From Eledone cirrhosa (Eukaryota), in contig OZ024746.1 of NCBI GenBank assembly GCA_964016885.1, positions 53,754,001-53,818,000 of the forward strand: a stretch of 64,000 nt of DNA, written 5' to 3'. Within the stretch, counting starts at the first letter, position 1; every line of letters starts with the position of its first letter. The position numbers and the translations under genes were made by a program. The notes under the pieces were generated by a model. That model was not told the origin of the DNA. It did no database searches and saw nothing but the letters and a program-made list of their open reading frames with translations. Below are positions 1-64,000 of the stretch, one piece after another.

Positions 1-54
1 TATATATGTGTGTGTGTGTGTATGTATATATATATATGTATATATGTGTATGTA

Positions 55-97
<43 letters not shown>

Positions 98-116
98 ATA
101 TATATATATGTATGTA

Positions 117-159
<43 letters not shown>

Positions 160-265
160 ATATATGTGTATGTATACATGTATATATATATATATATATA
201 TACATACATGCATACATATACACACACAGATATGTATATATATACATACATATACGCACACACAC
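1..265. repeat. Compound (TA)n/(TG)n/(CA)n microsatellite, representative of dozens of such tracts across the window
   Basis: Read directly. The YIYI/VCVC/HTHT ORFs in the track are translations of these tracts. Confidence 0.98.
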
Positions 266-370
266 CCTTGCAAGCAGGGAACAAGCGGACGTAAAATGAA
301 ATGATGATGATATATATATAAAGAATGAATAATAACAGGTAGACATCATAAAAAGGTAATTTATTCCGTG

Positions 371-481
371 TGCTTACAAATGTTTCAACGGTGGTAATAC
401 AGCCTAGTTATGCTGTGCAAATTTACAACTATTTGCAGAACTCAAATATCTCAATGCTGTGACCACTGTATCCTCAGAGCA
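371..481 (-). ncRNA. Type I hammerhead ribozyme candidate with long stem II, in a TA-flanked island (~320-556)
   Basis: Minus strand reads tgct-CTGAGGA-t-acagtgg...ccaccgt-t-GAAA-catttg-TA-agca. Stem I is tgct/agca and the cleavage triplet is GUA. Confidence 0.7.
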
Positions 482-760
482 GAATGGTTAAAATGTACAA
501 TGTAAATACCCTTAAGTATTTAACCATTACTACATCTAGGATAATCCTATACCTAATATATATATATATATGTATATATATGTATATATGTGTATGTATA
601 TATGTATATATGTATATATATATGTATGTATATATGTATGTATGTATATATATATGTATGTATATATATATGTATGTATGTATATATATATATGTATGCA
701 TATATGTATGTATATATATGTATGTATGTGTGTATATATATATATATATGTATATATGTA

Positions 761-836
<76 letters not shown>

Positions 837-1085
837 TGCATACATATATACATATATATGATGGCTGCCCCTCGTTATCGAGTATGGCCATTGCACGAGG
901 AGAAAAACAAATTAATAAAAAAAAAAAAAAGAAATATATATATATATACACACATACATATACATATATACACACACACATATACATTAATAACAATAAT
1001 AATAATAATAATAACAATAATAATAACGACAACAACAATAATAATATACATATATATATATACACATACATACATATATATATAG

Positions 1086-1133
<48 letters not shown>

Positions 1134-1136
1134 TTA

Positions 1137-1610
1137 TGTCAGGTCACCAGTTGGTGCTACTGGTAACATGTATCCCAGTACAACCTGTCTCATGTTCGGG
1201 TCGTTGGCGACTAAACTGGCAACCCCACCAAGGTTTCTTGGCGAGGAGGGTGGCTTTGGACACCTGCAGGACTAAAAACAAAACCTGTCAAAAGGCAAAG
1301 GGGCTCTTAAGAGTCAATAGCCATCCAAAATCACCGGGAGAGATGACCCCTTAGCCTTTGTCAAGGTAGAATTCTAGGAGAAGGAAAACTCTGATATAAC
1401 ACCTGCAACCCTGATGGTATCCAATGATGTTGAATTGTTCTTCTTTTTGGTAAATATCATCTTGGTTAAGAGAGTGGGACTGGCTTTGTGCAGTGCCTTT
1501 GCTCACTATAAAAGCTTCACAGCACAGGCATTGCTTTATATCTGGAGATCTCTTTGCACTTGTCGTCACATGGTACCATGGGCACAGCACTATGTGTCAA
1601 TAATTGTCAC
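1137..1610 (+). mobile_element. Dispersed repeat, probably a LINE (RTE-like) 5' region
   Basis: Similar to 8690-8900 and 9061-9200, and to 25610-25930 in reverse orientation. 859-897 is the reverse complement of 9062-9101. Confidence 0.5.
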
Positions 1611-1979
1611 AGGTGTAGTGTTTGTACCCGAGTTTTCAAGTCGCTGGCTGGACTTAAAAGTCACACTCGTTCAGCGCATTGGTAGGGGTTCTCCTACATG
1701 GATATAAAGTAGTGGCTGTACTCGAAAACGAGTTGGCAGCCACCATGTATTTATGTATAAATGTGTGTGTGTGTCTGTGTGAGTATATACCTATGCATGT
1801 ATATATACGGTGTGCATATGTCTGTATGGCTGTCTGTCTGTATGTATGTATGTGTGTATTTATGTAAGTATATACATATGCATGCACAAATATGTGCATG
1901 CAAATGTGTATATATGTATTTATTTATCTATGTGTATATGTATGTATCTTTGTATGTATGTATACATGCATATATATAC

Positions 1980-2053
<74 letters not shown>

Positions 2054-2159
2054 ATATGTATGTATATATATACATATCTGTGTGTGTATATGTATGCATA
2101 TATGTATATATATATATATATGTATGTATGCATATATATATATATATATACATACATAT

Positions 2160-2198
<39 letters not shown>

Positions 2199-2305
2199 GA
2201 ATGAAAAGAAGCATCATTGGTTACAGCAATGAACCTTTCTGTTCGATCAACGGAACGGCTTTCTTCTGAAAAAGGCATACGTATATATTCGGTACACACA
2301 CATTC

Positions 2306-2403
<98 letters not shown>

Positions 2404-2952
2404 GTATATATATGTATATATGTATGTATAAGACACACTAGAAGACATAATCAGGAGACATTTATGTACTGAAGATAACTCTTTATTGCCATACAGATAC
2501 ATACAAAAGATACCTCTTTAAGAAGACATATATACGCAAAGCACTGTTGTGGATGTCTGTTGAAGTCATGTCTTTACGAAGACATATGCACGTATGGCCC
2601 TCTTTGAAACACCTCGTTAAGAAGCCGTGCATACACAAAGACATTCTCCTAAAAACCTTTTAAAAACGACATATATGTATGTAAATTATAAACGAGATAG
2701 TCTTCAAAGAATTCATTTAAGACGTGCTTTAGACTTTCTTTCTTCCATTCTCCTCCACATTCCGTTCTTCCCCTCATATGTGGTTACAACTTTTTGCTAT
2801 GCATACAGCATTCAGCTGTTCAAATCTAACCCCGCGCTGAGATTCCTAGGGTTTTATGAAAATTAATATTCACTCATCGCTTTAATTAATGTACACCCCC
2901 CACACACACACACACGCACACACACACACATACACACACACACACACACACG

Positions 2953-3108
<156 letters not shown>

Positions 3109-3699
3109 ACAATTATAATTTTGAAAAGAAAATAGACAAAAGATACCTAATTTTTTCGTCAAAGTCCCGACTGTAAAGTTTCGCCGAGTGGTATGGGAGC
3201 AGAGAGGGACTACAGTGCACCAAGACCGCGATGCTATCGAATTTTCATGAGACCCCTCAATGAAAGGACGAATTCTTAAACTAACCGTTACAAGTGAAAA
3301 CGACTTGGGAGGGAGAATTATCATGTAGTATAGCGGTCACAGAAGGGTGGTGAAGGGTGGTTGTTTGGCGAGTAATATATTTGCTAGAAGAAGCAGCCAG
3401 TGCCCGCCTAATTTTACTCGATAGTAAGGGATTTGGGACGATAAAATAAGATACACATACATATAGATAGATAAGTGTAAACACACACACATATACATAT
3501 ATATTTATATATATGTATGTGGTGTCCCTCCTTTACCAGTTATATATATATATATATACACACATATACTTGGTGTATTTTGCGTTAGTTAATCAACCGT
3601 CGTTAGTGTTCGCGGGATAGAGTACTCTACGAAGTTTTCATGGTAGTTTGTTTACTGCGGTGTATTGGTATAGGTAATCAGAAGAAGGGAGATAGGTGT

Positions 3700-4190
3700 A
3701 AAAGCCCAACTCACTCGCTTTAATTCGTTATTTGTGCCAACCCTTACCTATGGTCATAAATCTTGGGTAATGACCGAAAGAATACGATCGCGAATACAAG
3801 CGGCTGAAATGGGGCTTCTCGGAAAGGTCTCTGGAGTAACATTACTCGATAGAGTGCGTAGCTCGGAGACCAGGGAAACATTTCAGGTAGAGCCTCTAAC
3901 TCTCCTATTTGAGAGATCACAGCTCCTTTACTATGGTAATGTGTTAAGAATATCCCAGGAAATCATCGCTGGACAGATTTTACGAGCAAAACCAATCGGA
4001 AGGAAACCCAGTGGTAGATTTCAAGCAAGATAGTTGGGTAACATCCATGAGCTTGGCTTGTCGCGCTGGGAGAACTAGCTGGATCAGCTGGAGACGGTTG
4101 CTTCTGGCAGGACGCGCTGGAAGGAGTATGTGAGGACTCTGCCCCAGGAACCTCCCAGGAATAAATGGACGAAAAAGAAGAAGTAACAAC
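3700..4190 (+). mobile_element. RTE-clade LINE, 3' end (5'-truncated, decayed)
   Basis: PTLTYGHKSWVMTERIRSRIQAAEMGLL...DRVRSS...VEPL..ERSQL matches the typical post-RT C-terminus of RTE LINEs. It ends in a (GAA)-like tail, with homologous copies at 43.3 and 44.7 kb. Confidence 0.85.
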
Positions 4191-4604
4191 AACAAGGAGA
4201 AGTAATGGTCTGTTCACGTATTATCTGTCTGACGTGGTCGTAACAATTTCATAACTGTTACCACCGAAATATGTATCCCTGTTTTTGTGTAAATGGGGTA
4301 AATTCTAATCTACTGACATCTACTTCATTGTTATACGACGCGTCTGTATGAAGACATATAAATGTATGTACACAAATATATGAGTATATTATTTGAAATT
4401 CCTTATAGACATAGTATATTTTACTATATCGGTAGCTTTTATATTTATATATCCATACATACATATATATAGATAGACACTCGTACATAAAAGAATGTAT
4501 ATACACTGACGTATATACTACAGTGGTGAATTTGAACTCTCATATTTCATACACATACAGACATAAATATATGTGCAAGCATGTATGATTATGTGTATGT
4601 GTAC

Positions 4605-4720
<116 letters not shown>

Positions 4721-5296
4721 CTCTGTGTGTTTATATACACACCTTGATTTAGAACTATCCTACAAAAACAAACATTGTGCTATAATTTTTCATCTTTACA
4801 ATTTACTACAACAACAACAATAATAATAATAATAATAATAATAGTATGAAGAAGAAGAATCATTATTATTGATGTTGTTGTTGTTGTTTTCTGTTTATTA
4901 TTTATCTTGTTATCGGGGAAAACAAATAAGAACAACAACACAAATAACATTATTAAGTCTTAATGTTGTCGGCGCCGATGATGATGATGTCGACGATGTT
5001 AATGATGCAAACTAATATATTGAATATATGATATATATATATATATATATACACACACATACACACACACATATATATATATACACACACACACGCATAT
5101 ATATACACACACACACACACATATATATATATATGCACAAACACAGACATACTTAATTACACACACACACACTCATATATATCATATATATATATATCTA
5201 TATATATCTATATATATATATTTATTTATATATATATATAGATACGTATATAAATATATGCTCAAACAGACATATTTACACACATATAGACACACT

Positions 5297-5386
<90 letters not shown>

Positions 5387-5390
<4 letters not shown>

Positions 5391-5607
5391 AAAATGTTTA
5401 ACCCCGACGGCAGAGCTCAAGCCGTTTCGACCGCTATTTCTGGACTAAATTCCAGAATTCCAGGAATTTAGACCAGAAATAGCCGTCGAAACGGCTTGAG
5501 CTCTGCCTTCGGGGTTAAACATTTTCCTATTACCCACTCTACTACCCTAAGTATTGAGTCCTCTGGTGCCTCATGGACCATCTGTTTCCTTACCACACCT
5601 CCTTCGT
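5387..5607. mobile_element. Fold-back mini-element carrying a hammerhead 3' half (GAAA-cggc..gccg-TC family)
   Basis: 5387-5456 is inverted relative to 5465-5530 and the island is flanked by (TA)n. Related copies lie at ~10087, 21005, 27080, 27862-28170, 38700, 40077-40272, 45560, 55233 and 55820. Confidence 0.75.
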
Positions 5608-5671
5608 ATATATATATATATATATGTGTATATATATATATGCAAACACATACATACATATTTACACACAG

Positions 5672-5708
<37 letters not shown>

Positions 5709-5924
5709 CATTCATACATACATTCATATATACATATGTATATTTATATATTTATATCTCTTAATGATTTTAGTCACTTAAAAATTCATTAAGTAAAATT
5801 TATTCCTTTAAAAAAGCAGTTTTTATTTCACACAAAATTATTTTTGTTTTTCAAAGTAAAACAATAAAAAATCTTGTTATTAGTAAATCTTTCCTGAAAG
5901 CTTGGGTTAGGATATATTTGTCTT

Positions 5925-6245
<321 letters not shown>

Positions 6246-6789
6246 ACACACTCACTCTGTATATATATTTATATGTATGGATAGATAGATAGATACAGAG
6301 AGAGAGAGAGTGAGAAAGGTAACCACAGCTAAAGAAGTTATTCAATAACTTGCTAGTGTATACACATCTGTGTTTCATATATGAATGACTTGTACAGGAC
6401 TAGTACAGTTTCTTTCGTATGAAATCATTATAAGAAAGTCTTTGGATCTCGATCTGACCTTGAGGTAACATGGACATTGAGAAAGACTAAAAGTTCTAAT
6501 GGAGCGGAAGAGTTGAAATGTGTTGTAAAACAAACAAAAAAAGGACAAAAAATATTGCAAAATAGAGCACGCACACACACACATACCCCCCCCACACACA
6601 CACATGCACTCACACTCACGCACACATGCACTCACACTTATATTCCGTTTTTTTTTCCAATGGCAGTAGGTTGAGACTTGACTCCTAATATTAACAGTCA
6701 ACTGACAGTCCGCGATTATTTCGTGTTTTACCTATTATATCGTTGAATAGAGCTCGTTGAGATCTTTCTTTTGTACCATTAGTTATTTT

Positions 6790-7520
6790 ACCCTCCCCTC
6801 CAGATCAAAGGTTATGGAAAGAAATGAAGAAAAGAACCAAGTTGAAGACCGTGTTTTGAAGCCAAGAGGAAAGAAAAGACAGGAAAATGTTGTTTCTTAC
6901 ACTTCCAAGAATAAGCATAAGGTTGTGGATAAGCTATTTCTCGAATTTGTGGAGAGTTTGGTGAAAAAAAATCGACCTAGGATCCTTACAAAGGAGGAGA
7001 AGCTGGATATTGTCTCTACACAAGCCAAATTTCGTCATGACACCAAAAGAATCGCGGAAGAAGGTTCAAATGCAGGCGATATGTCGAGAAGGAGAGATTC
7101 CATTCGAAGCAGGAGATCTGAAGTGTGTGCTATAGGAAAAGCTAAGGGAGTACAGCAAACTACACATCTTTCTAGTCGTTTGTTTCATGGCAAGAAAAAT
7201 AGGTCATGAGGTCATCTTTTCTCCAACGCATATTCCGATTTGCAGCCAATTGAGCTCGTATGGGCCAATGTCAAGGGAGAAATCGGAAGACAGTACACCA
7301 CAAACACCACCTTGGAACAAGTGCTTGCATGACTGTATGCATCATTTCAGAATCTGGAGAGCAAAACAGTCCAAGGATGCATTAACAAGGCTAATTCTCA
7401 TCTGAACAAGCTTTACGAGCATATTAGAGACATTTGAGATGATGAAGAGTCCGAAGATGAAGTCAGTTATGGTGGAAGTGATACTTCAGGCAGTAGTGAT
7501 GAAGATAACTTCAATAAATG
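6790..7520 (+). pseudogene. Internally deleted, frameshifted IS630/Tc1-mariner-superfamily transposase
   Basis: Across frameshifts it reads MARKIGHEVIFSP.. then SDLQPIELVWANVKGEIGRQY..., the conserved PPY.PxLNPIExxW region holding the catalytic E of DDE_3-type transposases. An acidic tail follows. Confidence 0.75.
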
Positions 7521-7737
7521 AGCCTGGCTTCTTTTATTTTCTTTCAAAGATTCATAACTTTTGAACCAGAATTGCAAAACTACCAAACTATAGTTTATTC
7601 TACTCATCAAAGTTATATTTATCTCCCAATAACATCAAAGCATTGTGTTAAAAAAAAACAACGGCCTAAATGGTGTCGCGGATTGTGAACACACATATGT
7701 TCATTCATTGCTCGCAGCAGTAATATTGTTAGTGAGA

Positions 7738-7885
7738 GCAGTAGTAGTAGTAGCAGTAGTAGCAGTAATAGTAGTAGTAGCAGTAGTAGCAGTCGCAGCA
7801 GTACTAGTAGTAGCAGCACTAGTAGTAGTACTAGTATTAGTAGTAAAAGTAGTAGTAACAGCAGTAGTAGTAGTAGTAGTAGTAA
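7738..7885. repeat. (GTA/GCA)n trinucleotide repeat
   Basis: Read directly. Confidence 0.95.
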
Positions 7886-9549
7886 TGGTGGTCATTTCAG
7901 TATAACTCATTAAATCACTAAGTCAGATAACATCTCCTCCTCCCTCTCCCCCCATCCTCCCCTTCAATATTTCATATTTTTTGTCATTCTTCTGATGTTT
8001 TCCTTGTAATTTTCTTCATTTTTTATCATGTAAACAAACAAACCAAATAAACAAACTTTATAGAAATTATATAAAAATATAAATATAATGAAAAGATTAT
8101 TTCAAAAAATTTCTGATTTCTTCGAATCATTTCGGATTATAGATTTGTCTGTATTTGTTTATAACTGAAATTATTTGTGTTTGTGATTATGTATGTACGT
8201 ATGTATGTATATATGTATGTATGTGTGTGTGTATGTATGTGTGTATGTATCTGTGTGTGTGTGTTTGTGTATGCGTGTGTGTGTGTATGTATGTGTGTGT
8301 GTGTGTGTATATGTATGTACGCAGGCACGCACTCATGCACGCACATACGTAAGCACGTGCTTATGTATGTATGTATATATGTGTGTATGTGTGTATGCAC
8401 ACGCACTTATGTATGCACGCACATACGAAAGTATGTATACATGTATGTATGTGCAAGGCCTTTCCCCCACTTAAAAGACCTTAAAACCGCAGGCATTGCT
8501 TGTTCAGGATATGTTACAGGTTCGTGTGGGTGGCTGTAGCCTAAAAGTGCACGAAACTCTATAATCTGCCAAGCTATTGCAATACTATTAGCAGAGTTTG
8601 CAGCCATTATGTATTTATATGCGCGGGGACATATAAATAATCGGGCTGGATACTCGATCGCGCGGTTAAACCACTGGGAGTGAAGGACCCCTAGCCTTTG
8701 TCAGGGCATTCTTCTAGGAGAAGGCAACTCAGGAAACTGGGATAACTCTGACATAAAACCTGCGACTCAGTAGTTACCGATGATGTTGATCTTTTCTTCA
8801 TTTCGGGTTATAGCTACTGTCACTCTGAGAGTGGGATTGGCTCAGTGCACAGTCTTTCCTCACTTTAAAAGAAAATATTCAAGCACAGATATTGCACGAT
8901 AGTATTAATTGATAATTATTAATAATTGTTTCCACTTTTGGCACAAGGCCATCAATTACTAGTACATTACTGGTACTTTATTTTATCGACCCCGTAAGGA
9001 TGCTGGAAAGCATGGCGTCCGACCCTCTACCGATACTGCCATTATTATTATTAATGTTATATCGTGCAATGGCCATACTCGATAACCAGGGGGCAGCCAT
9101 CATGTGTCAGGTCACTTTCTAGCACAACTGGTAACTTGTAACTCTGTGCAACGGTTGCATGGTAGGGCTATCGGGAACTAAGGTAACACCTCAAGTGAGT
9201 TTGCAGTAACAAATGGAGTTCAACAAGGTTGTGTACTTGCTCTAGCACTGTTCTCCATCTATCTTGCAGCAATTTAATTTGAGCTTATTTTGAATACAGA
9301 AAATAATCTAATAACAAGGCATTAAAGCCCTGATAACGAATATATATATATAAATATATATATATATCTCACGATACATTAACGGAGCCATAGACTCTCG
9401 CTATTGCCTGTCAATAATGTGCTCAAAGGAGAAGAAATCCTGAGCTCTTTAAAATACAATATGTTGAAAAGGTAACACACTAAAGAGAGATACAGTGCGC
9501 TATCAATAAAACAGGAAAAACCACCAGTGTATGGAATCTATAACCTATA

Positions 9550-10042
9550 CTAGCCGAATTATCCAAGCCTTGCAGCGTTTCACACATGTTTTTTGTAAGA
9601 AAGTGATGATTGATTTTAAATCAGTGAAATAATTTATGGAGAAAAACTGCATTTCAATATTACACAATGTAAAATGTAATGCATGAAAAATTGGAAAACA
9701 TTTTTTGGGGAAATATATCAAATCAAAATTACATTATTAAATTTTATTGTTATTTTTTTTCTCGTAAATAATTTTTTTCAAAATAACAATTCAAAACTTT
9801 TGTGAATAGGCATCATATCTTGTCATTTACCTATGGTTTAAATTTCATATAAATCGAAGGGAAAAAATTTTCAGTGGGGGTTTGTGCCCCGAGGAACCTT
9901 TTCATTAAAATGAAATATACTTATGCAAGTACTCTGGGCAATGTAGTTTCAGAATGTATATGGTTAGGGGAGGGGGGGGCTATCTCCAAAACCAGAGGAG
10001 GAGTTCGTGAACAAACAAACAAACAAACAGACAGGAACTACA

Positions 10043-10050
<8 letters not shown>
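9550..10050 (-). mobile_element. Non-autonomous Helitron-like element
   Basis: The minus-strand 3' end is ...CTAG|T at 9550. The 5' end reads TATATAAAGTTGTAG followed by a (GTTT/GTCT) microsatellite, typical of small animal Helitrons. Confidence 0.55.
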
Positions 10051-10088
<38 letters not shown>

Positions 10089-10134
10089 GCCGTCGAAACG
10101 GCTTGAGCTCAGCTGTCGGGGTCTTACTGGTTCC

Positions 10135-10179
<45 letters not shown>

Positions 10180-10269
10180 ATAACGACCCTCTCCATGCTA
10201 TGTCAAGCGTTAACTTAATATATTTCTACCATATACTGTACCGATTGTGTTGTTATTTGTTTACCTTTT

Positions 10270-10405
<136 letters not shown>

Positions 10406-10700
10406 GTATATATATATATATGCAGAAGGTTCAGTAAGTGCGAAGAAAACTGGCAAGAGAACCAATGTCAGCACTCGATGCAGAGCAGAGTGTATATAAT
10501 AAAAAGAAAATGGAGGTGTTACATAGGAGATTTATTGCTTAATCCTGGTTACAAATGTTTCTTAAGCAACCGGCTCAAGATCTGGGTAGGCACCCCGACC
10601 AGACTCCAAGTCTGCCTTATCCCAGAGCTCATTCGCTTAACGAGTTGAAAGAGCTCGTCAAAGCGAATGTATATGTGTGTATGTGTGTCAGTGTGTGTGT

Positions 10701-10755
<55 letters not shown>

Positions 10756-10859
10756 ATAATAATAAATTTGAAGAATAAAATCAAAAGAGGGCTCGATAAG
10801 GATAAATATATATCAAATATATAAGAACCCTAGAGCAAATATATATATACACACACACA

Positions 10860-10909
<50 letters not shown>

Positions 10910-10942
10910 CATTTATATATATATATATATATACATATATAT

Positions 10943-10996
<54 letters not shown>

Positions 10997-11000
<4 letters not shown>

Positions 11001-12058
11001 AATTAATATATCTAGTAACATATATATATACACAGATGCATACTTATGCTAGCAAATATATAGGTTTTGTCTTAGGAACTTTGTGGTTCAATGCATGGGG
11101 ATGCAGAACAATAATATGAGAGACGTAAAATAAGAAAATTATAAAATTAACTTACTTACTAAAATTTCACTCCAACTAATTAGTTTCTGAAAAGGAATAA
11201 ACATAGTTTCCGAAGAAACGTACGGAGAAGCCTTTCGTCATCAGGGAAGTCTATTCTCAGCTAAGTTTCCAGGCAATACGTGGACACAGGGAAATAATTC
11301 AGTGGATGGAAAAAAGCAAAGCGTGGACTAAATTCCAAGCCATTGAAAAAAAAATCACTGCTTACTGCGTCGGTGGCAAATTCAAAAGAATCAGTCACGT
11401 GACATCGAGGTCAATCAGTGAAGAGTGGTTTGTTAAGAAGACAGCAGCCGGACGGTTACTATAGTAGCAGTTTTGGCCAATTTTTGCTCGACAAAATAAT
11501 TTGGAGATAATTATATAGAATTAATATATCTAGTAACATATATATACACAGATGCATACTTATGCTAGCAAATTTATAGGTTTTGTCTTAGTAACTTTGT
11601 GGTTCAATGCATGAGGATGCAGAACATTCACACAGAAAAATGAATTCATCACCTCGTGTGCCGTAAGTCAAAAGTGGTGTGAGTGTATTGGTTAGAAACA
11701 ACAGTCCAACACACGTTGGACTGTTGTTTCTAACCAATACACTCACACCACTTTTGACTTACGGCACACGAGGTGATGAATTCATTTTTCTGTGTGAACG
11801 TTGGTACTAGGTGTTTGTCGCATTTAATCAGATTCTCTCGCTGATGATGCCCGTGGATTATCTGTTGCAAACACATTCTGGACGAAACAGATTATCCCTA
11901 ATCTGTCCGAGAGATATAATTGTTATTGAGGCGGTTTGTATAATATAATTTTATTTTATTTTATCATTTTGTCTGCTTCATGGTTAAATATTTCAAACAA
12001 TTGTGGTTTTTCAACCCTCGTAATATTGGACACACGATTTACTGTGTTTCTTACTACA

Positions 12059-12060
<2 letters not shown>
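10997..12060. mobile_element. TA-flanked composite Penelope-derived island with a direct repeat (10997-11110 / 11516-11625), a ~85-bp-arm palindrome (11627-11798) and a hammerhead
   Basis: Repeats read directly. The hammerhead is at 11834-11914. Confidence 0.65.
11834..11914 (+). ncRNA. Type I hammerhead ribozyme candidate
   Basis: tctctcg-CTGATGA-tgcc...ggac-GAAA-cagatt(atccct)aatctg-TC-cgagaga, with a 7-bp stem I, full stem III and a GUC site. Confidence 0.85.
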
Positions 12061-12091
<31 letters not shown>

Positions 12092-12119
<28 letters not shown>

Positions 12120-13262
12120 ATTTGAAGACTAAAATTCAAAGAGGGCTCGATAAGGATAAATATATATCAAATATATAAGAACCGTAGAGCATAAATTGCA
12201 CAAAACTTTCCTGTATTACAGCCCCATGTTATACCCTAACTGATAGTACGATCTATACGTGGATATTTTACGTCTTGATGTGGTAGCTAAGTATATGTTT
12301 TGTTTATACCATTACCTATTTGCATAGGTAAGTATATATTACCTGTATGTTTTGTGAAGGTACGTATACATTCTCGTACGTATATTTGATTGTATATGTT
12401 ATGGCGTATAATTTTATATATTCTGGTACATATGGTTTGGTTATGTGTATACGGGAGTTTTGCGTCTGTGTGAGTATGCAGGTTCGTACGTATGTAGGGT
12501 GTGTGTATATGTGTACTTCATGTTTTGGTTGACTTACGTCTCCGAACATTTGTGTATTTACATGTAGGTATGTGTGTGCGCTTGTTATATACGTATTTAT
12601 TTATTTATATACGTTTATTTAATTATTTATTTATTTGTATACACGCACACACACACACACACATATTTATATGTGCATGGTTTTGTATACCTATGGCAAG
12701 TGTTTTCGCGTATGCTTGTGTATGTACGTATTTGTATGCGTGTATGTATTTATTTAATTTCTATTACCTCTGTATTGTATTTATTTACTTTATTCTTAAC
12801 TCTGAAGCAGAGATTCATTCGGTCTCCTAGTTAGAATTTTTGTTTAAGACTTCTGCTATACCATTTACGTGGTTTTGTCTTTGTGTGCAATTGTTCTCCA
12901 CGCTCCACATATGACGTATTATATTCGTTTTTTTTTCGTTCATTGCCAGAGAACGTCTGTATGAACTACCTAAGAGAACATTAGTCTACGACCTCTTTTA
13001 TACCATAAACGTGGTTCTGTCTTTGCGCGTAATTGTTTTTCACCGCTCCTATTAATGACGTATTATATTCGTTTTTTCCCGTTCTTTGCCAGGGAGCGTT
13101 TCCACGAACCAAAGTATCGTCTTCCTGTCTTCCTCCGGTTGCAACGTTTTTTGAAATATCCACTTCTGCGTTTACAGATTGACTTTGTTAGTTTCAGAAG
13201 ATCCCGTTAAGGGTGAAAGCAGCGATTCTTTGCTTAAACTTTAATCTCTTATTTTAATAAAT
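12092..13262 (+). mobile_element. 3' fragment and pLTR of the Penelope-like family seen at 49.1-50.4 kb, preceded by an inverted terminal tip
   Basis: 12191-12430 matches 50207-50445. 12850-13260 is the reverse complement of 48670-49070. 12092-12190 is the family terminus in reverse, with the linkage shown at 55700-55815. Flanked by (TA)n. Confidence 0.85.
13190..13240 (+). ncRNA. Hammerhead-like fold with variant core CAGAAGA
   Basis: agttt-CAGAAGA-tccc(gttaa)gggt-GAAA-gca..tgc-TT-aaact. The same core occurs at ~46251 (+) and ~48686 (-). Confidence 0.6.
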
Positions 13263-13264
13263 AA

Positions 13265-13310
<46 letters not shown>

Positions 13311-13314
<4 letters not shown>

Positions 13315-15322
13315 ATATTTGGGGAGGGTCATATTTGTGTAATATTGCCAGAATTAATAACAGAACACACTCACTGTTTGGTTGGTTTTCGCTTCTCGCT
13401 GTCTTTTATATATATATATCTGCGATCTAACTTACTCGGTCCTCAATGTTGCCATTGACTGACCGGCGGTCAAAAATAATACAGATACAATATAGACACA
13501 AACACATATATATAGTTTACATAATTTACATAAATCTTTCGTTGCACATCTGCAACATCGTCAGTGGTGTTATATTCATACTCTCGTTATGTAGACGATA
13601 TCAATATAGTTATAAGAACACCCCCACTAGAGAGCACTAACAAGTTTGATTTAGAACGTAGCACGATGGAAAGCATCCAGCAGATAGCTAATTCCATACA
13701 CCAGAGTATAACTGTAACTATAGACTTCCCTTCCAAACACCCTAACAATAGACTACCTGTATTAGACACAGAACTCTGGATTAACACTATAGACGAGAGA
13801 GCCCAAATTCTCCACTCACACTATGCTAAACCCATGGCCTCCAAATACCTGATACTCAAAAACTCAGCAATGTCCAGTAGTGCTAAGTTTAATATTCTGA
13901 TCGCAGATTTGGTACGAGTGATGAAGAATGTGTCCAGCATGTGCGACCCAACAGAAATGGAAGGACACATCCAACACTTCATCAACCGCATGCAGTTCTC
14001 TGGCTACAACCAAAGAGACAGAGTCAGAGTATACGAAGGAGCCATGGAAAAGTATAAGACCCTCATAGAACTGGACATGAAAGGAATTTGCCCACTATAC
14101 AGGAGCAAATCATGGAATAGCTTAGATAGGGCTAGACATAAGATAGGGAAGGCCACATCATGGTACGACAACCAGAGCTATCAGAGTGTCATGTTTGTGG
14201 ACGCCACCCCTGGAGGGAAATTAGCTAACCAGTGTAGAAAGGCCCTGAGAAAGACCCACTTAAAAATAAAGGTGGTAGAAAAGCCAGGAACCACCATAAA
14301 ATCCCTGATCAGCAAAACCTACCCTTTTAAGAAAACCCACTGTACCAATAGGAAATGTATCATTTGTAAGGTGAACCCCCGGATAAACTGTAAAACTAGA
14401 AACGTAGTCTATAGCATAAGATGTACAGAGGGTACTTGCAGAAACATGACAACAACATACATAGGTGAGACAGCTCGTAGCATAGGTGAAAGGATAGACC
14501 AACACTGGGGGGAACTAAAAGGACGAAAAAACGGGTCAGTACTATACGAACATGCTAGACAACAACATGACGGTAACATAGACAACATAGAAATTTGAAT
14601 AATATCTAAACATAGGAATGACCCAGCAGATAGGCAAATCAGAGAGGCCAGTGAAATAGAAATTAGAAGACCAAAGCTAAACAGAAAGAATGAGTGGAAC
14701 AACAACAACACCCAAACAAACAACACTGACCTAAGAGAAGTATAAATAAGTAAATAAAATAAAATAAGATAAATAAATACATACACAAGCACATAAACAC
14801 ACACTAGTCACCCAGCAGACACAACACTATACACACTAGTCACACATCACACATAACACTATACACACACGCAAACGCATGCGCAAAGAAGACAAAATAA
14901 AATAAGATAAACAAACAAGCAAATAAATAAATAAATATATAGACACACTGAACAAAAAAAAAATGGCGTAGACATACAACACAACAGGAGGAACAATGAA
15001 TATAACACCACTGACGATGTTGCAGATGTGCAACGAAAGATTTATGTAAATTATGTAAACTATATATATGTGTTTGTGTCTATATTGTATCTGTATTATT
15101 TTTGACCGCCGGTCAGTCAATGGCAACATTGAGGACCGAGTAAGTTAGATCGCAGATATATATATATAAAAGACAGCGAGAAGCGAAAACCAACCAAACA
15201 GTGAGTGTGTTCTGTTATTAATTCTGGCAATATTACGCAAATATGACCCTCCCCAAATATAACAATATCTGTTTCGACACACGATTTCATATAAAACACC
15301 TCGCAAAACTAATTCATCGCCG

Positions 15323-15323
<1 letters not shown>
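13311..15323 (+). mobile_element. Penelope-like element (family A), 5'-truncated with inverted pLTR, inserted in (TA)n
   Basis: 13311-13577 is the reverse complement of ~14997-15265. An RT-GIY-YIG ORF lies between, and (TA)n is on both sides. Confidence 0.92.
13576..14744 (+). pseudogene. Penelope-like RT (from YVDD) + Cys-rich linker + GIY-YIG endonuclease, with one in-frame stop at 14596-14598
   Basis: Motifs YSRYVDD, LPVLD, HYAKPM, CTNRKCIIC and VVYSIRC...YIGETARS..ER..QH. The frame continues after the TGA to PKLNRKNEW. The copy at ~34510 has AGA at the stop position. Confidence 0.9.
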
Positions 15324-15397
<74 letters not shown>

Positions 15398-15399
<2 letters not shown>

Positions 15400-15850
15400 C
15401 AATATGTTGAAAAGGTAACACACCAGAGAAAGATATACAGTGCGCTATCAATAAAACAGGGAAAAAACCACCAGTGAATGGAATCTATAACCAATGAAAG
15501 GCAGACTATAGACACGATAATTGAAAATATAAATTAAAGCGTAAATAAATACCTCTATAACTATATATAACACACGTACAAATCCAAAGAGATCTGTTTC
15601 GCCAGTAATTTGTTGACAGAAATGGGATAACCTCGGTTCCTCAGCGTGTGTAAGGCTATACATTTCAGACAAAACTAAGAGAATTTTAAAAGTGACTGTC
15701 CAGCTACACGTGGGAGAGAGAAGTCACAGCGTGTTTAAGGGCAGTGAACCAGTGGCCTCTGAGGGACGAGCTGCTAGAAAGGGCAGCCCAAAACCACTCA
15801 GAGAAGTGTGCTCAACCAAACAGAGAGATAGGAAAGACTGTTTTAAGGAG
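15398..15850 (-). mobile_element. Penelope-type pLTR remnant with hammerhead (related copies at 9455-9545 and 36355-36690)
   Basis: Minus-strand hammerhead at 15572-15649: acacg-CTGAGGA-acc...ggc-GAAA-cagat...atttg-TA-cgtgt. Confidence 0.75.
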
Positions 15851-15857
15851 CGAAATA

Positions 15858-16196
15858 CCACTCGATATGCAAATTAGGCTGCTCAGCCGTTAATATGCAT
15901 AAGGAAAGTATATACTTTCAGACGTTCAATCATCTGGCAGGAAGGTATACGATGCTGACGATAGCTAATAAGCTTGAAACAAGTACAGCGTTCCTTTGTC
16001 AGTGTTGAACAAACGAGCAACGATGGTTGCTAGACACTACGGCTTAATACGGGATGTTTGTTTACAAACACACCGAGCATCATAATAAATGTTCGGTGAA
16101 TCCATACATACATATATATATGTGTGCATGTATGTATATATATATATATACATACTACTGTACGTCTGTATACATATATGTATGTACGTATACATA

Positions 16197-16200
<4 letters not shown>
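15858..16200 (+). mobile_element. Partial copy of the 435-bp hammerhead (retrozyme-like) family
   Basis: Matches 19530-19870, with a hammerhead at ~15950-15990. Confidence 0.85.
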
Positions 16201-16280
<80 letters not shown>

Positions 16281-16334
16281 AGTGTGTATGTGTGTATATA
16301 AATATATATATTTATAATTGTACATATATATGTA

Positions 16335-16372
<38 letters not shown>

Positions 16373-16612
16373 CAAAGCATCGGAGCGTCGAGTAAATTGA
16401 AATTCTTAGAAACTGTAGAAAATCTCGAAAGCGGAATATAACTGTGAACACAATTGATTGCTATGTGCTCTAGCTTAGAAAATAGGGTGAAATATCGCCA
16501 TAGACGGAGAAATGTCTAAGAGGTATTTTGCCTCAAATTCTACGCTATTATCTATATTAATCAACCGTGTTCTTGATTATTTTTTAAGTTCGAAATTTTC
16601 TACAGTTTCTAA

Positions 16613-16667
<55 letters not shown>

Positions 16668-16674
<7 letters not shown>

Positions 16675-16953
16675 TAAAAGATGGTTAAAAAAGTTCCATA
16701 TATTTTATTATGCGCATTTCGAAAACAATATCATCCTGGGACAAAAATTGCGTTCTCATCAGATAAAATAAGGTAAATCTACTTATTTGTATATGTAGAT
16801 TGGACACTTTCTTGTTCACAAGTGTTTTTAGGCCTCATATCATGTTACCTTAATTTATCTGATGAGAACACAATTTTTGTCCCAGGATGATGTTGTTTTC
16901 GAAATGCGCATAATAAAATATATGGAACTTATTTAACAATCTTTTAATTTCTT

Positions 16954-16957
<4 letters not shown>
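16668..16957. mobile_element. Palindromic TA-flanked mini-element with two opposed hammerheads (16702-16769 on -, 16852-16919 on +)
   Basis: attttat-CTGATGA-gaa...ttc-GAAA-tgcgca-TA-ataaaat on each arm. The arms are ~110 bp and nearly identical. Confidence 0.85.
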
Positions 16958-16987
<30 letters not shown>

Positions 16988-17054
16988 TATGAAGAGAGAA
17001 GAAACATTTAGATATAATTAGTAATAAAATGTATCATACCTAAACTGCTCCTAG

Positions 17055-17147
17055 ATTCTTCGACTACGTAGTTTCGTGGCATAAACAAAAACAATACATC
17101 ATAAAGATATAGAGTCTTTCCGAGGTCTGCCGACTTATCAAGAGGAT
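17055..17147 (-). ncRNA. Hammerhead candidate with U3-A8 core (TTGATAA)
   Basis: Minus strand reads atcctc-TTGATAA-gtcggca...tgccac-GAAA-ctacgtag-TC-gaagaat. Stem III is palindromic and stem I is imperfect. Confidence 0.6.
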
Positions 17148-17450
17148 ACCTCATTTTACTAGCTTCAAGAACGCGTCTACACGACGTGAGAAAGAATCCC
17201 AAAAGGCGGAGGGGGAGATAGTCACGCGATATAACGGTCGAGAAACAGAGCTAAGCCTCTTATAACCCCGAAGAAAATACCACGGAGGCGGAGGGGGTAT
17301 TTATATCGAAGCCGTAGAAGAGGTGGTGAAGGGGGCGAGAAGTATGAGTAATGGCAGCTTTCCAGCAGTCACCACACTTCAAAGATTACTCGACCAGAGG
17401 GAGTTATGAACAATATATTTAGAAACACACAGATGCATGCGGACACACAC

Positions 17451-17530
<80 letters not shown>

Positions 17531-17537
17531 GGAAAGA

Positions 17538-17800
17538 GAGAATGGAAAACGAAAAATCAGTGATGCATCGGAACTCAATTTATTGTGTGTTACAATTGTT
17601 TCCCCGGCGAACAGCTCGAGGTGCGATCTGTGTGTGGATCGACCTGACTCTGAACTCGCAGGTTAATCGGACACATCTATTGATTTCGGAGTCAGGTCGA
17701 TTCACACACAGATCGCGCCCCGAGCTGTTCGCCGGGGAAACTATTGTAACACACAATAAATTGAGTTCTGATGCATCACTGATTTTTCATTTTCCATTCT
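17538..17800. mobile_element. Fold-back mini-element with a decayed hammerhead
   Basis: ~115-bp inverted arms. The minus strand reads tgtgt-CCGATTA...GAAA-caattg-TA-acaca. Confidence 0.7.
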
Positions 17801-17889
17801 ATAATACTTTGCTCCGTAGGAGCATAGAGTGCTCAACGGCATACCGCCTATGGAGTCATCTTAGCAACCATTATACATATATATATACA

Positions 17890-18310
17890 CTAGCAGAGGT
17901 ACCCGGCGTTGCTCGGATATTAAATAGCAATTGTGTATACCATTTATCTCAATGCTTCAGTGCTGCTTCGAAAACTATAGTTTTACAAAATCATCGGCTT
18001 TTTCCAAAAGGGGGTTCCTGCCCCCAGCGGCCCCCTACCCAATATGTGCCAATTCTGAGACAAACGTAGCCCATGTGTCAAGTTTTGTGAAAATCGGTTG
18101 CGAACTACAGAAGTTATGACGTTTTGTTGCATTGTACTGCAGTGCTTTAGTCGACTCCAAGGAAGTGGTTAAAGTGATTAAAGGGGTTATCTGCCGGGGG
18201 ACCCTATAATCAATATCTGGAAAAATGACAGTGCCCATGACCATCCGGAGTACATAAGTAACCTATGTCTTAAGTTTGGTGAAAATACTGTAGAAATGCA
18301 TAAGGTTTAT
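17890..18310 (-). mobile_element. Non-autonomous Helitron-like element
   Basis: The minus-strand 3' end is ccgagcaacgccgggtacctctgCTAG|T, a GC hairpin followed by CTAG. The 5' boundary is uncertain. Confidence 0.65.
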
Positions 18311-18544
18311 ACATACGCGCGTGCGTTCGTGTGTGTGCATGTGTGTGTGTATGTGGGGGGGGGGGGGTATGTATTTGTGTGTGCGTATGTATGTGTATGT
18401 CCGTCGGGGCATACGTATGTACTGGCCTAAGTCTTCAGTATTTGCTTTTACTATTTTATTAACCTCTGTCATTTTCGTTTTCAATTTTATTTACATCATT
18501 CTTAAACTCCGGGGCTGGAAATCATTCTGTTATTTTAAATAGAA

Positions 18545-18950
18545 TATTAGTCTAACGACTCCATTTATACCATAAACTTGGTCTTGTCTTTGCATGAAAT
18601 TGTTCTTCATAATCCACATAACGACATATTATCCTCGCTTTTTTCCCGTACATTGCCAGGGAACGTCTTGACGAACCAACATATCGTCTTCCTGTTTTCG
18701 TTCGGTTGCAAACATTTCTCGAAATAATTAGTTCTGCGTTCACAGATTACTCTCAGTTCAATTTGAATGGGAAATTCCTGTTTCATCGATTTTCCCCGTA
18801 ACCATGGAAGATTGTAGCTTGAACGTCGACCCAACGACTCCTCGATCATTCTGCATAACTGTGTAAATTTTCGCTACCAAGCCGTTTCGAAGTTTATCCG
18901 ACTAAACCTACATATACAACGTCCGACCACTTCCAATTTATATAGTAGAT
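18545..18950. mobile_element. Diverged Penelope-like pLTR (related to 12980-13190) joined to a possible inverted GIY-YIG fragment
   Basis: Nucleotide similarity to 12980-13190. The minus strand gives NLLYKLEV.. and, frameshifted, YVGL..KRL. Confidence 0.5.
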
Positions 18951-18954
18951 TTGA

Positions 18955-19937
18955 ATATAAATATGTATACGTACATACATATATGTATACAGACGTACAG
19001 TAGTATGTATATATATATATATACAAACATGCACACATATATATATGTACGTATGGATTCACCGAACATTTATTACAATGCCCGGTGTGTTTGTAAACAA
19101 ACATCCCGAATTAAGTCGTACAGTGTCTAGTAACCATCGTTGCTCATTTGTTCAACACGGACAAAGGAACGCTGTACTAGTTTCAAGCTTATTAGCTATC
19201 GTCAGCAACGTATACCTTCCTGCCAGATAGTTGAACGTCTGAAAGTATATACTTTCTATATGCATATTAACGGCTGAGCAGCCTAATTTGCATATCGAGT
19301 GAGTTAATCGGCCGGGGTACCGAAAACGATAAACGGAAAAAATGAAACGAAATTTCATTTCTCACCCTTATATATATATATATATATATACATACTACTG
19401 TACGCCTGTATACATATATGTATGTACGTATACATACTTATATTTAAGTAACAGCCATACTAAGAGTGAGAAATGAAATTTCGTTTCATTTTTTCCGTTT
19501 ATCGTTTTCGGTACCCCGGCCGATTAACTCACTCGATATGCAAATTAGACTGCTCAGCTGTTAATATGCATAAGGAAAGTATATACTTTCAGACGTTCAA
19601 CTATCTGGTAGGAAGGTATACGTTGCTGACGATAGCTAATAAGCTTGAAACTAGTACAGCGTTCCTTTGTCAGTGTTGAGCAAATGAGCAACGATGGTTA
19701 CTAGACACTGTACGACTTAATTCGGGATGTTTGTTTATAAACACACCGGGCATTATAATAAATGTTCGGTGAATCCATACGTACATATATATATGTGTGC
19801 ATGTATGTATATATATATATATATACATACTACTGTACGTCTGTATACATATATGTATCTACGTATACATACTAATATTTAAGTAACAGCCGTACTAAGA
19901 GTGAGAAATGAAATTTCGTTTCATTTTTTCCGTTTAT
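18955..19937. mobile_element. 435-bp hammerhead retrozyme-like family: a minus-strand monomer (18955-19368) and a plus-strand 1.25-mer (19391-19937)
   Basis: 19391-19502 is repeated at 19826-19937 (period 435). Hammerheads at 19170-19210 (-) and 19621-19661 (+) read cgttg-CTGACGA-tagct(aata)agctt-GAAA-ctag-TA-cagcg. Confidence 0.88.
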
Positions 19938-20057
19938 CCATTTATTTGTTTATATATGAATGACAAAAAGAAAAGTACAAAATTATACATGAATTGTTTC
20001 TACTAAACTTTCAATTTAAGACACAACCTACATATTTGGTAGGACTCCAGCTCACTT

Positions 20058-20200
20058 CGTCTTCTTCTTCTTTTGGTCCCCCTGGAACATTGGGCTTCGA
20101 GCCACCCCACACAACGCCATGTTCTGAATCTGCTTTTCAACTCCACCGTGATGCACGGTGCATCATGGTGTATCCAACCATTTTTTTAGGTCTTACTACG
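20058..20200 (-). mobile_element. Probable RTE LINE extreme 3' end
   Basis: The minus strand ends in (GAA)n after a GRPKK..W...W-like decayed stretch. Confidence 0.45.
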
Positions 20201-20495
20201 GCTGATTTCTTTCAGAGAGAAAGAAAGAGATGGAAAAATGCAGAGAAGATTCATCCCCGGAAGAATAATAAAAAATGTTTACACTGCACATTTCATTTTT
20301 TCAAAGCTAAAGCTGCCGATCCAAAATCAGTAATTCAGCTCCCTGAAAACTTTCAAGTATATGCTGTTCTAGCATGAATATTATGCTAAGGATAAGCTGT
20401 CCACAAAGTAAGATTTACTTGCATATCCCCGCTCATATAAACACATAAATACATGCATACATACATTACAGTTGATATTTTTTTTATTAAAGCGT

Positions 20496-20572
<77 letters not shown>

Positions 20573-21042
20573 CGAAACATAAGTCAATTGCATGAACTCA
20601 TAATCCTTTATTTACTGCTTTATTTGTATGAAATTGAAAATAATACAAAAGTATTAGAACAGGGGAAAATAACTCACCGAACGCGATAGTTTTGGGGCCC
20701 CAGGGACCACATTTTCAAGTTAGAGATTTGAAACCTCGTCTATTTGCTTCCTTGGCACTTTTTACATAGGTGTGTAAATTTTAATGTCAGTCCGACGACG
20801 TCTACTACCATTTAACCGTGCACATCTGAATTTCAACCACCACCCATTTCACAAATATATATTAGATATATTATAAAGTGTCGGGACCCCAATGGCTGAA
20901 CTCTTGCCGTTTAAACAGCCAGTTCGAGAGTGATTCGGCAAGAACTCAACCATTCTCTCCTACCCCAAGTATCGGAAACTCTGGATTTACATATATATGT
21001 CAAAAGGGCCGGATCTCAGCTGTCGGGGTCCTGACTCTTTCA

Positions 21043-21127
<85 letters not shown>

Positions 21128-21199
21128 CGTTTCTGAATTTGTTTAGCAAGATTCTTTATCTGAAATCGTGTGTTGAAACCGATATTGTTATACTTTGTT

Positions 21200-23544
21200 A
21201 TACTGCGACGAGTCCTCGCCACGACTTTACCATTTAACAAACGCATGCAATTGCCGTCGCAGGTCGATGAACAAACAGAAGCACAATTTAGTATAGCTAG
21301 ATCCGAACTTAGAAATATTATAGAACAGTATAGCAAGAAGCATAATAGAATGGAGGCCCAGCAACTGGGAGAAAAATCTGCAAATGGCTTGCGTAAGCTC
21401 ATGCAGCGCTCACGTAATGGAGAGATAGCATGCTTTCCAACAGACAAGTCTGGCAGAATGTCGGTTGACAGCCTGCCAAACTACATCCAGGCAATGCAAC
21501 CCCACATCACTAACACAAGAGAGGTAACACCACAGGAGCATGAGGATAGAGAAAAAGCCCTCAATGCCCATATGGTGATGTGGACGAATATAATGCAGCC
21601 CAACAAAAGGACTGCCAACAACTTCCAGGCCTGGAACAATGACGTGCCGGCGTTGTATGGGCTTCGAAAAGACCATAAAACGGGCTGTGACCCTGTCGCG
21701 GGACCACCAACACGGCCAGTCTGTGGAGCTAACATTGCTAGTAACTACAGATTGTCCTACTTCCTCTCCCTGATCATACGCCCCATCATCGAAATGTCCC
21801 CAGATGTATGTGACAGCACGGAGGACCTCCTTAGCAGAATCGGCGTGAGTAACCGATCTGGGGACCTAACAAACTGCATAATAGGCAGTATGGATGTTGT
21901 GTCCCTGTATCCATCTATTGACGTGGATTTTGCTGTGGAGAAATGCGTAGAAATGATCAGTGAGAGCAAGGTTGAGTTCCGTGGGATTGATACCAGTGAG
22001 CTGGGACTCCTACTTAAGCTTACCTATAGTAATAGTTACCTAGACACATATGACCTTAGCAACCTGTGCCCTACAAGACCAGCAGGAGGCAAACCACCTA
22101 CCATTACCTCAATGGCCAAGAAAACCCACACAGATTGATGGAACGGGTGGACCAGAGCCATACGGACACCCGAAACCACGATGAACTAAAGAAAATGATT
22201 GCACATGCGGTAGGGGCCAGCATAAAACTAACCCTTAAGGAACATATGTTCAAATTTAATGGAAAAACATATGCCCAAGAGGAAGGAGCAGCCATTGGTG
22301 TTAGCATTGCAGGCAACATAGCTAACTTATTCATGGTATGGTGGGACAGTAGACTTAAACTTAAACTTAAAGAACAATTAGAAGACCCCTTAACCCTGAT
22401 AATGTACTCCCGCTACGTAGATGATATAAACATCGTAGCTAAGACACCCCCACTAGAGAACAGTCAGGAACTAGAGAAAAACACAATGGAAAGCATCCAG
22501 CAAATAGCAAACTCCATCCACCAGAGCATTAGAGTTACTATAGACTACCCAAGTAAACACCCCAACCATCGATTACCTGTACTAGACACAGAGCTCTGGT
22601 TAGATACCATTAACAACAAAAAACAAATCCTCCATTCCCATTATGCCAAACCCATGACTTCCAAACATCTGATCCACCGAAACTCGGCCATTTCGGACCA
22701 TACCAAAATCAACATACTGATTGCGGATTTGGTACGGGTGATGAGAAATGTGTCCCGCACGTGCAACCCCGAAGAACTAGAGAGACACATACAACAATTC
22801 ATCCACCGTATGCAGTTCTCTGGCTACAATCAGAGAGATAAAATCAGAGTGTATAGAGGAGCCAGAACCAAATGGGAAAAAATGGTAAATAATGACATAA
22901 ATGGGAACTGCCCCTTGTATAGGAGCACATTTTGGAATAGAATAGAAAGAACTAGGAACAAGGCTAATAGAATAAACTCATGGTATGATAGCAATAAATA
23001 CCAGAGTGTAATGTTCATCAATACAACCCCTAGAGGTGAATTAGCTTACAAATTTAGAAGGGCCCTAAATAAACATAAACTCAATATTAAGATAGTAGAA
23101 AGACCAGGTACCTCCGTAAAAACACTTATTAGCAAGACATACCCTTTTCAAAGACCCTCATGTATAGATAAGAAATGTATAACCTGTAAAATAAGCCCCC
23201 ATATTAACTGTAAAACTAGAAATGTAGTGTATAGCATAAGATGTACTGAACGACAATGTAGAGACAAAAATATAGTGTACATAGGTGAGACAGCTCGTAG
23301 TGTAGGGGAACGGATAAATGAACACTGGCGAGACCTTCAAGATAATAAAGAATCATCTGTACTCTACCAACATGCTAAGATAGAACACAAGGGTAAATTA
23401 GAGAACATAGAAATAAAAATAGAATCTACACACAGAAAAGACGCAATGTTTAGACAAATTACAGAGGCAATAAACATAAAAGAATTACAACCAAAATTAA
23501 ATAGAAAATATGAGTGGAACAGCAACATCACAACTTACAATTAA
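21200..23544 (+). pseudogene. Penelope-like polyprotein (RT + GIY-YIG), broken by a stop at 22136-22138 and a frameshift near 22175
   Basis: Motifs PTDKSG, LYGLRKDHK, PPTRPVCGA, GSMDVVSLYPSI, YAQEEGAAIG, YSRYVDD, CIDKKCITC, VVYSIRC...YIGETARS and LNRKYEW. Clearly homologous to the 13.6-kb ORF. Confidence 0.93.
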
Positions 23545-23743
23545 GGACAAAATGAAAACACACACACACATAGAACAAACAACCAACCAGTAACATGTAA
23601 ATAAACAAATAAATAAATGAACATAAACACACACAGATACCCGGATGTGGCGCATGCGCAGACTGAGCACACAACACACACACAGAAACAAAATGGCGTA
23701 GGACAGAAGAAAGGAGAGGCACAGAAACAATGAAAGGAATCCC

Positions 23744-23790
23744 TAGTCACTGAAGAGGTCACAGTGTGTGTGACGAAAGAACTATGACTA
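23744..23790 (+). ncRNA. Minimal type I hammerhead in the family B pLTR
   Basis: tagtca-CTGAAGA-g-gtcaca(gtgtg)tgtgac-GAAA-gaac-TA-tgacta. Confidence 0.85.
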
Positions 23791-24248
23791 TATATAAACA
23801 ACTATCTGGTCGTGGAACCAACCAACCAACTATAAATTTATAAATTTATAAATTTATTATAATAAATTGAAGTGAAAGCAACTGGTGCGTGTGTTTCTTA
23901 TTGGCAACATGACCCTCCCAAAGTATAACAATATATATATATATATATATATACATATATACATGACCAGCTACTATCACTATTACACTACGACTATGCC
24001 ACCATACCACTATCATCGTACCACAATAGCCTCCATCAGCACCACCACCATCACTAGCAGCTCCAGAAACACCACCACCACTATATAACCATGCCACCAA
24101 AATAGCAAGTTACGAAATCCTGCATCCTAACACCAGTGCTATTTCAAAATTGTTTAAAAACCAGAATCATAGATATGACCAAAGGTGCTTCAGATAAGAT
24201 TTGGCAGTTTCGGTCTTGCCTATATATATAAATATATATATATATGTT

Positions 24249-24321
<73 letters not shown>

Positions 24322-24657
24322 ATTTATGCATGTACATATATATATAAACATGTATGTATGTACAGATATAATCATATATAAGTATATATATATATTTATA
24401 TATATATGTGTGTGTGTGTGTGTTTGTAAGCGTGTTATTCAGATAAGACTGTTCAGGCTGGAGCACTGCTATAAATGTGGGTGTGCCATAGTTGTCTACT
24501 TTCCTAACGTGTCTACACCTATGATTGGGTGTGTCTGGCCTCCATTGTAATTATGTATGTTTCTGTCTCTCTCTATATACGAATGCCTGTATTTGTACGA
24601 ATGTGTCTGTATACACACACGCACGCACACATATATATATATATATGTATGTACATA

Positions 24658-24740
24658 TACAGGGGTCCCCCCACCCCCAAATGTATATACACTTTTAGAA
24701 TGCTGTTGAAGTGTGTATACATCTTTTGGGACACCCTGTA
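24658..24740. mobile_element. Tiny Tc1/mariner-type MITE
   Basis: TA-CAGGGGTCCC...GGGACACCCTG-TA, with internal aatgtatatacactt / aagtgtgtatacat inverted arms. Confidence 0.65.
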
Positions 24741-24771
24741 TATATATATATTTAAATGTACATACATACAT

Positions 24772-24815
<44 letters not shown>

Positions 24816-25074
24816 TTCTATAAATACACATACATATATACTTACAAACATATATATATATATATATAATACATATGTATATATGTATTTAATGTAGATG
24901 TGTGTGTGCGTTTGTATGTATGTCTATATATATATATATGTGTGTATGTGTGTATATATATGTGTGTGTGTGTGTGTTTTCAAATGAGGAAAGCAGTAGC
25001 TTTGAAACGGAACTTTTATCTTAACCAGATTCTTGACATAAACACAAGATAGACCCAATGACAAACTAAAAATG

Positions 25075-25118
<44 letters not shown>

Positions 25119-25830
25119 GCCACTCTACCTCCCCTCTGCCACTCTCCCTCCCACTGCCACTCTCTCTCCCCCTGCCCCCACGTGCCACTCCCCCCCTTCC
25201 ACTCTCTCACCCCCTCCACTGTTTCTTTGTCACTGTTTATATCTCAATCTTCCTCTCTCTATTACCTCTGTTTGTCTCCCTCTCTTTCTATATCTCTATG
25301 TCTTTGTTTGTTCCCCTCCCTCTCTAACTCTCTCTTTCCCACAGACTCTTTGTTTATTTATTATACTTATTCATACAAGGGAGGGTGGAAGAATTGGTGG
25401 AGTTTGAGGAGGTGATGCGTGTGTATGAGAGAGAGAAAGAAAGAGAGAGAGAAAGAGAGAGAGAGCGAAAGAGTGTGAGAGAGAGAGAGAATCTCCTTGG
25501 CCTTTGCTGAAATTTAATTATCGAGATTTCAGGACGGTTTCAAGGTTGTTGGGTGTATATCATTGTCATTACACATGAGAGAGTGTGCATAAGATATATA
25601 TATATATATAATGGCTGCAACTCGATTTCGAGTAATGCCATTGTTTGATACTTAAGCATAAGCATCACAGACATGGCTTTACAGTCTTGCCAGGGACTTG
25701 CCTATGCCCAGCAATACCATGCATCGCAAAAAATGTCACATATCAAGCGATGCCTGTGCTTGAAGGTTTTTTAAGTGAGTAAAGGCTTTCTTAGGACCAA
25801 TTCCACTCTCTGAACATTGAGTATATTTGC

Positions 25831-25861
<31 letters not shown>

Positions 25862-25930
25862 AAATGAACTAGTCACATGTTTTAGATCAGAGTGACCTTC
25901 TCCTAGATTGATGCCTTAATGAAGACTAGG

Positions 25931-26031
<101 letters not shown>

Positions 26032-26146
26032 TACAGACACACACAAAATTACTTTATTCTACAAACTGTGCATGGTCATGTGGGACTAAACTGACAACCC
26101 CAGCAAGCTTGCTTATATATATATATATATATATATATATTACAAG

Positions 26147-26232
26147 GGGTCCGACGAGCCGCAGATTACAGAGTTGGGTAAAATCGATTCAGATCAAACT
26201 TTGAGCTGATCAGTGGCGAAACGCGCGTCACC
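26147..26232 (+). ncRNA. Hammerhead candidate with a mutated core (CCGACGA) in a TA-flanked pLTR-like island
   Basis: ggt-CCGACGA-gcc...ggc-GAAA-cgcgcg-TC-acc, followed by AATAAA. Confidence 0.6.
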
Positions 26233-26755
26233 AACCAATAAATGTAATGAAGGAGTAACCAATCGTCTTTGTTATCTTTTCACTATAATACACTCTGTCT
26301 AGCTCTACATCTCGACACTGAAGTGAACCTAAGCATCGAGTGCTCACCCGGGTGAACCTACAGTAACTCCAAGTTACACTCCCTGGATATATAAATATAT
26401 ATGTGTGTGTGTGTGAGTACACACACATACATATAAATACTCACTAAGGCAGAAGGCAGGAATGTCTACACAACCACATACAGCCACTCTCTCAACAAAA
26501 AAAGTACTTTCGTGAAAATATTGTACAATTGGATAAACAATGTATGCCTTTATTTGGACAAACAACTCCTCCTGATGACAATGCTTTTGACAATCAGTCT
26601 GGAAGTAACTGTTGAAACAACAAGAGTTCAGGCATAGTCGTCGGTATCCCGACATTTTATAATATAAACAAACTCTGTTACACCAAGTATCGAGTACTCT
26701 GGTGAGTAGTGGTCTAATCAGTTTCAAACTGAATCCATCCTGATTTACACACACA

Positions 26756-26851
<96 letters not shown>

Positions 26852-27421
26852 AGAGTGGAAGTTAGTAAAATCGAAGTTGCGGCGCTCGGCCAGTATCCAC
26901 AAAAGAAAACAATATTCGGAGCTATGCACGAATCACTCAATAAGAAGATATCGATAAATTGCTAAGTTGCATCTTAGAGTAATAAACATTCGTCAAATGG
27001 CGTAACAAATTGAAAACTGTGTTTATGGGGACAAAGCCACAGAAGACACCACAACGACGAAAATACAATCATATGTATATGAAAAATTCGGTACCCCTGA
27101 GTTCGGATCTAGCTGTTGAAACGGCCTGAGCTCTGACGTCAGGTTCCCGAATTTTTCATATTACCCACTCTACTACCTCAAGTATCAAGTACTCTGGTGA
27201 GTAATGGTCTAACATATATATAGGATATGAAAGAATTTTGTAAATTAACTTGCTTTTGTTATTATATCATTGTTAAACTATTATCTAATATATATGACTC
27301 TGTGTCAGAAGGATTAACACAGAGTAACACGGAACCAATCTGTGGATCTCACTGAAATAGTTGCTAACGGATTACATTGAGTTCTAACTGCGGTATAGAC
27401 CCTACTACAAAAGGCAAACCA

Positions 27422-27458
<37 letters not shown>

Positions 27459-27515
27459 TTGAAAAAAAATGAAAACGAAATTTCATTTCTCACTCTTAGT
27501 ATGGCACTTACTTAA

Positions 27516-27650
27516 TGGCGCCCGACAGACTGGTCGGTCAAGGTGATCAAGGGGATATATATATATATATATACATACATACTTATATATATATATATAT
27601 ATATATATATCCCCTTGATCACCTTGACCGACCAGTCTGTCGGGCGCCAT
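27516..27650. repeat. Perfect 40-bp GC-rich inverted repeat around a (TA)n core
   Basis: atggcgcccgacagactggtcggtcaaggtgatcaagggg-(TA)n-ccccttgatcaccttgaccgaccagtctgtcgggcgccat. Confidence 0.9.
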
Positions 27651-27723
27651 TCGGCGCCGCTGGTCACAGCACGTGCTGTTTTAGCCATACGATGACGCCA
27701 TCCCACTGGCTGGGCGGGCAGGC

Positions 27724-27781
<58 letters not shown>

Positions 27782-28074
27782 ATATTGATAAATTTGAAGA
27801 CTAAAATCCAAAGAGGGCTGAAAATCTGTTATTTTAATAAATATATATATATATATATATATAACGAAGGTATTATGGTAAGGAACCAGATGGACCATAA
27901 CGCACCAAAGTACTCAATACTTAGGGTAGTAGAATGGGTAATAGGAACAAGTATGACTCCAACGGCAGAGCTCAAGCCGTTTCGACGGGTATTTCTGGAC
28001 TAATGATTAGTCCAGATTAGTCCAGAAATAACCGTCGAAACGGCTTGAGCTCTACCGTCGGGGTGATACTTGTT

Positions 28075-28110
<36 letters not shown>

Positions 28111-28201
28111 CTAAGTATTGAGTACTTTGGTGCGTTATGGTCCATCTGGTTCCTTACCACATTTCCTTTGTTATATATATATATGAACACATATATATGT
28201 G

Positions 28202-28236
<35 letters not shown>

Positions 28237-28360
28237 ATAATAATAAAATTGAAGACTAAAACCCAAAGAGGGCTCGATAAGGAAAATATATATCAAATAT
28301 ATAAGAACCGTAGAGCAAATATTTATTAAAATATGTGTGTGTGTGTGTGTGTGTGCATGT

Positions 28361-28410
<50 letters not shown>

Positions 28411-28732
28411 CTCAACATCTGAGTGCACCTGACGGGAACAGACACATGAAAAGCATATACACGGTCAAATCTGTACGTCATCGACTGTACACTGGGGATT
28501 GCCAAGGTTGTGGTGGATTACACACACACGTGTGTGTGTGTGTATATATAGCACATCTCTCCCTTCTCTTTCTCTCTCTCCCTTTCTCCCTCTCTCTCTC
28601 GTTCTCTCTATTTCTCCCTCTCCATCTCCTCCCTCTTCTCTCTCTCTCTCCTCATTTCTTTCTCTCTCTTTCTCCCTCTCCCTCTCTTTCTCCTTCTTCC
28701 CCTCTTTCTCCCTCTCTTGCCTCATTTCTCTT

Positions 28733-28770
<38 letters not shown>

Positions 28771-28879
28771 TCTCTCTCTCTCTCTTTCTTTCTACCTCTC
28801 CCTCTCTTCTCTCATCACTCACCGAGAACTAACATGTAACCCCAGTCAACTGTTCTGCTAAAACATTACTGTAACCTAT

Positions 28880-29240
28880 GTACTGTATTCATATTGTACC
28901 CCACATACTGTACCCCACATAGTGTACCCGACATATTGTACCCCACATATTGTACCCCACATACTGTACCCCACATAGTGTACCCGACATATTGTACCCC
29001 ACATACTGTACCCCACATACTGTACCCCACATAGGTACCCGACATAGTGTACCCGACATATTGTACCCGATATATTATACCTTTCATATTGTACCCGACA
29101 TATTGCACCCCACATACTGTACCCTTCATATTGTACCCGACATATTGCACCCCACATACTGTACCCTTCATATTGTACCCGACATACTGCACCCTTCATA
29201 TTGTACCCCACATACTGTACCTCACATACTGTACCCGATA
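28880..29240. repeat. ~15-bp minisatellite (cata[t/c]tgtaccc[ca/ga])n
   Basis: Read directly. It explains the repetitive YVGY/YPTYCT ORFs. Confidence 0.93.
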
Positions 29241-29765
29241 AATTGACACAGATTTCCTCTCACACATACACACACCTACCCCTGACATATATAATATATA
29301 TACACCACCGCTGCCGCCACAACCGCCACCACCACCACCACCACCACCACCGCAAACGTCTCATTAATAATGAGAGGGGGGAGAGACATGTAATCGGTCT
29401 TATGAGAGAGAGAGGGGAGGGAAGGTGGTATTGAAGGAAGGGGCTACAAGGGTACCGGAAGTAGTGTGGAATGAGTGAGGACATGCAGGTTGAGAATTTA
29501 TTGATGGTAGGGGTGGGCAGGGTGTGATATACTTTTTTTTTCCGTCACTCTGCCATTCCTCCCCTCGCCCCCTTCTCTCCCTTCTCCCCCCTCCCCCCTC
29601 CCCTCCCCCTCCACACCCTTTCCAATAATCTATACACGTGGGCTCTTTCAGATAAACAAAACCAGGAGTGAGCTCTTAATTATGGAAGTTTACCAAAATT
29701 CTACCATCCCTTATTATTCTCACCAATATATACATATATAGCCATGTATACACACACACTCACAC

Positions 29766-29830
<65 letters not shown>

Positions 29831-29912
29831 TAGGCATGTATACACACACACACTCACACACACACTTATATATATATATATATACATATATAGCCATGTA
29901 TACACACACACT

Positions 29913-29963
<51 letters not shown>

Positions 29964-30073
29964 CCATGTATACACACACTCACACATATATATACATGTA
30001 TAGGCATGTATACACACACACTCACACACACTCATACATATATATATATAGGCATGTATACACACACTCACAC

Positions 30074-30126
<53 letters not shown>

Positions 30127-30130
30127 TATA

Positions 30131-30490
30131 ACCGGAAAAAATGAAACGAAATTTCATTTCTCACTCTTAGTACGGCTGTTACTTAAATGTAAGTATGTAT
30201 ACGTACATACATATATGTATACAGACGTACAGTAGTATGTATATATATATACATACATGCACACATATATATATGTACGTATGGATTCGCCGAACATTTA
30301 TTATAATGCTCGGTGTGTTTGTAAACAAACATCCCGAATTAAGCCGTACAGTCTCTAGCAACCATCGTTGCTCATTTGTTCAACACTGACAAAGGAACGC
30401 TGTACTAGTTTCAAGCTTATTAGCTATCGTCAGCAACGTATACCTTCCTGCCAGATGATTGAACGTCTGAAAGTATATACTTTCCTTATG
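30131..30490 (-). mobile_element. Copy of the 435-bp hammerhead family
   Basis: Reverse complement of 19570-19935, with an intact hammerhead at ~30398-30438. Confidence 0.85.
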
Positions 30491-30605
30491 CAACGTGAAA
30501 TAAAGTGTCTTGCTCAAGGACACAATGCATCACCCGGTCCGAGAATCGAACTCACAACCTCTCAATTGTAGGCCCAATGCTTTAACCACTAAGCCATGCG
30601 CCTTG
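30490..30605 (-). mobile_element. tRNA-derived SINE head (family of 59075)
   Basis: The minus strand has an A-box-like tggcttagtgg, a B-box gagttcgattc and gtccttgagcaagacactttatttcacgttg. Confidence 0.75.
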
Positions 30606-31219
30606 TGGGATGCTCAGTCACTTACACAATCATATAAGGTGGCCAGTATCTGTCACATATTCTGTCCCGTTGTATCTTTGTCAAGAGTGCACTTGTTTGT
30701 AGAATGCTCAGACACTTACACTATGTTATAAGGTGTTCAGTATCTGTCACATATTCTATCCCGCTAAATCTGAGAATTATATGTTCAGGGTATATATGTT
30801 TGTAAAGTGCTCAGCTACTTGCACCACCATTCTGCGACCTGGGTGTCCCGTTGATCAAACAACTAGAAGCCGAAACCTTATGACTACCAAGGAAACTATA
30901 TAACCATTCGGTCCCAGGATCAAACATCATCATCATCATCATCACCACCATCATCATCATCGTCGTCATATTCGTCGTCATCGTCATCATCCTCATCATC
31001 GACAGTAACTATTACCTGAAGGTGTACACATGGCCACTGAACGCCCAGCCAAGTGGCTGGGCATTCAGTGGCTGGGCATTCATGAGCCCTTCTCCTTCTC
31101 CTCTTCCTCATCATCATCGTCATCATCATCATCATCATCATCGTCATCATCATCATCATCATCATCATCCTCAGCCTCAGCCTCATCATCACCACCATCT
31201 CGGACCCGAGACCTTATGG

Positions 31220-31425
31220 TAGGAATGTTAAACTGAGGGATCCCCGAGGGCCACATGGGTCACATATGTGTTGTCAGAGGGTCACTCATGAAAACTAATT
31301 GCGCACATTACAACAAATATATTTTATTTTATATTACGCTCACGTTGTAAAAACGTTTGTGCGGGCCGTAGTTGTGCTTGTAAACGGCCACATGCGGCCC
31401 GCGGGTAGCATGTTTAACATGCCTG
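31220..31425. mobile_element. hAT-type MITE with an 8-bp target site duplication
   Basis: TIRs taggaatgttaaac / gtttaacatgcctg with subterminal ggccacatg/gcggcccgcggg. CCTTATGG is duplicated at 31212-31219 and 31426-31433. Confidence 0.85.
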
Positions 31426-32112
31426 CCTTATGGTTACTAAGCGAACTTCTTAACTATTTGGCTAAGCTGCGTCGGCATCAGCGCTGTCCCGAGACCAAAC
31501 ATTACCATCATTATCATCATCATCATCAGCAATAACACCAGCACTATCAATATCTACAGCAGAAATGGTCTAAATATGTTTGGCAAATTCCTTGAGTCTG
31601 CAACTCAATGTCGACCTCGAAAATATTCTGTAATGTTTGGGTCTTGTTGTAGAAATGTTTGAACATATCACTGTTTGTTTATATGTTATGGTTGATCACT
31701 GTGGTAAACCTGACTTTAACTGATCGTTCATATATACACACATGTATATATGTTTATACACACTTCCTTCTTACAAATGTTACATCCACATACACATATA
31801 CATGCATATGTATATGCACACATACATATGTATATGCACACACATAAATACACTCTCTCTTATGCTTTCTCACACATTCATACACTGTCTCACTCTTTCT
31901 TTCCATCTGTCTATCTTTTTGCCAATCTATCTGTTTATTATACAAACCTATAGTGTATAGATGCGCAGTGGTATATTTACATACATATACACATATATAA
32001 CAACATTCCCGCACAGACATATATTCTCGTATATCCATATATACAATTATATGTACCTCTGTTTATACATTATACACATACATACAAGATGTTTGTGTGT
32101 GTATATATATAA

Positions 32113-32144
<32 letters not shown>

Positions 32145-33249
32145 CGTGTGTATTGTGTGTATCTATATATGTAGACGTTTATATGTGTGTTGAAGACACG
32201 ACTGCGTTCTGTTTTTGTCAAGCTTGTATTTGTCAAGCTTGTGTTTGTCTGAATTTCTAGCAGTTTGTTTGGAACAGTAACATTCTGAAGTACCTAAATC
32301 AATTGTCAACGTTTCTTATGTTTCACTGTTTCACCATTATAAACCTAAATAGATGTGTACCAGCATCAATCTATGCCGACCTAAATCAAAGGTAACATAC
32401 AAAGAAAAGGAAAAAAATATTTTATAAAAATCATTATAGTCTATACTTTGACAAAAGTCTATTCCATAGCTATATTCTGATATATATTCAATATATATTT
32501 AAGTAGGGCGAGGCCTTACTTAGCACACCCAAAGAAAATGAAATGTATTTAATAGCGATTATAGTATTCTAATTTTAAAAAAAAAATCGTTTTACATAGC
32601 TATATATCAATATTTACTTAATACATATTTTAATATATATTTTGATATATTTTGATAGTGTATAAGTTATATTTTCTAAAGAATAGGGCGGCTGTGAAAT
32701 TTTCGGTGATGGTAACTCTTTCAGGCAGAATGTTTAAATTTGACGTACGTCGATACTCATCTTTTTCCATTTGTTTGAGGTTTCTAAACCCCACTATCAG
32801 GCTAAAATTTCTTTAGTCAAATCACACGGCGAAAGCTTCTATTTCTAATTTATATATTTTAATGTATATTTAAAATGTAACGGGACCTCCTGTAATATGA
32901 GTTTCGGAATTGTAACCCACTTGTGTAATTATGTACATTTTAAAGCTCATGTGCAAATCCAGTACTGATAATTTTTCATTTTTCCTTTTAACAGCTGAAA
33001 AAAAGTGTACAAAATACATATAAGTTATGGAGAGCCACCCCGCATCTTCGTGGTAATTAAAGTACCATTGCGTATTTATCAATGATAAAAAAATAGGTTT
33101 GATTATTCTTCCGCATATCGTTAGGATAAGAGAAAGTATGTATGTATCTAAACACACAGACACAGACACATAGACACACAGACACACACACACACACGCA
33201 CACGCACAGACACATATACGCGTGCACGCACACACACACGCATAGATAA

Positions 33250-34150
33250 ACAGGGCTGATCAGTACTTTGAGGATACGTCATTTGATAGCTTTAACTTTT
33301 TTCTAACTTGATCTGATTATCATTTCTTTTCAGATAAATGATAACACACATCAGGCTAACTCTGCAAGTAAAAAGTCACGTTGTAATCGTTGACTTACAG
33401 GCAGAGGATAAGGATTTAGAGATTGTACGCTTCCTGAAAATTGCCCTGTCATTTGTTGTCAAAGTTCCCAAAGAGCTGGAAGCCGCTACCGGGGATTCTA
33501 CAGCAGTAGCTAAACTTAGAAAGCCAGCTAAGGGTCCTAATACCATTGGAATAACAAATTTGTACGAAATTTGGATACAGTTATCGTTAGAACACCCAGT
33601 CAATTAGCTCAATTGTTAAGAAGATCAAGGTTTCAAAGCACACTATTGGAAGAATTATGCATGAGGACCCTTTATATGTCATATGAGATGCGGAGAGACG
33701 AATTCTTGTATGCAATGGTAAAAGGTAACGTTCTGCTCCGTGAAAAGCGCTTGTTGATGAAGTTGAAATATTTAGGTTTTTCTCTGATGAAAGACTGAAT
33801 AGTCAACAAAAGGAATGATAGTTGGTTTCGCACAGACATAAAAGAACTTCCAACGGTCATGCACACAAACTTTCCAGCAACTGAGATGGTTCTGGGAGTC
33901 GTGAGCAACGTGGGAAATGTCATGTCTACTCACTTCTTTCTCGGGACTTTAAAGTCAATGTTGCCGAATATAAAGAAGTGTTGTAGAGGGTTGTGAGGTT
34001 TTAGGAAGAGAGATTGAGCAAAAAAAAACACCTTCCAGCAGTATACTGCGTCATCTCTGATTCGGGAATCAACGTTTCAGATCTCTTATTGAAACAGTTA
34101 TTGAGAGTAACGGCAGATTCGTGAAATAGTTGCGTCATGAGGAGTCTCAA
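33250..34150 (+). pseudogene. Decayed Tc1/mariner-superfamily transposase (maT/DD37D-like)
   Basis: An HTH-like N-terminus (EIVRFLKIALSFVVKV.KEL) and the later TNFPATEMVLGVVSNVGNVMSTHFF..KVN..Y.EVL..VV...FQQ motif, with many stops and frameshifts. Confidence 0.75.
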
Positions 34151-34288
34151 GACTTATGCGGCTTTTACTAAAGTCATGCATATGAACTCAAAGATATGAT
34201 TAAGCACGCGCACGCGCGTGTGTGTGTGTATATATATATACATATATATCATATCATATATATCATATCTGTGTATGTGTGCCCGAGG

Positions 34289-34325
<37 letters not shown>

Positions 34326-34326
<1 letters not shown>

Positions 34327-35147
34327 TGTTATAATTGGGGAGGGTCATATTTGTGTAATATTGCCAGAATTAATAATAGAACGCACTCACTGTTTGGTTG
34401 GTTTTCGTTTTTCGCTTCTGTGTCTTTTATATCGGTAACTTAATTTATTCGGTCCTATACGAACATGCCAGACAACAACACGACGGTAACATAGACAACA
34501 TAGAAATTAGAATAATATCTAAACATGGAAATGACCCAGCAGATAGGCAAATCAGATAGGCGAGTGAAATAGAACTTAGAAGGCCAAGGCTAAACAGAAA
34601 AAAATGAATGCAATAAGACAACACCCAAACAAACAACACTGACCTAAGAGAAGTATAAATAAATAAATAAATAGATAAATAAATAAATACATACACAAGC
34701 ACAATATCAACAAACACATATAAACACACACTAGTAAAGATAGAATACATTAACCGATACACAGTCACCCAATCACGAACACACATCAAACAAAACACTA
34801 TACACACACGCAAACGCATGCGAAAAGAAGACAAAAAAAAACAACTGACGATGTTGCAGATGTGCAACGAAATAACTTTGATAAACTATATATATGTGTT
34901 TGTGTCTATATTGTATCTGTATTATTGTTGACCGTTGGTCTGTCAATGGCAACATTGAGGACCGAATAAATTAGATTACCGATATAAAAGACACAGAAGC
35001 GAAAAGCGATAACCAACCAAACAGTGAGTGTGTTCTGTTATTAATTCTGGCAATATTACACAAATATGACCCTCCCCAAGTATAACAATATTTGTTTCGA
35101 CACACGATTTCATATAAAAAACCTCGCAAAACTAATTCATCGCCGTT
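34326..35147 (+). mobile_element. Penelope-like family A, short 3' copy with inverted pLTR tip
   Basis: 34456-35147 matches 14542-15323. 34326-34455 is the reverse complement of ~34957-35090. Flanked by TA. Confidence 0.9.
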
Positions 35148-35208
35148 ATATATAAAGTACCAGTAATGCACTGGATAATTGCTGGCCTTGTGCCTAAAGT
35201 AGAAACAG

Positions 35209-35259
<51 letters not shown>

Positions 35260-35264
<5 letters not shown>

Positions 35265-35530
35265 AAATAATAGAGAGGAAAAAGATATTTTCAGTAGAAA
35301 ATGCTGAAGAGATTCTTTCAGTATGATATCAAAACATTTATTTATGAAGTGGATATTTCCGTATTTATTAATGGGACAATAGTGTTTCTGGGTATTACCC
35401 TTCATCAGTGCAGTTCACTGGTCAGTGAACTGCACTGATGAAGGGTAATAAATGTTTTGATATTATACTGAAAGAATCTCTTCAGCATTTTCTACTGAAA
35501 AAATATTTTTCCTCTCTACTATTTGTTTTT
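35260..35530. mobile_element. Fold-back mini-element with a decayed hammerhead core
   Basis: The inverted arms are centred on ~35421. The minus strand reads tgca-CTGATGA-agggtaataccc-a-GAAA. Confidence 0.65.
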
Positions 35531-35583
35531 ATATATATATCAACTCGTGTGTTACATTTCTACATTCCATATATATATATACA

Positions 35584-35655
<72 letters not shown>

Positions 35656-35914
35656 CTGTTTCTACTTTAGAAATATATAACTGTTTCTACTCTAAAAAAA
35701 TCAAGTATCAACACATATATTTTTATTGTTTGACCCGAATTACTTGGTCGTTTTGTTTTGGCTGTGCGGATGATATGTTTAACCATCATCTCAGTGTGTT
35801 TGGCCCTTAACGTATGTTGTAGCTCTGATTCATATGATTCATCGAGCGCTTGCCACACATATCGGACGTTGATTTTCGTTAATTCCTGAGCTGAAAACGA
35901 TTCTCGCTAATTTA

Positions 35915-35957
<43 letters not shown>

Positions 35958-35979
35958 TATATATATATATATATATACA

Positions 35980-36062
<83 letters not shown>

Positions 36063-36077
36063 ATATATATATACACA

Positions 36078-36153
<76 letters not shown>

Positions 36154-36287
36154 ACAGTATATATATACAGTATATATATATATATATATATATATCAAGG
36201 GCGGTGCCCCAGCATGGCCTCAGCCGGATGGCTGAAACAGGTAAAAGAGTAAAAGAGTAGAATATATATATACAGTATATATATACA

Positions 36288-36349
<62 letters not shown>

Positions 36350-36706
36350 TATATAGAATCAGTGTATGGAATATATAATTTACGGAAGGTAAGGTAGACA
36401 CATAATAATTAAAAATATAAATCAAAACGTGTATAGGCACCTCTATAACTATATATCACACGAGTACAAATCCAAAATGATTCGTTTCGCCACTATATTA
36501 GTGACTTAAATGTAAATACCAATGGGTCATCAGCGTTTTCTTAGTATATACATTCAAGACAACTGTAAAATACTTAAGATAACCGACCCACACCACGCAG
36601 TAGAGAGAAGTGATAGCGTGTGAAAGACAGTGAACGAGTGGCCATTGAGGCACGAGCTGCTAGAAATGGCAGCCCGAAACCACTCAAAGAATATATATAT
36701 ATATGT

Positions 36707-36756
<50 letters not shown>

Positions 36757-37420
36757 TGTGTGTGTGTCAGAGAAACATAAATTACGTAAAGTAACCAACA
36801 TAACGAAAAGAAGATTCATAATAAATAAGCTAAAAAAATCAACTACAATGCCAATAGCAGCATTAACTAGAGCATGTACAGCTACATCAACACCACCACC
36901 ACCACCACCACCACCACCAACAACAACAACGATTACTATTACAACTCACTACTACGACTAGTACAATAACAACTACAACAACAACAGCTATTCTTGCATT
37001 CCATTTCCTCCATCCAGCACACATGAAAAATCCAACAAACAAACAATGAAAGAAAAAAAAATACATTGGTTGACCCTAGAGAAATATGTTAGAATTTGTC
37101 GACCACCATAAAAGATGAATTAAATAAATAAAATATTAAAATAAAAACGAGAAGAAATATAAATGATATTCCTTGATTTGGAAAATTTGAATTTCTAATG
37201 AGGAACCATTTTTATCTGGAATTCTTCACCTCATGGAATTAGTGTTTCGCTAAGAAATGGAATATAATTTAAGTAGCTTTAAATAGATTCGTTTGGATCG
37301 TCTTCCTAATAAATACACACGTACACATAAACATGTACACATATACATAAAATATAAAAGCACACACACACACACACATGCACGCACAAATACAGTCCTC
37401 CCCACACACAGGTAAGTCAA

Positions 37421-37455
<35 letters not shown>

Positions 37456-37869
37456 CATTGTATTACTGTGTAGCGTTTAGTTACAATTGGTTCAAAAGAG
37501 AATCCCGTGATGATCTATCGAATCGAGTGTTGGCGCGATCACTACCGGTAGTACCTTGAGCCGATCGACCGAGAAACGAGCGACATATTGATGGTATATT
37601 GATATTTCGTTCCTGGTCATTATTAATAATGATAATAGTAATAATAATAATAATAATTGTTTCTACTTTTGGCACAAGGCCAGCAATTATACGTACATTA
37701 CTGGTACTTTATTTTATCGACCCCGTAAGGATGAAAGTTAACTTCGGCGGGATTTGAACTCAGATCATAAAGGGACGTAACTCTATGCTTCCAACATAGT
37801 GTCCAACTCTCTATAATAATAATATATCTATATCTATGATTATATATACTGTATATGTATGTATGTATG

Positions 37870-37946
<77 letters not shown>

Positions 37947-37953
<7 letters not shown>

Positions 37954-38606
37954 CAAATAACGAAACGAAATTAAATTTCGTTTCGTTTGTAACTCACTTT
38001 TGTATGACTGACGCTTAAACAATTAAGTTAAAAATGTACATCTACATATGCATACTGAAATACTAGTGTGTATATGAATACACACACGTATACATATGTA
38101 GGTGTACCAAGTCTTTCACTGGTCGCTTTACAGTGAGCGGCCCAGCTATTCTGTATGTAAACACACAGACAAACCGGTTTTTAGAGTCATACTGGTTTTT
38201 GGGGAACACCTTCCCCCTATTTTCCAGAAAGCCAGACAAGGAATATTGAACTAGTTTCGTTGTTGTTACAACTCATCAGCAATATTTACCTATCTACCGG
38301 CCTTTCTGGAGAATTGTAAAAGCACATATCGTTATATGCTTTTTCTAAGAAAATTAGTAGTGGGCAGACTAATTTGCATAGAGTGTGAGTACGCACCGGT
38401 TCAGCGGAGACGATAAAAACAAATAACGAAACGAAATTAAATTTGACTCTAAAAACCGGTTTGTCTGTGTGTTTACATACAGAATAGCTGGGCCGCTCAC
38501 TGTAAAGCGACCAGTGAAAGACTTGGTACACCTACATATGTATACGTGTGTGTATTCATATACACACTAGTATTTCAGTATGCATATGTAGATGTACATT
38601 TTTAAC

Positions 38607-38612
<6 letters not shown>
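37947..38612. mobile_element. 466-bp hammerhead retrozyme-like monomer (minus strand) plus an inverted partial copy
   Basis: aaacaaataacgaaacgaaattaaattt occurs at 37951 and 38417. 38446-38612 is the reverse complement of ~38023-38188. The hammerhead at 38242-38286 (-) reads aatattg-CTGATGA-gttg(taacaa)caac-GAAA-ctag-TT-caatatt. Confidence 0.85.
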
Positions 38613-38702
<90 letters not shown>

Positions 38703-38811
38703 AAGAAAGTGTGGTAAGGAACCAGGTGGACCATAACGATACTTAGGTTAGTAGTACTCGATACTTAGGGTAACAGAATGGGTAATAGGAAAAGAGAGTT
38801 ACCACCCCGGC

Positions 38812-39854
38812 TAATTCTGGTTTTTCATGAAATCAACAAATACAGCCTAGAATATTTTTACCGAATCCCCTCCCCCACACCACTTGATTATTCCAACCGC
38901 CCCCCCCCCCCACGCTTATTCCGCACCACCTATTATTTGAGACCCACAGTATTTGTCACTGTTAGATTTGGACATCAGAATGAAAAAATAGAGAAGCATT
39001 TAAAACAGGTTATCTAATGCCAAAACTTCCATTGTGGGGAATACAAGCCAGAGAAAATAATTGTTTCTAGTTTTGGAACAAGGCCAACAATTACCTCAGT
39101 GGTACTTTATTTTATCGACCCGCGTAAGGATGTAAGGCATAGTTAACCTCCGGAGAATTTGAACTCAGAACGCAAAGGGCAATAACTCTATGTTGCAAAA
39201 CGTGGCGTCTGACACTCTACAGATACTGCCACTACCCCCACTCCCCATAAGAGGAAACAATATTAGATAATTGTTTCTACTTTTGGCACAAGGCCAGCAT
39301 TTATCCCAGTACATTACTGGTACTTTATTTTATTGACCCCCGTAAGGATGAAAGGCAAAGTCAAACTCGGCAGGATTTGAACTCAGATCGTAAAGGGACG
39401 TAGCTATTAGAAAATAATTGTTTCTAAATGTTGGCACAAGGCCAGCAATTACCCAGTACATGACTGGTACTTTATTTTATCGACCCCGTAAGGATGAAAG
39501 GCAAAGTTAACCTCGGCGGGATTAAACTCAGAATGGAAAGGGCCGTAACTCTATGCGTCAAAGCATGGCGTCCGACCCTCTACCGATACTGCCAATCCAC
39601 TAGAAAATAATATTAGAAAGTTTCGCTTGGATGTTTTGACGTTAGATAAACTATGTTTTAAATGCTTTTCTGATTTTTTTCATTGAGATGTCAAAATTTA
39701 ACAGAGACAAATATTCTCGGTCTAAAATTAAAGGTGGTGTGGAATAAGCAGGGGGGTTGGAATAAACAAGGGGTTTGGAATAAGTGGTGTGGTGGTGGGG
39801 GGATTCGATAAATATTCTTGGTTGTATTTGTTGATTTCTTTAAAAACCAGAATT
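38812..39854. repeat. Diverged ~200-bp inverted repeats (38812-39007 / 39654-39854) enclosing three SINE copies
   Basis: Reverse-complement similarity read by eye. SINE fragments lie at 39058-39232, 39270-39405 and 39416-39600. Confidence 0.65.
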
Positions 39855-40271
39855 TGTCGATTTGTTTACATATTAAGACCTCGACCCATCCTGTTTATTT
39901 TATAACTCATGAACTCATGATATATATATATATAGTTTATCTCGGGTTCAATCGGGGGGTAACCACAGTAAGTAAGCTACTCAATACATAGCAGAGTATA
40001 AATATAGAAATGGTTTCTACAGGACTAGAACTGTTTCATTCGGGAGAAATCCTCATATATATATATATATATATAGTCAGGACTCCGAGCCCGATGGCTG
40101 AGCTCCGGCCGTTTCGACAGCTAGAACCGAACTGTTCGGATCTAGTTCTCGAAACGGCCGGAGCTCAGCCGTCGGGGTCCTGACTCTTTTCCTATTACCC
40201 ACTCTGCTACCCTAAGTATTGAGTACTCTGGTGAGTTATGGTCCACCTGGTATCTTATCACACCCTCTTTG

Positions 40272-41069
<798 letters not shown>

Positions 41070-41232
41070 CACAAGCACACACATTCTCTCTCTCTCTCTC
41101 AAACACACACACTCATATATAGGAACGTGGGATTTAGAAAGTTTTGAAAACATGAACTACTGCTATAAGAAAAAAATATGGGTATTATTCTATTTTCAAT
41201 ATATAACTCACACACATAGGCGCGCGAGTGTG

Positions 41233-41302
<70 letters not shown>

Positions 41303-41411
41303 ATATGTATATTGAAATTGGAATGATGCAGTTCATAAGCCCTGTTATTAGAATACTTTCAGTAGTCAAAGTCTATATTTCCTTTTTCAAAAATTTCTTA
41401 ATCACACGTTC

Positions 41412-41518
<107 letters not shown>

Positions 41519-41563
41519 CACACATATGAATGCAGCTGTACATATGTGTATGTGTAACTAATC

Positions 41564-41595
<32 letters not shown>

Positions 41596-42035
41596 TAAAT
41601 ATATATATATATATACATACATACACAGACGTATGCACGTATATATATATATATATAAATATATATATATATAATGTGTGTGTGCGCGCATGCTGCTTAT
41701 GTTATATTAATCAGTGAAGTTGTAAACACTGCGTATAGATGAATAACGTTAATTAGCGTATCGTAAATTCTGGTTAATTACTCTGTCACGTGGCTTATGA
41801 GGGCTGGGCGTGGGAGTGGTAGCGGTGGTAGGGGTAAGGAATCTTGATGGTAGAGGGGTTCCTCTAATTTGATGGCTTGTGTTTCTACCGTTACTTTTGG
41901 GTATTCATACCGACACTCACACACGCACATATCTCTATTAGATATACAGACTCATGCACACACACACGCATACAAATTCACACACAGGCATATATATACA
42001 TATATATATATATACATACAAAATTATGAAAAGGA

Positions 42036-42091
<56 letters not shown>

Positions 42092-43072
42092 GTCTGTGTG
42101 TTGTGTTTGTTTATAAAAACAACCTTCACCTACATATGCATACCCAATGCATGCGTCTTGCCTCTTTTTCATGCTAGTTAACCTTGTACATAAAACTTAC
42201 TGTGATCAGTGAAGGAAAATATTTTCTTTTTACAAATGACGGCCGTTATTCTTATCCTCGCCGGAAGTAATGTGACATACATTGTTAGACACTTCATCTT
42301 CACGTACGGAGTGAGTACGTTCTTATGGAAAATATGCCTGAAGCATTTTTCTGCAGTAGGATGTTATAAATTGTTTACATGGTTGCTATACATATTTGTC
42401 ATCTTCTATGAATGCACAATATAAATCTGACGACTTCTCTTGTACTCTCAATGCAACTACGAGCCAGCGGCAGAAACACCACTACGTGGTCGCTTGAGCT
42501 TTTAGAAATAACAGCGAAATTTGTCTCTCCAGTCATAGCCTACTTTTTTTCTAAAATCCATTGACACACTATAACCTAGCCCTAGATATTTTATTCTTTC
42601 ATTCTTTCATTCTTTCACTCACTAGACTGCAGCCATGCTGTGGCACTTCCCTGGAAGGATTTAGTCAATCATATCGACCGCATTTTTACGTTTTCAAGAC
42701 TGGTGTTCTTATTGACGAAATCGTTTTACGGGACATATATGGACACACACACACACAGACACACACACTATTGTTTTCCAAATTCCACCCATAGGGCATT
42801 TGTTAAGCCGAATCTAGAGTACAAGGCATTTATCGAGACCCCAGAATCCCACAGTTGTGAAGCGAATTCTTTAACCACACAGCAATGCTACAGCCTGTTT
42901 CAAGACTTTGAAAAAAAATTGTACGACTACGGCTGGAATACATTTGGTAATATGTCTGCTCAAATAGGCAAGAATAGTGTGCTTATGCCTTTGTTTATCT
43001 TAATGTAGAATCTACAGTCATAAATAGCTCATTGCTGCTTCATTTAAAGGAGATTTTGATTTATTACGGCAT

Positions 43073-43690
43073 TCAGAAAATTAATGGTTTCGATTTAGCA
43101 TCATTTATCCGCACACAAATATTCGGGCATTCGTATAGAGATATCAGAGCAGCAAGAAGCTGACCATCAATTCCATACTCCTGCGCAGCCGTCCAAAGCA
43201 GGTCCCGAGGTCGACAAAACAAGAATATACTTTTTGGCAATAATCCAACGATTTCTCGAATACCTGCCGCAGTATGGAAATTTGGTCGGCTGTGCTGCGT
43301 CCGAGGCGAAAACCACGTTACTCGATAAAGTGCGTAGCTCGGAGATGAGAGAGTCACTCCAGGTAGAGCCGCTACTTCTCCGAATTAAGAGATCACAGCT
43401 CCGATATCATGGGCATGTGGTTAGAATATCTCAGGGAAGAATCGCCGGACAGATTTATAGCAAAAGTAACCGACAAGAGATCCAGGGGAAGAGACCGAGC
43501 AAGATGGTTGATAATATCCATGAGCTTGGCTGGTCACGTTTGGGGACCCAGCCTGATCAGTTGGAAACGGTTGCTTCTGACAGAATCTGCTGGAAGGAGT
43601 GTTTGAGAACTCTGGCCCCACGACCCTCTCAGGAATATGTGGGCGAAGAAGAACAGGAAGGAGAAGATGACGACGATGATGATGATTCAT
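43073..43690 (+). mobile_element. RTE LINE with a 5' inversion (RT fragment on -, 3' end on +)
   Basis: 43073-43250 (-) gives PRDLLW....EYGIDGQLLAALISLYE....VRIN..KS (RT region). 43315-43690 (+) matches the RTE C-terminus and has a GAA/GAT tail. Confidence 0.8.
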
Positions 43691-44589
43691 AAATGATTAC
43701 AAATTTCAATGAAGTATGAAATATAAAATGCGGGAAGGTCTGTTGTGTAGTGGCGATGGTATTGAACTCGCAATCTTAAAGTCATGGTTTTGGCGGTTTA
43801 ACTTCCGTTTCTCGATGACACGTTGTTTTCTCGAGTAAGGCAATTCATTTGCGTTGCTCCAGTGCATACATGGGAAGAAAAGAAATGTTTAGCAGCAGCG
43901 ATGTCTATGGTCTGTCTTTTATTCTCATTTGGTTAACGGTTCATGAAACTAAGATAAGCATCTACATGATTAGCGTATTGTACTATATAGAACCATATTA
44001 GCAAGACGTTCTTGCAAAACAGAACACTAAGATACACTACATTACTTATTAACCACTTAATTCTAATATTGACAATATTCACAACCATCTGACCAATAGT
44101 AAATATACTATAAATACTGAATTAAGAAACTTAATTTTAGACATTTGTATTAAATCTCCGCTAAAACGCTTTGTTTAGTTGTTTGCATGTTCGGCTCATG
44201 ATCATAAGGTCGTGAGTTCTAATTCATCTGGCACGTTTTATCATGAGCATAGCTCTTTATTTCACGTTGCTACTGTCCACTTCACCGGAAAAATTAGTTG
44301 TACCTGTAAGTCCATGGGCCAGGCTTGTCACACTCCAGGCACGCTGAATCTCGCAGAGAATTATGTTACGGGTAAATGTGTCTGTAGTGGAATCGTCAGT
44401 CATTAACTTGCACGTTAATTTACAAGCAGGCTATTTCATTGATTACATCATCTAGAAGACCTATGTTTGAACCGTCAGAAGTAAAACGTTCACATTTCTG
44501 TTAAATCATTACAGGATGTTAAAGCTTATATAAAAGTTAAAAGATGTGAAATTTTAAGGCAGAGTTAATATACGGAAGAATATACGGAA

Positions 44590-45215
44590 GTCTATGGTCA
44601 TGGATCTTGGATAATGACCGAAAGAATACGATCGGGAATAAAAGTGGCTGAAATGGGATTCCTCCGAGATACGCATTTTATCGAGTAACGCTACTTTTAT
44701 TCCTGCCGGAAGACATGTGTAATAACCAAACTCACTAGCTTCAATTCGGTATTCGTGCCAACCCATACCTATGTTCATGAATTTTCGGCAATGACAGAAA
44801 TATGATCACGAATACAAGCGCTCGAAATGGGCTTCCTCCGAACGGTCTTTGGAGTAACGTTACTCGATAAAATGCGTCACTCGGATATCAGAGAGTCACT
44901 CCAGGTAGAGCCGCTACTTCTCTGAATTGACAGTTCACATCTCCGATATTATGGGCATGTGGTTAGGATGTCTCAAAAAAGAATCGCTGGACAGATTTTA
45001 CAGGTAAAACCAAATGACAAGAGACCCAGTGTTACACCCCGAGCAAGATGGTTGGATAACATGCATGAGTTTGGCTTGTCACCCTTGGGAATCCAGCCGG
45101 ATCAGTTGGAGACGGTTGCTTCTAACAGGACCCGCTGAAAGGAGTGTTTGAGGGCTCTGCACCCACGACCCCCTCAGGAATAAGTGGACGAAGAAGAAGT
45201 AAAAAGAAGAAAGAA
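44590..45215 (+). mobile_element. RTE LINE 3' end with a small internal duplication and inversion
   Basis: Homologous to 3720-4190. 44672-44690 is the reverse complement of 44859-44877. Confidence 0.8.
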
Positions 45216-45599
45216 AACCAGTCAGCCCTTGATGATATACTTATACATATGGTGAAATAACATGTAATCTACTTTAATCAGTAATACTATATTTATGGCA
45301 AGGGAGTGTAACTGATGTTGTTATTCTTATTAATAGGTGCGCGTGTGTGCGTTTACTTGTGTCTGTAGGCTTTTATATATATGACTATATCTCTCTCACC
45401 CTCTCTCTCCCCCGCCTTCTCTTATTGGATAAATATTGCGCATTTTCTGCATGTGAGCTGCACAAAAATGAATATGTATGTGTATGTCTATTTTTACATA
45501 CATACATGAGTATATATATTTTTACACATATATATATATATATATATGTGTGTGTGTATAGGAAAAGAGTCAGGACCCCGACGGGTGACTGAGCTCCGT

Positions 45600-45947
45600 A
45601 TATATATTATAAAGCTGACGGCCGTAAGTATGTAACTAACTTTTCGCCAACCGGCTGCACCAAATTTGCACCATAGATGTAACTTTTTCCAAGTAAGAAA
45701 GTGAGGCTATTTTTGTCTTCTAAATTTCGTTAAAAGATTAAAGATATTTTATCGTTTATTTAAATATTCACTTATTTAAAATTTTAAATAATAATATGTC
45801 TCTGTTTGTCTGGCTGTCTGCAATAGATACATAGATATAACGTCGCACGCTTATATTATCTATCTGTCTGGCTGTCTGTCTGCATTGACTTCGCTTCTAA
45901 CCAACTTTTAATTAATTCAGTGCAAAGATACCGCACGCTCTCAATAA

Positions 45948-46015
<68 letters not shown>

Positions 46016-47009
46016 AGTAATAACAATTAATATGAAGACTAAAATCCAAAGAGGGCTCAATAAGGATAAATATATATCAAATATATAAGAACCCGAGAGC
46101 AAATATTGTTCTCATTGCTGACGTATTATCTTCGCTTTTTTCCGTTCATTGCCAGGGAACGTCTTCACGAACCAAAATATCGTCTTCTTGTTTTCCTTCG
46201 GCTGCAACGTTTTTAGAAATATTTACTTCTGCGTTCACAAATTGATTTTTTTAGTTTCAGAAGATCCCGTTAAGAGTGAAAGCAGCGATTCTTTGCTTAA
46301 ACTTTAATCTGCTATTTTAATATATATATATATAATTATATATTTGTGTACAGATATTTTTACATACATAAAAAAAAAATATAAAAGAACGTATTTATTT
46401 CACGAAAGCGCAGACGGCTTATCGTATTGTTACTGCCGATATGCCACCAAAAAGTCCCAGCCTGGCCGCAAGATCAGATTTTCCAGAAGAAAAAATGTTA
46501 CTAGAGCAACAGAGAGACAAAGCTTCGCGATTACCATCAACAAAGCTCAGTTTCAAACCCTAAAAGTGGCTGGTCTTCATCTGGGAAAACCATGCTTCTC
46601 CCATGGTCAATTGTATGTAGGATGCTCTAGGGGGAGCTCGCCAAACAATCTCTTCATCTTTGCTCCCGAGGGTCGAACAAAAATATTGTATACTCTGAGG
46701 CTCTAACAATGTAATTTATGTATTTTCTGTTACCTGGAATTTCCATTATAGTTGTACAAATTACTGTAAAGTTTGTTAAAAAATGTGTTCTCTGTTCAGC
46801 CTTTAATGTTGTAACTATCAATTTTCTTTAACATACTGGCTGCTGAACTGGGAAATCCTAAAGACTATTCAAACCCAACATCAGAGCACGATAACTCCCC
46901 ACCCCCACCCTCGCTGACTTGAGAGGGTGTGTGTTATCTTTGCACTGGAGTGGAGTGGGGAATCCTGAAGAGATAAAATGCCGGTATACCTAGCCGGACG
47001 GGCCATTTA

Positions 47010-47010
<1 letters not shown>
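45600..47010 (+). mobile_element. Internally deleted Helitron, interrupted by a Penelope pLTR at ~46013-46320
   Basis: 5' tatattataaagctgacgg, a PIF1-helicase tail at 46520-46706, and a 3' GC hairpin ccgg..ccgg followed by TTAG|T (degenerate CTAG). Confidence 0.7.
46520..46706 (+). pseudogene. Helitron RepHel PIF1-type helicase C-terminal fragment
   Basis: FAITINKAQFQTLKVAGLHLGKPCFSHGQLYVGCSR matches the FAMTINKSQGQ...FSHGQLYVAxSR motifs V-VI. Confidence 0.88.
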
Positions 47011-47086
<76 letters not shown>

Positions 47087-47335
47087 TAAAACAATGAAAC
47101 AAAAAATCAAGTCATTAGAGATATACTTACGATCGTTTCTAGGTGATGATAATACATTGTAGATATACTCTGTTATTGATCCAAAATATCAGATAAAGAG
47201 AATATTTACTTACATGCATATCACCAGCTGTTTTCAAAATCAATAATGGGATTTATCTTAACCTACAACATTTTCAACATATGGATTACATTGAGTTCTG
47301 CATGCAGAGTAGAACCCACAACTTACTGTGGATAC

Positions 47336-48125
<790 letters not shown>

Positions 48126-48129
48126 CAGG

Positions 48130-48227
<98 letters not shown>

Positions 48228-48300
48228 TAAAACAGAAAACAAAAACAATAGCGAAGAGTACAGTACAAAGTGTTAGTATTAGGTTCACGCTTGAGAGTGG

Positions 48301-48355
<55 letters not shown>

Positions 48356-48636
48356 TTATTAAAATAACAGATTAAAGTTTAAGCAAAGAATCGCTGCTTT
48401 CACCCTTAACGGGAACTTCTGAAACTAAAAAAAGTCAATCTGTGGACGCAGAAGTAAATATTTCAAAAAAAGTTGCAACCGAAGGAAGACAGGAAGACGA
48501 TACTTTGCTTCGTGGAATTTATTATTATTACTATATGTATATATATATATATATCACCCCTCCCCTCTCAAGAGCGTGAAACTAATAAACCTTTGTTTGT
48601 ACTGCCTCTCTGCTTTTGTTCCCGTTCCAATTTTTG

Positions 48637-48664
<28 letters not shown>

Positions 48665-48670
<6 letters not shown>

Positions 48671-50447
48671 TAAAATAACAGATTAAAGTTTAAGCAAAGA
48701 ATCGCTGCTTTCACCCTTAACGGGATCTTCTGAAACTAACAAAATCAATCTGTAAACGCAGAAGTGGATATTTCAAAAAATACTGCAACCGGAGGAAGAC
48801 AGGAAGACGATACTTTGGTTCGTGGAAACGTTCCCTGGCAAAGAACGGGAAAAAACGAATATAATACGTCATTAATAGGAGCGGTGAAAAACAATTACGC
48901 GCAAAGACAGAACCACGTTTATGGTATAAAAGAAGTCGTAGACTAATGTTCTCTTAGGTGGTTCATACAGACGTTCTCTGGCAATGAACGGAGAAAACGA
49001 AGATAATACGTCATATGTGGAGCATCGAGAACAATTGCACGCAAAGACAAAACCACGTAAATGGTATAACTGAAATCGTAGAGTAAAACAAGCATACGCA
49101 AAACAGTCGCCATAGGTATACAAATACACGCACATATAAATATGTGTGTGTGTGTTTGGTAGTTTGTACCGTGATGATGGTCTTTTGACCATGACTAAGT
49201 GCGGCCCTCGTGCTTGCGACAGGTTCAGAACAGAACTCACAGCCTTTTTTAAAGGCTTTAACCTCTCTATACAGGTTGAGGCCAACCTCTCGGTCGTTAA
49301 TTACCTCGACGTTACCCTCAATTTATCGAATGACTTGTATTACCCGTATAGAAAGCCGAATGATACGCTTAATTACATAAGTAAGCATTCCAACCATCCT
49401 GCCAGCATAAACAAGAACCTGGTAAGAAACGTTTCGTTGAGACTCTCCCGTCTATCTACTAACGAGCATATTTTCAACGACCATTCCACATATTACAATG
49501 AAACTCTTGCTCGGAGTGGATTTGTCGATAAGGTAGCATATACAGAGTACGAGTATAGACCTAGAAGAAATAGATCCCGACGCATTATATGGTATAACCC
49601 ACCATATAATATGGAGGTGGCCACAACATTAGCTAAGATCTTTCCATCCCTTATTACGAAGCATTTTCCCCCTACACATAAATATAGTAACATTTTTAAT
49701 AGAAATACTATTAAAATTTCTTACTCTACGACTCCGAACCTTGCACATAACATCACAGCTTCAAATTTAGCTAAACTACCTAGCCGTAGGAACACGTGCA
49801 GCCCTGTAGTTAGTACTAACTGTAATTGTAGGAATCGGGTTGATTGCCCCCTATCCGGGAAATGCCTCTCTAGTAACATTGTCTACAAATGTAAGGTTGT
49901 AACACCCACGTCCCGTAGGGCCTACATAGGGTTAACCGCCAATAGCTTCAAGCAGCGTCTTTACATGCATTCTCATTCTTTTCGTTACCCTCTAAGAAGG
50001 AATATGACGTCACTTTCAACTTATATCTGGAGTCTAAAAGACAACCACACCCAATATAAGTTACACTGGGAGATCCTAGCTAGGGCTAGATCGTATAACG
50101 GAAACAAAAGAGCATGTGACCTCTGCGCCGCTGAGGCCCTGGAAATACTCTACGCCACAGACCACATCTTAAACAAAAAATCTGAGGCAATTCCGGCTTG
50201 TAAACATAAATTGCACAAAACTTTCCTGTATTACAGCCCCACGTTATACCCTAACGGATAGCACGATCTATACGTGGATATTTTACGTCATGATGTGGTA
50301 GCTAAGTATATGTTTTGTTTATACCATTACTTATTTGCTTAGGTAAATATATATATTACCTGTATGTTTTGTGAGGGTACGTATACTTTCTCGTACGTAT
50401 ATTTGGTTGTATATGTTATGGCGTATATTTTATATGTTCTCGTACAA
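48665..50447 (+). mobile_element. Penelope-like element (family C, possibly Hydra-clade), 5'-truncated with inverted pLTR
   Basis: 48665-49145 is the reverse complement of the pLTR/3' UTR seen at 12650-13260. An RT-EN ORF follows, and there is a further terminal fragment at 48353-48520. Confidence 0.9.
49158..50261 (+). CDS. Uninterrupted C-terminal half of a Penelope-like polyprotein (RT from YRDD, thumb, CxCx5C linker, GIY-YIG), 5'-truncated
   Basis: Motifs LYRDDGL, VNYLDVTLNL, YRKPND...HSNHP, IIWYNPPY, CNCRNRVDC, IVYKCKV...YIGLTANSFKQR..H, CDLC..E and LNKKSE...CKH. The start listed in the track is a microsatellite artefact. Confidence 0.9.
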   Translation, partial: GSLYRDDGLLTMTKCGPRACDRFRTELTAFFKGFNLSIQVEANLSVVNYLDVTLNLSNDLYYPYRKPNDTLNYISKHSNHPASINKNLVRNVSLRLSRLSTNEHIFNDHSTYYNETLARSGFVDKVAYTEYEYRPRRNRSRRIIWYNPPYNMEVATTLAKIFPSLITKHFPPTHKYSNIFNRNTIKISYSTTPNLAHNITASNLAKLPSRRNTCSPVVSTNCNCRNRVDCPLSGKCLSSNIVYKCKVVTPTSRRAYIGLTANSFKQRLYMHSHSFRYPLRRNMTSLSTYIWSLKDNHTQYKLHWEILARARSYNGNKRACDLCAAEALEILYATDHILNKKSEAIPACKHKLHKTFLYYSPTLYPNG

Positions 50448-50678
50448 GCTCTTAAGCTTGAAACTAGTACATCGTTCCTTTGTCAGGGTTGAACAAAAGG
50501 GCAACGATGGTTGATAAACATTGTACGGCTTAATTCGGGATGTTTGTTTACAAACAAACCGAGCATTATAATAAATGTTCAGTAAATCCATACGTACATA
50601 TATATGTATATGTACATGTATGTATATATATACATACTACTGTACGTCTGTATACATATATGTATGTACGTATACATA

Positions 50679-50682
<4 letters not shown>
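50448..50682 (+). mobile_element. Partial 435-bp family copy fused directly to the family C 3' UTR
   Basis: Starts within hammerhead stem II (aagctcttaagcttGAAActagTA). Confidence 0.8.
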
Positions 50683-50724
<42 letters not shown>

Positions 50725-50727
<3 letters not shown>

Positions 50728-50872
50728 TCTGACAGTTTCAAAAGATCCCGTTAAGCGTGAAAGCAGCGATTCTTTGCTTAAACTTTAATATATATATATA
50801 TATATATATTAAAGTTTAAGCAAAGAATCGCTGCTTTCACGCTTAACGGGATCTTTTGAAACTGTCAGAATG
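50725..50872. repeat. Perfect ~64-bp inverted repeat (family C hammerhead region) around a (TA)n core
   Basis: Read directly. Confidence 0.9.
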
Positions 50873-51639
50873 GATGGAGTAAAAACCAGTTAAGCCATTA
50901 CTCACCAGAGTACTCAATACAAACATGCAAAGACGAAAAAAACATAATACACTCAAGAAAAATGATTAAACCCACTAAGAGATTCAGAAACACTCAAACA
51001 TACACATACATACATTCCTACATACATATAGAAGGATATATAAACGCACACACACTGCGACACAGGCCGACGCACACACACACGCAGACACACGTATGCG
51101 CGCACAGATAGTTTGGCTTCAGACGAAAGGGGATTTCTTACCATAGTTTGGGTCAAACAGTGAGTGTATGGGTTAATTTAGAGATAGTGATGGGGGACAG
51201 GAAGAGAGTTTTATATTGTGGTAACCAGGGAGGAAGAACTGTAGTGAAGTAAGAGAAAGAAGTGGGTGGGACAGGGTTGAAGATGAAAGCTAGCTGTTAG
51301 ATACAGTAAGGGAGGCAGGGAGGATTGAAATATGGCGGCTGTTCTTGTTGGTGAAACAAGACAGTCTTAAGATAGGTCGGCGACTGGAAGACTAGAGAGA
51401 AGGAAATAAACGCATATATATATATACACATTCACACATTTAGGCACACAAACAGAAGCAGAAACGCACCCACACTCACATATACATACATATATAGATA
51501 TATACATATATACATACCTCCATCTATACACACATACATATATACATACATACATATATATCTACATACCCCCATCTATACATACCTACACACTCAAGCT
51601 ATGTTCGTAAACCCAAATTACACACACACACACACATAT

Positions 51640-51723
<84 letters not shown>

Positions 51724-52014
51724 AGGAGATTCCAACCAGAATGGTTGCATTTTTTAAGGGTATGTCAATATTTATTTATAAAACTAACCTATATTATATT
51801 TTATCTAAGGAAAGCGCACCATAGTTTACTCTGGTGGCCCTTGACATATGTATAATGAAATAAATATGGTCTTATAAATATAGTTTCCATTTGTTAATAT
51901 ATTGTATATTTACTCTAATAATTTGTTGAGTGCTTTATATCAGTTATAAAAAATATTTTGCTTGTTGTATCCCAACAAATTAAATATAACCTCTACATAT
52001 ATATATATATATAT

Positions 52015-52768
52015 AAACGAAAAAAATGAAACGTACAGTAGTATGTATATATATATACATACATGCACAGATATATATATATATATATGTACGTATGGAT
52101 TCACCGAACATTTATTATAATGCTCGGTGTGTTTGTAAACAAACATCCCGTAATAAGCCATAGTGTCCAGCAACCATCGTTGCTCGTTTGTTCAACACTG
52201 ACAAAGTAACGCTGTACTAGTTTCAAGCTTATTTACTATCGTCAGCAACGTATACCTTCCTGCTAGATTGTTGAAGGTATATATTTACCTTATGCATATT
52301 AACGTCTGAGTAGCCCAATTTGCATATCGAGTGGGTTAATCGGCCGGGTGCACCGAAAACGATAAACGGAAAAAATGAAACGTAATTTCATTTCCCACTC
52401 TTAATACGGTGTTACTTAAATATAAGTATGTACACGTACATACATATATGTATACAGACGTACAGTAGTATGTATATATATATATATATATATGTATATA
52501 TAACAATCTGGCAGGAAGGTATACATTGCTGACGATAGCTAATAAGCTTGAAACTAGTACAGCGTTCCTTTGTCAGTGTTGAACAAACGAGCAACGTTGG
52601 TTGCTGGACACTACGGCTTAATACGGGATGTTTGTTTACAAACACACCGAGCATTATAATAAATGTTCGGTGAATCCATACGTACATATATATATGTGTG
52701 CATGTATGTATATATATACATACTACTGTACGTCTGTATACATATATGTATGTACGTGTACATACTTA

Positions 52769-52770
<2 letters not shown>
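52015..52770. mobile_element. 435-bp hammerhead family: a minus-strand >1-mer (52015-52475) and a plus-strand partial copy (52503-52770)
   Basis: Hammerheads at ~52210-52250 (-) and ~52524-52564 (+). acgtacagtagtatgt recurs at 52031 and 52458. Confidence 0.85.
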
Positions 52771-52834
<64 letters not shown>

Positions 52835-52902
52835 CGTATTTCGAAATGCTTTTCATCAGCGAAACGGTTTAAGTTTGACAGTAAGGTTTTATGTCTTATT
52901 AT

Positions 52903-53190
52903 AATTGTTTCTACTTTAGGCACAAGGCCAGCAATTACCCAGTGCATTACTGGTACTTTATTTTATCGACCCCGTAAGGATGAAAGGCAAAGTCAACCTC
53001 GGCGGGATTTGAACTCAGATCGTAAAGGGACGTAACTATGCTGGAAAGCATGGCGTCCGACCCTCTACCGATACTGCCAATCCACTGCCGCCGAGGTTGA
53101 CTTTGCCTTTCATCCTTACGGAGTCGATAAAATAAAGTACCAGTAATGCACTGGTAATTGCTGGCCTTGTGCCTAAAGTAGAAACAATTA
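52903..53190 (-). mobile_element. tRNA-derived SINE (full length 52903-53088 on -) joined to an inverted 3' half
   Basis: The minus strand has A-box tggcagtatcgg, B-box gagttcaaatcc and a core gcctttcatcc..ggggtcgataaaat. Other copies lie at 8925, 35155, 37656, 39058-39600 and 60110. Confidence 0.85.
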
Positions 53191-53485
53191 TAATATCTGT
53201 GATCTTTCCTTAATGTATGGAGTACTAAATTCAAAAATAGACCTACTTGTTTCAATTAATATCATGTTATCTATATATTTACATACACACAATTATCTAT
53301 AATTTGAGCACAAGGCCAGCAGTTTAAGTGGATATGTGTAGTCAAACAAATCGACTCCAGTGAAGCTGTTAAAAGATTCAGTTGGCCCCACGAGGATGTG
53401 AAATCAAACAGAATGTAGGAACAAACACTATTCTATTTGTCCGATTCTCTTATGATAATTACAAATCCACCGCCTTGCCACACAT

Positions 53486-55236
<1,751 letters not shown>

Positions 55237-55479
55237 AAAAGAAAAGAGTCAGGACCCTGACGGATCTACCTGTAAAAACTGGCGGAGCTCAGACGTCGGG
55301 GTCCAGACTCTTTTCCTATTATCCACTCTACTACCCTAAGTATTGAGTACACTGGTGCGTTATGGTCCACCTGGCATCTAACGACAACCTCTTTATGATA
55401 TATATATATATTGAAGTTTCCGTTGAAAATTGAAACAGTCAGAAGAATGAAGAGTGCTCTATGTAAGTTACAGACCTAA

Positions 55480-55647
55480 TTATTTAATGTATAATAAACA
55501 ATACAGTATTATTCGTTCATCAGACAAAGCAATTTAAATTGTTTTAAATTGCCTTATCTGATGAACGAATGCGGACGTTTCTTGTATTCGTCTTATTCGG
55601 GAAACCTCTGGTAATGAAGTAATTATACTGTATTGCTTATTATACAT

Positions 55648-55652
<5 letters not shown>
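55480..55652. mobile_element. Doubly folded-back mini-element with a hammerhead at ~55553-55619 (+)
   Basis: cttat-CTGATGA-acgaat...attcgg-GAAA-cctctgg-TA-atgaag. The outer arms are atttaatgtataataa..caatacagtat and its reverse complement. Confidence 0.65.
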
Positions 55653-55702
<50 letters not shown>

Positions 55703-56362
55703 ATAATAATAAATTTGAAGACTAAAATCCAAAGGAAAAATATATATCAAATATATAAGAACGCTAGACCAAATATTTATTAAAATAACAGATTAAAGTT
55801 TAAGCAAAGAATCGTTTATATGAATGAAAGAATCAGAACGCCGACGGCTGAGTTCTTGTCCTTTCAACAGTTAGATCCAGGAAATAGCTGTTGAAACGGC
55901 AAGAGCTCAGCCACTGGGGGTCCTGATTCTTTCATATAACCAAACTCTACAACCGTAACAAAGAGAAACCGACAATCATATAAATACACACACACATGCA
56001 CACACATACACACCCTTCTCTGATAACCCCTAAGTACACAAATGTAACTCCAAAGTAAGAAAACTCATCACTTTGCCATAAAAAATTATACTTAAAATCT
56101 ACATCGGTATTGAGTACTTATTCTCACGGCCGTCAACATTACACACACACACTCATATATATATAAACTTAGAGAGAGATTTTTGGGGACACGTATATAT
56201 ATATTTTTAAAGAATTGTTCCTCTCATTTTTTCAATAATGTCACTTTGACGAATCAAAGAAGAAAAAAAGAAAAACAGATCCTTAAATATATTTTCCTTG
56301 CTATTTCCAATTCCATCTTTCTCTCTATAACCCCTGTTTCGAATAGAACCTTACTCCCTTTT

Positions 56363-56419
<57 letters not shown>

Positions 56420-56506
56420 TTCTTCTTCTTCTTCTTCTTCTTCTTCTTCTTCTTCTTCTTCTTCTTCTTCTTCTCTGTATATATATATATCGAGAAGGAG
56501 ATATAT

Positions 56507-56577
<71 letters not shown>

Positions 56578-56651
56578 CAATGAATTATTTAATTTGTTGA
56601 TTATTCAACAAATTTAATTTATATTGTTTTATAAAGATAGCTTCCATTTAC

Positions 56652-56701
<50 letters not shown>

Positions 56702-56962
56702 CTATAACGGAAGCTTATACCTGCCAATGCATAGGGGGATATTTGTTAGCGTTGTCTCTTCCTTTCTTCCCCTCTAACCTACTTTTTTTTATAGGGCTGC
56801 TGTTCCAATTGAGGAAGGCGAAAGTGTCTTTGTTTTCGGGGGCTTCAGTTAAATTGTGCACTAACTGGCCTTCACACAGTCAAGACTTTTCATCATTTGT
56901 TTTGCGAAGTTCCGCTTCTATCATCTATGGATAGCGTATATTAAATGATAGTGCACACATCT

Positions 56963-57012
<50 letters not shown>

Positions 57013-57765
57013 TCTCTCTCTCTCTCTCCCTCTCTCTCTCTCTCCCTCTCTCTCTCACTCTCTCTCTCTCTCTCACACTCACACACATAGATACTAATAG
57101 ATATATATTCGATTTGGTATACGCGCACATACCACGAGACTTTATATATATATATATATATCTAAAAGGAATATATTACGTTAACGCTTGAAATAGCAGG
57201 AAGAGGGCCCTAACATTTCGGACGCCAGTCCTTCATCAGAAGAAAGAAAGAGAAATTAGAAAGATTGAAGGGACGGGTAGGGTGGAATTGGAAAAAAGTG
57301 TTTTTAGAGAAAAATAACAGGTCCAATCATGTTGCCATCTCTTGGAAAACTGTTGATGCTGGCGTTTTATGAATGATATATTTTTTAGAAAAGTGGATGA
57401 TGGAGCGCATCTACCTGAAATGGAAAAAAAAAAGTATTTTATAAAGAGCTATACTTGTGCGCGTGCGTATGTTATTATTCGTCCATACGAAGTTAAGAAG
57501 ATATGTGTGTGTACATGTAAGTAAAAGAGTATGTGTGTGCTTGTAAGTACGAATATTTATATATAAATATTCTTACTATTTCGTGAGAATCTTGATATGG
57601 AATCAATTGTTGAAAACGAGATTGTTATAGTTAGGAGGGTTATGTTGCCAATAAAAACACATACACCAATTGAGTTTCCTTTCAGTTTTATTATTATCAG
57701 TTAAGTAGCTAATATATTCCTCGATTAGTTTGGTAACTAGATGGTTGCGTAATTGTCATACTTAA

Positions 57766-57986
57766 CCATTTAGCATTTAAACCGGCCGTATTCGGCCAGA
57801 ATTCTCTCATCACTTTGTGTTCAAACTGGCCATAACCAGTCCCTCATACTTATGTTATGGTATTGTTCTCAAAATAAATGACATCAAAGTCTCATAGATT
57901 CAATATTATGTGAAATAAGTATGTGAGGTAAAGCGTTTACTGTGAAAATACAATAGTAAATATAGAGTAATGCGAATGCTAAAGGG
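57766..57986. mobile_element. piggyBac-type MITE
   Basis: TTAA-ccatttagcatt ... aatgctaaaggg-TTCA (degenerate TTAA TSD). Confidence 0.65.
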
Positions 57987-58235
57987 TTCATTGTCATGTC
58001 AAAGTTCTGGCACAAATTTTATGATTTCTTAAATGAACTTTTCTGCGACTTTTCACAGATTGGTGAAGGAAGGAGGAAATTTTTCTTAATCCGGAGACCA
58101 GAATGCTTGCGATGAGATGGACTACGGACCAAAATATTGATCAGTTTGTTGTAAATTGGCAGTAGACGGTTTAATTCTAGCACCCCACCCACTTGACTCA
58201 TATATATATGTATAGTTATTTGAAAATGACTTAGT

Positions 58236-58380
58236 GAAGGCATGTGGCTGATTGGTTAGAGGACTGGATTCGCAATCGTGAGGTTGTCAGTTCAATTCCT
58301 GGACCGGACGATGCATTATGTCCTTGAGCAAGAAACTTTGATTTTCACGTTGCTCCTTGTACCTGGAGTTGCGACCGATG
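58236..58380 (+). mobile_element. tRNA-derived SINE head (family of 59075)
   Basis: A/B-box-like motifs and gtccttgagcaag. Other decayed copies lie at ~43730 and ~44180. Confidence 0.7.
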
Positions 58381-58429
58381 GATAGTATTAGCAATTGGAA
58401 AGACAAACGGAAACATTATTTCCTCGGTC

Positions 58430-59050
58430 CGATTTGACGAAAGTCGATCGACAATTTTCTTTTTTTTTTCGGTATTACGAAAGAATAAGCCCTCGGTATA
58501 TCAATATTAGAGGAAATTTAAATATTCGAATACATTAGAAGTTCAAGGATTTTCATCTGTTTGATTTAAAGTGTTCATGTTTATCTAAAATCCTTCTTCC
58601 ATCGTGATTTTCTGTAAGACTATTGTATTCTTTTTAGTCATATCTTTATTAATTTGTTTAATTGTTCCTGCAATGCTCGCGGAACAGTTTATCATGAGTA
58701 TCCCAGTTTATTTATATAGTTAATCCCTTTTAACTTACAAATGAGCAGCGACAGAGACGTTAAGTTGTTCCTATAAAGATTATCGAATACTCTGCTTGTT
58801 GCTCCAGTAGTGATTTTGTCTACGGAAGAGTTGTGGAATTTATGGTCGCTTGGGAAATGTTTGGTGATTAGTTTTTTAAAAGTATTGGCTGTAGGGCGGT
58901 TTGAACCAAGTACTGCTTGTTTTTCTAATTTGGTTTTGTGTTTGGTTGGTTTGTGTAGCTTTGGGCATGAATTTGAAATTTTAGTTAAACCGACTCAGAT
59001 TTAGGTCGCCATTATAAAAAGGCACCGCTTGGTAAAATATTACGGCAATT
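58430..59050 (-). pseudogene. Old, heavily decayed family C-like Penelope ORF fragment
   Basis: Minus-strand pieces WFKPPYS, FKKLITKHFPSDHKFHN and RAYS resemble WYNPPYN, FPSLITKHFPPTHKYSN and RARSY of the 49-kb ORF. Confidence 0.6.
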
Positions 59051-59075
59051 CATCCCGTCTATACTTAATTTAGTG

Positions 59076-59342
59076 GAGGCACGTGGCCCAGTGGTATTCG
59101 ACTTACGATCATAATGTCGTGGGTTCGATTCCTGGATTAGCGTGTTGTATTCTTGAGCAAAACACTTTATTTCACGTTGTTCCAGTATACTCAGCTGAAA
59201 ATGAGTACCAGCAATAGCTGGGGGTTTAACCCTGCGACGGACTGGCGTCCTGTCCAGAGGGGAGTCTTGTACTCTCAGTGGCTTCACGCCATGAAACCGG
59301 GATAAGCACCGACCAAATGAGCCTTCTGGCTTAAGACAGATT
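59076..59342 (+). mobile_element. Near full-length tRNA-derived SINE (MESC/Meta-type core likely)
   Basis: tggcccagtgg A-box, ggttcgattcc B-box, and core cttgagcaaaacactt...actcagctg..aatgagtacc...cctgcgacggactggcgtcctgtccag. Confidence 0.8.
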
Positions 59343-59441
59343 TTAGACCCACTGAAACAATACCCTTGTATCCGTATATAAATGCACACACACACACACA
59401 GACATATGTATGTATACACAAACGCAAAGACAAACACACAA

Positions 59442-59489
<48 letters not shown>

Positions 59490-60271
59490 CGTTAAACTAA
59501 TATATTTCTTCAATTGTACTGTGTCGTTTGCTTTGTTATTTCTGTTTACCTTTTACATACCTAAATATATATATACATACATATATATATATATATAGAG
59601 AGAGAGAGCGAGAGAGAGACACGTATATACAGAAATCTAGGTAATGTAAACTTTATATGCTTACGTTTGTTGAAATTATTGTATACTCTGTATAGTCTGC
59701 TGCACCTGAGATCCACACCCTATCCTCCCACCCGGTCCTACTCCAGTAAGAATGTTAACAGCATCTGTGAAAAACTGAGTGGATATGCAAACTGTTGATA
59801 CAAGAAAAAACGGTGTATAGAATATTAAATGTCAGAACAGAGATAGTGGAATGATGCAAGACTTAAAGATTGGGATGCTTATAAACGTTTTTATTTTATT
59901 ATATATTAGTAAGATTATATTATTATGTATTGTTGTATTTAAAGGGGTTAGTCAGGGTGAAGATAGAGGAATAGATAGGTGTGTGTATGTATATATATGT
60001 ATGTATATATTAGTATTATGTACGTATGTATGTGTGTGTGTGTATATATATATATACACACACATATATATGCATCTCTGTGTGTATATATATTAGTATT
60101 ATGTACGTATCCCGCCGAGGTTGACTTTGCCTTTCATCCTTACAGGGTCGATAAAATAAAGTACCAGTAATGCACTGGGTAATTGCTGGCCTTGTGCCTA
60201 AAGTAGAAACAATTATGTACGTATGTATGTGTGTGTGTGTATATATATATACACACACATATATATGTATA

Positions 60272-60353
<82 letters not shown>

Positions 60354-60897
60354 TATATATATATGTATGTGTCTGTATATATATATATGTATATATGTGT
60401 GTGTACGTGCAAGAGATACACGGGTAAAGAAATGGATAATACACAGGAATACGTATATATGCAATTAGGTATATAGTTATATAAGGTAAATAGTAAACGT
60501 AAAAATAAATTTATGGATGAATATATATATATATATATGGTAAACTTCCCCCATATCTGCGCCTGTGCAGAAGTGTGGAGGGAAGTTAGGGCTCACAAGG
60601 GAACGGGTGAAAGCTTCAAGAACATCATGTTTGTCCGTTCCCTCGTCGTTACAAATTAGATTGCCTCAGGAACGTAACCGTATTATGTAAGAAGCTGTCT
60701 GTTGAGATCATGGCACTGGTTAGGCGGAATCGCGTGGCCACTGTCCTTATTGAAATATGTATCACAGCCTTATCAATAAAGGACTTTAACATCTGTAAAC
60801 TACTTCGCATTTTCTTCTTCTTCTTCTTCTTCTTCTTCTTCTTCTTCTTCTTCTTCTTCTTCTTCTTCTTCTTCTTCTTCTCTCTATATATATCGAG

Positions 60898-60959
<62 letters not shown>

Positions 60960-61799
60960 AAAAGTTATTTAATTTGTTGGTTATTCAACAAATTTATTTA
61001 TAACTGATTCGAAGCACTCGACAAGTTTTCTGGAGTATAATATCAATAATATTAATAAATGGAAAATATCTTTATAAAACAATATTTATTTTATTATATA
61101 TATTTCAAGGGTACCACAATTTTGGCACGTTCTCATCAGATAAAATATAACAGATGTTTTACAGATTTATTGATATATAAATATATATTTAGTTCTTTCA
61201 TTGATTTGCTATTGTATGGTTGGGTTTTTCCTTCCTACCGCAATTTTCAATTTGTCAAGGTATTTAAACGTAATGTTATTACTCTAAGGATCTACCTTTA
61301 TTGAGTGCTTTGCTACTCATTCCCTATTTTAGGTCGACTTTACTTGGCCACAGAGCTTCGATTTTACTAGGCTTCCACTTGTATATATATATATACAGTA
61401 TATATATTCATATATATATGTATGGGGTGTATGCATATATCTGTGTGTATGTGGGTGTGTGTATGTCTTGCATGCGTTTGCTTTTCGTGAAAGGATACAA
61501 GTGAAGTGCAATTATATTAAGTACTCAATACATCAGAAAGAGAGGGTACTTTATTTTATTCCATTTAGAGTTAAATTTTACATGACTAGTTCTGTTTCAT
61601 TCGTTGGATATATGCGCACAAGCACATACACACACTCCCTCAGACCCCCCCCCCCCATATATATATATACTGTATATTATATATATACATTTACATACAT
61701 ATATATTTTTCATGAGTTGTTTCATTCTTGGACTATATGCACACAAACACATACAGACCCTCTCTCAGACACGCACACATATATATATATGTGCTTACC

Positions 61800-61831
<32 letters not shown>

Positions 61832-61858
61832 AATATATATATAAATATATATATATAA

Positions 61859-61901
<43 letters not shown>

Positions 61902-62149
61902 AAAATAATTAAGTCAAATATTTAAAATTTGGCTTCGTTTATTAAAGATGTACTGCTATATATATTTCGGTGACAGCCATCATTGGCTGTGACCTTCAGG
62001 CAGTCCGAATTGGTGTGGTAGAGACAGGTACACATGTTGTTGAAGTGTTTTACTCCGTCAATACTCCGACATGTCCAGCATTTGGTTGGGTTGTTATTTA
62101 TCCGAGGAACTGGAATCACTGGGGTTTCTGTAAACAACCAACATATACT

Positions 62150-62179
<30 letters not shown>

Positions 62180-62183
<4 letters not shown>

Positions 62184-62700
62184 TAATAAAAATAATGAAT
62201 AAAAACAAAGAAACAGTTCCTTATATTAAAAAATTCATCATTTTACGATCGTTTCTAGGATATATATGTTTGAGTTGGTATGTATATCATATAGATCTAT
62301 GTAAAATTTTTACAAACTATCAGAGGGAATATACATACCTACACATATATATGCTGTCTTCAGAAATAATCATTATTTCTGAAGACAGCATATATATGTG
62401 TAGGTATGTATATTCCCTCTGATAGTTTGTAAAAATTTTACATAGATCTATATGATATACATACCAACACAAACATATATATCCTAGAAACGATCGTAAA
62501 ATGATGAATTTTTTAATATAAGGAACTGTTTCTTTGTTTTTATTCATTATTTTTATTAATTTATCTTGACTCTGTTTTCCTGTATTTTTCATCGGAAAAA
62601 AAAAAAAAAACAACATTTTTGAATACATCTTCTCTTTTCATGATATTCGGATTACATTGAGTTCTTCATACGGATTGGACACTACCGTACATTTTGGTAG
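62180..62700. mobile_element. Near-perfect ~190-bp-arm palindrome with opposed long-stem-II hammerheads (62236-62369 on -, 62371-62506 on +)
   Basis: cattattt-CTGAAGA-cag..(~100 nt)..cta-GAAA-cgatcg-TA-aaatgatg. The tail motif ggattacattgagttct is shared with ~27370 and ~47283. Confidence 0.85.
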
Positions 62701-62712
62701 ATTTATCTATCT

Positions 62713-62743
<31 letters not shown>

Positions 62744-62829
62744 TACATATACAAACACTTCTGTCAACTACGTCTTGTGTATTGGGCAAGGTATTCTTGA
62801 CCCACTTTCTGTTGTATAATAATGTCAAT

Positions 62830-63990
62830 AATGTAGTAGTAGTAGTAGTAGTAGTAGTAGTAATAGTAGTGTTGGTTGTAGTATTAGTAGTAGTAGTAGC
62901 GTTGGGAGTAGTAGCAGTAGTAGTGGTTTTGGTAGTAGTAGTGGTGTTGGAAGTGGTAGTAGTAGTAGTAGTGGTGTTAGCAGTGGTAGTAGTAGTAGTA
63001 GTGGTAGTAGTTGAAGTAGTATTAGTGTGGGGGTGTTGGTAGTAGTAGTAGTAGTGTGGGGGGGGGGGGGGGGGTTGATAGGTATGGTGGTTAAAGGATG
63101 GTAGTAGTAATGGAAATGACTGTCATCAGTTCGACATTTCATAGGTAGTTCACCTACCACCATCTACCTATACTATCATCACCACTACAATAAACCAGCT
63201 CCACAATACCACTACCTACACCACCACCACCACCAACACCTCCATCGGCACCACATTACAGTTACCACGAGCACAATCACCAACACTACCATCACTACCA
63301 CCGCCATCACCATCTGCACCATCACCATCTCCACCACCATCACCACAAGTACTAGCAACACTACCACCACCACCTCCATCGCCACCACATTACAGTTACC
63401 ACGATCACAACCACCAACACTACCACCACTACCACCACCACTACCACTACCAACAGCAACACCACCACCTTCACCACCACTACTACCACCACCACAACCA
63501 CCACCAAATCACAGTTACCACGACCACCACCACCACATCACAGTTACCAGGACCCCCACTACGACCTCGACCCCCACCACTACCATTACCACCCCATCAC
63601 TACCATTACCACCAGCACCACCACCACCATCACCAACACTACCTCCTCCATCACTACCACATCACAGTTACCATACTCACCACCACGACTAATGCCACCA
63701 CCATTATCACAATCACAAGCAGGATCACCACCATCGTCAGCATCACCGCCACCACCACCACTAACACCACCATCATCACCACTACCACCACCACCATCAC
63801 CACTACCGCCACTACCACCACCACCACCACTACAACGCCCACTGCCATCAGGATTACCAGCACCTCAACCACCACTACGACCCCCCCATCACCACCACCA
63901 CCACGGCCCCCACACTACCACCACCATCACCACCATCAACACCACCACCACCACCACCACTATCACCCCCCACACCTATTACTACTACTT
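62830..63990. repeat. Degenerate (GTA/GTG)n followed by (CAC/CTA)n trinucleotide low-complexity region
   Basis: Read directly. The poly-V and poly-T ORFs are artefacts. Confidence 0.92.
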
Positions 63991-64000
63991 ACCCAGATAC

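What the first reader, a model, noticed from the sequence alone, without database searches (positions are those of the whole stretch)
18955..19937. Abundant 435-bp retrozyme-like family with a minimal hammerhead and permuted endpoints
Seen: at least eight pieces in the window (15858, 18955, 19391, 27460, 30131, 50448, 52015, 52503). The 19391 copy is a 1.25-mer and copies start at different phases of one circular map. Two loci are inverted pairs. The hammerhead is 41 nt with a palindromic ctag stem III and a palindromic agct stem II. Inference: a non-autonomous circRNA-derived element. Its internal TA/TG microsatellite may anneal to (TA)n targets, since several copies end at TA-rich points of the monomer.
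Basis: partly seen in the sequence, partly recalled or inferred. Interest (0 to 1): 0.75.

Follow-up and report, generated by a model that had tools for sequence, protein, structure and literature searches.

The report
Non-coding Penelope-type hammerhead retroelement, fixed ends
This is a 435-base, protein-free repeat carrying a hammerhead-ribozyme motif, whose copies end at two fixed points next to TA microsatellites and sit in head-to-head pairs, so it is likely a small passenger element copied by a Penelope-like retrotransposon's enzyme, a new example of a known kind rather than a randomly permuted RNA circle.

Summary
All eight pieces, the 435-bp period, both inverted pairs and the type I hammerhead (GUA site after 19656) are real. 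The endpoints are not permuted. Seven of 8 3' ends fall at two fixed sites 56 nt apart (0 of 20,000 circular simulations), 5' ends scatter, and all pieces fit one 570-nt linear map. Six of 8 3' ends abut (TA)n. In two public data sets the commonest contig break listed is the outer end followed by (TA)n. Two 3' ends (a 'tail'), 5' truncation and head-to-head inverted copies are the published insertion signature of Penelope-like elements (PLEs). The unit has no ORF, so it is best read as a non-autonomous PLE derivative of retrozyme size, probably moved by a Hydra-clade PLE. A Hydra-type ORF abuts one copy but has its own 3' UTR. Hammerhead stems covary with a 58%-identical sister family. A circular RNA intermediate is untested: no piece holds two hammerheads and no RNA run was listed. 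A third family in the window is a 2.25-mer with two hammerheads and the same insertion pattern. The scan noted a similar PLE-end pattern in a shark window.

The parts
19369..19938 (+). Longest copy (1.31 units): 78 nt of upstream partial unit starting in the (TA)n tract, one full unit, then the 56-nt tail; outer (B) 3' end
   Evidence: terminal 135 nt repeated at 96.3%
18951..19369 (-). Inverted, 5'-truncated partner copy (phase ~75 to 492), inner (A) 3' end; head-to-head with the long copy
   Evidence: 97.1% to its partner over 140 nt versus 88-95% to other loci
19447..19881 (+). One 435-bp unit from A site to A site; non-coding, predicted chain of local hairpins
   Evidence: longest ATG-started frame 68 aa
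19620..19662 (+). Type I hammerhead motif: stem I ACGTTG/CAGCGT, CTGACGA, U.U-closed stem II, GAAA, palindromic ACTAGT stem III; predicted cleavage after 19656; distal stem I predicted over 19596-19680
19169..19211 (-). Hammerhead motif of the inverted copy
19777..19866 (+). Predicted two-tier hairpin centred on the internal (TA)n, just upstream of 3' end A; same shape in the sister family
   Evidence: z -3.6; sister family z -4.9
19882..19937 (+). 56-nt tail between the two fixed 3' ends, with a near-palindromic hairpin
   Evidence: loose end at the equivalent place 19502 followed by (AT)n in 50 contigs of X1 and 4 of X6
19538..19545 (+). ATGCAAAT octamer kept in all 4 pieces that span it and in the sister family; role unknown (promoter element or hairpin arm)
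15859..16206 (+). 5'-truncated copy, A end, followed by long (TA)n; stem III mutated
27464..27515 (-). Tail-only fragment (phase 54-104), (TA)n 7 nt beyond its 3' end
30128..30492 (-). 5'-truncated copy with tail, B end, into (TA)n
50447..50688 (+). Copy truncated inside the hammerhead, A end into (TA)n; joined at its 5' side to the 3' UTR of a Hydra-type PLE
52013..52493 (-). Second long copy, starts in the (TA)n tract, about 79-nt internal deletion near its 3' end, B end into (TA)n
52502..52774 (+). Inverted 5'-truncated partner, A end into (TA)n
   Evidence: 97.1% to its partner, but also 97.1% to the 15859 copy
49140..50261 (+). 5'-truncated ORF of a Hydra-type PLE (RT C-terminal part, CxCX5C linker, GIY-YIG without CCHH, CxxC and CxH); candidate class of mobilising partner, not shown to own this unit
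37950..38612 (-). Sister family: 466-bp unit, homologous hammerhead, same A/B ends and head-to-head layout inside (TA)n

Best explanation
This is a protein-free 435-bp repeat with a hammerhead motif whose copies have two fixed 3' ends, scattered 5' ends and head-to-head pairs, and it is likely a non-autonomous Penelope-like retroelement copied in trans by a PLE reverse transcriptase-endonuclease, probably of the Hydra clade. Inferred cycle: (1) an RNA longer than one unit, with the hammerhead site intact, is bound through the hairpins near its 3' end; (2) the endonuclease cuts (TA)n or AT-rich DNA; (3) reverse transcription starts at one of two fixed sites flanking the tail hairpin (phase 56 or 112); (4) it stops at variable points, sometimes in the self-complementary internal (TA)n tract; (5) when both sides of the break are primed, one at each site, the two cDNAs are joined at their 5'-truncated ends and give a head-to-head pair. 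I put the template at about even odds between an uncleaved tandem transcript and a hammerhead-made circle; the genomic ends cannot tell them apart. Shown: copy map, end statistics, TA adjacency, lack of an ORF, hammerhead motif and its covariation, abundance. Inferred: every enzymatic step, the partner, transcription and cleavage.
For: 3' ends fixed and 5' ends random. The outer end is confirmed beyond the window: in X1 (8997 contigs laid) the largest of the 6 loose-end rows shown is 19502 followed by (AT)n, 50 contigs; 4 contigs in X6. 6 of 8 3' ends have (TA)5 within 8 nt against 7.6% of window positions (binomial 5e-6; the pieces come from only 6 loci). Both pairs are head-to-head, one copy A-ended and one B-ended. 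12 of the 15 joint rows shown are opposite-strand joints. This is the PLE signature in print: 5' truncation, partial tandems, adjacent inverted 5'-truncated copy and tail on one end (PMC8557442; PMC3846280), and two adjacent RT start sites that define the tail (PMC11167929). No ORF: the tail region runs straight into the hammerhead region in 3 pieces. Hammerhead plus distal stem: 91.7% of cells paired, 8 pairs changed on both sides, 0 of 500 shuffles, slid controls 36-52%. The U.U closure of stem II occurs in 3 of the 6 Hydra hammerhead rows I saw in File S2 of PMC8557442. Hydra elements insert in (TA)n, and a Hydra-type ORF is in the window. Two more non-coding families in the window show the same layout.
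Against: No autonomous element sharing this 3' end was found. The adjacent Hydra-type ORF continues into a different 3' UTR in its other copy (12192-13270), and none of four motifs from the unit and its hammerhead matched a Hydra or Naiad end in the supplement of PMC8557442 (text wrapped at 70 letters can hide a match). The 56-nt tail is longer than the 30-40 nt usually reported. Neptune-type ORFs are also in the window (clade name from recall) and Naiads also target (TA)n, so the Hydra assignment is indirect; the palindromic 2-bp stem III differs from the 4-bp stem III in the Hydra rows. Pair 1 is flanked by AT-rich DNA, not (TA)n, and has no clean target duplication. The both-side changes come from the single sister-family row, on a structure derived from this family. 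The inner 3' end could not be checked in reads (19391-19441 was skipped by the tool). The (TA)n could be added by RT rather than pre-exist.
Confidence: 0.78

Rival explanations
1. Retrozyme variant of the best explanation: source loci with two hammerheads release a 435-nt monomer that is circularised, and the PLE RT primes at the same two fixed sites on the circle and runs past one turn.
For: 7 of 8 pieces read through the predicted scissile site and no 5' end lies at it. Longer-than-unit copies exist. The hammerhead and its long distal stem are conserved across families. A third family is a 2.25-mer with 100% identical units and two hammerheads. The unit size is near that of animal retrozymes (PMC7229834), and circular templates were proposed for PLEs (PMC4209133).
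Against: None of the 8 pieces has two hammerheads in tandem, so none can release a monomer or form a cis dimer. Circular folding adds no helix across the junction. In a purified Poseidon PLE the unprocessed RNA was the dominant substrate and no RNA-seq reads ended at the cut site (PMC11167929). Only 1 of 9 frog retrozyme dimers cleaved in vitro (bioRxiv 10.64898/2026.07.22.740005).
Confidence: 0.4
2. The pieces are ordinary pLTR debris of an autonomous coding PLE whose ORF lies outside the window.
For: PLE copies are mostly 5'-truncated ends. One copy abuts a PLE ORF. Reads show related sequence that diverges after 19684 (10,338 reads in X15) and before about 19570-19593, which may be sister or parent families. 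No genome was available to search.
Against: In 3 pieces the sequence after the A site runs directly into the hammerhead region with no ORF. The abutting ORF has its own different 3' UTR.
Confidence: 0.12
3. One reading: a circRNA reverse-transcribed from random phases, with ends set by annealing of the internal TA/TG tract to (TA)n targets.
For: The 5' ends vary; both long copies begin in the internal (TA)n tract (phases 414, 415).
Against: 3' ends fixed at two sites (0 of 20,000) and repeated in public contigs; the outer end lies about 110 nt past the TA tract.
Confidence: 0.03
4. A foldback or MITE-like DNA element, or a SINE, with a chance hammerhead-like string.
For: The two paired loci look like long inverted repeats.
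Against: Inversion breakpoints differ between loci, 4 pieces are single, the motif is far above chance and covaries. ARAGORN found no tRNA gene in the window (a weak test for SINE heads).
Confidence: 0.03

Closest known systems
Penelope-like elements (EN+), especially the Hydra clade (Craig et al. 2021, PMC8557442; Arkhipova et al. 2013, PMC3846280; Frangieh et al. 2024, PMC11167929)
   Same: 5' truncation, partial tandem, adjacent inverted copy head-to-head, tail on one end only, two adjacent 3' ends, (TA)n neighbourhood, type I hammerhead; U.U stem II closure as in 3 of 6 Hydra rows seen
   Different: No ORF; the whole element is 435 bp; tail 56 nt rather than 30-40; hammerhead lies 225 nt upstream of the inner 3' end and has a palindromic 2-bp stem III
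Animal non-LTR retrozymes (Cervera and de la Pena 2020, PMC7229834; Li, Clavereau and Pollet 2026, bioRxiv 10.64898/2026.07.22.740005)
   Same: Non-coding, low-GC unit of a few hundred bp with a canonical-geometry type I hammerhead, structured RNA, high copy number, proposed PLE dependence
   Different: No dimer or multimer with two hammerheads seen for this family; circRNA and cleavage untested; copies are dispersed, truncated and inverted rather than tandem arrays
Non-autonomous Chlamys PLEs such as MRC1 (PMC8557442)
   Same: Non-coding PLE passengers forming pLTRs and head-to-tail repeats
   Different: Green algal, N-terminal-EN clade that lacks canonical hammerheads; 3' similarity to an autonomous partner is shown there and not here

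Membership tests
Penelope-like element, non-autonomous derivative | Fixed 3' ends with variable 5' truncation | tested here: met
   outer end also
Penelope-like element, non-autonomous derivative | Partial tandem (pLTR-like) and adjacent inverted 5'-truncated copy | tested here: met
   2 of 6 loci show both
Penelope-like element, non-autonomous derivative | Optional 3' tail on one end only | tested here: met
   56 nt between A and B ends; in both pairs one copy has it; longer than the usual 30-40 nt
Penelope-like element, non-autonomous derivative | Type I hammerhead in the repeat | tested here: met
   (motif and covariation only; activity not assayed)
Penelope-like element, non-autonomous derivative | 3' sequence shared with an autonomous PLE | tested here: inconclusive
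   Not shared with the PLE ORF families in the window nor found in the supplement searched; no genome held
Autonomous PLE | RT plus GIY-YIG ORF between the pLTRs | tested here: not met
   Longest ATG-started frame in the 570-nt copy is 68 aa
Hydra clade as mobilising partner | Insertion into (TA)n | tested here: met
   6 of 8 3' ends; shared with Naiad and Neptune, so not diagnostic
Hydra clade as mobilising partner | Hydra-like hammerhead detail | tested here: inconclusive
   U.U closure shared with 3 of 6 rows; stem III differs
Animal non-LTR retrozyme | At least two consecutive units each with a hammerhead | tested here: not met
   0 of 8 pieces in the window; rest of the genome not available, so the family may still have such loci
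Animal non-LTR retrozyme | Non-coding unit of a few hundred bp, low GC, canonical type I hammerhead | tested here: met
   435 bp; 6/4/2-bp helices
Animal non-LTR retrozyme | Expressed as circular and linear monomer RNA | not testable with these tools
   No RNA holder listed; contigs cannot show RNA ends
Animal non-LTR retrozyme | Self-cleavage as monomer or dimer | not testable with these tools
   Needs an in vitro assay

The most novel reading that the evidence does not exclude
This family, its 466-bp sister and the 457-bp 2.25-mer family are circRNA retrozymes that a Hydra-clade PLE enzyme primes at two fixed, hairpin-defined sites. Their insertions would then record, in the DNA itself, that animal retrozymes are mobilised by PLE machinery from a circle, and that partial tandems and head-to-head pairs come from two cDNAs joined at 5'-truncated ends, at times through a self-complementary (TA)n tract. 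The junction at 50446 would be an RT template switch from this RNA to the Hydra mRNA.
Probability: 0.3. Interest if true: 0.6.

Novelty: new member of a known kind. Interest (0 to 1): 0.35.

Why it matters
That animal retrozymes ride on Penelope-like elements has been argued from co-occurrence and pLTR similarity (PMC7229834 passages; bioRxiv 10.64898/2026.07.22.740005, parts read). Here retrozyme-sized, ORF-free units carry the PLE insertion signature itself, in three families within 64 kb. A 435-nt RNA with two mapped start sites, a conserved hairpin pair and thousands of variant contigs is a compact substrate for asking how PLE tails, partial tandems and inverted copies arise and whether a circle is needed. 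The family takes 4.3% of this window, so it may be a notable share of 'unknown' repeat in this genome. As a class it is already known.

Tried and rejected
No whole genome is held, so no genome-wide end map. Rfam at gathering score: 0 matches. Pfam on 20 of the 101 frames of 100 aa or more: only a weak RVT_1 hit on 22060-23541. I first took the ORF at 49140-50261 as the owner of the repeat; rejected because its 3' UTR continues differently at 12431. I first thought it Naiad; rejected because its endonuclease is C-terminal with Hydra motifs. The pile-ups of read ends in X15 (19477, 19543, 19546, 19722) and the loose ends at 19477-19482 all lie at AATT sites and were treated as library restriction ends; the joint 19476/19546 likewise. 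Summed contig depth was not used as copy number or expression. One search used a structure mis-registered by two columns (43% paired); it was redone correctly. The constrained-energy line had a mis-set structure and is ignored. Unconstrained cofolding of two hammerheads did not give the dimer form; the ACUAGU duplex alone is -5.8 kcal/mol, so the dimer model is neither supported nor excluded. Circular versus linear folding: no junction-spanning helix. Target-site duplications: none clear outside (TA)n. Host identity: a paper search for the SINE motif found nothing; ORF homologues are 38-46% identical, the few named ones from coral, bryozoan and sea anemone. Searches for a prior description listed none for this family; subscription papers, Repbase and bioRxiv supplements were not visible. 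A search for the octamer-driven newt satellite 2 promoter (recalled) gave no passage I could cite.

Full report
Observation. In element orientation they span phases 140-491 (15859+), ~75-492 (18951-), 414-983 (19369+), 54-104 (27464-), 177-547 (30128-), 244-491 (50447+), 415-983 with a deletion of about 79 nt (52013-52493, -) and 209-491 (52502+). They total 2748 bp, 4.3% of the window, and 7 of them are 88-97% identical over a shared 140-nt stretch. The window is an AT-rich (35% GC), microsatellite-rich genome (167 tandem rows), animal by the PLE homologues. No genome is held. A SINE-like repeat near 52900 resembles octopus SINEs in my recall only; a paper search did not confirm it.

The ends are fixed, not permuted. 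Four 3' ends lie at phase 56-57 (site A), three at 112-113 (site B) and one at 104. Seven of 8 fall in two 7-nt windows, which 0 of 20,000 uniform circular simulations reach; the 5' ends reach 3 of 8, as do 11,802 of 20,000 (the window width was chosen after seeing the data, but the gap is large). All pieces fit inside the 570-nt longest copy. Six of 8 3' ends have (TA)5 within 8 nt, against 7.6% of positions. Laying four public data sets on 19391-19785 gave 8997 contigs in X1, 92 in X6, 21 in X4 and 67,804 of 12.5 million reads in the RAD run X15, so the family is abundant in organism A and present in organism B; neither is shown to be the window's species. Of 20 loose-end rows shown (448 not shown), the largest for X1 is 19502 followed by (AT)n in 50 contigs, with 4 in X6: this is site B. 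Site A lay at the edge of a stretch the tool skipped. Twelve of 15 joint rows shown (8 not shown) are opposite-strand joints at varied places. For those near 19453-19458 the short-side lengths (28, 27, 24, 23) match the distance to the AATT end at 19480, from which I infer head-to-head polarity; some may be ligation chimeras.

The pairs. Both are head-to-head, and in both a long copy that begins inside the element's own (TA)n tract and ends at B is joined to a shorter copy that ends at A. Partners are 97.1% alike, the highest values in the table, though 52502 is as close to 15859. Pair 2 sits between two (TA)n runs; pair 1 in AT-rich DNA without a clear duplication.

The hammerhead. 19620-19662 has stem I ACGTTG/CAGCGT, core CTGACGA and GAAA, a 4-bp stem II closed by U.U, a palindromic ACTAGT stem III and a GUA triplet. 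A structure-checking descriptor gives 6 hits in the window and 0.07 per shuffle. A sister family at 37950-38612 (466-bp unit, 316 of 545 columns identical, score 199 versus at most 30 in 200 shuffles) keeps the core and changes the stems in step: over 28 pairs including the distal stem I, 91.7% of cells pair and 8 pairs change on both sides (0 of 500 shuffles; slid controls 36-52%). Those changes come from the one sister row, and the structure was taken from this family's fold. Among the 40 variant rows shown (31 not shown), those between 19626 and 19656 are only N7 (19630) and loop II (19640), and 19623 and 19659, which face each other in stem I, both vary; this is suggestive only. The geometry is what PMC4209133 (parts 1-2 of 4 read) calls canonical for animals, not its minimal form. 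Cleavage was not tested. Seven of 8 pieces read through the scissile site and none starts at it, so the template was intact there: uncleaved or re-ligated.

RNA structure. The unit folds far better than shuffles (z -7.7; sister -10.1). Much of this comes from a two-tier hairpin just before site A and a hairpin in the tail, both kept in shape by the sister family. The body alone gives z -1.9 to -5.3 across three copies, against a background of 25 segments mostly between -3 and +2. Circular folding adds no helix across the junction.

The coding neighbour. 49140-50261 encodes the C-terminal RT, a CxCX5C linker and a GIY-YIG domain without CCHH but with CxxC and CxH. These are the Hydra-clade marks in section 11 of PMC8557442; full-length homologues show RW(K/R) and DKT. 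It ends 186 bp before the copy at 50447, but the same 3' UTR at 12190-12430 continues into about 840 bp of other sequence. The junction is therefore a nested insertion with deletion or a template switch, not a pLTR. Other PLE-type ORFs at 13534-14598 and 21164-23544 are only remotely related to it.

Comparison with print. PMC8557442 (passages, section 11, supplement searches and one part) describes PLE insertions as 5'-truncated partial tandems with an adjacent inverted copy and a 30-40 bp tail on one end, Hydra elements as (TA)n-targeted with hammerheads, and non-autonomous Chlamys elements. Three of the 6 Hydra hammerhead rows I saw share the U.U closure. PMC3846280 (passages) reports head-to-head as the usual inverted arrangement and reads it as self-priming on an antisense template, an alternative to my two-cDNA reading. 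PMC11167929 (parts 1-2 of 4) shows two adjacent RT start sites that define the tail, AT-rich cleavage, and unprocessed RNA as the main substrate. PMC7229834 (passages) defines animal retrozymes as tandem units with canonical type I hammerheads expressed as circles and names PLEs as candidate mobilisers. bioRxiv 10.64898/2026.07.22.740005 (parts 1 and 3 of 5, passages; supplements closed) links them to pLTRs by phylogeny and requires two consecutive hammerhead units. PMC13282606 and PMC6155905 (passages) added nothing specific. Searches listed no description of this family.

Verdict. The element works like a non-autonomous PLE (0.78) and fails the strict retrozyme test within this window, while resembling retrozymes in size, ribozyme and structure. 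A circular intermediate primed at fixed sites remains about 0.4; random permutation is rejected. The 457-bp family at 53612-55203, a 100% identical 2.25-mer with two U.U-closed hammerheads and an inverted partner inside (TA)n, is the better place to test the circle. New member of a known kind; interest 0.35.

Noticed in passing
window 53612-55203: Third non-coding family: 457-bp unit as a 2.25-mer (100% identical units, minus strand) plus an inverted 1.24-mer, both ending in (TA)n, with two 3' ends 107 nt apart. Type I hammerheads at 54225 and 53768 (-) and 54940 (+), with U.U closure, a long insert in stem II and a 4-bp stem III like published Hydra hammerheads. It meets the two-hammerhead retrozyme criterion and looks recent.
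   Followed up: partly
window 37950-38612: Sister family with a 466-bp unit, G-C-closed hammerhead at 38279 (-), shared ATGCAAAT octamer and the same hairpins and A/B ends.
   Followed up: yes
window 13190-13245 and 48690-48737: The 3' end of the Hydra-type coding family holds a hammerhead-like fold with CAGAAGA in place of CTGANGA (U4 to A), with intact stems I-III in two copies.
   Followed up: partly
window 50722-50875: Near-perfect 154-bp palindrome of that family's last ~70 nt arranged tail-to-tail around (TA)n, the opposite of the usual head-to-head layout.
   Followed up: no
window 50446-50447: Hydra-type ORF and 3' UTR joined to a copy of the 435-bp family inside its hammerhead: nested insertion or RT template switch.
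   Followed up: partly
window 13534-14598, 21164-23544, 23678-23964, 40270-41067: Other PLE-type RT/GIY-YIG ORFs (Neptune-like by recall) and their hammerhead-like repeats, including an inverted pair at 40270-41067.
   Followed up: no
window 5386-5530, 11623-11802, 16635-16987, 17539-17800, 27837-28198, 35194-35670, 62178-62564: Many further palindromic loci, several bounded by (TA)n and some with CTGATGA cores: inverted PLE-type insertion seems pervasive here.
   Followed up: no
window 19684: A related family shares the hammerhead region and then diverges (10,338 reads in X15, 18 contigs in X1); a candidate sister or parent element.
   Followed up: no
window 52897-53195, 37650-37813, 39052-39601, 60109-60216: Abundant SINE-like repeat, at 52897-53195 as an inverted pair; resembles octopus SINEs in my recall, unverified.
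   Followed up: partly
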